Source of the DNA: Eledone cirrhosa
Lineage: Eukaryota
Assembly: GCA_964016885.1 (NCBI GenBank)
Contig: OZ024745.1
Span: forward strand, 69,688,001 to 69,752,000
Direction of reading: 5' to 3'
Length of the DNA stretch: 64,000 bases
The notes under the pieces were generated by a model that saw only the letters and a list, made by a program, of their open reading frames with translations, was not told where the DNA came from and made no database searches. Shown here piece after piece: positions 1-64,000 of this stretch. Every line of letters begins with the position of its first letter. The stretch's first letter is position 1. The position numbers and the translations under genes are program-made.

Positions 1-327
1 TACGTTTATTTTAAAAGTACCCGGTTGAGTGCTTATTCGATTTGTGCTATTTATGCAATTTCTTTGCATGATTTACACATACTGAATTCTGCCAAAATCT
101 GGGGGTTTTCCCCTTGTGAGTTACGCATGTGCTTTTACAAAGCTCTGCGTCATTCACAAAGTTGGCGCAGAACAAAGAACCTGTTGATAACGTGATATTC
201 CTTGTTCGACCATTATACCAAAAGCTTATAGTTTTAAGCAGACAGTATTATTGATTTAGGTGTCATAGAAACCCTGCATTTGGATTTTACCATCAATTCC
301 AATGGGTCCAGGTGGGTTATATATGTG

Positions 328-432
<105 letters not shown>

Positions 433-640
433 GATTTTATCATTTATTTTGTTTGACCTGTTTAGCTTGACTTGGTTTTTGGCGTAGGTGGTTAATGTCT
501 TCTTGACCACTTTTTCAGTTTGTATGGCGTTTGAACATATGTTTAGCTCTGGTTTTTTAACTATGGAGCGCTTGCCAGCATAACTCTGATTTTGCGTTTC
601 GTTTCGCTTTTTCTACCCGCCGAAATGCGATTCTCGCTCA

Positions 641-764
<124 letters not shown>

Positions 765-1000
765 CGCGGGCGATATAAATGAGGAGATTATTTTTAAGGA
801 GTTAGTATTAAAATCATTAATACAAATTAGAAATTATAGCGAGCAGAAAAAATCTTGTAAGTTATAGTAAATAAACAATACTATTACCTGGACATTTTTA
901 TTAATTGGTTTGTGAAAAAAAGAGAAATAAGGACATGGCTCAAGCTACGATATCAACACAGAATCCTTAAAAAGATATATTAGAATCCTTAAAAAGATAT

Positions 1001-2014
1001 ATTACGTTGGATAGGAAGTTCTCATGAGTTTTCAAAATACTATTGACTTTGCTGTATATTAACATTAAGACAATCATCTATGATTACTGATTGCTATCCT
1101 TTAGGAAGGCACGATTCAATTCCTATAGACTTCGTCTGGCTTTAATGCCCAAAATTCCAACAGTCCGGGATTTAACTGGTCTTCGTAATCAAATCTCTTT
1201 AATAGCGTTGCATTACTCATTGAGAGAAAATAAATTTATTAAGCTGTAGTCGCGAGATCGTGCGAATAGGGTAGAATCTCTAAAACTATATCCAGCGGCT
1301 TCTCACGGACCATACTTGATATATGCAGCCGAAGGTTATCATGAAGAAATTGAACAAGACCGTTTTGTTGGTGCACGTGAGCAATTTGTTGCCAATAGAC
1401 ATCAGTGTTTATGGTGGTGTTTATGGAGACACCTTGTTTCATCATCAGCTGGTTGTGCGATAGTAGGAGAGCAGAAAAGTAGCAACTGCCATCCGACATT
1501 GATGTGTACGTTCAGTCAGATTGTGGGACATCCATTGGTTCAGCTTGGACACCTTAGCTAGTGATTGAGTATGATTTTTTGGGCTCCCCAAGCACTTCGG
1601 TGAGTTCACGTGGTGTCTGGCGTGGGTTGTCTTCCACCAGCACACGCAGCTGCTTGTCATTGAATTCGCATGGACATCCTGTGCAAGATCGATTTTAAAG
1701 ATTGTAATTACCAGAAGGGAAGTGTGTGAACCAGTCACTTGCATTGCAATCAGACATGGTGTATGACCCAAATGGTCTCTTATTTCTACAATTCGATGCT
1801 GCTGCGCTTGGGCCAGATTTGACGCCATAAGTTAAACAGCCACAAATAAACGATTTGTATGTTGGTTGCTTCACCTTTGACGGTGTAACAGAAAATGAAA
1901 AAAGCACACAGTGTCACATCTTATATGTGTGCGCAGGCGCAACCTTCAACTTTTGAAGAAAACTCTACCAAAATACCTCCTTTTGAGAAACGACAGGAAC
2001 TTTCTCTCCAGCTT
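1001..2014 (-). mobile_element. Degenerate mariner (Tc1/mariner) DNA transposon with decayed transposase
   Basis: Minus-strand fragments carry decayed mariner motifs: WMSHNL (cf. WVPHEL), FLHDNLRLH (cf. LHDNARPH) and PYSHDLA (cf. YSPDLAP). Imperfect terminal inverted repeats at ~1003-1037 (TACGTTGGATAGGAAGTTC..TTTTCAAAA) and ~1981-2012. Confidence 0.8.
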
Positions 2015-3264
2015 TCTCCCCCATGAATAATTAACACATAACAATTTGTTTGTCTCTTCCCTTGTCATTTATTTCATTTTATTTTATAGAAAGTTTATCT
2101 TAATTATCGAAATCAATAAATATTTTAATTTCTCTCTATTTTTAAATACCTGGCTAAGTATATACAATTTGATACCGTTAGTTGCAAATCTAATTTCTCT
2201 AGTAAAGCTGGAAATCTTTCTAAATTTTATATGTAAGCATTGTGTTGTTTTCAAATTTGGTTGTCTCCAAATTTGCTTCTAGTAGTTTTTTATTCACTTA
2301 TAAATCGACTATTCAGTACAATTTACTTCCATAAATGGGTTTCTATATTTTGATGTAGTTTGTGTATATAGATATGTATCGAGTGTGAACATGGCAACAA
2401 ATGTATTGACTATTTTACGTCTAATAAAAGTTCATATACTAAATATCAGATTAACCTACTATTGATGATTCACTTACAAATCGTGATTATCACATGCCAA
2501 GGGGTTAAGAAAGGATGGCCAAATGTCTGTATTGATCACTCCTGAATACTACAGGCTGAACATTAGAAGAAAAAGTAAGTTATCATCTAAATGGACACCT
2601 GGGTCGATTACTTGTAATAAAATGAACGTTGTTAATGTCACCTTAGATGCCAGGTGGCGGTGTTAGACCATCGATGAATTGCGTTTAGAATCAAAGCAGT
2701 CCCCAGTGGGATTTGAACTCAAATAGCCAGATCAAATATCGCGAGGCATAGCGTTCGACGCATTATCACCTCCGAAACTTCATTTTATTGACCTAAAATT
2801 GATAATTGACAAATTTGACCTCAGCATGACTGGAACACATAGTGAAGAAAAACGGAACAAACTATGCAACGTCAAGGGAAAAGAAACATTGAGAAATCAA
2901 TTATAAAAGCAAATATAAGCGAAAGTGTCATATGTATTTAATATAAGTATATCAAATATTAACACTAAAAGTACAGCAAAACTCGTAGCCACCAAAAGAA
3001 ATATTATACACTACAAAGCAATCTTATATTTTTTCCTTAAGTCAAAAGCTATTACAAAAAGACCTTAGTTATAGAGCAAAATATATTCTGATTACACAAC
3101 ACGCCCGAGAATATACAAAGTGTGCTACCTACTACAACACTTCAAACAATGTAACGAAAATACGATTAAAATGTATGAAAAGTTAATATAGACACATAGA
3201 AGTTGTCTCGTCAAACATAAAGATTTTGTAAAAAAGAACTAGAATTAGTAGTACACTCACCTCA

Positions 3265-3299
<35 letters not shown>

Positions 3300-6181
3300 T
3301 ACTCATTCATAAAATGTACACAAATGGCGCACATCGTTGCCTATATGTGCAAATGTTTTTCACACATTTTGAATACGAAATCACAATTTATTATTCTCAA
3401 GTATATAACAAGTTAAATCCTCGTATAGTAATACAAAGTTATGGAAAAAGTTGTAAATTATTCATACATGATGTCCTTAATAATGTGTGTGTGAGTTGGT
3501 ATTGGTATGAATGTGTTTATATACGTATGTTTATGCTCAAAAGGTTATGTTTACTCTTCATTTTACCTATACCTAATAATCAACGTGCGCTTAACACAAG
3601 GATGTCTGACTGCAAGGCCAGGACATAACAAAGAAGAAGTACATTAATGGCACCAATGAAACTTGGTGTAAGAAATCATCCTATCAGGACAGGCTTCTCA
3701 TCTCACTCTTGAACGACGGCTTTTTAATGGTACAAACGGAAAGATAAGTAACTTAAATTGAGGTGGGGTTGGAGTGAGCCTTTCATATTATTTTTCTTGT
3801 CTTGTTATCGAATGTTTGGTAAGATTCTATGAGCCAAAATAGGATGTCGAAGTGCAATTTATTTTTTATCTATCAATCTCAAAGTATAATCAAGGCCCCA
3901 GGACAATCAAGTAAACGGACAAACCACAGAATGGCGCATTAATGAATTGAACGTTTTATATGAATTCATATAATTAAATAAACAAATCATTAATATCTCG
4001 TCGCATATACCTTTTCAGAGAATGAGGACCATCATTTGGGAAAGGGGCGTACATGGTAGTGGTAGACTGGAACTAAAAGCCTCCATATACCGGTCTTAAA
4101 TTCACTAAAGATGAAGAGATATAACATGATAAAACTTTGCGTGCCTGTTAGGTTAATATGGCTCCACTGATTATAGCCACAAGTGATTGAAATTGTGTGG
4201 AAGACTGTCACGAGGGGAAAATGAATTTCAACAACAGATATCTTAATCAAAAGATGACAAAGGAGAAATTGAAGCAAAATGATTCATAATTCAGAATGTA
4301 TAATTGTTGCTGAAAGATATATATTTTCATTCTACAAATGATCAAATATATATATTAATGGTACAATGGAGCGTGTCTGAAACTCGCTTCGTAATCATAA
4401 GATTGTAGGTTCAATCCTACTGGATGTACTAATGTGTAACTAGCATTATACAGGCTGGGGTAGACTTATACCTTGTGGGTGAAATTAACTAAACGGAAAC
4501 CTTCTGGCAGCTCGTCGGATGGATTGTACCTATAATTCAAACGCTTTATCATACACTGTGTCACGCTGAATTTTATTCGTGTCTCTGAAATGATTCACAT
4601 AAATGTCATGATCAGAACTTTTCCACTGATAGAAAGTCTGGAATAATGATCCACGAAAGCGACAGAGCTTCAATTCACTCCATGCCGGTGTTTAAATATT
4701 GAATGAAATATTCAACGTGCATTGAACTCCGCGATCATTTCCTGCCAAAGTTAACTGTATGTTTCAGTCTCCTGGTGTCGCTATATAAAGTACTACTCTA
4801 TGGCTGGATCGTAAGAGGGCCGATAAGATACCTTGTATTTATTATGTTTTTTTCATTCTGTATTTAACTACAGCAGTCGTCTGTTTGGGTGGTAGACATA
4901 AGCGCCGTCCTATTTAACAAAACACATGGCCCTCGAGTGTCACTTGTATACTTTACTCTGTTGGAAGCATTCGTATCATGCTATATCTTCCTCCAACCCT
5001 TCTCATTCACCAAAAAAGGCTCTAGGCACAATCATAACTCCTACCTGAGCGGAAAAGACGCCGATATGTTAATATTGTCTCAGGAGTATTGCTTATAAAC
5101 ATTAACATGTTTTCGGCTGACATGTTTTCAAACTATCCACGTTTAGTTCTGGTTTTTCTGGGTTTCGGATTGATACAGGGAGAATTTAAAAGGATATATG
5201 TCCACTACTACGGTTTCAACTACTTGCCCTTCCACGTCGCGGGACTTTTAATGTCCAACTCTACCCCTATCTCAGTCCGTAGGAAGATGGTCTGGGATCC
5301 AGGCCACCAGATGTTCACACCACAATAGCTTCGATGATAAAACTATCGCAGAACGGGTGGCATATTTTTGATTTGAGAACTACAGCCTTGTGATATATAT
5401 TACGCTCTCAAAGAGTTAGACCATTCCTACTTAAAATAAAACCTAACATCTATCCAGACCGTTACCTGCTTAAGCAATTCTTCTTTCCATCACCGAACAT
5501 TGTCGTTGAAAATCGTTCACTCGTATATAAATATGTAACTTAAGGTGCAGTCATTGCTAGACTGTTTGAAGTTATTGTTGATGTGGTGTTTGGACTGTAT
5601 TATGAAAATTAATAAAAGGTTATGACAAACTGTTGAGGTTATTGAATATGTTCTTATTCGCTTTAACAATATAATTGTGGCTAATTTAAAATTTTATATA
5701 CACAAGCTAATGTTTGTAATTTTATTACAAGCAAAACTATATTATTGAAGGGTTAAAAAACAAATGTAATTCAAGATATGGTATTTAAATGTTGTGGGAA
5801 ACAATATAAAGGTCTTTCACTATAGATTTATTTCTCTGTGTTTTTCTCACAATTCAGTTTCTGTTAAAGAACAAAAGCTGGCATGAAATATTATATCTAA
5901 ATTTGGCAAACTACACTGGATATTCCATGGAAAATTGCCAAGAATAACGTAGAAATATATGTATAAATGAACAAATACATTTATATATGTGCTCTCTCAC
6001 AAACACCCACACTTACTCAATAACATACATAACATTATTGTACATACACGAGTAGAAGAGGAGAAATGAAAATATTTATATATGCATGTATATACACCCA
6101 CAGATTTTGTGGTGCCTGTGCTTGGCCACAGCCCACTTATTAGAACAAAAAATACGTATATATACATACATACATACATAG

Positions 6182-6258
<77 letters not shown>

Positions 6259-6260
6259 CA

Positions 6261-6321
<61 letters not shown>

Positions 6322-8339
6322 GTGTGTGTGTATTACTGTATGCTTTCATCTGGGAAGTACGTCAGCTTACGTGGGAGTTTATATACGGATAGAATTTAAT
6401 ACGATTTATATACGGATAGAATAATAAAAATAACAAACAAATAGATGATTGTATGTACAATCACATGAATCATAATTCGATAAAATATAATAAAATGACT
6501 GTTCAAACGAAACTTTGTTCCTTCCTATAAGTTTTAGTAAGTATTCCTTGAGTCTTTTCGAAGTACAACACTTCATCAGTCTGATGAATTTGTGTTATCA
6601 TCGATAAATTAAAAGTCGGAAAAATGAGATGGCATGCATTAGGTGCCCTGGGAAACTAGATATTTAGTTAGCTGTGTCTAGCTCTCCCTTGTTGTTCAAA
6701 GTTCATTCCTGCTTCTTAATGAAATATGACACTGCATTCCAGTTTGAAACATCTAGATCTCACGAAATCCTTTGTTTTAATATTTCATTTCCATTTTCCT
6801 TCTTTGGTGGAATACTTAGCTTGTTGGTGTGTGTTATAAAACGTGCTATGTTCCAATGTGTAATTGGCGTTTGGTCAATCTATATGATCCTCAGATTAAA
6901 TTGTAAACACCATTAACTTTTAAGCATAGTGGTCAGCCATTGGTTTGTGCTTCATTCTTTACTCTTGCTGGACCTAATAGATTTCTTATGGTTTGTTATT
7001 CTGAACATGAGACAGACATTGTTTCAGAGTATTTTAACATTTTGTTACGCTGTTACGCTGAGAGGAAGATCAGACCTATTTCGGAATGCAATTAACATTG
7101 TCCTCATATCCTATATCTTGGTATAATAGAATGTTGTATAGGTAATTGTCACTTTTCTTATTGTTCTCTAACACCCTCCACAAATCAAATCCCAGTACTT
7201 CGCTAAGCTCCTATGAAATTTTATTTTGTTCTACATACCTTGCAAATTCATTGCAAAATAAGAAGAAACTTTGTTAAACTGGCATGGGATATAAAAAAAT
7301 TAAAACATGTCCAACTGTAGATTTTCGCAGACATGTTAAACAGCTTTGTTATGTCAGTACATATTTCAGTGATGCATCATTCAAAACTGAAATATTTAAC
7401 AATGCTAGAAAACCAAGAAGAAACTTTAACATATTTACTGCCTGAAATCTCTTCTTGGTAGCAGAAACATGTTGAATGTCTTCTTTTCTGTTTTGATTCT
7501 TTTGTTAAAATTTATATAATTTTTAAGTGATAGTGATGACATGAATAACCGTTGCAGTAATAGAATGTAATGACAGAAAGGGAAATTATACGTTGTTGAT
7601 AGAATTAAGTAATGCAAAGAAACATAAAATGCAACAGCAGTTGGTAAGTCATGTGGTTTTATCACTCTATGCACAATGAAAATATCATTTACATTCGTAC
7701 TGATTCTACGATTATCGATTTCATGTCCAGTAAAACATTGTTATATGAATATTAATGAGAAACTGTTAGTAGGGTTTAAATCTCCTGTATGATCTAGCGC
7801 ATGATAGGATCGTATTTAATTAAATATTGTATCTAATTAAATGCAGGTCGTTTGTATGTTTCGTGATATGTATCGGTACCTGGAACGTTCGTCTCCAAGG
7901 TGCTAACATTGGAATATTTTTCTTGTGGGAGTTAAGTAGTCACTCATGCATGCATGTGTCCCTCTTCATGTCACCGTTTTCTTTCCTAGGGGAAGGTAAG
8001 GAGTGACTTGCTAACACTGAAATCAAATGACCAAAAGAGATAACTCAAAGTAGCACAACCAATGTTCTAACAATTCTGAGGTTCACCGCCATGAATTGTT
8101 ACCTTAGTTCTTTATTTATCTATTTGTATAGGGTTTGGACCCAGTACGCATCAAGCTGGCGCTAATATTCTGCTGGTTGCCGTTAATAAACTAGGGACTA
8201 AAATAGAATGGATCTCCGTAATCTTCCGCGATGATGGTAACATTCTATTCGTTAAATGAACGCGCATGATACGTATGCAAGTAATTGTGAGAATGCCAGA
8301 TAACAATTTCTGAATTTTTATCAGTGATGACGGAGGTTT

Positions 8340-8640
8340 CTATCTGAGACAACCCTCTCCAATTGATCTGGCTGGATCTCTAAGCAATAGCAGCATATCT
8401 CAAACATTTTGCTCCTGGTCTATCACAAGGTCTCCTATCGGTTGGCGTAGGCAGTAAAGTCTTTCCAGCGATTCTTCTTTAGACATCTAACTACGTAACC
8501 ATTGTATCACATCTGTGATGTCAAGATTCTGAGAAGTAGCGCCTCTACCATTATCAATTTCTCGATCTTCAAGCTACGCATCCTATTGAGTTACACTCCT
8601 CAACAAAGTAATGTTGATCATGGACATTATTCCGAGCGAG
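8340..8640 (-). mobile_element. RTE-type LINE 3' fragment (decayed)
   Basis: Reverse strand reads EALLLRI..SQM*YNGYVVR..RIAGKTLLPTPTDRRPCDRP, resembling the RTE C-terminus (LRW.GHV.RM..R....GRRP.GRP) and the copy at 54010-54290. Confidence 0.55.
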
Positions 8641-9555
8641 AAATTGTCCCATGAAGAGAGACATGATACGTTTAGTACACTTTAGAATGGATACCTAAAA
8701 CTTAAAACCAGAAGAATCACTCTCAAAACGTAATTTCAGATGAAATAATTGCTAGAGAAGCATTATCTATTGAGGTTTTATGTAGCGGAATATAATCTAG
8801 CTGGTTTTATATTTTACAATAGATAGTAGTATTTAGGAGACATTGATTTATGATAACAGCTAAACAGCTGTAGCATTACTACGGGTCGAGTAATCAACGA
8901 GGCATTTCAGTTTTTCCGGATCAGTGTGCAGAGAAGTAATTTCAGCCTTGTATCCAAACTAACACATGTTTGAGACATTTATCATTGTCTGGATATTAGG
9001 TAATATATTGAACCAAGTTTCTATCGTGATCCTCAATAGAGAAGCGAACGGCAATAACGCCATCGAGATAGGCGTAAACACCTTTGATAACAAAGTCGCT
9101 AATTATGCTGTCCAACACCTTTTGAAAAGCACTTAGGGCATTAGTCAGATCAACGGATAACCTCGTAATGGCCATAAGCTTCTATCACTTTGAAATGCAG
9201 ATGATCTTTCACCAGCATTGTGCAGAGGAATTTGATATTATGTTGCAGTTTGCAGCAGAATTTATTGTAGGAAATAGAACACTTGAGATCTTTAATATCA
9301 GGAAATATGTAGGTATATAGAAAGTCGTACTGCTTTATCCTATTCCTACTACCATAATTGTATAACACGGAAAGAAAGAGGATTGAATGATATGATCATA
9401 AAGTGATCGTGTTTCTGTCTTTCTTAATGAATATTTCATTAAATAGAGAATAGACGCATGATATAAAATGAATTGGTTTCAAAGCATAGCTGAAATGAGA
9501 AACAAACCTACAGAGAAGAATCACTAGCAGAGCCCCTTGTCAATCAACAGCAACT

Positions 9556-9736
9556 GTTTTTACTTTAGGCACAAGGCCAGCAATTACCCAGTGCATTAGT
9601 AGTACTTTTATTTTATCGACCCCTTAAGGATGAAATTAAAAGTCAACCTCGGCGCGATTTGAACTCAGATCGGAAAGGGACGTAACTATGCTGGAAAGCA
9701 TGGCGTCCGATCCTCTACCGATACTGCCAATCCACT
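9556..9736 (-). mobile_element. tRNA-derived SINE, family 1 (~185 bp)
   Basis: Near-identical to copies at 34959, 47004, 49709, 50457 and 52657; A-box/B-box-like head (TGGCAGTATCGG..GAGTTCAAATC). Confidence 0.9.
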
Positions 9737-10820
9737 GTAAATTTGAAAAATTCATATACAATTTTAATCGATTTTGGACGCGGTTAAGTCTTTGTGAGAA
9801 GGTATATATACATATATCATCTAAACCATCACAAGGAAATACGTATATGATGAGCTTAAATACGGATTCGCTCATAGTAATATTCTGAAATAGAAGCACT
9901 AATTTGTGTATAATTAGCACTTGTGTTGATAGTTAATTAAGATATATAAGTACGAGTGTGTTCGCGTGTACTAGCATAAGATTTCAGCACAAATCCGTTT
10001 ATAAGTGCAATACTAATGTGTTACTACGATATAACGAAATGTTACAATAGAGAGTCATTGGATATAACAAACAAAACCGTATTAATGTCTCTTACTGCAT
10101 TTCACAGGAGATATGCTCAGATTTTCAACTTGCAGTAGAATAATTTCCCCCAGGGGGAACTTCTGTTATGTGTTTATGGTACCACGAAATACTATCCATA
10201 TCGAATAAGTTACTGCACGGATTATGTTATGGCTTTCTGTAATGGCAAATCATTTCAATGCTATCGTCTTTCAGAATATCAGGAAGTAAAAAAAGAATTG
10301 CAAATGAAACAAACAGCTACAACAATAAGAACAGCAACGACAGCGTTATTACGTGCAATCTCCAGTTGATATTGAGCTACGAATATTATCTATGGGAAAT
10401 GAAATGGAGTTATTTTTATTTGTTTATTTGATTCACGTTTGTTGACAAAGAAATGAACAGCTAGAGTATGTTAATATTGTTGGTGGCAATTTAATAGGAC
10501 AACATTTAGAAAATGGCACATGCAGTAAAATATCGCGAGATTGACTATCCACCCTGTGAATCACGTATTACACTCACAATTTAAAGGCTGTAAGTTCGAT
10601 CTCTATGGTATATTGTAATTTAAATCAAAGCAATTTATTTAACATTGTTCAAATATCCATTCATTCTGAGCCATTCTACGCTTATTTCACGTATATCCAT
10701 TGGCCAAATACCTGAAACACATGCCGCCTAAACACTTACATCCACACACTCATCTCCTCGCACATACACAGACAAACACACGTAAATAAATAAATAGACA
10801 AATATGTATCGAATAAGTTA

Positions 10821-12705
10821 CGGTGGTGGATTGTACAGAGACGATGGGCTCTTTACCCTCAAAGGGTACAACCCCAGTAGTACAGACCGGGTCCGTAAAC
10901 AACTAATCAACTTCTTCCGGGACTGTGCATTTAAAATCACCCTACAAACGTCTCTAATTTGAGTCAATTTCCTGTACGTTCAGCTCAACCTCGAAAATAA
11001 TCTGTACTACCCATACAGGAAACCAAACGACAACCTTCCCTAGATCCACCGCCGCTCTAACCATCCTGGAAACATCACCAATAATCTGGTTAAAAACATC
11101 TCCCTCCGTATATCTCGTTTGTCAGCTAATGAGTAAATCTCCTTTTATCCAGTTTCCCTTAGCGGAACCAGCAGGCGACGCCACTGCTCACGCCACGTAA
11201 CGTGGTTCAATCCTCCCAATAATGCCGAGGTGGCAACACCAATCGGGAAAATCTTCTTTAGGCTCCTCGAAAAAGACTTCCCACCACAACACCGCTACCA
11301 CAACATAATCAACAAAAACACTATCAAACTCTTTTACAACACCACACCCAACTTCGCACAAAACATCGGCTCCTCGAACAAGAAACTCAACTCCTATGGA
11401 AGAAACAACCTAGACATTGGGGGTTAGCGGACCAGGATATGTAACTGCCCTGATATATCTACGTGCCCCCCTCAATAACAGATGCCGAGAACGTAACGTG
11501 ATCTACCAATGCAACGTGAGGACGGAATACTCCAACAAAGCCTATATAGGATTAACCGCTTGTGACTTTAAGACCCAACTCTACCAACACTGACATACGT
11601 TCCGAAACCCGACCCGGCGACATGTCACTCCACTTTCGGGCCACATATGGGACCTCCAAGATAACAACATAACATACAATCTTACTTGGAACTTACTTTC
11701 CAGGGCTAAGTCCTACACGGGGGGACGCCGTCCGTGTAACTTATGCTCGGAGGAAACAATACAAGTGTTGTTTACTAAGGATCAACTCCTAAACAAAAAA
11801 GACGAATTCGTAACTGCATGTAAACACCGATTGCGTAAGACTTACCTCACCCTCAAACCCCCGCATGACCCGGGTGGGTAGAAAATTGCTGCAACATCCT
11901 TCCTTTCCCCACTTGCCGAACAAGAAAGGTGAAACCCCAGCATACATAGGTAGATGTACATCTTTTCGTTTTCCCTTTATCTCTTCTTTTCACTTCCTTC
12001 CACTCCCTCTCCCATTTCTTTTCCTTGTTCCTCTTTGGCCTACCATGATGCAGCCCATCCGGTTTCTGTAGCCTCAGTACACCCACCCCAGTAAATTCTA
12101 TATAGCATTGGCCGATAACACAATACCAGTTAAAAATATAGCAGCTCCTTTAGAATCTAGAGGTTTTTTATTTTTTATTTTTTATTATTTGTTACTATTA
12201 AAATTGTTTTATTATTTTTTATTTATTATGTTTTAATCTAAAGTTATTAGCCTTTTAACTTTATAACGTCCCACTCTCAAATTCCCCCAGAATTATTTTC
12301 GCCTGCTTTCTACCTAGCCTACTTTCATACACACTCCTTAGAATTTGGTGTATAGAATTCACTTTCAAACGCTTGACCGGCTCCACCCACTCCCTCATTG
12401 TTATGCAGGCAAGTTCAGCCACCCCCACCTCCCAACTACCACCAAGAAAGACTGAATTGTGTTTACAAGAAATTTTGACGAATACTTTTGACAACTACAA
12501 TCTTCCCATATAATGAATTACCCCTTGAAAACTTTGGCTATTTATTACGACGCTAAAAATTCTAATATAGTCCAGAAATAGCTGTTGAAACAGCTTGAGC
12601 TCTGCCGTCGGGGTTAAACATTTTCCTATTACCCACTTTAATACCCTAAGTAATGAGTACTCTGGAGAGTTATGGTCCATCTGGTTCCTTACCCCACTTC
12701 CTTCG

Positions 12706-12706
<1 letters not shown>
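10821..12706 (+). mobile_element. 5'-truncated, decayed Penelope-like element (RT + C-terminal GIY-YIG; YRDD/WFNPP type, possibly Naiad clade)
   Basis: Manual translation across stops and frameshifts gives GLYRDDGL, YYPYRKPND, SNHP, VTWFNPP, CNC..CP...C.ERNVIYQC..AYIGLT, HIWDL and PCNLCSEE. Coding ends ~11868; the 3' UTR ends in (TA)n. Confidence 0.85.
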
Positions 12707-12748
<42 letters not shown>

Positions 12749-12751
<3 letters not shown>

Positions 12752-13168
12752 ATAATAATAAATTTGAAGACTAAAATCCAAAGAGGACTCGATAAGGATA
12801 AATATATATCAAAGCTATAAGAACCGTAGAGCAAATATTTTTTAAAATAACAGATTAAAGTTTAAGCAAAGAATCGCTGCTTTCACCCTTAACGGGATCT
12901 TCTGAAACTTAAAAGGTCAATCTGTGAACGCAGAAATGAATATTTCAAAAAACGTTGCAACGCGAGGAAGACAGGAAGACGATACTTTGGTTCGTGGAAA
13001 CGTTACCTGGTAAAGAACGGGAAAAACGAATATAATCCGTCATTATTTGGAGCGGTGAAAAACAATTACACGCAAAGACAAACCCACGTTTATGGTATAA
13101 AAGAAGTCGATATATATATATTAATTTGTATATTACATATGCAACAACACAGCACGCCATGTTTCATT
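12749..13168 (-). mobile_element. Non-coding HHR-bearing repeat (family C) between two (TA)n tracts
   Basis: Bounded by (TA)n; pieces recur at 29966-30040; contains the HHR-like fold at 12858-12910. Confidence 0.6.
12858..12910 (-). ncRNA. Type I hammerhead-like motif (core CAGAAGA, i.e. U4A)
   Basis: Minus strand: AAGTTT-CAGAAGA-TCCC gttaa GGGT-GAA-AGCA gcgattctt TGCT-T-AAACTT. All three stems pair; U4 is substituted and stem II is closed by U-U. Confidence 0.6.
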
Positions 13169-13181
13169 TATATATATATAT

Positions 13182-13510
13182 AGCGAAGTAGTTTCAGATG
13201 TTCAAGTCCTTTAATAGTAATGCTGTGATATAAATTTCAATGGCGACAGTGGCCACATTTTTCCCTGCGCCAGTGCTGCGATATCGTCAGACACGTTATT
13301 ATGTAACAAGCTGTCTGACGATGTCACGGCACTGGCGCACGGAACAGTGTGGCCACTGTCGCCATTGAAATATATATCACAGCATTACTATTAAAAGTCT
13401 TGAACATATGAAACTACTTCGCTTTTCCTTATTCGATATTTACTCCGTCACTCCTATGTGGAATAAGTACGTTGAGTGCTTGAATCGAATTGCATCAATA
13501 TTTACCCTAA
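13182..13510. mobile_element. Fold-back non-coding element (family D): inverted arms 13182-13293 and 13312-13423 plus a 3' extension
   Basis: Arms are reverse complements with ~85-90% identity by eye; flanked by (TA)n; related pieces at 16863-16965. Confidence 0.8.
13310..13383 (+). ncRNA. Type I hammerhead motif with long stem II (second copy 13222-13293, minus strand)
   Basis: GCTGT-CTGACGA-[45-nt imperfect hairpin]-GAA-ATATATAT-C-ACAGC; palindromic stem III, AUC triplet. Confidence 0.65.
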
Positions 13511-13750
13511 TATATATATATATATAAACAATTAAGTTAAAAATGTACATCTACATATGCATACTGAAATACTAGTATGCATATGAATACACACACGTAT
13601 ACATATGTAGATGTACCAAGTCTTTCACTGGTTACTTTACTGTGAGTATCCAGCTATTCTGTATGTAAACACACAGACAAACCGGTTTTTAGAGTCATAC
13701 TGGTTTTTGAGGAAACACCTTTCCTCTATTCTCCAGAAAGCCAGACAAGG

Positions 13751-13795
13751 AATATTGAACTAGTTTCGTTGTTGTTACAACTCATCAGCAATATT
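13751..13795 (-). ncRNA. Minimal type I hammerhead ribozyme
   Basis: Exact reverse complement of 14573-14617. Confidence 0.85.
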
Positions 13796-14572
13796 TACCT
13801 ATCTACCGGCCTTTCTGGAGAATCGTAAAAGCACATATCGTTATATGCTTTTTCTATGAAAATTAGTAGTGGGCAGATTAATTTGCATAGAGTGTGAGTA
13901 CGTACCGGTTCAACGGAGACGATAAAAACAAATAACGAAACGAAATTAAATTTCGTTTCGTTTGTAACTCACTTTTGTATGACTGACGCTTAAACAATTA
14001 AGTTAAAAATGTACATCTACATATGCATACTGAAATACTAGTATGCATATGAATACACACACGTATACATATGTAGATGTACCAAGTCTTTCACTGGTTA
14101 CTTTACTGTGAGTATCCAGCTATTCTGTATGTAAACACACAGACAAACCGGTTTTTAGAGTCATACTGGTTTTTGAGGAAACACCTTTCCTCTATTCTCT
14201 AGAAAGCCAGACAAGGAATATTTGTCTGTGTGTTTACATACAGAATAGCTGGATACTCACAGTAAAGTAACCAGTGAAAGACTTGGTACATCTACATATG
14301 TATACGTGTGTGTATTCATATGCATACTAGTATTTCAGTATGCATATGTAGATGTACATTTTTAACTTAATTGTTTAAGCGTCAGTCATACAAAATTGAG
14401 TTACAAACGAAACGAAATTTAATTTCGTTTCGTTATTTGTTTTTATCGTCTCCGTTGAACCGGTACGTACTCACACTCTATGCAAATTAGTCTGCCCACT
14501 ACTAATTTTCATAGAAAAAGCATATAACGATATGTGCTTTTACGATTCTCCAGAAAGGCCGGTAGATAGGTA

Positions 14573-14617
14573 AATATTGCTGATGAGTTGTAACAACAAC
14601 GAAACTAGTTCAATATT
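14573..14617 (+). ncRNA. Minimal type I hammerhead ribozyme
   Basis: AATATTG-CTGATGA-GTTGT aaca ACAAC-GAA-ACTAGT-T-CAATATT: canonical core, palindromic stem III, GUU triplet (cut after 14610). Stem I is extended by TTCTCCAGAAAG/CTTTCTGGAGAA. Confidence 0.88.
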
Positions 14618-14905
14618 CCTTGTCTGGCTTTCTGGAGAATAGAGGAAAGGTGTTTCCTCAAAAACCAGTATGACTCTAAAAACCGGTTTGTCTGTGTGTT
14701 TACATACAGAATAGCTGGATACTCACAGTAAAGTAACCAGTGAAAGACTTGGTACATCTACATATGTATACGTGTGTGTATTCATATGCATACTAGTATT
14801 TCAGTATGCATATGTAGATGTACATTTTTAACTTAATTGTTTAAGCGTCAGTCATACAAAAGTGAGTTACAAACGAAACGAAATTTGATTTCGTTTCGTT
14901 ATTTG

Positions 14906-14996
<91 letters not shown>

Positions 14997-16824
14997 TTCG
15001 TTTCTGAATTTGTTTAGCAAGATTCTTTATCTGAAATCGTGTGTTGAAACCGATATTGTTATACTTTGGAAGGGTCATGTTGCCAATGAGAAACACACGC
15101 ACCAGTTGCTTTCACTTCAATTTATTATAATAAATTTATAATAAATTTATAAATTTATAAATTTCTGGTTGGTTGGTTGGTTCCACAACCAGATAGTTGT
15201 TTATGTATAGTCATAGTTCTTTCGTCACACACTCTGTGACCTCTTCAGTGACTGGGGATTCCTTTCTTTGTTTCTGTGCCTCTCCTTTGTCCTGTCCTAC
15301 GCCATTTTGTTTCTGTGTGTGTGTTGTGTGCTCAGTCTGTGCATGCGCCACATCCGGGTGTCTGTGTGTATTTATGTTCATTTATTTATTTGTTTATTTA
15401 CATGTTACTGGTTGGTTGTTTGTTCTATGTGTGTGTGTGTGTTTTCATTCTGTCCTTAATTGTAAGTTGTGATGTTGCTGTTCCACTCATATTTTCTATT
15501 TAATTTTGGTTGTAATTCTTTTATGTTTATTGCCTCTGTAATGTGTCTAAACATTGCGTCTTTTCTGTGTGTAGATGCTATTTTTATTTCTATGTTCTCT
15601 AATTTACCCTTGTGTTCTATTTTAGCATGTTGGTAGAGTACAGATGATTCTTTATTATCTTGAAGGTCTCGCTAGTGTTCATTTATCCGTTCCCCTACAC
15701 TACGAGCTGTCTCACCTATGTACACTATATTTTTGTCTCTATATTGTCCTTCAGTACATCTTATGCTATACACTACATTTCTAGTTTTACAGTTAATATG
15801 GGGGCTTATTTTACAGGTTATACATTTCTTATCTATACATGAGGGTCTTTGAAAAGGGTATGTCTTGCTAATAAGTGTTTTTACGGAGGTACCTGGTCTT
15901 TCTACTATCTTAATATTGAGTTTATGTTTATTTAGGGCCCTTCTAAATTTGTAAGCTAATTCACCTCTAGGGGTTGTGTCGGTGAACATTACACTCTGGT
16001 ATTTATTGCTATCATACCATGAGTTTATTCTATTAGCCTTGTTTCTAGTTCTTTCTATTCTATTCCAAAATTTGCTCCTATACAAGGGGCAGGTCCCATT
16101 TATGTCATTATTTACCATTTTTCCCATTTGGTTCTGGCTCCTCTATACACTCTGATGGTCCGAAACGGCCGAGTTTCGGTGGATCAGATGTTTGGAAGTC
16201 ATGGGTTTGGCATAATGGGAATGGAGGATTTGTTTTTTGTTGTTAATGGTATCTAACCAGAGCTCTGTGTCTAGTACAGGTAATCGATGGTTGGGGTGTT
16301 TACTTGGGTAGTCTATAGTAACTCTAATGCTGTGGTGGATGGAGTTTGCTATTTGCTGGATGCTTTCCATTGTGTTTTTCTCTAGTTCCTGACTGTTCTC
16401 TAGTGGGGTTGTCTTAACTACGATGTTTATATCATCTATGTAGCGGGCGTACATTATCAGGGTTAAGGGGTCTTCTAATTGTTCTTTAAGTTTAAGTTTA
16501 AGTCTACTGTCCCACCATACCATGAATAAGTTAGCTATGTCGCCTGCAATGCTAACACCAATAGCTGCTCCTTCCTCTTGGGCATATGTTTTTCCATTAA
16601 ATTACAAGACCAGCAAGAGGCAGACCACCTACCATTACCTCAATGGCCAAGAAAACCCACACAGATAGATGGAACGGGTGGACCAGAGCCATACAGACAC
16701 CCGAAGACCACGATGAACTGAAGAAAATGATTGCACATGCGGTAGGGGCCAGCATAAAACTAACCCTTAAGGAACATATGTTCAAATTTAATGGAAAAAC
16801 ATATGCCCAAGGGGAAGGAGCAGC
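14997..16824 (-). mobile_element. Penelope-like element family B, 5'-truncated with inverted 5' piece (16601-16824, plus strand)
   Basis: ORF 16143-16523 has RT motif YARYIDDI, preceded by GAAIG..IANLFM. ORF 15672-16127 has C..C..C, VVYSIRC..VYIGET (GIY-YIG). The plus-strand ORF from 16643 encodes the upstream RT segment up to YAQGEGAA. Confidence 0.9.
15209..15253 (-). ncRNA. Minimal type I hammerhead in PLE-B 3' UTR
   Basis: AGTCA-CTGAAGA-G-GTCACA gagtg TGTGAC-GAA-AGAACT-A-TGACT. Confidence 0.8.
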
Positions 16825-16862
16825 CATGGCGTCCGACCCTCTCCCGATACTGCCAAACCACC
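16825..16862 (-). mobile_element. Isolated 5' head of SINE family 1
   Basis: CATGGCGTCCGACCCTCTCCCGATACTGCCAAACCACCG matches the first ~40 nt of family 1. Confidence 0.85.
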
Positions 16863-17085
16863 GATGCTGTGATATATATTTCAATGGCGACAGTTACTCC
16901 GTCACTCCTATGTGGAATAAGTACGTTGAGTGCTTGCATTGAATTGTATCAATGTTTACCCTAAGTATATATATATATATATATATATATAAGCAAAAGG
17001 GATATTGAATTTGTTGGTAATTCAACAAATATAAATGTTTAAAACTGATTCAAAGCACTCGACAAGTTTTCTGGAGTATAATATT

Positions 17086-18170
17086 CAATGATATTAAATA
17101 AATGGAAACTATATTTATAAAACCATATTTATTCTATTATATATATTTCAATCTTGACAATCTTTAATTGACATTCTGAAAGTTATCCTCTTTACGATAG
17201 TTCTTCGAAATGCACAATACTTTTTTTTTCTCTTCTTTGATCTTCAAACTTTCACACATCTTTCGACTAAAATAATATATAATTGAAACTCTCATCCTTG
17301 AAAAAATAATCTCACACAAAATAATATATAATTTTCTCTATATATTTTCTGAGTAAATCATTCATCAAATTTAACGGTTAGCAAACAAGATTGGAGTTAC
17401 CTTTTCCTTTTTCTTTTCCTTTTCAATCGAACATAAACATTATAATATGTATAACAAACTATATATCTTCGATAAATTAATAATATTCTGAAAACATTTT
17501 CAATGTTGGAACAAAATATTTGAATCTACAAATTGTTCTCCTCTTACAACTTGAACTACGTGTTTTTTTATGTAAAATGCAGAAGCAGCATCCTTTGTAA
17601 CTCATATTAGAAATGTAAACAATTATTAATCTATATAGATATTTATATACTTACAACATGTTGTAATGTAATAAGATAAAATCTTCTTACAACCATAATT
17701 CATCATATATTCTAATTGATTATATATACAATAATATAACTCATAGTATAGCTAAATAAATTTTAAATTCTGGAATCATATCCCACCATTGCCGCAAATT
17801 GTTAATTCCTTTTAAATTAACATAAATACCATCTCTTCTTACTTTCTTTTTCTTCTTCCTACTTATACATACATCTTAATTATTTAAATCTACATAGCGT
17901 CTCAAAATAACGTTTTTTCAGCCCTACACCTCAACATCTTTTGCATACTCATCTTAATAATTTGAAATATCTGAGTTCTCTTCTCATTTCCGTCACTATC
18001 CAGAAAAACCTTAACCGTTAAGGTATATTTTTCTGATTATGTCAATATTTATAAAACAAACTTTGTATTTTATCTGATGAGGGCGTACCAAAGTTTTAGT
18101 ACCCTTGAAATATATATAATAGAATAAATATGGTTTTATAAATATAGTTTCCATTTATTTAATATCATTG
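17086..18170 (+). mobile_element. Old AT-rich element (family E) with a 66-bp inverted copy of its 3' end and a degenerate HHR at ~18066-18126
   Basis: 17086-17151 is the reverse complement of 18105-18170; CTGATGA-GGGCGTAC..GTACCCTT-GAAA-TATA-TA near the 3' end; stem I pairs poorly. Confidence 0.55.
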
Positions 18171-18927
18171 TATATATATGATTTAGCACTGTAACTTACA
18201 AAGAGCACTCTTCACTCCTATGCCTCTTTCAATTTTCAGCGGAAACTTCAATACTTATATATTTATATATATATATATATATATACACAGTTCAAGAGTA
18301 ACCAATCTTAAAGAGAGAGATGGAGATAGGAGAGGAGATAGGAGAGGAGAGATTTATTGATGAGTTAGTTAGAAGCTAAAGCGTAAAGGCATGTGCTCAA
18401 TGTGCAATATTCAGTGGAAAGCAGATATGTGGCTGGGTTCATGCAGAAGTTAGGCGCGCAGAGCTGGAATTATTCATTAGTTAAGCAAAACAAGACCACA
18501 AATTTCACAAGGAAGACATTATTAAAAGATTGTCAACATATTTTAATTTGATGTAAGGAATGTAGAGAATAATAATAATAATATCATTATAATATTAATA
18601 ATAATAATAATAATAATGCTTTCTTTATTAACCACAAGGGTTTACATAAAGTAGACATTAAGGACAGTACAGGACCATACAGGACGGTACAGATGGGCAT
18701 TTCTGCATGTAAAAAAACAAAAACAGAGGATGTAACAAAAGATAACAATAACAAATTCCCCAATAGGGGGGGGGGGGAGACTTCCGAGGGACATTTGTGG
18801 AGAAAGCCCATTAAAAGGCCATAGTGACAGTGACCACCAGGGCAAGTGCCCTCTCCCAGTTTTCCACCTTTAATTTACAGACACATACTCAGAGTAGGCC
18901 CATTCACTCGGGCCATTCTTGCTTCTC

Positions 18928-21900
18928 TCACCCATCTTTCAAAAAAATGCTGGGAAGAGAGCACTTCCCTCCTACCCTGATTTTCCCTTTCAAATGAAAT
19001 TTGAAAAAGTTAATCAGGGCATCACCGAAGAGGTAAGTGCCCATCTTCAGCCCTTTCAAACGTGTCCACCATACTATCTCTTTCGCCATGGCCACGAGAC
19101 AGATAAAAACTGTCTGCCCTTCCCGGCTAAAGGAAGAGGGCGGGGTAATCCTCACGATGGTCTCAGCTGATAGCTGGATCCGTCCTACACGCGACAGCAG
19201 GTGTTCGACATAAACCCACATGTCAGCAATGCTCGGACACTGGACGAGTGCGTGCAGGACGGTTTCGTCTCCCTGCTCGCATCTCGGACATGCCCGGTAG
19301 AGTTTATCCCGAACTGTCAAAAATCCTCGGTAGCACTGCCAGGCCAGAGATTTCTGGAAGTTGTCCATAGGCCACGGTCCGAAAGTTCTTCCGAAGAGAT
19401 TGGCTAGTTGATTTTCGTCGACGCCTAGAGTTTCTCCAAGTACGTCGTCGCTCTTCCCCTCCACTAATCCTCTATAGAACGCCAAGGTGGAGTTTCGACC
19501 GATGACATTGCCCGATTGGTAGAGGGCTGTAAGCGCCTGAAAACATTTCAGTCTCCAAGCGCTCCCTCTCGGTCTTCGATTGACCCAGGACTGTAGCTCC
19601 GTCAAGGAGACGAGCTGGGGAAAGACGTGTCTATCAAACGGCGACCACACCTGATCACCGTCGAGAAAGAGGTGGAGATGCCGTAGCCTGAGCGCGTGCC
19701 TGCGCATCATCAGTCACGGTATGCTCAGCCCTCCACGTAGCGGGTGTTGACAGCAGATGGACCGCCTGACCATCGGAGCGCGTTCCTTCCACAAAAAGCG
19801 AAAGAGCGAACGCTCCAGCGCAGTCAGGCGGGGCTTAGGACAAGGTACGACGGTCAGGCGGTAGTAGATGACGGACGCGAAGTACGCGTTAGCCACCTCC
19901 GCTCGACCTTTCAGAGATAGCCTCATCTCCGCCCATTTCTGGGTGAGAGAAGCCACCCTGCTCGTCACCTCGTCCCAGTTTTTGTCCGTCTGGAGGTCCG
20001 GACCGAACCAGACCCCTAGCAATTTAACCGGACCGTTCGTCCAGCGCCCGACGACGCTGTGGGACGGCATGGACCTGCCTCTCCAGGTGCCGAGCTGCAG
20101 TCCCACTAACTTTTCCTGGTTGATCATTGCTCCTGTCACCGCTTCGTATTCTCTTAGTGTAGTACCGATCGCCTCGATATGTTTGGCCTTCGACACCACT
20201 ATGGTGACATCGTCCGCATATGCTGACACGGATCTTCCGCATCCTAGTTCGCGCGGGACCCACCTCAACGCCTCCAGTTTGTGCAGTAATGGCTCGAGAG
20301 TAAATACGTACAAGAGGGACGAGAGGGGACATCCTTGGCAGACCGAGTGCATGAAGTTGAACGGATCCGAAAGGTGACCTTTCACTATCACCACAGAGCA
20401 GATGTCGCTGTGGATGGCAGCGATCCAGCCTCTGAAGACAGGCCCAAAGCCAGCGGCCCTCAGGACTGCTGCTAGGTAACGATGGTCGACCCTATCGAAA
20501 GCTTTCGACTGATCTAAATTGATCAAGGACCCACCCGTGACAGGTTCCCTCTCTACGATGTATCGCATGAGGTGGAGGTTGCCGTGGATGGATCTGTCGG
20601 GAATGGCGCATGTCTGCGCCTCTCCCACCAGACCACCAACGACAAGCGCCAACCTCTTTGCTAGTACCTTGGCCAAAATTTTGAACTCTATGTTTAGCAG
20701 AGTTATGGGCCTGAACTTATCTATTTGTCCCCCTTGTTCGGATCCTTTCTCAGCAGCGCCACAGCTCCTTCGCTCACAGAGCTGGGAATTCTCCCGTCCT
20801 GTTGCCAGTTGCAGTAGCCGTCCGCCAAGAGGGCTCCGAACAAGTCTGGCATCTGTACGTAAAGTTCATAGGGCAGACCATCCAAACCAGGCGATTTACC
20901 CTTTGTGCAGCCAGTCATTGTGTACCGTACTTCAGCGGCTGTTATCGGCTATTCGCAACACTCCGCCTCACTGCCCGAGAACCGCGGCAGTCCGTCAAGG
21001 TAGACGCTAAAGTCGATCCCTCGATCCGGCCCGCCGCTGCCCCCGAACAGCTGGGCGAAGTGTCGCTGGAAAGCTTCACACATTTTCCCGGGATCGTCTA
21101 GCATGCGCCCGTCGTGGTCCACCAAAGACCGGATCGTGGCTTTGTTGCCACGACGCGCCTCTGCCACTCGGGCCCATAGAACGGCTTTCGTCCCCTCGTG
21201 TCTGAGAGCACGCACCCTAGCTCTGACAGCGCAGCCTTTGTGCTTTGCATTGAAGAATTGGTCAAGGGCCAATTTCGCCGCAAGTACGTCGGTCGCGTAG
21301 CCTTTGCTAGGCGCCTCGTCTAATGTTCTAACTAGTTCTCCCTCTGCCCTATTTTTCTCTATTGCTAAAGCCTTACTAAACCTAATGGACTCTATTCTAA
21401 TCGCTCTTTTCCGAGCAAACCACCACTTGTTGTTGACGATAGCCCCCGTCAACGCCCGCTTAACTAGTTCGCCAATCCGGTCTCTGTAGGCCTTGCGCGC
21501 TGGTAAGGACGCGTTTAGCTTCCAGTAGCCGGGTCCTCGTCTATGAAGCCTATCTAAGACAAGCACACAGATCACGAATTTGTGGTCCGTGTAACTTACT
21601 ATCTTGAATTGTGGACAGCCTATGCTAGACCTATCTATTTCCCTACAAAATACTCTATCTAGATATGATCTGGATGACCCTATGCGATTTGTCCAAGTCC
21701 ATATTGGCACATTAGGGAAATCCAATCGGTACCTGTCAGACAGTTCAAAACGCCTGAGCAGTTTGGTGAGGCTCTTGCACCCTCCTCCCCTATCCGCTAA
21801 CCCCACACAGTCCCAGCGTGCATCTAAGATCCCGTTCCAGTCGCCCACTAACACTAAAGAGCGGGACGTTCTAAGAAAGGTCTCCAGAAGCCGGAAGAAA

Positions 21901-22262
21901 TCAGGCCGCCCTGCTCCTGTCGGGGTATAGACGGCCACTAGCCTGAAAGCTTTCCAGTCTCCGCTGGTCACGTCCATCACCACCAACTTACCTTCTGTGT
22001 CCAGGAAGATGGACCGTATGGCGAGATCCAAACCTCCCCGAAAAAGCACAGCAACTCCTCCCCCCAATCCAGGACGGCTGGGAGATGCGTACTCATCGTA
22101 GCCGCCGAAGATCGGTGCGAAGGCCCGTGCTTCGGAGATTCTGGTCTCGCTGCTGGCCACTACATCTATGTTTAGAGACCTGAGGTCGTTGAGAAGGTGG
22201 CCCTGCTTCCATGACGACTCCAAGCCACGCTCATTTATGCTGCCTATTCTGAGTGAGGTCAT
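18928..22262 (-). pseudogene. ORF2 (APE endonuclease + reverse transcriptase + Cys-rich C-terminus), frameshifted
   Basis: Fragments 20949-22262 (SINERGL, SSETR, VGDWN, SYLDR, YTDHK, GPGYWKLN), 20721-20918 (KSPGLDGLPYELY), 19714-20676 (LDQSKAFDRV, QGCPLS, AYADD) and 18928-19710 (CPRC..ETVLHALVQC). Confidence 0.93.
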
Positions 22263-22296
22263 GTTGAAATGGAGTGGAAAAGATGGGAAAGACCAC

Positions 22297-24049
22297 TTAC
22301 CTTACTTCTCGTAGAGGAAGGATGGCTTTTCCATCCCTTTTCAATTGATCGTCTGGTGAAGGGACGGTTGAATCGTCCCTTCGGGTGGTCGTCGGCTCTT
22401 CTGTGAGTATATCCGAATATACTCTCCGGTTGAGTGCCCCTCCTAGGTCTCTGAAATCACCAACTGCGTTGGGGAATTTCGTTTTAATGTTTGTGTATTG
22501 CTTCTGTGCTCTTTTTACCAGTCTTATGTTCGTTGGTGTTTTGATTGGTGCTGGTATTATGTAGTCGTGCTGTGAAATGTCTGTGTTCAATTATGTACGT
22601 CATTAGTTTCTTGGTGTGTGTATTTATTGCTGTGCATTTGCTTTTCTGGGGGTGGGGTGTGGTTCTGCTATTTTCTTGTCGTTGTTGCAGGGTGTGTGTG
22701 TTTTGTTGTTGTGTTTGCGATGTTGGTACTTGCGGTGGTGGTGTTGAAGGTGTTGTTGTTGTTTGCGGTGGGGTTGCCACCGGTGGTGATGCTGGTGCTA
22801 GTGTGGATGGTGATGGTGTTGGTGGTGTTGCTGCTGTAAGTCTCTTTGCAGTAGCCTTTAGCCTTTTTTCATTTCTTCCCTCCCTTTACGAAGGCGACGA
22901 TGCGCTGCTTCTGCGTTTGTGCCTTCTTGTGACCTTTTGCCATCCCTCTCCCACCTCACACTCTATGTCCGATTCTGTGAGGTCGGGGAGGGGTACCAGC
23001 TCCACTCTTTCACTTGTTGTTGTTGGTGATGTTTGCACTGGAGTCTCTGTTGCAACTGCAGTTGGTATTGCTGTTTTTGTTGTTAATACTTCCACTGCTG
23101 CTGCTGTTCTTGATTTCCGTGGCGTCGGTATGGGTGTCACGGACCTATCCTTCCTGGTTGCCGCCTGTCCTGTTGCTGGTAGCAGTGGAGCCGGTTTCGG
23201 AAGGAGGGGGATTTTCCCCTTTCTCAGGGTCTTCTCATTGCACAAGGCCCTGAGGTGAGTCTTCGATCGTCAGCGAAAGCATTTCGGGCGTTTGCCCTCA
23301 ACACTTATGGGCAGTTGAGTGCCGTTATCGAACTCTATCACATTCGGAATAGCTTCGATGAACTCCTGGTTGGTTTCGATTAACATCTCAATGGAGGTGC
23401 CAACCCAACATTCTCGTACTTTTTTCTGTACTTGCAGTACAGTTGTTTTGTCCTCGATTCCAACGAGGACAGACGCGGCCAGCCAATAAGGGACCATACC
23501 GGGGGGAGGGGGGGGGTCAGTTTAACCCTCACAATTGTTTGTCCGCATTAGGAGGGCACCAACACCATTTCCTCGCCCCTTAGGATCACTAAGGATTGAG
23601 CCTTTGCCTCCTGGGGTGTGGCAAAAAAGCACGCCCACGGTGGCATATTTCTTGCCTCGGGTGATATGCGTTTTCCGCTGCCACACAGACCCTAAGGCTT
23701 TTTGTATTTGAGACTCTGTGGCTCTTTCAACCATACGGGATTTTGTGCTTACTATACGGTACGTGAGCGTACAGTGCTGTTGGGTTTCGAAATATTTTTC
23801 GGCTGCCTTGCAGATTGCTCGGTGTCCGGTTTTTGTCACCATCTTCTTTGCTTCCTGTAATTCCTCATTTGTTATAAGGATGCTTTCCAGGTTCTTTGCC
23901 ATACCTGCAAACGAGATGTGGGTTTTCTTTCTTGCTGTTGTTGTTGTTGTCGTCAGAGCTGCTGTTACTTTTGTTGTTGCTGCTGGTACTACGACTGCCG
24001 CCGCCGCTGTTGCTGTGGTTGTTGTTGTTGTTGCTGCTGCTGCTGTTGT

Positions 24050-24080
<31 letters not shown>

Positions 24081-24362
24081 TATGCTGCTGCTGATGCTGT
24101 TGCGGCTGCTACTATTGTTTTCCTTGTCACTGTTGCTGCTTCTGCTGTTATTACGGCTGCTACAGCTATTATTCATGACGTCAGACGAATGAAATGGCTT
24201 TCCATATTTACCGCACACATTTTTCGTCGCTCTCGTCGTCGTGGAAAAATGTTCCACGGTATGCACGTGCTCTTGGAATCTACCAGAAACTATATTTTTC
24301 TTATTCTTTAATGGCGTCGCTTGCGAAAGAGGCGACCCACATTTAGAGAAGGGGGGGGGCAA
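22297..24362 (-). pseudogene. ORF1 (gag-like, zinc knuckle), fragmented
   Basis: ISVEGKRPKCFR*RSKTHLRALC is a CX2CX4HX4C knuckle with the second Cys mutated to TGA (~23240-23290); low-complexity T/Q/S/N-rich flanks; lies immediately upstream of ORF2. Confidence 0.7.
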
Positions 24363-24660
24363 TCTTCGCTCTGATGTAGTGACGATTGAGGAAGAAGAAG
24401 ACGGAATGAGTGGAAGTGACTTGTGAAAATTCTTTTATGTAGCCATGTATTTTTTGGTTTAAAATGAATATTGGGCGCAAAACCCAAATAAGCGCTTATT
24501 TAACCCCGAAGGGCCAAATAACGGGCAGAAAGACCCCCCTCACGAGGAGGAGGGTGTTTTTATCTACAATTTGGTTAAAGTTTTAAACAATTTACATTTG
24601 TTATAGCGGTTAAAAATTACAATACCTTACAGAGTCGAGTCTCCGTCAACCATGGCATTC

Positions 24661-24710
<50 letters not shown>

Positions 24711-24731
24711 TAATAATAATAATAATAAGTC

Positions 24732-24873
24732 TTTCTACTTTAGGCACAAGGCCAGCAATTACCCAGTACATTAATGGTACTTTATTTTATCGACCCCGTA
24801 AGGATGAAAGGTAAAGTTAACTTCGACGAGATTTGAGCTCAGACCATAAAGGGACGTAACTATGCTAGAAAGC

Positions 24874-24875
<2 letters not shown>
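24732..24875 (-). mobile_element. SINE family 1 lacking its 5' head
   Basis: Matches family 1 up to ..AGAAAGCAT, then stops. Confidence 0.88.
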
Positions 24876-24906
<31 letters not shown>

Positions 24907-25007
24907 TTCTCTACATTCCTTACATCAAACTAAAATATTGTGACAATCTTTTAATAATGTCTTCCTTGTGAAATGTGTGGTCTTGTTTTGCTTAAGTAAT
25001 GAATAAG

Positions 25008-25032
<25 letters not shown>

Positions 25033-25038
<6 letters not shown>

Positions 25039-25501
25039 ATAGAGGTATAACACACGAGTTGTGATATATTGGTAAAATGAAAAGAAAATGCTAACAAATT
25101 TTTCACAGTGAAATATAGTTTAATTAGAAATAAGTAAAAATTAGTAATAAGTATTGGTTAGTATTCAGTTTTAGTTTTAAGTTTTTACCTGTTGCGCATT
25201 TCTAATGCTTTTCAAAAATAATTTTGAGATATAGCGCCCGTGATGTTTGCTCTAATCTGATTAGTTTTGGAAATTTTAGCTGTTTTATGTGAAAAAGTTT
25301 TGCGCCAATTTTAGCTGTTTTATGTGAATAAGTTTTGCGCCAATTCGTGTTGCAAAGATTCTTGTGGTCAAAACAATTTTGATTGGTCGGTAGAGGTCAT
25401 CTGAATGTTAAAAATTGATTTTGCGCCAAATGTAGGTTTGTCGAAGAGTGTCCTTTTTCACCTGATTGAGAAGTCACTGAAAAATAAGTCTTTTAAGACA
25501 A

Positions 25502-25572
<71 letters not shown>

Positions 25573-28500
25573 TATGTGTGTGTGTGTGTGTGTGTGCGTG
25601 TGTGTGTAGCAGAGTAATTCGTGGTAGAGGGATCGGTCAGTAGGAATGTGTCTGTACGTGTGTGGAGGATATTTTAACATGTTTAAAGATATATTTCAGC
25701 TCTTGTCTTATACAGAGAATTGTGTGTGTGTGCGTTTGTATATCTCTTTGTATGTTAGTGTACGCGTGTGTATATGTGTGTGTATATATGTGTGCGTGTG
25801 TGTGTGTATATGTGTGTATGTGTGAGTGGGGAGGGACCGGTATTTTTGTGATACTGGTAAAAATCGTGTACATTATTCGATATTTTCAGCAAAAACGATT
25901 CTCTCAAGAGAACATCAAAAACATTAATAATAAAAGTATGTGAAATGATATATCGTATTGTCATAACACCAAGGTGTGTGTGAGTGTCCAGATTGTACGT
26001 ACTGCAAAGGGAATCCATATGGCCTTGCCGTATTGGAATACTTGTGTACAAATATGTATATGCCCATCAGTGTGCAATGCATGTGTGCGTGTCGGCACGT
26101 TTATATCTATAGACATCAAATAGTATGAAAATGTGTGTATATTTGTGTTGCACCATAGAACATGTGTGTTTACGTATGTCATTGTGTTTATATGTGGATA
26201 GAGATGTATGTAGGATGTATGCTGATGTAGGTATGTATGTTGACGTGTGTATGTTGTGGGTTCGTCTTAGGGAGAAGTGTTTAGACGGGGTCCGTATTTG
26301 TTAATAAAGTGAGATTCCTTGCTGATGCGCTGGGTGTGGGTGGCATATCTTTAAATTTGTAGAGGGGAAAGATTCTGAAGTTGGGATGATTTTTGGCGCG
26401 CCAGGTATCAATGTGTTCACTCAGTGGTATTTTACTGTATTCCCGTATTTTAATTTGGGATCTTTGGACAGTCATGCGTTGGCGGAGGCTGTTTTTGGTC
26501 TGGCCTATGTATTGTTCTCGACAACCTGGGCAAGTTAATACATATATTAGATTTTCTGATGCGCATGCGAAATTGTGTTTTACTATAAAACGTTGTCCTT
26601 CTTTGAAATAGAATTCCGAACCCTCTACTAGGTTGATGCATATGCCACAGTTGGGTATATCGCATTTTTTTACTTTGCGTTTCGTTGTTGTGGTTGGCAG
26701 TACTTTGGCATGTGTTATGATGTTTTTCATTGACTTACATTGTCTTTCGCTCTTTATGATATCGTGTGTTTGTAGGATGTGGTTCATTCTATGGTCCTTT
26801 TTCAACACAGGGATGTTCTGGAGGATGGTGTCAAATGCCTCATTGTTGAGGGGGTTATGATTGGAGATGTATGGAAGAGCTTTTAGTTTCGGTTGATTTA
26901 CTTTAGCGTGTCTAAGGTCCTGGGTACTGAGTTTTAGGGAACGTTGGATTCCATTGTCAATTAGTGATGCAGGGTAGTCCCTGCCTATGAGTGTGTCCTT
27001 TAGTTCTTGTAGCCGTAAGTAGCAGGTGTTTTTATTGGAGACTATAGTACAGATTCTCTTGGCTAAGTTGTAGGGAATATTAATTTTAACGTGTCTAGGG
27101 TGGCAAGAGTTGAAAGGAAGATATTGCTTGGAGTCTGTGGGCTTGTAGTATATGTCTGTTTCTATTTTTTTGTTATGGATCTTAATGAGGATGTCGAGGA
27201 AGGGGAGTTGTTGATGGCTGTATTCCATCGTGAAGTTAATATTCGTGTTGAGCCCATTTATAAGGGTGTGAAATTCTTTAAGTTTCTCGATGTTTTCGTG
27301 CCAGAGGATGAAGCAGTCATCTAGATATCGCTTGCAGTTCCTTTCTATGTGTAACTGGAGAGTGTTTCCAAATTTGTTTAGTACTTTAGTGTAGAGGGTA
27401 ATTTCCAGGTATCCCATGACTAGGTTGGAATAAGTGGGCCCTGTTTTCGTTCCCATAGCGGTCCCAGATTTCTGCCTGTAGGGTTTGTTATTGAAAACGA
27501 AGTAATTGTTCTCCAAGATAAATTTGAGTCCCTCTATCACGAATTCTTTTTTGATGCGTTGTGGGAGTTCACTGTGGTAATTATCCAGCCAGAATTGGAT
27601 AGCTTCTATTCCTAGGTTGTGGGGGATGTTGGAGTATAGGTTAACTACATCAAACGTCACTAGTAGGGTTTGTTGAGAAAGGGGCATATTAGGGAGGTGA
27701 TTGAGCATATCTAGGTCGTCACTTATATAGCTTTTGATGTGTTTGAGAAAAGGCTTGAGAAGAGTATCAATGAAGTTGCTACAGCGGTGGGTTTCGCAAG
27801 CGGGGCCTGCTATTATAGGTCTTAATTTGAGATCATTGGGTGAGAGGACATTGATGACTATGTCTGTGGCTTCCTTGCAAGCCTTACTTATTAATTCGCT
27901 TTTATGTACTTTAGGGATACCGTAGAAAAGGCTGGATTTACTTGTGAAGTCTGTGATGAAGCTGAATTCCTTGTTAGTGAGCCCTTCTTTGTATTGGTTG
28001 ATCATAGTTTTTAGGTTTCTCATAATTTTCTGTTGATTGTAGTGTTCAACATTTTCGTAGTATGTTTCGTTTTCCAAAGTGGAGAGCGCTAAGTTGATAT
28101 AGAATTCTGTCTCCATTAGGACTACTGTACTCCCTTTATCAGTCTCTTTAATTGTAATGGTTCTGTCGGTTTTTAATCTATTTAATTCTTCCCTTTCTTT
28201 CTTGTTGAGGTTTGGCTTGTGCTTTTGTCTGTGCAAGTGTTGGCAAAGGAAGTTTGTGATGTGTTCACAGAATTCGTCCAGGATTTTATTTCTACCTTTT
28301 GATGGGGTGTAGTTGCTTCTATTTCTGGCTAATGATTCATCCTCATTGTACCGGTCGAATAGTTCTTTACTGAGTCGTAACTTTCTACAGAAGTTTGTGA
28401 TAGCTTCTTTCATTTTATAGTAGTTAGGACGTAGTGGGATCGGTGTAAATTTAAGACCTTTGGAGAGTAAGTTGATAAGGTTGGGTGTTGGTTCTGCACT

Positions 28501-29342
28501 AGTTAGATTGATAATTTTTATTACCCTCGGTTTCTCCTCCCTGTCTTGTGTTATTTGGTTTGCCTGTATCTGCGTGCTGTGTCTAAAAAATGGTTGGGGT
28601 AGAGGGGTTGTCTGCTGATGTTAAGTGGTCTCCTGTGTTTGTTATATTCCTTGTTGTTGTAAAATGTGGTTCGGGTTCGTGGTTGTAGATTGAATGGGGT
28701 GTTCCTGTATTGCGAGTATGGATGTGTGTTTCTATCCACATATAAACACAATGACATACGTAAACACACATGTTCTATGGTTCAACACAAATATACACAA
28801 ATTTGCATACCTTTTGATGACTATAGATATAAACCTGACGGCACACACACATACATATACGCACACATGCATTGCACACTGATGGGCACATACATATTTG
28901 TACACAAGTATTCTAATACGGCAAGGCCTAACGGATTCCCCTTGCAGTACGTACAATCTGGACACTCACACACACATTGGTGTTATGAAAATACTATATA
29001 TCATTTCACACCTTTTATTATTAATGTTTTTGATATGCTCTTGAGAGAATCGTTTTTGCTGAAAATATCGAATAATGTACACCATTTTTACCAGTATCAC
29101 AAAAAATACTGCCCCCCCCCCCCGCGCACACACATACACACATACACACACATATATACACACACATATATACACACACACATACACTAACATACAGAGA
29201 GACATATACACACACAGACACACACACACACACTTCTCCGTATAAGACAAAAGCTGAAATATATCTTTCAACATGTTAAAATATCCCCACACACGTACAG
29301 ACACATTCCTACTGACCGATCCCTCTAGCACGAATTACTCGG

Positions 29343-29412
<70 letters not shown>

Positions 29413-29915
29413 TTTGTCTTAATAGGCACCTGATCTGTTGACCTTTCAACATGACTGCAATTCACACACATCCCTACTGACCATTATCACAAGAATGAAC
29501 CTCTTTACTACACACACATATTTGTCTTAAAATACTTATTTTTCAGTGACTTCTCAATCAGACGAAAAAGGAAACTCTTCGACAAACCTACATTCACGTG
29601 ACCTCTACCGACCAATCAAAATTGTTTTGACCACACGAATTTTTGCAACACGAATTGGCGTGAAACTTATTTTAATACCTCTGGAGCCACTTTTTTCACA
29701 TAAAACAATTAGAATTTCCAAAAGTGATCACATTAGAGAAAACATCACAGGCGCTCTATCTCAAAATTATTTTTGAATAGCATTAGAAATGCGCAACCGG
29801 TAAAAGCTTAAAACTAAAACTGAATACTAACCAATACTTATTACTAATTTTTACTTATTTCTAATTAAACTATTTTTCACTGTGAACAATTTGTCAGCAT
29901 TTTCTTTTCCTTTTA

Positions 29916-29920
<5 letters not shown>
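25033..29920 (-). mobile_element. Penelope-like element family A (Neptune-like), near-complete, with an inverted copy of its 3' UTR (28731-29920, plus strand)
   Basis: RT/GIY-YIG ORF; ~1.2-kb CA-rich 3' UTR (25033-26266) repeated in inverted orientation; both ends in (TA)n. Confidence 0.93.
26281..28620 (-). CDS. PLE polyprotein (reverse transcriptase + Cys linker + GIY-YIG endonuclease), 1-bp frameshift near the C-terminus
   Basis: The frame is open from 28620 (INLT..LLSKGLKFTP precedes the Met at 28413). Motifs: FYGIPKVHK, LRPII, FDVVNLYSNI, GTAMG, RYLDD, C..CGIC, LIYVLTC..C.EQYIGQT. The sister copy at 57481-57690 shows the likely true end ..KYGPRLNTSP* (stop at 26267-26269). Confidence 0.9.
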   Translation of the reverse strand, partial: HQQTTPLPQPFFRHSTQIQANQITQDREEKPRVIKIINLTSAEPTPNLINLLSKGLKFTPIPLRPNYYKMKEAITNFCRKLRLSKELFDRYNEDESLARNRSNYTPSKGRNKILDEFCEHITNFLCQHLHRQKHKPNLNKKEREELNRLKTDRTITIKETDKGSTVVLMETEFYINLALSTLENETYYENVEHYNQQKIMRNLKTMINQYKEGLTNKEFSFITDFTSKSSLFYGIPKVHKSELISKACKEATDIVINVLSPNDLKLRPIIAGPACETHRCSNFIDTLLKPFLKHIKSYISDDLDMLNHLPNMPLSQQTLLVTFDVVNLYSNIPHNLGIEAIQFWLDNYHSELPQRIKKEFVIEGLKFILENNYFVFNNKPYRQKSGTAMGTKTGPTYSNLVMGYLEITLYTKVLNKFGNTLQLHIERNCKRYLDDCFILWHENIEKLKEFHTLINGLNTNINFTMEYSHQQLPFLDILIKIHNKKIETDIYYKPTDSKQYLPFNSCHPRHVKINIPYNLAKRICTIVSNKNTCYLRLQELKDTLIGRDYPASLIDNGIQRSLKLSTQDLRHAKVNQPKLKALPYISNHNPLNNEAFDTILQNIPVLKKDHRMNHILQTHDIIKSERQCKSMKNIITHAKVLPTTTTKRKVKKCDIPNCGICINLVEGSEFYFKEGQRFIVKHNFACASENLIYVLTCPGCREQYIGQTKNSLRQRMTVQRSQIKIREYSKIPLSEHIDTWRAKNHPNFRIFPLYKFKDMPPTPSASARNLTLLTNTDPV

Positions 29921-29970
<50 letters not shown>

Positions 29971-30139
29971 TAAAATAACAGATTAAAGTTTAAGCAAAGA
30001 ATCGGTGCATAATTTTAGTCTTCAAATTTATTATTATTACTATATATATATATATATATATGTAAATATATATATAATATTGCCAGAAATAATAACAGAA
30101 CACACTCAGTGTATATATATATATATATATATCGGTGGG

Positions 30140-30776
30140 GACCCTTAATACTGAAATCAGCTCATGAGCGCACCAGGCTGATCACATCAATCAGGCGGCT
30201 ATCTGACATTGTTTGAGACAGATCTAGCTGGTTTCCTTGAATGTTTCATAAACCTCGATGAATGTTGCGTTGATTACTTTGAGCGACAGACAAAGAGACA
30301 ATCCATGTAGTGGAAACTTCCCTCCTCACCTGCCCCAGAGAAGGCCAAGCTCGTTTCCTCTGCAGGCACGGTGATGGCCTCAGGTTTTCGGGAGACAAAA
30401 TGCATTGTTTATTGATTATCTTCAAAAGATCCAAACCATCAATGGAGAGTGCTATGTCAAATTACTGGAGCTGTTGCGAAAGTATATCAAGACCAAACGC
30501 CAAGGTAATCTGAAGAAAGGAGACTCGTTTGATCAATACAATGCTCAAGCACACACGCTCTTGGTTTCCATGCCTGCCGTACATGACTGTCGCTTTGAGG
30601 TAGTTGATCACACTCCCTATTCTCCTGATTTGACCCCATCTGATTATCATCTGTTCCCCCAAAGGATGAAAGCTTCTTCACGGCAAATGGGGACTCTGTT
30701 GAAAAATAAACTTCATTTGGTCACTTTCAATGCGAATATTTTGGAAAGCTTATTAATTTTTCATCCGACCCACGTA
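30140..30776 (+). mobile_element. Mariner transposase relic with 3' TIR
   Basis: KRQSM.W..P..AK....AG.VMA, TINGECY, QYNAQAH, HTPYSPDLTPSDYHLFP; ends TTTTCATCCGACCCACG|TA. Confidence 0.9.
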
Positions 30777-31789
30777 TTTATACATGTGTTTTAGAAAATG
30801 AATTTCATACACTTCCTGTATGCATATGTACTCAAAGGGATGGAGAGAAAAAATAAGAGAGATATAGTGAAATCTACATACAGTTGACCAAAATAGAATA
30901 GAGCTCTTATTTCTATGGTAGTGCAAATATATATATTTAGTGCATCTTATATTGATTTATCGGTACAGCAACTGTTGTCCGTATGCAATTGTCTTGTTCT
31001 GTCTTGGAATAATGTAGAATCTAATTAATGTACAAATTATTCTTGTTATTGAAATATATCCCTAACATACACAAACACCAGCTACTTTATATTAACCGGA
31101 TTAAATGCTTCATCCACTGTCTTTTATCCAAACCACACAATCAAAAGCCTTTATTTTGTTATATCCGAACTCAATTTCAACAGATATGTCACAGATTAAG
31201 ATAATTGAAAGATTGGTTGTATTAAAATCTCCTTACTCAATGTTTCTCTCCAGATACAAAATAGTGGCCATCTTATTGTCGACAATTACGCAGGAGCTTC
31301 TTAGTTTGATGTTAAGCTGAGAAACCTGATTATCTTCCTTAATAAAAGTATTATTTGTTAGTGGAACTTCATCCTCTTAAAAGCAAAAGAAGCTACCAAT
31401 CAGCGAATAATAACAATAATCCACTACGACCACCAAAGCTGACAGTAATGTCAACTGTTTGTTTGCTGGATAGAAAATCTTTTCTTGAAAACTTTATTTT
31501 TATAAACTGGAAATGTGTCAACATTGGGACATCAGGTTTAACATGTATGTATGTATATATGTATGTATGTGTATGTGTATGTATGTGTATGTATTCATGT
31601 ATAAATGTATGTGTGTATGCCTGTGTGTATGTGTATGTGTATGCATGTATGTATATATGTATGTACGTATGCATGTCTGCATGTGTATGCATGTATGTAT
31701 GTATGAATATATGTATGTATCTATTCATGTGTGTATGTGCATACATGTATGTATGTATATACATGTATTCATATGTGTGTATATGCGCG

Positions 31790-32065
31790 GGGACATAGAA
31801 ATAATCGGGCTGGATAGTCGATCGTGTGGTAAAACCACTGGGAGTGAAGGACCCCTAACCTTTGTCAGGGCATTCTTCTAGGAGAAGGCAACTCAGGAAA
31901 CTGGGATAACTCCGACATAAAATCTGCGGCTCAGTAGTTGCCGATGATGTTGATCTTTTCTTCTTTTCGATTATAGCTACTGTCGATACAAGAGTGTGAT
32001 TGGCTCCATGCACAGTCTTTCGTCACTTAAAAAAATATTCACGCACAGGCATTGCACGATAGCAT
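31790..32065 (+). mobile_element. Possible RTE-LINE 5' UTR fragment
   Basis: Contains GGGCATTCTTCTAGGAGAAGGCAACTC and CACTTAAAAAA..CGCACAGGC, which resemble RTE 5' leaders; recognised from memory only. Confidence 0.3.
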
Positions 32066-34958
32066 TAATTGAACATTATTAATAATGTTATATCGTGCAA
32101 TGGTCATACTCGATAACGAAGGGGCAGCCATAATATATGTATGTATATATATATATATATGTATGTCTATATGTATGTATGTGTGTAATGTGTGTATGTA
32201 TGTAAGTATGTATGTAACTAATGTATGTATGTTCTCTCTAAATTTTGAATATATTTCTGACCAGTTACCTTCCCAGTGGCAATTTTGTAAGGGAAAGGAA
32301 ATTGTCGTCATCAGAACTTCATCCTTCAATTTCTTTGAAGGTTCGAGATTCCGCAGTCATTTTTAACTTATGAATTAATGAGCTACGTTCTCTCTCCATA
32401 AATCTAAGTTCAGCTATACATTGATCGAGACACGTTGGTATATAAACTGTAGCCCTAACAATAACGGCATGAAGCTGAACGAGCATCTTGGATACTGGAT
32501 CCGCATACATCCTATCATTGGTCTGAATATATACTCCCTTTTTTATATTTTGCATTTTTCTTTACCACATTGATATCAAGTGGGCAGCTGACTTCTATAG
32601 CAGATGTGTTTTTAATGTGTGATCCGTATCCGGCCGGTTGTGCATTCATTTTGTGATAGATTTTATTGTTATGTTCCACCAATGTTCCTTTGAGCCATCA
32701 CTCTCAACATATTGAGCCCTATTTAATTTGGTTTTCATCTTCAAGGCTGGCCTTGTAGTTCCCGCCTGCGTTGAGTCAGACACTTTGGTTAAATATGACA
32801 TTATGTGTGTGTATAAGGATTATATTATCTAATATAACGTCAGTATTTTCAATATATAAACATCGCTTTCTTAAATATCCGAAAAGCCTGCCAAAAGAGC
32901 ATCATTGATGAATTTACGTTTTCCAACTATCTTTAAAATTCCCATGTAAAAACAATGTTACTTCTAATTATGCACAGTTCTTCTTGCCCTATATCTTTAT
33001 CAGTTTAAAATGGAGGTTTGTTGAACATTCGAAATAGGCAAGACGCCAAACCAATACTCAACTATTGGCACCAAGTAGTTATTCCCCTTTCTTGGCAAAT
33101 GAGCACAAGATAGAGAAAATAATAGTAATATGTCATCCTTCTAATTAATATTATTGCTGATTTTCAGACTTAATTTCCCAATTTAATCTTTAAGTGCGTA
33201 TTAGATTTCAAATTTAACCTTTGTTTAATGTATGAAATATATTTGTTTGAAACCCAGCATTTCAAATATGTGATAATTGCTTTCATATTATGAATTGTGT
33301 TGAAATCAAACAGATTACAGTGCGATATTACTTTGCACACACACACAGCCACAGACACAGACACAGACACACACACAGACACACACATACACACACGCAC
33401 ACACATACAATACCGTTGTAATTGCTACGATCCATTTGTAGAAGACTTGAATAACCACATGGCTTGAGGGCATCTATCCAGTGTCTCTGGTCAATAGTTT
33501 CATTTAATAGTTTGTCTATGATGTAGCTCATAGGGTTGGCGTTGGATTGGAAGGACCTGATCGATTTGGCGCATATCTGCGCCTCACGAATCAGAGCATC
33601 GACGTTGAAAGCCAAATTGAGGTAAACCAACGATATTTGTCCCAGATGACCAGGAGAATAGCTTATCAAGATACCATCTGAATGACCTGAAGTGGATTGT
33701 CCACACTGGCACAATCGGAAATTTCAGTCGGTACCTGTCAATTTTGTTAAGTTATTGCACCATATATATATCTGTTAGAACACGAAAAGTGTGAAACACA
33801 GAATGTTCACTTTTCGTGTTCTAACATATATGCCTAGCTTCTTTAAAAATTTTTCGGGGATAGCCGTGGTAGTGATCGTATGTCATTGGCTAATTTTCAA
33901 CCAATCAGAGTACCTCTCTCTATATCTCTTCCACTGTTACTTACGCCTGTTTCTCTCTATCTGTTCCGTCTCTATTTATATCTCTTACTCTTTCGCTTTG
34001 CACTCCTCCCCTTCAATACCATCTCTCCCCCTCTCTATATATTTGTTACTCTATCGCTGCACGCTCCTCTCCTTCAATATATCAATTACACACGCTTTAC
34101 ACTCCTTTATCCCCAGCGCCCCTATATATACACCCCCTCTCCCGCATCTATATTTTAATGTACCGTTGCACCGTGAATACATGTGTCTATATATATATAT
34201 ACATATATATTGTATATACACATTCATGTATGTGTATACACACTCATGTATGTATATACACTGGTTTTATGTGTGTATTGTAAATTTGTACTGTTAAAAC
34301 ACGAAACTAACATTCGATTGACACTTTGATTACCTGTACAGGCAATAGTTATTAGAATGCTGTTGAAGTGTGTATATATTTTTGGGGGACATCCTGTATA
34401 TACACACATTATATATAATACAATAAACAGATAAATACACACATATATATATGAGCTTATTTAATTATAAATATTGTGAATTTTTAACTCAGTTCAATTA
34501 TATATATAAATGGCTTCTACAGGACTAGAACTGTTTCATTCGAAAGAAATCATCATAATATTGAGAGGGGGGACTAGATAAAATATTTCAAATCAAATGT
34601 GTATAAGTTATAAGTTAAAATGTATAAATAGAGACGATAGTGGAGGTATATCTGTTTAGTGGAACAGTAGACGATAGAATTAAATACAGACGATAATCTC
34701 CCTTTAATGAAACAGCAGACGATAGAATTAAGGCAATTTAAATTTTAAGCATTTGCATTTTTGCCTTTCATCGTTACGGGGTCGATAAAATAAAGTACCA
34801 GTAATACACTGTCACTAGACGACTTTCAAATTGAATTGTTGGTTCCATTTCTTTAGTATTTTCAATTGTAGTTATCTACTTAAAAAGCGTTACACGGTTA
34901 GAGACATAATTCGTAAGTTATATCTTCCCTATTAAACCATTGCATTATTTCGCCTACA

Positions 34959-35144
34959 GGGCGGTGAATTGGCAGTATCGGTAGAGGGTTGGACGCCATG
35001 CTTTCTAGCATAGTTACGTCCCTTTACAGTCTGAGTTCAAATCCCGCCGAGGTTAACTTTGCCTTTCATCCTTACGGGGTCGATAAAATAAAGTACCAGT
35101 AATGTACTGGGTAATTTGCTGGCCTTGTGCCTAAAGTAGAAACA
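34959..35144 (+). mobile_element. SINE family 1, full-length, 15-bp TSD
   Basis: TSD ATTATTTCGCCTACA at 34944-34958 and 35145-35159. Confidence 0.95.
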
Positions 35145-35368
35145 ATTATTTCGCCTACAATAGAACAAAAATGAAATGTTCTTTAAAGAAACAGGAATAT
35201 AACTTTATAAAAAAAAAAGTTGCATCCGCTTCTTTTATCATTGATAATTTTTTCGTTTTAATATTAATTGTTTTTTGCAGTTGTTTATATTAAAAATCTT
35301 ACTGTAATATTTACTTAAACGAAGGCAAACATCTAAACTTATAGATTAATCTTGAGCGAAGGACTAGA

Positions 35369-35459
<91 letters not shown>

Positions 35460-35849
35460 GAAGAATGATAAAATTTCAAGCAAAGAGTTTAATTAGGTAT
35501 ATTTTGTAATATTATTAACTAATTATTATAATTAACGCGCATATTTTGCTATCCTCAAACACGTTTACACATGGCATGAAATATAACTAATCCGAGATGG
35601 CTAGGTTTCATCTTCTAACTGGATAAACGAAATCCATTATGTCTTGACAACAACATGAGGTAACATTATGTTATTCACAGACACACTTTGTACACTGTTC
35701 CATATCAGAATGTATTTCCTTCGTCACATTCACAAACAGTATTGAAAATATGTTCTTCGGCAAATAAAAATGTTTTGTTCATAATATTTCAACTAGCGAT
35801 TGCTCTACTTCACGCACGACCACCATAAATTAATGACCAGCTCAACACA

Positions 35850-36016
35850 AGTATTGGTAGAGCGTCAGACACCATGCTTTGCAGTATTGTTATGGTCCTT
35901 TGCATTCTAAGTTCAAATCCTGCCGAGGTTAACTTCGACTTTCATACTTACTAATTCGATAAAATAAAGTACCAGTAATGGACTGCCGTAATGGATTTGT
36001 GCCGAAAAATAGAAAC
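35850..36016 (+). mobile_element. Diverged SINE family 1 copy
   Basis: Recognisable GTTCAAATCC..GAGGTTAACTT..GATAAAATAAAGTACCAGTAATG..TAGAAAC. Confidence 0.75.
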
Positions 36017-36573
36017 ACTATTAATGTGCAATAAGAGCAAAATATAACGACATTGCTCAATTATTTTATCTAATGTTGTAATAACACAAGGAAATGTTGT
36101 TTGTGTATTTTTTTTTATATTTGCTCATAGGCTTTTACAATTTCGCTCAGCCAACAACTATTAAAAAGTGAGTTGCTTAAGATAACAATTTAATCACAAA
36201 TTGTTGCTATCTTTTAATACACTCCAACAAGTCATCAAATTATGTACAATAAAAACAAATCTTATTAATTTGCTCAGGGAATATAAAGAAAATGTATATA
36301 CACTGATAATTGCAAATGTATGTAAATATTTTGTTTTTGTATTGTATATTTTATGTTTTCTATTATGTATAATATATTGATTTAATATTGATTGTTTTTT
36401 GTAGTTGTTTATATTAAAAGTCTGAAAATATTTTTATACATCTTACACTAATATTTATAAGATAATTTATAATAACAATTACATAATCTAATTACATTAC
36501 AACGATAATTTATTATTAATATATATCCTGTTTAACTAGAGTTATTACAAGCGTTGCCTTAAAAAAATATTAA

Positions 36574-37529
36574 ACTAGACATGAAAAATGCGCAAGCTCA
36601 AAAGTGCCACAGAATGTTATAATAAACCTTCAAAAGTGTGGGACTAGAGTTGTTGCTAAAAAATATTGTAATCATTATATATCGTACATTCTGTGGCATC
36701 CTTTATAAAAATAGCTTAAACCAACGAAGCCTTTATTTTTACGCTATTTCACTTAGTTAATTCTTAGAGTGTAACATATAAAAATAAATACATCTATGTT
36801 TAATGTAATAACAGCTATAAATAATTACGTAATATTATTATCATATACTCATAGTAACAAAATAATTGTGTTGAAACTTAATATGATGCTTATATGAACG
36901 ATCAAATCTATAATGATAATTTCTTAAATATACTAATAGTAAAATAATTTAGTTATCTATTGTTACATTTTCATAGAACTATAATATTAACAATCGTATT
37001 GCATTATCAAATTTTTATCACTACAAACTTTCATATTGGAATTACCTTAAGCCACTTATTATTACTTCGCTTTCGTACTTTTACAGCTGTAGATATTGCG
37101 CTGTATCTTATATCTAATATCAATATCTCGTGGTAATTTGCATGAAGTGTAAAATAGGTTTATTAATAACTTTAATATGAAATGTATTATACAGGGCTGC
37201 GGAGTCGGTCAAAAATTGACTGGCTCCAACTCAGGATCCGATACTCCATTATTTCCTAAATTTCAGCTCCGCAGCTCTGTTATTATATTAATTAATTTAT
37301 TTTATAGTTGTAAATCATATTTTTATATGTTACACTCTAAGAATTAACTAAGTGAAATAGCGTAAAAATAAAGGCTTCGTTGGTTTAAGCTATTTTTATA
37401 AAGGATGCCACAGAATGTACGATATATAATGATTACAATATTTTTTAGCAACAACTCTAGTCCCACACTTTTGAAGGTTTATTATAACATTCTGTGGCAC
37501 TTTTGAGCTTGCGCATTTTTCATGTCTAG

Positions 37530-37530
<1 letters not shown>
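36574..37530. repeat. 957-bp segment bounded by 213-bp perfect inverted repeats
   Basis: 36574-36786 is the reverse complement of 37318-37530; termini ACTAG..CTAGT. Confidence 0.85.
37192..37279. mobile_element. 88-bp hAT-like MITE
   Basis: TIRs CAGGGCTGCGGAG / CTCCGCAGCTCTG; 8-bp flanks GTATTATA / TTATTATA (7/8 match). Confidence 0.75.
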
Positions 37531-37591
<61 letters not shown>

Positions 37592-40147
37592 AGTGTATTC
37601 TTTATACTACCATACTAGTGTTTCCTCTATGGAAATATATTATTTTAATCTATTTTTATCGAAAACTTGAAATCTAGCAGCATTTAAATATTTTCTTACG
37701 TTGGCCCCAGATCAAGAATAGTGGTCGATACTCTAAAACAACACTATTTTTTAAATCAAATTAATATCAAATTCTGGCATAAACACACCACCTCGTATTC
37801 TGGGAAGGATGGAAGAAAATAAAAAGAAAAAAGTCAGACATTACATTAAAGCAAAGAAACCGTTGCCATTAGTCTTCCAGTTCGCAGCTCCTGGAATGAG
37901 AAGGCAGGAGTTTAACTTAGAAGGCACAGAGCCAGAACAGCTTTCGCAAAACAAGTCACACGACGCATTTAACTATCCCTGATACCGTCTGCAATCAACA
38001 GTCGTTTTATTTATCAACCCAGAAGGGATTAGAGGCAAAGATAACAAATGCGGGATGTGAACTAAGTGCTCAAGGTCTGAAACAAATACTGAGGTATTTA
38101 ATCCGATTATCTAAAAGCCCCGCTAATTCCCAGGAGGAGACAATCGATTATACTAACAGCAAAACCTGAAATGTGTTGTTCTTTTTTTTTGTTTTTTCGT
38201 TGAAAGATTAAAGGCCCAGTTGCTCACAACAGAATCGGAGCCCTGGACCTAACGTAATACAGTGAAATACTACAATATAGTTTGTCCATAACTCTATATA
38301 TTCCAAAACTTCAATCTAAAGTTCTTAAAATCAAAACATTAATAAGAAATTAGGTTTTATTGGATCCAATATAATTAGATTTTCTTCTATTTCATCTTTG
38401 TCTTTCGGATGCTGCATGTGTGTGCAATACTCAACCACATACGATGAATTATTGTATGTGGTTGAGTATTGCACACACATTCATGGGCATCTAACAGAAT
38501 CTGCGGACCAACTCAGTGTGATACAAAATGTGGCGGGGCTACACAATTGAATTAGAGGTACACTGCATCCCACGGGGTCACACACAGTTTTCATCTACAC
38601 ATGTTAATTCACGAGGTCGAACTGATTCTACACAGCTGGATTGAATACATATCAACCTTATCTCTTATAGAGCGTATCAAACCTTTAGTTAAGCATGCGT
38701 CTATCAATTAGAAAAGAAATGTTTTATATATCTCTATAGTTAAGAGAACATATTTAAGAACATCATCCAACAACAAGCTAAGTTTGTATTAATTAATTCT
38801 TCTCTCATATGACTCAGTATTATGCAAAAATTATGCCAATAAAATTATATGCAAAGTATATAGAATATCAGAACGGAGAAATATATACTTTTCTTGTACT
38901 CAAACTTGCTGAAATATATATCCAAACGGAGAATAAAATTTACATAGACAGAAGAACGCATACATATAAACAACGGGTTTCATTCTTTTAGAAAATAACT
39001 AAACAATTTTTAATGCTAGTTGTGTTTCTCTGATCTGAAAATATGTGATAGAAAATGTATAATAGGAGCAAATCTCATGAGGATAATAAATAAAATAATA
39101 AAATAACCATTCGAATGACATTTTGCGACTAAAGCTGGGTGGAGTATTAAGCGAGACAAAAGGGAAAATTAAATATTTACATATGAATTCTTCGCTAGTA
39201 GAATAAGACTATGTTCTTGATATTGATTATTTTATATGACTAGTAAATAATATAGTATCTAAAATATATATTAATCTAATATCTTCTACGGTGTCATCGT
39301 TTCAGACAAATGAGAGGGGTGGGAAGACTATTGGTTTGTAATAACGTTTTCAGAGATCGTTCTAAATGCAAAGAAATGTCTGTACGTAAAAATGTGTTTA
39401 TTGCAGATAACTAAAGTAAATACCGATCAAAGAATAGTATCAATCTCTCCCACCCGCTCTCACCTCTCTTTCTCTCCATCACTCCTTTATTTCAAAGTGG
39501 GCGACTAACTACATGCGTATTTTCCTCCGAAAATATTTTCCCGTTTTCTTACATTTCTTAATCTTGCCTGTTTTCTCCATCTTCTTCCGATTCAACTTTA
39601 AGATCTGATAAGTTACGATTCTTTAACTACAATATGAAGCATTAAACAAACATCATCATCATTGTACTGTGGTTGTTCTGGTGAGATGTACTTGTTTACA
39701 GACATACACACTCACACATACACCTCACCCCACACATATGTATATATATATATATGGGAATTCAGGATCAATAAGAGGTGGCCTTTGTATAAACAACAAC
39801 TAAAGACATTATAACTAACGAAAATCTGTTTGCTTTCTGAAAGCGGTCACATTGTAAAGGAACGATAGCTAGTTCCTCGAATAATTAAGCTGAATTGACA
39901 CTAGGGACTTCCATGGGGGAATATTTTCACCTTTTCCACGTCTCTACAGGAAATATTCTTTTATTACTTACAGTTTATTAGCATTATGTTGGCATTCAAA
40001 TGGCCAACGGATCTTCAAGTTTTCCTAATAACTTCGTAAATAAATCATTATAAATATTTATATAAGCTAATTATCGTGTAAAACGAAATCAAATGACGCG
40101 CTAGAAATAGTATATTCGTTTTGAAATTGCACCATACCAAGTTAAAG

Positions 40148-40443
40148 GGCGCGGCCGGGTGGTTAAAGTGTTTTATTCATGGTCATAAGATCCTAGTTTC
40201 GATTGCAGAATTATGTGGCACGCTGGGGTTTTGAGCAAGTCACTTCATTTCACGTTCCCCAACCCATTCAGCTTGAGAGATATGACTATCATCATCAGCT
40301 ATGTCATTTATACCCAAGGAAACCAAACAATTTTCCAGCCAATGGAACGCCTGGCCTCGGAAAACACTTTAAAATTGTATAGGCATAGGAATGGATTTTG
40401 TCATACATCTGCTCGTGCAAGCCTGGCCAGAGGCTAAACAACA
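40148..40443 (+). mobile_element. Diverged tRNA-derived SINE (family 2-related)
   Basis: A-box-like GGCCGGGTGGTTAA, B-box-like GTTTCGATT, body TTGAGCAAGTCACTTCATTTCACGTT. Confidence 0.6.
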
Positions 40444-40954
40444 AGTAAATATGTTTATATTAGAATATTTCACAGAATAAAAGAGAAATGAATGCATTAA
40501 GTGAAATTTATTTGAAAAATCGCAAGATGTCGTCAACCGAGTGTAAATATATAATCGCAGCACCTGAATATGAAAGAAACTACATTTCATGTAATTGGTA
40601 AATTACTGTGAAAACACTTCATTGGATCGTTTTCTCATTGCTGTAGGATATAACAACCCTCTTTAAGTACTTCGACTTGTTTACTCCAATCCTTCTTATA
40701 TCCGCTGTAATAATATGACCATATATTATTTAAGTTACATTGTTCAATGTTATTTCTTGGAATATAATATTATCTGCGAAGTATCTATGTCTGAGACAAC
40801 ACAAAGCACATGATAATTGTGAGCAATCCTTCAATCCTTCTACAAGTGTATACTTATTGACGCATATATATCGACTATGGCATTATAGACATTACACATC
40901 TTGTCGGTTCTGACTACACATTAGTGAAATCATGCTACACTGCACGCTTTATAG

Positions 40955-41492
<538 letters not shown>

Positions 41493-41721
41493 CGTTTCTG
41501 AATTTGTTTAGCAAGATTCTTTATCTGAAATCGTGTGTTGAAACCGATATTGTTATACTTTGGGAGGGTCATGTTGCCAATAAGAAACACACGCACCAGT
41601 TGTTTTCACTTCAATTTATTATATATTTATAAATTCATAAATTTACAAATCTACAAACTTATAAATTATAAATTTCTGGTTGGTTGGTTGGTTCCACAAC
41701 CAGATAGTTGTTTATATATAT

Positions 41722-41766
41722 AGTCATAGTCCTTTCGTCACACACTCTGTGACCTCTTCAGTGACT
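41722..41766 (-). ncRNA. Minimal type I hammerhead in PLE-B 3' UTR
   Basis: Reverse complement of 43327-43371. Confidence 0.8.
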
Positions 41767-43326
41767 GGGGTTTCCTTTCTTCGTTTCTGTGCCTTTTCTT
41801 TCTTCTATCCTACGCCATTTTGTTTCTGTGTGTGTGTTGTGTGCTCAGTTTGCGCATGTGTCACATCCGGGTGTCTGTGTGTGTTTGTGTTCATTTTTCT
41901 ATTTGTTTATTTATTTATTGTTGGTTGGTTGTTTGTTTGTTCTATGTGTGTGTGTGTTTTCATTTTGTCCTGTGTGTGTTTTCATTTTGTGTGTGTTTTC
42001 AATTGTAAGTTGTTTGTTCTATGTGTGTGTGTGTTTTCATTTTGTCCTTAATTGTAAGTTGTGATGTTGCTGTTCCACTCATATTTTCTATTTAATTTTG
42101 GTTTTAATTCTTTTATGCTTACTGCCTCTGTAATTTGCCTAAACATTGCGTCTTTTCTGTGCGTGGATTCTATTTTTATTTCTATGCTCTCTAATCTACC
42201 CCTGTGTTCTATCTTAGCATGTTGGTAGAGCACAGATGATTCTTTATTATCTTGGAGGTCTCGCCAGTGTTCATTTATTCGTTCCCCTATACTACGAGCT
42301 GTCTCACCTATGTACACTATATTTTTGTTTCTACATTGTCCTTCAGTACATCTTATGCTATACACTACATTTCTAGTTTTACAGTTAATATGGGGGCTTA
42401 TTTTATAGGTTAAACATTTCTTATCTATACATGAGGGTCTTTGGAACGGGTATGTCTTGCTAATAAGTGTTTTTACGGAGGTACCAGGTCTTTCTACTAT
42501 CTTAATATTGAGATTATGTTTATTTAGGGCCTTTCTAATTTGTAGGCTAGTTCGCCTCTAGGGGTTGTATTGATGAACATTACACTCTGGTTCATCAATA
42601 CAACCCCTAGAGGCGAACTAGCCTACAAATTTAGAAAGGCCCTAAATAAACATAATCTCAATATTAAGATAGTAGAAAGACCTGGTAACCTCTGTAAAAA
42701 CACTTATTAGCAAGACATACCCGTTCCAAAGACCCTCATGTATAGATAAGAAATGTATAACCTGTAAAATAAGCCCCTATATTAACTGTAAAACTAGAAA
42801 TGTAGTGTATAGCATAAGATGTACTGAAGGACAATGTAGAAACAAAAATATAGTGTACATAGGTGAGACAGCTCGTAGTATAGGGGAACGAATAAATGAA
42901 CACTGGCGAGACCTCCAAGATAATAAAGAATCATCTGTGCTCTACCAACATGCTAAGATAGAACACAGGGGTAGATTAGAGAGCATAGAAATAAAAATAG
43001 AATCCACGCACAGAAAAGACGCAATGTTTAGGCAAATTACAGAGGCAGTAAGCATAAAAGAATTAAAACCAAAATTAAATAGAAAATATGAGTGGAACAG
43101 CAACATCACAACTTACAATTAAGGACAAAATGAAAACACACACACACATAGAACAAACAAACAACCAACCAACAATAAATAAATAAACAAATAGTAAAAT
43201 GAACACAAACACACACAGACACCCGGATGTGACACATGCGCAAACTGAGCACACAACACACACACAGAAACAAAATGGCGTAGGATAGAAGAAAGAAAAG
43301 GCACAGAAACGAAGAAAGGAATCCCC

Positions 43327-43371
43327 AGTCACTGAAGAGGTCACAGAGTGTGTGACGAAAGGACTATGACT
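43327..43371 (+). ncRNA. Minimal type I hammerhead in PLE-B 3' UTR
   Basis: AGTCA-CTGAAGA-G-GTCACA gagtg TGTGAC-GAA-AGGACT-A-TGACT; CUA triplet. Confidence 0.8.
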
Positions 43372-43538
43372 ATATATATAAACAACTATCTGGTTGTGGA
43401 ACCAACCAACCAACCAGAAATTTATAATTTATAAGTTTGTAGATTTGTAAATTTATGAATTTATAAATATATAATAAATTGAAGTGAAAGCAACTGGTGC
43501 GTGTGTTTCTTATTGGCAACATGACCCTCCCAAAGTAT

Positions 43539-43648
<110 letters not shown>

Positions 43649-43698
43649 TCTACAGGACTAGAACTGTTTCATTCGTGAGACCCGGAATAACCTACCCA

Positions 43699-43743
<45 letters not shown>

Positions 43744-43809
43744 TATATGTATATATGTATATTTATATATACATATATATATATATTTATATATATATAT
43801 ATTTATATT

Positions 43810-43844
<35 letters not shown>

Positions 43845-43847
43845 ATT

Positions 43848-43964
<117 letters not shown>

Positions 43965-44101
43965 TAACCTAATAAATCCCCTGGGATTTAAAAAATATTT
44001 ACATGTATTTCTGTTACTTATCAATCTCATCTACTGAAATCGAAACTCAGAATATCAGTCTATCCAAAATCTATCTATGACGCACGTACAAACACACACA
44101 C

Positions 44102-44165
<64 letters not shown>

Positions 44166-44869
44166 ATATGTAACAGAAATACATGTAAATATTTTTAAAA
44201 TCCCATGGGATTTATTAGGTTATGAAAACATATATATAAATGAGATCCAAAATATTCAAGATGGGATATTATATTAAGAGGAGGTTGTAGATATAATTTT
44301 AATGCCGATTCATGTTGTATCAATTCGGCTGCTGAACTACACCGAAATGCCGTCTTTTCGACCTTAAATGAATAAAATATTGATGAATTGAAAAGATCAT
44401 GTAAGGAAATAAGAGGTTTAGAGATTGAATTATATGATTTGGGTATTAGGATTTACAGATAGGGTGGTGGATAACTAGTCATTAGAGCATCGGATTAAAT
44501 GACATGGCGCCGTGGATTGGTAGAATTATTACATTTACGGTATCTGATGCGACTTTTTTCCTTCTGAGTACACATTCCACTTCCTTCTTCCTGCAGCTTC
44601 GGGTGGCAGATGCAATCAGTAATATAAAGACCAATGGAAGCATAGTTTACTGTTTTTTTGACACAGTTGAAGCATAATATTATATTTAGATGAAAGTAAT
44701 TATTACAGCGGCTGCCGGCGTAGAGGACCGGATTAAATATCTGTGGTAATTTCTCGGACTATGTTCACACTGATTTCCAATTCCACCAGAGCCAACTTTA
44801 CATTCGTTCTTTCGGAGGACTTCTAACTACGAAGTCTCTGGCAAAACATTTTATTTGCTGATCTGAAAT

Positions 44870-45345
44870 TAGATTCCATCGTAACGCCAAAGTCCCCATG
44901 TCTTAACTTTGGACGCCGTAACTATCTCTATTGTGATTTTTAGCGCTTTTTTGCAAGTGCAAGAAAGAGTACTTGATTCCCAGTCAATATTTGTAGTCCT
45001 CCTTCATTGCTCGGGTGACATGTTTGATCTGACGATTGAACCAAGGGGTCCTCTTCCCAGCCGGCGCACCATCAAGCCCCTTTCTCCCACAGTATTTAAG
45101 AGCTGAAGCAGAAGCTGCCGTTTTAAACAGACTCCAGTTTGCTTAGGGGGTTTTCTGAATCTGGCTGCAATTGTATCCGCATACCTGCTACTAACTTCCT
45201 TATTCGCCAAAGCTTCCGCCTTTATCATGTAGGTAGACCTGGGTCTGCACGTTTTGTGTCCTTCATTGGCTTCAGGTTGTCTCAGGTTACTATTAACTAC
45301 ATGATGATTAGATGACAGCTCTCTTAGCACGAACATCCAGCACAG
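44870..45345 (-). mobile_element. RTE-like LINE internal fragment (end of APE domain and linker)
   Basis: ORF 45004-45336: VLRELSSNHHVV (cf. ELSTDHHLVV)..IKAEALANKEVSSRY. Confidence 0.5.
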
Positions 45346-47003
45346 AATTGATATGGATATGTCAATTTAAAAAAACAACACTTCCTAGCCCTAACATAGC
45401 AATACCAGTATACGAAAAAAAGGAAATATTTCTAGAAAACCTTCAGTTCTAAAGTATGTGTGATACAACTCCTGTTTCACATTAATGTTTCAAACCTTTT
45501 AATGAGCAATGATATCCTAAACTCCTCCATAAATATTTAATGACAATATCCAACTATATTTAAACTTTTACAATTTTTGTTTGTCTTTATTTAATTTATA
45601 ATCACAATGACATAGAATATTTATATAATGTATTTTACGCTGTACGTCTATCTGTCATTAAAAACAAAGTTCCAGGTGAAAGTAGAATCTAATTCTATTG
45701 ATGCTTTCCTTTGTTGAAAGCCATTTTCGAAAATGAAATGCATTAAAATGTATTCACTGTGTTAGTTTTGAAAGCTTAAGCGAATTGTTAAAGGGAATTG
45801 AAATGATAGAATAAAGTTAGGGAGGTTATTAATTTAAAAAAAAATGAAAAGAAATGTTTCCGTATTTTACGTGCGTAATTTTTAGAAACATCATTATTCA
45901 GTATTCGTATTCCTGCTTAGATCGAGAAACCAGTACAGTATTGAATATTTATTGTCAACGTAAAGTAGGTTATTATGCTAGAATCAAATATGATTGAGAT
46001 CTGACAAGCCCGACTGTTTCCGAATTGTTTTTGCTCAATGGGTTTTCATTTAAAAAAAAGTTGCAAGAATAAGTAATGGATAATTAGAGAAAAAAGATAT
46101 ACATTAGAGGAAAATATATGAATAGCAGAACATTAAAAAAAGACGAAAAATTAAAACAATATGTGTTTACTTTCACCAGAAATATTACTCATGTATCACT
46201 GGACATATATGTTTTAATAAAGCTTGCAGGATTGGGTAAATATATTATTCGCTTCACTTATTTAACTGCAACATATGTTGAATCTGATATGTATGTTTAT
46301 TTAAAAGAAATATACATTAAATGATTAATTACTTAATATCTTTACTTCTTAATCAATAATATAGAAAGAATTTGCTGATTCAACGTATTTGTATATTTTA
46401 AGCAAAGTGGAGAAACAAGTAGATAAACAAAATTCAGGAGACAGGGAAAATGTTGCTATTACTTATCATTAGATTGTTATTCTATCTCATTACATCATCT
46501 CGGGTCTGCCAACACTTAAACGAAAATTTACTGTGTTCTGTATTTAATATATTGATGTTATCAAAATATTATGTTTTCTCAGAAAATTGCAGCGCGGAAT
46601 TATATTCAATTGAACATACTCTAAAGAATCTTTGATTTTCATTTTAGCAGCTGTCGTGGAATGGAAGAGCAAATTCATATAAATCTGATTTAATTTTCAA
46701 AGTGCGAAGGGACACAACTGATAAGAAATGTAGTTCAGCATTATGAAGTTAATTAAATGTACCTCACAAGCTGATACGGCCGGTACTTAATTTTTTTATG
46801 TATACACCTGAACCTTCATATTTGTTGGATATTGAAAATTAACTAATCTGAAGTTCCTCTGTTAGTCGAGAAAAGATTAACGTTTAGAATTGCTTATTCT
46901 CCGAACTGTGTGGTTATGTTATGGTATAGAATTTTACAGATAAGCACGCATTTGACCGTGCTCTATTGATTTAGAGCGCATGTTCACGATATTCCAAATA
47001 ATT

Positions 47004-47188
47004 GTTTCTACTTTTTGGCACAAGGCCAGCAATACCCAGTGCATTACTGGTACTTTATTTTACCGAGACCGTGAGGATGAAAGGCAAATTTAACCTCGGC
47101 GGGATTTGAACTCAGAATGGCAAGGACCGTAACTCTATGTATCAAAGCATGGTGTCCGACCCTCTACCGATACTGCCAATCCACCGCC
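47004..47188 (-). mobile_element. SINE family 1, full-length
   Basis: High identity to the other copies. Confidence 0.9.
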
Positions 47189-48057
47189 ATAATGAGAACA
47201 TTTCTTGTAATACTCTCCACCAACGTCTAGATATCCGGCAATAGAAAGTTAGAATTATATCAACTTGTGAAACTAAAAGATATATGATGGCAATATCTGA
47301 TAATAACCGATTTTAAATATATTCTCCATGAATACCACTGAATTTCTCTCAATATCATCGAGGAGTGTTGTTTTTTCTAAATATCGCTAATTCAAGAGTC
47401 AGGATCAGTTAAGTGATTTTCTTATTGCTATCTGACTGATGTAGCAGGAATTAACTGGGCGTCTTAGTTTGTGAGAAGAATTGTGAGAAGAATTGTGAGA
47501 AGAAGGGAAATGTAGCTAACTTTAACGTTGTTGCTATTATGGAACCTCTGGTATTCATACGCGGTTGTGAGAGGAATTCTGAAGACAGAGTGGAAGTTCC
47601 TAGCTATGTTACTAATCAAATTCATACTGTACAGTTGAAGAATCAAATTATGTTTCATAGCAATTTATATATTACCATTAACACACTTCTGAAAGTGGTT
47701 GACTGAAGTTAGGTCCCCAACTATTTTGTGGTATGTGAAACGTACAGAGGTAAGTTTCAAGGTTAGTCTGAAAATGTTAATCACTTTATAGTTATGCTAG
47801 AAACATATATAAACCCAAAGTTTTCAAGAATAAACTTTGTGGTCTTTTTCTAGGTTCTATTTGTCCATTAAGGATCTGGGCCTTTAACCATCATTTCTAT
47901 ATGTTTCCCAGATTTTGAGGATTGGTTGGATGTTTTTTAATCGAAGAACATAGTCCAATCAGTGCAGTATGGTTTACATCCTTAATTGTTAGGGAGTAAC
48001 TTCAAATATCCATCTGTAATTTGACATATGAAATATATATTTGACATATGAAACAAA

Positions 48058-48088
<31 letters not shown>

Positions 48089-48252
48089 CAGAGAGAGAGA
48101 GAGAGAGAGAAACTGCTGTGCTGAGACCATGGAGACAACTAATCATGAGAGTTAAGAATGCATGTGGAAATGCAGAGTGGGTATAGAGATAGGTAATATA
48201 CCGAACGAGGCGCAAAGCGGAATCCACTTGGTGCCGCGGTAAGGATTTTACT

Positions 48253-48305
<53 letters not shown>

Positions 48306-48916
48306 TTGTTTCTACTTTTGGCACAAAATGCATTACTAGTACTTTCACTATTTTCAATATTTGGACTACGGTCAGTTGGGGTAGAGCTATGAATTAGTTT
48401 GATGGTAAGGATTCGAACCTCTGCCTTTTTATTAAAAAATATCTTATTTTCAAGATATCAATGCTCCTATGTACTTCGAAGTTTAGCGGGTGGCATAATA
48501 TCATTTTCTTTTGAGATTGAGAAAACCCGAGAGAAGGACGATGCCGATCGACGTTTCCTAACTTCTATTCAGTGATACGATCTCACGTGGGACACAAACC
48601 TAAGACTTGTACAGCTTTTAAAAATTAAAATGAAGAGTATTTTCGATCGCCTATATTTTTAATCGCACTGTTTAAAACTGCGCACGATATGGATCAACTA
48701 TATAATCGAATCCTATCGAATAGTTTAGATCTTTTATCTGTATTTATTTTTCCAAGCATAACTTTTATACATTCTCTGGCTGACTGTCGTGCTGTCTTTC
48801 TGTCTGTGTCTTTCTTTCTGTTTCTGTAACACTGAAAATTTTACTAACAAATCTTCATGTTCATCATGAATGCTGTGTTGTTGGCCTGAGAAGGAGAGAG
48901 TGAGAGAATGAACGAT

Positions 48917-49022
<106 letters not shown>

Positions 49023-49708
49023 AAAAAAAAAGAGCGAGACAGAGAAAAATAGACATATATAATAATTGTTTCGATGATGCATAATATGGCTTTCATGATC
49101 AGAAGAATAAAGAAAGTGAAAGGTAGGATGATCAAAGAAGACTAATGGAGGAAGTTACACATAGAATTTGACGTCACAAATAAAATAACAGATAATACAG
49201 AGATAGAGAAAGACAAACGCACATGGGAAAACAAAGAGAGAGAGAGAGAGTGAGAGTGAGAGACAGAGTGAGAGAGAGAGGGTGAGAGAGAGAAATGCAG
49301 AGAAATTGACGTAGAAAGGCTAAATGTTAAAACAGACAACGTTAAAGTAATAGCCATTGGATTTTTTTTTAGATATATATCGTTAGGATAGAGACCTATA
49401 TTATAGAGAACTTGCCCTTTCTCCCACTTTAATCCATCCATTGTCTGAGCTTTAATTTCCATAGATATTTATTCCATTCTTTTGCATCAGACATGCATAT
49501 GAATAATAACGTTTAATACATGCGAATCGCCGTCCATTATGACAGTGATGGCACCCTACTAACTAATGAAAACAATATATATCACAATCACAAATATCAC
49601 ATAATTGATACAACGCATTTAATGTTGTACTGGCGCATGTATAGTAGTTAGGTTGTTGGAAACTCGTTTTGGGTTCTTGAGCGATGCATTTTATTTTACG
49701 TTATTTTA

Positions 49709-49882
49709 TGGCAGTATCGGTAGAGGGTCGGACGCCATGCTTTCCAGCATAGTTACGTCCCTTTACGATCTGAGTTCAAATCCCGCCGAGGTTGACTTTG
49801 CCTTTCATCCTTACGGGGTCGATAAAATAAAGTACCAGTAATGCACTGGGTAATTGCTGGCCTTGTGCCTAAAGTAGAAACA
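49709..49882 (+). mobile_element. SINE family 1, 9-bp TSD
   Basis: GTTATTTTA at 49700-49708 and 49883-49891. Confidence 0.92.
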
Positions 49883-50285
49883 GTTATTTTAAATGAAAAA
49901 GACTGATATCATTAAAACACAAGTTCAACATCCTATAAGATGCAACCCACTAAGAATCTAAGTAAACGTGCATTACTTTGAGGTGTACGATATCAACATG
50001 ATATGACCGGGAGACATTTCAATAAAAAAAAAAACATCTGTGACACCTCCCGTTAGATGCAGGCCCGTATAATATCAGGTATGAGCTGTAGATTTCAAGA
50101 AAATGATATATGTCCATTATAAAACTATTTGTGTAACTGACCTAATTCAATATATATTGTGTAATTTTAAAACATACAAAAGTCGACAAACTCTGTTTAA
50201 TAGATAGGTACAGAAAGCAATTTAGCCGGTATTGTTCGCACTCTCTTACTTACTTATGATGCTCCGTTGAAACAGTAAAACAAAA

Positions 50286-50383
<98 letters not shown>

Positions 50384-50456
50384 CCATCATTATATATATG
50401 TATATACATATATATATATATATGTGTCCATCATTATATATATATATACATATATT

Positions 50457-50639
50457 GGCGGTGAATTGGCAGTATCGGTAGAGGGTTGGACGCCATGCTT
50501 TCTACCATAGTTACGTCCCTTTACGGTCTGAGTTCAAATTTCGCCGAGGTTAACTTTGCCTTTCATCCTTACGGGGTCGATAAAATAAAGTACCAGTAAT
50601 GTACTGGGTAATTGCTGGCCTTGTGCCAAAAGTAGAAAC

Positions 50640-50640
<1 letters not shown>
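50457..50640 (+). mobile_element. SINE family 1, inside a TA/CA microsatellite
   Basis: High identity to the other copies. Confidence 0.92.
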
Positions 50641-50686
<46 letters not shown>

Positions 50687-50703
50687 CATATATATAATGA
50701 TGG

Positions 50704-50738
<35 letters not shown>

Positions 50739-51369
50739 CATATATACACATATTTAATGACGGACAAGTGGAAGGCTATATTGTAATTTTAGCTGTCTAG
50801 ACACCAAACTGAAGAATTTACTTTGCTAATAGCATTTTAGTAATATGTGAATGTATGTATGTATGTATGTAACTATGCATGTATCTATATATATGTATGT
50901 ATATATGTATATATGTATGTAAGCACGTATTCGTATATATATATATATTCATGTATGCTTAAGTGTATATATATATATATATCATAAAGTGAAATGACAG
51001 GAGGCCAAATATATATATTATATCTACGTATATGGACATTATATGGCATATATATATATAGGTGTGTATGTATGTATATGTTGATGTATTTTAGAGGATG
51101 TATTTGCAGTAACAATGAAAGTTTGCCAACTGTGAAGCATAATTCTACGGGTGACGAGTATCACACAGTAATTCTATTGTCTCTATCGGCTTTTAGATAA
51201 GAAATAGCTAACAGCTTTTCACTAAATAATAGTATGTAAAATACGCAAGTGCACGCACAGCGACACACCTATAGTGATATATATTACACAAGTATATATG
51301 TAGAGAGACAGAGATGTATGAGTATATTTATACACACACACACACGCACACACACACGCACGCGCACAC

Positions 51370-51489
<120 letters not shown>

Positions 51490-51615
51490 TGTATTTTGTC
51501 TGGTACGTACGTTATTGATCCTTTTCTTTGAGTCGATGAGATACGGGTGATAAACACAGACAGAGGCACAATTGTGAACAGGCACGTAACACAGGAATAT
51601 ATATGTATTTATATA

Positions 51616-51662
<47 letters not shown>

Positions 51663-51982
51663 AGGGAGAGATAGAGAATGAGAGAGAGGGGGATAAAGAG
51701 AGAGAGAGAATGGAAGGTATATATTTGATCTCAACGTCAAGCACTTTCGTCTTGTGTTCAGTGGTCTGTTTTATCCTTTCCACTATACCCACTGTGTATT
51801 GTGTACTCCCTTGATTGGTAGTCTCCCCATCTCAGCACCTCAGACTCTCTCTCTCTTTCTTTCTCTGTATATACATATGGTTATATATGTACTATAGAAA
51901 GAGTCCTGGCATAATGAATGAGCTCTTGCCGTTCAAAGAACTAGTCTAAGATTGCATTTTCCACTAAGAAGACATTGGTTAA

Positions 51983-52190
51983 CACGTGGTTAGAGAGGGG
52001 TTAGAGAATTGGATTCGCAATCATGAGGTGGTGAGTTCAATTCACGGACCAGGTTCAGCGTTATATCTTTGAGCAAAACACGTTGCTTCTTCTATTTGTC
52101 GTTGCGCCCGATAGATAATATAAGCATTTGGAAAAACCACTGGGAACGTTGTTTCCTCGGTCCGATTTGATGAATGTCGATCGAATGTCT
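51983..52190 (+). mobile_element. tRNA-derived SINE family 2
   Basis: tRNA-like head (GAGTTCAATTC), TTGAGCAA body, tail CCTCGGTCCGATTTGA.GAA.GTCGATCGA shared with 60482-60692. Confidence 0.7.
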
Positions 52191-52213
52191 ATATATATAT
52201 ATATATATATAAA

Positions 52214-52264
<51 letters not shown>

Positions 52265-52656
52265 CTATATCTATATATATATATATATACAGAATGGAAG
52301 TACCCGTGGTGACTGAATATATATTGCCACATATTAATATATATACATGTAAACGTGCCTAGTATAAGGATTTCTTTGAAAATTTAAAATAATGAAAGCT
52401 TGAAAACAGGTTAACGCCGTTTATCATCCCTCATAATAAGTATTAGATATATTGATTCATGTTATTTTACACCTTGTATATTTATATACATAACAATATT
52501 TAATATTCAGCCTAGGAGGTGATTCTTTCTTTCCACTTCAATTTCAGTTAAAGCTGAATATTTCTGCATCTTCCATCGACGAGATTTATACATACCCACA
52601 TTATATTCTCATCTAGCATTACACTCGTCTCTGTGTGCTACCCATCACAGATAACT

Positions 52657-52840
52657 GTTTCTACGTTAGGCACAAGGCCAGCAATCCCCCAGTACATTAC
52701 TGGTACTTTATTTTATCGACCCCGTAAGGATGAAAGGCAAAGTTAACCTCGGCAGGATTTGAACTCAGATCTTAAATGGACGTAACTCTATGCTTCAAAG
52801 CATGGTGTCCGACTCTCTACCGATACTGCCAATCCACCGC
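52657..52840 (-). mobile_element. SINE family 1, 14-bp TSD
   Basis: CCATCACAGATAAC at 52642-52655 and 52841-52854. Confidence 0.95.
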
Positions 52841-54009
52841 CCATCACAGATAACATCATGCGGTTGGAATACCTTCTTGTTGAGTTATTTAATACCTTAT
52901 TCTGTTTCACAGAATAGTGTTTCACCGTTTGGCTATATTTTTCCTGTAGGTAAAGAAGCAAGAGAAGAGATTACTTTTTTGTTTCTTTGTTCCTTTCGTA
53001 TTGCTTAAAACGTTATGTTTACTCTAACAAATTAAATTCACATATGATAATTTCATTTATATATAAAAATTGGCTTATACCAAAAAGCGACAAATGAATG
53101 GTAACAAATCACATTCTTCGCTGGAGGGGGTATATATTTTATAACGTAGGTGTTCCGAATGTAACTATATGTTGAATTAACATATCGTTCGCCTAGGTAG
53201 CTCTGGAAAAAACAACTGTAGATCATGATCATTACCTGTCGAATTTCTGCCCAGGATACTGAGAGACTTGATACATATGGGCCGGTAGGAAAAACGTTTT
53301 CTATGATAGTATACAACAGTTCCAGCATGAATGCTCCAGAAAAGGGGATGACAGAAGCTCACTCGTTACTATTGCCGAATTCCTATTGCCGAATTCCGCG
53401 AATCAACAATTATAATTTTCAGTATTCATTCGGATATGTTTAACATATAATGGACTTCTATCGCATCTGCTTGCCCATTATACATAGGTGCAACCTCACT
53501 AAAATACCGATTGTGTGTATGTGCATCTATAATATGTGTGTATATGTGTTATAGAGGTATAATTGATGTACTCCATATATAGTGAATATTAGAGAACAAT
53601 TTAAAATGGATATTTCAATTAGGCGCTTCTATAATGTTCCTGTTTCTGTTTCTGAGACTGACAGGAGATAGGGCAGGACGGCAAGGGTAAAAAGCAATTA
53701 ATATATCAGATGAAAAATTTTGAAACAGAAAAATAATAAAACGAGGTGCTGTGTATATGACATACTTGTAGTCTTTAATATGACCCCATTTCTTATCTGT
53801 ATTGATTCTTATGTGAATTCATTTTGAAAACATGTCTTGGTCTCTGTTTGATGTTTATCAATTTGAAATCTGAATATTGCAGATTTAATGAATATACGTT
53901 TCTGTATATACAAGAGAATGAACTTATGTGGACATTTTGCTTGTTTGTTGAAAATACTTTTCTCATTTAAAATATTTTGTGAAACAAAATTAAACTTTCA
54001 GGTCATTTT

Positions 54010-54290
54010 GAGATGAGAGGTCACAACTCGGACACAATGGTCATATGGTTAGATTGTCTCAGGAAAGAATCACTGGAGAGATTTTACGGGCAAAACCAAC
54101 GGGCAGGAGAAGCAAGGGTGGACCGCGATCAGTTTGTTTGGATAATATCCATGTGCTTAGCTGGTTTCGCTTGAAAATCCAGCCGGATTAGTTGGAGATG
54201 GTTGCTTCTAACAAGACCTGCTGGAAGGACTGTTTGAGGACTCTGGCCCCACGTCCCTCTCAGGAATAATTGGGCAAAGACGAAGAAGTG
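54010..54290 (+). mobile_element. RTE-type LINE 3' end
   Basis: RSQLGHNGHMVRLSQERITGEILRAKPTGRRSKGGPR..W..L.PRPSQE*, ending in a GAA repeat. Confidence 0.75.
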
Positions 54291-55797
54291 TTTACTTAAC
54301 AACATAGCATTGTCAATTTTATTCAGATGTTTTCAGATATTGTGTTGTAGATGTTAATATTCTTTCAAGAATGGCAATAGTAAGATTACTGTAATATCAA
54401 TGGTGAAAATATGTCTGGCTTGCTAGAACTCTCACTAATGGGAAGCAAAAATAAATGCTTCAAATTTCTCTCAATAGTTCTTATCAGTGTAAAATGCTCA
54501 TAGATTATTGACCTACTGAACAGTGAGTTATAAGTTAGAACAGAATAGTTAATGGCATTGCAATCATCCGGAAACTGGGAGCTATTTTAAATAACGATAC
54601 ATAGCAGCATCTTCTTCCTTCTAGGCGTTGTGTCTGCACACAGTATTCCCGACAGGTTTCGAAGTCTGCTTCGTCGCCAGTGCCATTAATTATAGACACG
54701 GATGATAAAAGCCCTGAACGTGAAATTGAGAAGACGTAGACTTCACATTCACATATTGGTATGAAGTGGAATCTCTTTAAGGAGTGCTTTGTCTGTAAAG
54801 ACACATCTATATGCACGATATTTCTCTGGAACGACCAGCTATCAACAAGTTTACTTCAATAGCTAGCTGTTCTTGTGATTGAAGAAATGGAACATCATGA
54901 TAGAAACCGAACGATATTCATTCTCTCCCAGGCAATGTCTACTCAATGAAATTTGCGGTAGGTAGCAATTGTTATGAGATATATGTCCTACAGAAACAAT
55001 TATGGAAGTATAACCAGTGATTCCTGGTCACATGTTTATATGTGCAAAATGAATTAATCAAATATCGGACATGCTTATGGCAGCTCAGAAATATACTAGA
55101 GTTAAATCATTGTTATATTGGTAGGTGAAATGTCTCATGTACATTGTGTTCCTAAAATTCCTACAAAAGTGCAGCTATATTTCTATACAGATTTAATGTA
55201 GTTAAAGGAATGACTAAAGGAAATCAATATATCTTATTGTTAGGCATCCGACACGAGCAAAACCAAAGACTTAAGCTGTAAAATTATGACAGAAGTCGTC
55301 GTAATAATAATTTCTCTCAAGTTAACAAAATGGAGGTACAGTCAATAGAAACTGCTGCGCTGAAAGATAACGTCAACCTTTATAAGCTGGCAAAATAAAT
55401 CAATCATTCGTAAAGTAAAGACTTTGCCAGTGAAATCTGAAGAGCTAAAGGAAAACATATGAGTAATCGGGTAAATACAGGGTGCGCTGTATATATTGTC
55501 ACGTTGTGCATCGTGAACGGTTTACTGGAAAATATCTAAGGGTGGAACTCCATCGGTTTAATGAGGTGTTTGCTTATTATTTGATCAATAAAACAGCTGC
55601 TACTGAAATTAAATTTCACGCGGCTGGGTGCTCCATATATACATAAAGCTTTAACGTAATTCTCTCAGAGATTCCACCTAATGAGGCTAGTCCTTTGATT
55701 AAAAGGTTCAATCCAAACATTTGCCCCAATTTGCAGCAATTGATCTACTATACCAAAATATTTTTAATATTTTTGCAAAATCGTTGATCGTGATAAT

Positions 55798-55974
<177 letters not shown>

Positions 55975-56114
55975 GACAAGTAAAATATGTTTTAAAACAG
56001 TGAGCAGATTTGAAATTAGAAAATAGAATAGCTTTCACCGTATATTTTGACTAAAGAAATTTTAGTCTGTTAATGGGGTTTAGAACCCTCAGATAAATGG
56101 AAAAAGATGAGTAT

Positions 56115-56186
56115 TGACGTACATGGGAGTCGAACCCACATCTTTGGTTATTCAGACCACTGTGCTACCATTTACACCAACACATC
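56115..56186 (-). tRNA. tRNA-like sequence, anticodon GAA (probable pseudogene or SINE head)
   Basis: 72-nt cloverleaf: GATGTGT/GTACGTC acceptor stem (3 G-U pairs), GTGT/GCAC D arm, TGGT-CTGAATA-ACCA anticodon arm, GTGGG-TTCGACT-CCCAT T arm. Confidence 0.55.
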
Positions 56187-56195
56187 ACATATATG

Positions 56196-56743
56196 TTGGT
56201 AAAAGGAAAAGAAAATGCTGACAAATTATTCCCAGTGAAAAATAGTTTAATTAGTAATAAGTAAAAAATTAGTAATAAGTATTGGTTAGTATTCAGTTTT
56301 GGTTTTAAGTTTTTACCGGTTGCGCATTTCTAATGCTTTTCAAAAATAATGTTGAGATAGAGCGCCCGTGATGTTTGCTCTAATCTGATCAGTTTTGGAA
56401 ATTCTACCTGTTTTATGTGAAAAAAGTGGCTCCAGAAGTATTAAAATAAGTTTCGCGCCAATTCGAGTTGCAAACATTTTTGTGGTCAAAACTATTTTGA
56501 TTGGTCGGTAGAGGTCACGTGAATGTTAAACATTGATTTTGCGCCAAATGTAGGTTTGCCGAAGAGTGTCTTTTTTCGCCTGATTGAGAAGTCACTGAAA
56601 AATAAGTCTTTTAAGACAAATATGCGTGTGTGTGTGTGTGTGTGTAGTAAAGAGGTTCATTGTTGTGATAATGGTCAGTAGGGATGTGTGTGTGAATTGC
56701 AGTCATGTTGACAGGTCAAATGTTCCGGTGCCTTTTAAGAAAA

Positions 56744-56800
<57 letters not shown>

Positions 56801-59143
56801 CGAAAGAGAGTGTGTGTGTGTAGCCGAGTAATTCGTGGTAGAGGGATCGGTCAGTAGGAATGTGTCTGTACGTGTGTGGGGTATATTTTAACATGTAGAA
56901 ATATATTTTTCAGCTCTTGTCTTATACGGAGAAGTGTGTGTGTGTGTGTGTGTGTGTATATGTCTCTTTGTATGTTAGTGTATGTGTGTGTATATATGTG
57001 TGTGTATACGTGTGTATGTGTGCGTGTGGGGGGGGGGGGTACCAGTATTTTTGTGATACTGGTAAAAATCGTGCACATTATTCGATATTTTCAGCAAAAA
57101 CGATTCTCAAGAGAACATCAAAAACATTAATAATAAAAGGTGTGAAATGATATATAGTATTGTCATAGCACCAAGGTGTGTGTGAGTGTCCAGATTGTAC
57201 GTACTGCAAGGGGAATCCATTAGGCCCTGCCGTATTGGAATACTTGAGTACAAATATGTATGTGCCCATCAGTGTGCAATGCATGTGTGCGTATATGTGT
57301 GTGTGTCGGCACGTTTATATCTATAGACATCAAAAGGTATGAAAATTTGTGTATATTTGTGTTGCACCATAGACCATGTGTGTTTACGTATGTCATTGTG
57401 TTTATATGTGGATAGAGATGTATGTAGGATGTATGCTGATGAAGGTATGTATGTTGACGTGTGTATGTTGTGGGTTCGTCTTAGGGAGAAGTGTTTAGAC
57501 GGGGTCCGTATTTGTTAATAAATTGAGATTCCTTGCTGATGCGCTGGGTGTGGGTGACATTATCTTTAAATTGGTAGAGGGTAAAGATTCTGAAGTTGGG
57601 ATGATTTTGGGCGGCACAGGTATCAATGTGTTCACTCAGTGGTATTTTACTGTATTCCTGTATTTTAATTTGGGATCTATGGACAGTCATGCATTGGCGG
57701 CGGCTGTTTTTGGTCTGGCCTATGTATTGTTCTAGACAACCTGAGCAAGTTAATACATATATTAGATTTTCTGATGCGCATGTTAAATTCTGTTTTATTA
57801 TAAAACGTTGTCCTAATCTCTAATCTTTATTAACAAATACCTACCCCGTCTAAGCACTTCTCCCTAAGACGATCCTACAACATACACACGTCAACATACA
57901 TACCTACATCAGCATACATCCTTCATACATCTCTATCCACATATAGACACAATGACATATGTAAACACACATGTTCTATGGTGCAACACAAATATACACA
58001 AATTTGCGTACCTTTTGATGTCTATAGATATAAACGTGCCGATACACACACATACATATACGAACATATGCATTGCACACTGATGGGCACATACATATTT
58101 GTACACAAGTATTCCAATACAGCAGGGCCTAATGGATTCCCCTTGCAGTACGTACAATCTGGACACTCACACACACCTTGGTGTTATGACAATACTATAT
58201 ATCATTTCACACCTTTTATTATTAATGTTTTTGATGTTCTCTTGAGAGAATCATTTTGCTGAAAATATCGAATAATGTACACCATTTTTACCAGTATCAC
58301 AAAAATCCTGGTCCACCCACACACACACACACACATACACACATATACACACACACACATATATACACACACACGCATACATAGAGACATATACAAACAC
58401 ACACACACTTCTCTGTATAAGACAAGAGCTGAAAAATATCTTTTAACATGTTAAAATAACCCCACACACGTACAGACACATTCCTACTGACCGATCCCTC
58501 CACCACGAATTACTCTGCTACACACACACACACACAATCACACACACATACGCACACACACACATATTTTTCTTAATAAGCACCGGAACTGTTGACCCGT
58601 CAACATGACTGCAATTCACACACACATCCCTACTGACCATTATCACAACAATGAACCTCTTTACACACCCTCACACACGCATATTTGTCTTAAAAGACTT
58701 ATTTTTCAGTGACTTCTCAATAAGGCGAAAAAAGACACTCTTCGACAAACCTACATTTGGCGCAAAATCAAATTTTAACATTCACGTGACTTCTACTGAC
58801 CAATCAAAATTGTTTTGACCACAAGAATTCTTGCCACACGAATTGGCGCGAAACTTATTTTAATACTTCTGGAGCCACTTTTTTCACATAAAACAGCTAA
58901 AATTTCCAAAACTAATCAGATTAGAGCAAACATCACGGGCGCTCTATCTCAAAATTATTTTTGAAAAGCATTAGAAATGCGCAACCGGCAAAAACTTAAA
59001 ACCAAAACTGAATACTAACCAATACTTATTACTAATTTTTACTTCTTCCTATTTAAACTATTTTTCACTGGGAACAATTTGTCAGCATTTTCTTTTTCTT
59101 TTACCAATATATCATAACTCGTGTGTTATACCTCTATTCTTTT
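56196..59143. mobile_element. PLE family A palindrome: minus arm 56196-57812 (GIY-YIG C-terminus + 3' UTR), plus arm ~57826-59143
   Basis: Both arms align to 25033-26600; ORF 57481-57690 is the endonuclease C-terminus. Confidence 0.93.
56311..56346 (-). ncRNA. Variant hammerhead-like motif in PLE-A 3' UTR (also 25183-25218 -, 29770-29805 +, 58958-58993 +)
   Basis: TTT-TTGAAAA-GCAT tagaa ATGC-GCA-ACCGGT-A-AAA: U3-A8 core, A13C, palindromic stem III, but only a 3-bp stem I. Confidence 0.5.
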
Positions 59144-59167
59144 AAATATATATATATACACATATAC

Positions 59168-59227
<60 letters not shown>

Positions 59228-59380
59228 AAAAAGAGATGAAATCGAAAATGCAACTGGAGTCTTATTTTTTTTTTAAATATATATATTTATTTGGTTCCTT
59301 TACTGGTTTCGCAGTTCTTCTGCTTTTCAAAAGGTGAGTTGAGATGGAGAGTCTGTGGTTAGACCCTCCATCTCAACTCA

Positions 59381-59418
59381 CCTTTTGAAAAGCAGAAGAA
59401 CTGCGAAACAGGTAAAGG
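59381..59418 (+). ncRNA. Minimal type I hammerhead, U3-A8 variant (second copy 59297-59334, minus strand)
   Basis: CCTT-TTGAAAA-GCAG aagaa CTGC-GAA-ACAGGT-A-AAGG; the other arm has ACCAGT, so the inferred ancestor is the palindrome ACCGGT; GUA triplet. Confidence 0.72.
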
Positions 59419-59539
59419 AACCAAATAATTATATATATATTTTTAAAAAAAATAAGACTGCAGTTGCATTTTCGATTTCATCTGACAGACAAGTTTGCAA
59501 TTTTCTGAAAATTGCAAACTTGACTGTCACCACATATTA

Positions 59540-59578
59540 TGAACCTGAAGATTGCGAAAGCATGAAAGTACTTGTTCA
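59540..59578 (+). ncRNA. Minimal type I hammerhead with U10.1-U11.1
   Basis: TGAAC-CTGAAGA-TTGC gaaa GCAT-GAA-AGTACT-T-GTTCA; GNRA loop II, palindromic stem III. Confidence 0.75.
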
Positions 59579-59817
59579 ATTAACACTTAGAATTTAATAT
59601 TCTATCATACTATTTCATTATAATACCATTATATATTTTAAAGGATTGTAAATAAAACGAGTAAATCAGACAAAGTTGGAATTCCTCTTATTAATATATA
59701 TATATATATATATATATAAATTATTAAAAAAATAATGATTAAACAAAGAAATAGTTCCTTATATTCCTACATATATATATATATATTATTATATATATGT
59801 ATATACACATATACACA

Positions 59818-59976
<159 letters not shown>

Positions 59977-60481
59977 GTTTAAAAAATACTATTTTCGAAT
60001 AAGTAAACAGAAAAAGATAAGCGTAGGTAAAGAAATTATTACAGCACAAAGTATGAGATTTATGACAACAAGCTACTCAGAAGGCTAAATGCAATTCTGC
60101 TTGATTTGTATGAAATCCGTATTCGCGGTGTTTAAGTAAACTCATAGAGCAAATGTTACAATGATTTATACCAAAACGGTTTAATAGTGTAATGAATTAA
60201 CGCACGTTTCTTCCACATCGTAAGCAGATATATATTTTAAAACCGTCTAATGTAAACATTAACCGTTAGGCTAAATCGATATGACTTTAAGAGGTAAAAA
60301 GTTTCTTATATTCTCTTTTTATTAATTCTGATGTTTCCAATGATCTCTTCATATAATTAATTAAGTAATAATTGGTTATATGTCTGCTTATGATGAGTAG
60401 AAAATGTGCGTTAATTTATTAAAATTTAATATAATTAACGGTTTGGGACTCTTTTATTATATATATATATTTATTTTTTTC

Positions 60482-60692
60482 GTCGATCGACTTTCGTCAA
60501 ATCGGACCGAGGAGACAATGTTTCCATTGGTCTTTCCAATTGGTAATACTATCTATTGGTCGCGACTCCAGGTAGAAGGAGCAACGTGAAATAAAATGTC
60601 TTGGTCAAGGACATAACGCATCGCCTGGTCTAGGAATCGAACAACCTCGCGATTGCGAATCCAGTTCTCTAACCAATGAGCCACACGCATTC
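60482..60692 (-). mobile_element. tRNA-derived SINE family 2
   Basis: Minus strand: GTGTGGCTCATTGGTTAGAG..TTCGATTCC..CCTTGACCAAGACATTTTATTTCACGTTGCTCC; tail shared with the 51983 copy. Confidence 0.75.
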
Positions 60693-62241
60693 ACATATAT
60701 ATTTGAATTTAGATAGATATAATATGAGATGTATTTAAGCTTCTGAAATTAGTTCGACCTTGTCTAAATCTGCTCAGGTGGTACAAACCACTATTAGACG
60801 AAAATCATAAACGATACATCCATGGAGCAACCTTACACAAATAGAAAATTACAAGTTTGATAGAAATCAAATACATCCAAGTATGTAAACAATTTAACAA
60901 ATACAATTTAAAGGTCTTTCATTTCAACACGACTATATTGCACAGTTTCGGCCCATCGAAAACATGGCAATTACAAATTTAGAAATTAAGAATTATTTAT
61001 TATCAGCAGCCTAGGACTAATGTATTCCCTCAGCAGGTTGTCCTAAAGATAATCGGAAATCCGTTTCATCTTCAGAAGGGGTGAAGCATAACTGTTTAAA
61101 AACACCCAACTGATTCAATCCAATTATCGGGACTAAATTATACCAGGACATTAGATCGATCTAATGATAGATGCCTAGAAGCCTCTGCAATTATATATAT
61201 GTATGATGCAGTATATAAATAAAATTTTCATTTTTCGTATTCACCTTAAGGTTCAACTATATTATAAAATTGATCACATTTTAATGCACCCTTATAATAC
61301 ATTAAAATCTAATGAATTATTTTACGAGCAGCTACAATAACGTTAATACATGACAAGTGTTAACATCAAAGTCGACGTATTGAGAATTCAACCCAGAATA
61401 AAAAGTTCTGTGAATTATAGTAGAGGAAGCACTGTTACACCAAGTTAGGAGGGAACATTATGTGCGCAAACTAAATCTGCTTAATGTTACTATAAATATT
61501 GCTCATAGAATTGTTTACAATAGCTGATATTGTTATTATTATCATTATGAATGTTGACGGTGATAATGATAATAATTGCAAATGTAAAAACAATAGTATT
61601 ATGACTGACAAACGTCTCTTTGTTAAACTACGGTCCAAGTGCAGTAAGAGCATTTAACAATGTAACAACAGAATAGTAAATTGAGACAAGAGAAAGGAGG
61701 TCTGCTGTATAATTGGGTAACAAAGGGAAATCACTGTAAATTACCATAATAATACAATCTACAAACACTATTCTTTCAACCGACTGCCTTTGAAGAAAGT
61801 ATAGGGAACATAGAATTAAGAAAATCACATTCAATTATAATGATACCGTTGATGAAGCCGGCTTATTTTGTATACAATGCAATAAATTAAAGCAGGAGTC
61901 TTTCAAAATTCAAACAGAAAATTTACATTTCTTCTATCTTATCAAGTGGGATTTTGTTGTATTGGAATAAATGTATAGAGCTGGTTTTGATTTATGGTAT
62001 TTTTTATCATTGATTCTGTACAAAGTGGCAATCAAGAGATAATTAATTCTGAACTTCTACGTCAATGATTTAACTGAAAAAGCAATCAAAATTAAAGGAT
62101 TTTTTGTTTTGATTTTGTGAGGTGGGAGAATTTCTTCTATCTATTTATAAAGTTTTAACTTAAACAACAAAAATTATCTCGCCTTGATTGACGTAGTTCC
62201 CTTGCATTAAATCCCACGCTACTCCACACACACACACACAC

Positions 62242-62294
<53 letters not shown>

Positions 62295-64000
62295 TGTGTG
62301 CGAGTGTGTGTGTACGTGTGCATAATTACATATATATATATATATATGTGCAAATAACATATGCTCAAACATACAGATACTCATTTATTATGCCTATTGA
62401 ATCATACATACATATGCAGACGTACTACTATCTATCTATTGTATCCCTGCCTCTCTATACATAAATGCACACAGACAAACAAATACACAAAAACGCTCAC
62501 ACACACATATGTATATATATATATATATATATACATACTTACATACATTAAGATATTCATTAAACACTAACATATTGATCATACTCACATATGTATAAAT
62601 TTCCAAATCTATATATTTTCCTGTGCAGGGAAAAGGTAATGAATATCTTGAATCTATTTCCGACACTAAATCTTCTAAGTAATTATCTAAATCTGCTCAA
62701 CAACCACGAGAAATTATGCAACTGTCGAGCATCTAAACCCGTATGCAATATATTACTATTACTGCAATGGACGTACTAGTATGAGTATTGTTAACGATTG
62801 ACTTAGTAGCTAATTTTAATATATATTAATTTGTGCACAAACCAGTCCACGTATGCAATAACCTTTTGTCAATCAATATGCAATGAGTCTACGTAATGTT
62901 ATGTATATTTTGATGACATGTGGTTCGTGATCTTCCGCGTCTTATCCTTTCACTTGATATTCTTCAGCTCGATGCTGATGAGCTGGAAGTACGTCGCCTA
63001 GTGGTTATGATGATGGATGTGCGATAATAAGATAATGAATTAGATTCCTAAACCTGGCAGAGCCTTTTGTTCTTCGGCAAAATGATTCCTTTCAGGCTGC
63101 ATTTAATGAATAGGTCTTGAGCTACTATTATTAAAACACTCGAGAATCTGCTTGAGATATATCCACGTAGAAAGCTCGCTAAATCTACAAGGTTTTGAGG
63201 TTTAGCGACATCAACAACAACCAATAATACGATGTGGCTGAGGACCCAGTCACTAAAACACCCGACAGCCCTCGCAGAAAGAGTCGGCTGTTTCTGACTA
63301 GGTGTAAAATGTAAAGTTAATCGTTACATTGCTTTTCTTTACATGCCCTTTATCTGGGTCTTGCTAGACATGATCAGTCAATTGTGTTCTCATACACGTA
63401 TAGCAGATATAGTCACTCGTAAATCATGCTCCAGGCTAAACTGTACAATTACTCCGATTCCACATCAATCATAAATCTAGTTTCACATCAACATACGTAA
63501 CATAAGCTATACTAATTCCCCATTTCCCTAATAACCAATGAAGGAGCATTTACACGCTTACCCGAGTTGCAGCCAAATCTCAGGTTACAAGGCTGGAGAG
63601 GAATACCTGATTTAACAGTGATTCTCCTCTCTACGCACACAAATACAGAATTATCACGGTCTGCTGGACGCAGTTATGCTGGGCTATCGCTTACCTTAGG
63701 CTAGAGAATTCTAACAAAAACGATATAAACAACAATATCAAACAACAAGTAAAAAGGATCAACAACTATAATTTCATCAGGAATAAATATTTCTTCAATC
63801 ACAAAAGAAAAACAAGTACAACTAATCATTATTCTCAGAAAGCGCAATATACCACTCAAAAAACTAAAATACAAGATATTACCTATCTACAATATTCCGA
63901 ACATAAATATAATGCACGATAAATAAAATTAAATAACAATGTAATACAGGTAGAGCATTCAGAGTCACGAAGTGGTACATACATTACGCGTAATATAGAT

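What the first reader, a model, noticed from the sequence alone, without database searches (positions are those of the whole stretch)
13525..14911. 466-nt hammerhead retrozyme-like RNA unit, with one arm starting at the ribozyme cut site
Seen: a non-coding 466-bp unit carries one canonical minimal HHR and several strong hairpins (TACATCTACATATG/CATATGTAGATGTA, AACGAAACGAAATT/AATTTCGTTTCGTT, extended stem I). It is present as two almost identical ~1.5-mers in opposite orientation. The minus arm begins at 14222, 1 nt from the predicted cleavage point, so 14222 to 13758 is a cut-to-cut monomer. Established: minimal HHRs with a palindromic stem III act as dimers in PLEs, and tandem HHR repeats (non-LTR retrozymes) yield circular RNAs in other metazoans. 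Inference: this is a young non-autonomous self-cleaving RNA, perhaps circular, that is copied by a PLE reverse transcriptase. The junction would be a genomic fossil of in vivo cleavage. I do not recognise the family.
Basis: partly seen in the sequence, partly recalled or inferred. Interest (0 to 1): 0.88.

Follow-up and report, generated by a model that had tools for sequence, protein, structure and literature searches.

The report
Two-armed, Penelope-inserted hammerhead retrozyme
This is one young copy of a 466-base non-coding repeat with a predicted self-cutting RNA motif, present at thousands of places in this animal genome; its copies carry the insertion marks of Penelope-type jumping genes and likely RNA-editing scars repeated in every unit, which suggests they were copied round and round from one small, probably circular RNA.

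Summary
In detail: two opposed arms (698 and 692 nt) of a 466-nt unit, each with one type I hammerhead, sit in (TA)n.

The unit is a non-LTR retrozyme with thousands of copies. It shows the Penelope (PLE) footprint: 3' ends fall at two sites about 70 nt apart, and 63 of 68 inverted pairs have one of each. The ribozyme fold covaries and its core is conserved.

The 'fossil of cleavage' is probably chance (about 30-45% real). 5' ends are only about 1.5-1.7x enriched at the cut, and 330 passes cross it against 7 stops nearby.

Rare variants shared by all turns of a locus are A>G-rich (22 of 51, against 29 of 289 among single-unit variants). This replicated in a pre-specified set, but rests on 9 loci. 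It points to one edited RNA unit copied repeatedly, most simply a circle. Two loci fuse the unit to a Neptune-like PLE. No copy was an ORF-linked pLTR. Cleavage and circles were not tested.

The kind is known (PMC7229834; a 2026 preprint), and this scan noted the same family and similar families on other DNA of this genome.

The parts
13525..14222 (-). Left arm: unit positions 2-466 then 1-233 (1.5 turns); ends at the short 3' site
14221..14912 (+). Right arm: unit positions 77-466 then 1-302; ends at the tail 3' site
14221..14222 (.). Head-to-head junction of the two 5'-truncated arms, 2-nt microhomology
14573..14617 (+). Type I hammerhead, predicted cut between 14610 and 14611, palindromic 2-bp helix III
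13751..13795 (-). Mirror hammerhead of the left arm, predicted cut between 13758 and 13757
14545..14641 (+). Extended helix I that closes around the ribozyme
   Evidence: fold; pairs
14480..14487 (+). Octamer ATGCAAAT (mirror copy 13881-13888), also in the sister family; possible snRNA-type promoter element (inferred)
   Evidence: 409 of 482 family copies carry it; 13 of 31 sister-family ribozymes have it upstream
14286..14357 (+). Long hairpin upstream of the short 3' site (second copy 14752-14823)
14844..14912 (+). About 70-nt tail between the two 3' end sites, with the hairpin 14872-14900
13509..13524 (.). Left (TA)n target tract
14913..14996 (.). Right (TA)n target tract

Best explanation
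This is a daughter insertion of a non-coding hammerhead retrozyme that a Neptune-type Penelope enzyme likely wrote into a (TA)n tract from both sides of a break, starting at two fixed internal sites of one RNA unit that was probably circular and could be copied for several turns. Shown: the anatomy, the copy number, the two 3' end sites and their pairing, free passage over the cut site, a conserved and covarying ribozyme, and A>G clusters shared by all turns. Inferred: multi-unit loci are transcribed, perhaps from an internal snRNA-type promoter. Neighbouring ribozymes pair through the palindromic helix III and cut out monomers, which a host ligase closes; a lone ribozyme in the circle would be inactive. 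ADAR edits some molecules. The PLE protein nicks (TA)n, primes one cDNA at position 228-233 and the other at 298-302, and runs until random fall-off (median about 530 nt), after which the two cDNA ends are joined head to head. Long arrays also grow later by DNA-level duplication.
For: Copy number: 1,576 and 1,995 exact hits for two 25-mers. Ends: 199 of 221 arms end in TA; 63 of 68 inverted pairs in a positional sample of 118 loci have one short and one tail end, with 0 tail+tail, and 35 of 35 in the replication set. Two local Neptune-like families show the same two ends in TA. This matches the PLE tail and dual RT start sites (PMC8557442 passages; PMC11167929 main text). Passage: 330 passes over the cut against 7 stops, and 9 of 465 passes have an indel there. 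Editing: A>G is 22 of 51 all-turn-shared rare variants against 29 of 289 single-unit ones; replication 12 of 24 against 10 of 113 (predicted in note 52). Clusters of two or more A>G occur in 6 loci as all-turn-shared and in 0 of 179 single units. Both arms share a rare variant in 16 of 29 loci. Ribozyme: core intact in 434 of 452 copies, and no variant seen in 5 or more loci hits the core; 6 of 21 pairs change on both sides. Fusions to one Neptune-like family at L176 and L076.
Against: Cleavage, ligation and circular RNA were not tested. The A>G excess rests on 9 loci, and 7 of the 12 replication events come from one locus. With strictly private variants the discovery set is not significant (3 of 14 against 13 of 118, p=0.38). 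At locus level A>G (9) and T>C (6) differ little. Edited sites are no more paired than other adenines (0.64 against 0.61). 14 of 27 long arms have variants that recur in only some turns, several with periods of 2-6 units, which a monomer circle alone does not give. The mild excess of stops at the cut, and L105 and L109, show some cut linear templates. The PLE fusions could be later insertions with deletion, and L076 breaks the short+tail rule. No sequence homology was found between the unit and the 3' regions of five PLE copies, so the partner is not proven.
Confidence: 0.65

Rival explanations
1. Same enzyme and ends, but the template is a cut linear monomer and the reverse transcriptase jumps from its 5' end back to its 3' end.
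For: It explains identical turns and shared edits equally well. There is a mild excess of 5' ends at the cut. L109 runs to position 1 twice, restarting at the short site; L105 has units that begin at position 1 joined to a 3' side shortened by 27 nt.
Against: About 98% of arrivals cross the cut (330 of 337) and 456 of 465 joints have no indel. End-to-end jumping would be expected to leave more stops and untidy joints (inference).
Confidence: 0.15
2. Templates are long, mostly uncut read-through transcripts of genomic arrays, and the ribozyme matters little.
For: In the anole PLE, uncut RNA is the dominant substrate in vitro (PMC11167929). PLE ribozymes cleave poorly (PMC4209133). Only 1 of 9 frog retrozyme dimers cleaved (2026 preprint). 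Arrays of about 30 units exist. Some arms mix unit types.
Against: A>G clusters are never confined to one turn (0 of 179 units) but are shared by all turns in 6 loci. The core and helices are conserved across subfamilies and in a distant sister family.
Confidence: 0.12
3. The unit is only the pseudo-LTR of an autonomous PLE, and these are truncated copies.
For: Li et al. 2026 find frog retrozymes homologous to pLTRs. Only a few hundred of thousands of loci were read.
Against: Arms longer than one unit continued into more units; 51 of 96 arms exceed 466 nt. All 80 loci picked by the tail motif alone were this unit or a short piece of it. Of 48 odd flanks only L176 matched a PLE protein, as an opposed fusion. 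The longest ATG frames are 19 and 50 aa.
Confidence: 0.04
4. A DNA-level satellite or foldback element that spreads by recombination at (TA)n without an RNA step.
For: Higher-order periods in long arrays show DNA-level duplication.
Against: It does not explain fixed 3' ends with random 5' ends, the strand-specific A>G excess, or ribozyme covariation.
Confidence: 0.04

Closest known systems
Metazoan non-LTR retrozymes (Cervera and de la Pena 2020, PMC7229834; passages and Discussion read)
   Same: Non-coding, low-GC tandem units with one type I hammerhead each, from dimers to long arrays. PLE enzymes copying a circle into tandem cDNA is proposed there.
   Different: The unit is slightly longer than their 170-400 nt. 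Two-armed insertions, two fixed 3' sites, (TA)n targeting and editing scars are not in the passages read. Their RNAs were shown by northern blot; this one is not.
Li, Clavereau and Pollet 2026, bioRxiv 10.64898/2026.07.22.740005 (parts 1-3 of 5 read: abstract to discussion; supplements closed)
   Same: [quoted passage not shown]
   Different: Its evidence is co-occurrence and pLTR homology, and it suggests local tandem amplification. Here the evidence is the insertion footprint, and no pLTR homologue was found.
EN+ Penelope-like elements, Neptune type (PMC8557442 passages; PMC11167929 main text and part of methods)
   Same: 5' truncation, inverted partner arm, tail at one end only, two internal RT start sites, AT-rich or (TA)n targets.
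   Different: No reading frame. The tail is about 70 nt rather than 30-40 nt (a local Neptune-like family also has about 65 nt). The repeats are whole-unit multi-turn tandems.
Newt satellite 2 and axolotl retrozymes (PMC7229834 passages; promoter from a passage in PMC2220036)
   Same: Weak palindromic helix III needing dimers. An internal snRNA-type promoter is reported for the newt repeat, and an octamer is present here.
   Different: The promoter here is only a motif match; that octamers belong to such promoters is recalled knowledge.

Membership tests
Non-LTR retrozyme | Tandem units each with a type I hammerhead | tested here: met
   434 of 452 copies have an intact core; covariation; arrays of about 30 units
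Non-LTR retrozyme | Non-coding, low GC, no LTR | tested here: met
   Longest ATG frames 19 and 50 aa; 163 G+C of 466; ends are two internal sites, not LTRs. PBS and PPT were not searched.
Non-LTR retrozyme | Dispersed, recently mobile | tested here: met
   Hits on many contigs at 99-100% identity; 1,995 tail ends
Non-LTR retrozyme | Self-cleavage | not testable with these tools
   Only indirect: conservation and a mild excess of 5' ends at the cut
Non-LTR retrozyme | Expressed as linear and circular monomer RNA | not testable with these tools
   Needs RNA data or bench work; genomic inference only
Non-LTR retrozyme | Target-site duplication longer than 4 bp when present | tested here: inconclusive
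   Cannot be read inside (TA)n
PLE-mobilised element | Tail at one end only, from two RT start sites | tested here: met
   63 of 68 pairs are short+tail
PLE-mobilised element | 5' truncation with an inverted partner arm | tested here: met
   68 of 118 positional loci are inverted pairs; 5' ends fall in all ten bins of the unit
PLE-mobilised element | Microsatellite or AT-rich target | tested here: met
   199 of 221 arms; part of the sample was picked by a TA-ended pattern, and the unselected set gives 56 of 63
PLE-mobilised element | Homology to the pLTR of an autonomous partner | tested here: inconclusive
   None among 50 GIY-YIG loci of 10,596 candidates; two fusions only
Autonomous PLE | RT plus GIY-YIG reading frame | tested here: not met
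Plant LTR retrozyme | Type III hammerhead in LTRs | tested here: not met
   Type I topology, no LTRs

The most novel reading that the evidence does not exclude
The genome holds a fossil record of a viroid-like RNA circle: single molecules edited by ADAR were read round and round by two Penelope reverse transcriptases from two fixed start sites, so each edit is stamped into every turn of both arms. Host RNA editing thereby becomes heritable variation that drives the element's evolution, and fusions name a local Neptune family as the helper.
Probability: 0.45. Interest if true: 0.82.

Novelty: new variant of a known kind. Interest (0 to 1): 0.62.

Why it matters
How animal retrozymes get back into the genome has been proposed (a PLE enzyme on a circular RNA) but, in the papers read, not shown. 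This family gives a defined 466-nt substrate, two predicted start sites, a target, and candidate enzymes with long open frames. The step can therefore be tested directly in the published in vitro PLE assay. The shared A>G clusters offer a way to infer RNA template topology from genome sequence alone. The element class itself is known, and the headline junction is probably not special.

Tried and rejected
- Rfam: no ribozyme hit at gathering thresholds.
- Sequencing runs: no RNA holder listed among 6 rows. Four runs were laid as contigs; they show TA loose ends at both 3' sites in X1, which may be the source sample, and low-depth pieces in two other coded organisms. Not used as evidence.
- Pile-up of 5' ends at the cut: weak; 2 stops against 1.9 expected in the replication set.
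- Both arms stopping near the cut (about 5 loci): not used, because arms also meet at similar positions elsewhere in the unit through hairpins.
- Dimer circle: L068 alternates ABAB and the B unit has a core change, but other arrays have periods of 3-6 that DNA duplication explains. Left as a hint.
- Partner search: 50 GIY-YIG loci; a relaxed ribozyme pattern, with 30 of 252 hits fetched and 7 odd ones read. No homologue. L255 looked fused but has TA between.
- Sister-family unit alignment failed because no full unit was held.
- Rows dropped before counts: duplicate loci; 11 complex or misaligned loci; six loci (L075, L100, L105, L109, L170, L234), plus the first 90 nt of each arm and 102 positions with common variants.
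- Literature: searches listed no paper on two-armed retrozyme insertions or on editing scars in them. Subscription papers and supplements were not seen.

Full report
Observation. The described structure is real. A 466-nt unit occurs as a 698-nt minus arm (14222 to 13525) and a 692-nt plus arm (14221 to 14912), joined head to head with a 2-nt overlap. The arms differ from each other at only a few positions. I number the unit from the base after the predicted cut (window 14611 = 1). The minus arm then covers 2-466 plus 1-233, and the plus arm 77-466 plus 1-302. Both run out into (TA)n. Each arm has one full type I hammerhead with a 2-bp palindromic helix III, whose 2-nt loop is too tight to fold as a monomer while two copies pair at -7.2 kcal/mol. 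This is the dimer-type motif of PMC4209133 (passages read). Rfam did not call it. The unit has no reading frame and folds far better than shuffles (z -9.5).

Family. The genome is 3.0 Gb. The host is probably an octopod, inferred from the closest named PLE protein. The best 40 of 572 candidates were mostly 99-100% identical. A 25-mer has 1,576 exact hits and the tail-plus-TA motif 1,995. I aligned 193 loci: 39 by position on contig 1, 25 from the top hits, 80 by the tail motif, and 49 from truncation patterns. All were subfamilies of the same unit. The catalytic core is intact in 434 of 452 copies, and no variant seen in five or more loci touches it. Common changes in the ribozyme are a compensated pair in helix II, a wobble, a loop change, an edge pair and GUU to GUC. 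On 12 sequences that I picked (10 of this family, 2 of a sister family), 96.8% of cells pair and 6 of 21 pairs change on both sides, mostly through the sister family. The sequences are related, so the shuffle control overstates significance.

Penelope footprint. 3' ends fall at 223-234 or 295-302 in 211 of 221 arms, and 199 end in TA. In 118 positionally sampled loci, 68 are inverted pairs and 63 of them have one short and one tail end; none has two tails. Published PLE work describes an inverted truncated partner and a tail at only one end (PMC8557442, passages), and traces the tail to two internal RT start sites (PMC11167929, main text). Two autonomous Neptune-like families in this genome show the same pair of ends in TA, about 40 and 65 nt apart. 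One has a two-armed copy in this window. L176 fuses a retrozyme tail arm, without TA, to a truncated copy of that family ending at its short site. L076 fuses to its last 240 nt through a small foldback, ending at the tail. A later PLE insertion with deletion could also give these, and I found no homology between the unit and sampled PLE ends. The partner is therefore a candidate only.

The junction at the cut. A pattern that picks arms starting at positions 1-4 gave 27 hits, of which 23 are true starts, 22 without this window. The same design at two control positions gave 10 and 16 (p=0.048). Removing two same-locus partners and one internal deletion leaves 19. In the positional sample, 7 arms stop within 10 nt of the cut against 3.8 expected, while 330 passes go through. 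The excess implies a 30-45% chance that a given junction here reflects a cut RNA end. The main result is the opposite one: the cut site is hardly a barrier, and 456 of 465 crossings have no indel.

Template. Turns and arms of one locus share a haplotype, including rare variants. In the first 122 loci those shared variants were A>G-rich on the ribozyme strand (18 of 46, against 20 of 197 single-unit variants). I wrote down a prediction and tested 60 new loci: 12 of 24 against 10 of 113, and pooled under stricter filters 22 of 51 against 29 of 289. Events cluster by molecule, so these p-values overstate. Only 9 loci contribute, one gives 7 events, and the strictly private discovery subset is not significant. 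The cleaner statement is that clusters of two or more A>G occur as all-turn-shared in 6 loci, against 1 locus for any other change, and in 0 of 179 single units. L174 differs from its nearest neighbour only by three A>G within 6 nt, present in all 12 turns read. L242 has the same run of A>G changes between 314 and 432 in every turn. Clustered strand-specific A>G is the ADAR signature (established knowledge, recalled). Its presence in every turn means one unit was copied repeatedly, in this or an earlier generation. A circle is the simplest reading; end-to-end jumping on a cut monomer is not excluded. Against a pure monomer circle, 14 of 27 long arms have variants recurring in only some turns, pointing to later DNA duplication or multimeric templates.

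Comparison. Non-LTR retrozymes are known, are shown to make circles in coral, mussel and axolotl, and were proposed to use PLE enzymes (PMC7229834). A 2026 preprint supports a PLE origin by co-occurrence and pLTR homology. Neither text, as far as read, reports two-armed insertions, fixed start sites or editing scars, and nine searches listed no such paper. Earlier notes of this scan, seen only after the main analyses, describe this family (e1-8803865, which favours cut RNA units) and 310-nt and 422-nt families with the same footprint. They are not independent support.

Verdict. A real, young retrozyme insertion with a clear Penelope footprint. The class is known; the mechanistic evidence in the family is new relative to the papers read, and it is testable. 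The specific junction is probably incidental.

Noticed in passing
window about 25030-29920: Two-armed Neptune-like PLE: 779-aa open frame at 26281-28620 (minus; RVT_1 hit, CxxxxCxxC linker), tail end near 25030 and short end near 29917. Same family as the PLE parts fused to the retrozyme at L176 and L076.
   Followed up: partly
window about 56195-59440: A second pair of ends of the same PLE family (short end near 56195, tail end near 59145), and a degenerate ribozyme motif of another Neptune-like family at 59376.
   Followed up: no
window 56115-56186 (minus): Rfam tRNA match directly after a PLE end; possibly a tRNA-derived SINE head.
   Followed up: no
window 18062-18135: A different hammerhead-like motif with a TATATA palindromic helix III, also seen at L217:6650.
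   Followed up: no
L217:7640-8001, L218:1180-1760, L200:1866-2215: Sister retrozyme family with the same palindromic helix III, octamer and a related tail; helices I and II fully compensated. One pattern counts 17,935 ribozyme motifs for both families together. L200 is a fusion of the two families.
   Followed up: partly
L207, L208, L218 3' regions: An abundant Neptune-like family (938-aa open frame at L207; closest named relative from Octopus bimaculoides, 75% over 54% of the query) carries a U3-A8 variant hammerhead about 80 nt before its short end and has a tail of about 65 nt.
   Followed up: partly
L105 and L109: Units starting exactly at the cut and joined to a shortened 3' side (1-439 repeated; 1-232 then 1-230): better candidates for cleavage fossils than the window.
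   Followed up: partly
L174, L241 unit positions 336-341: Shared A>G changes fall in the octamer, which might silence those copies.
   Followed up: no
window 13182-13423: A 120-nt inverted repeat (89%) just left of the finding, part of another repeat also seen near 16864-16964.
   Followed up: no
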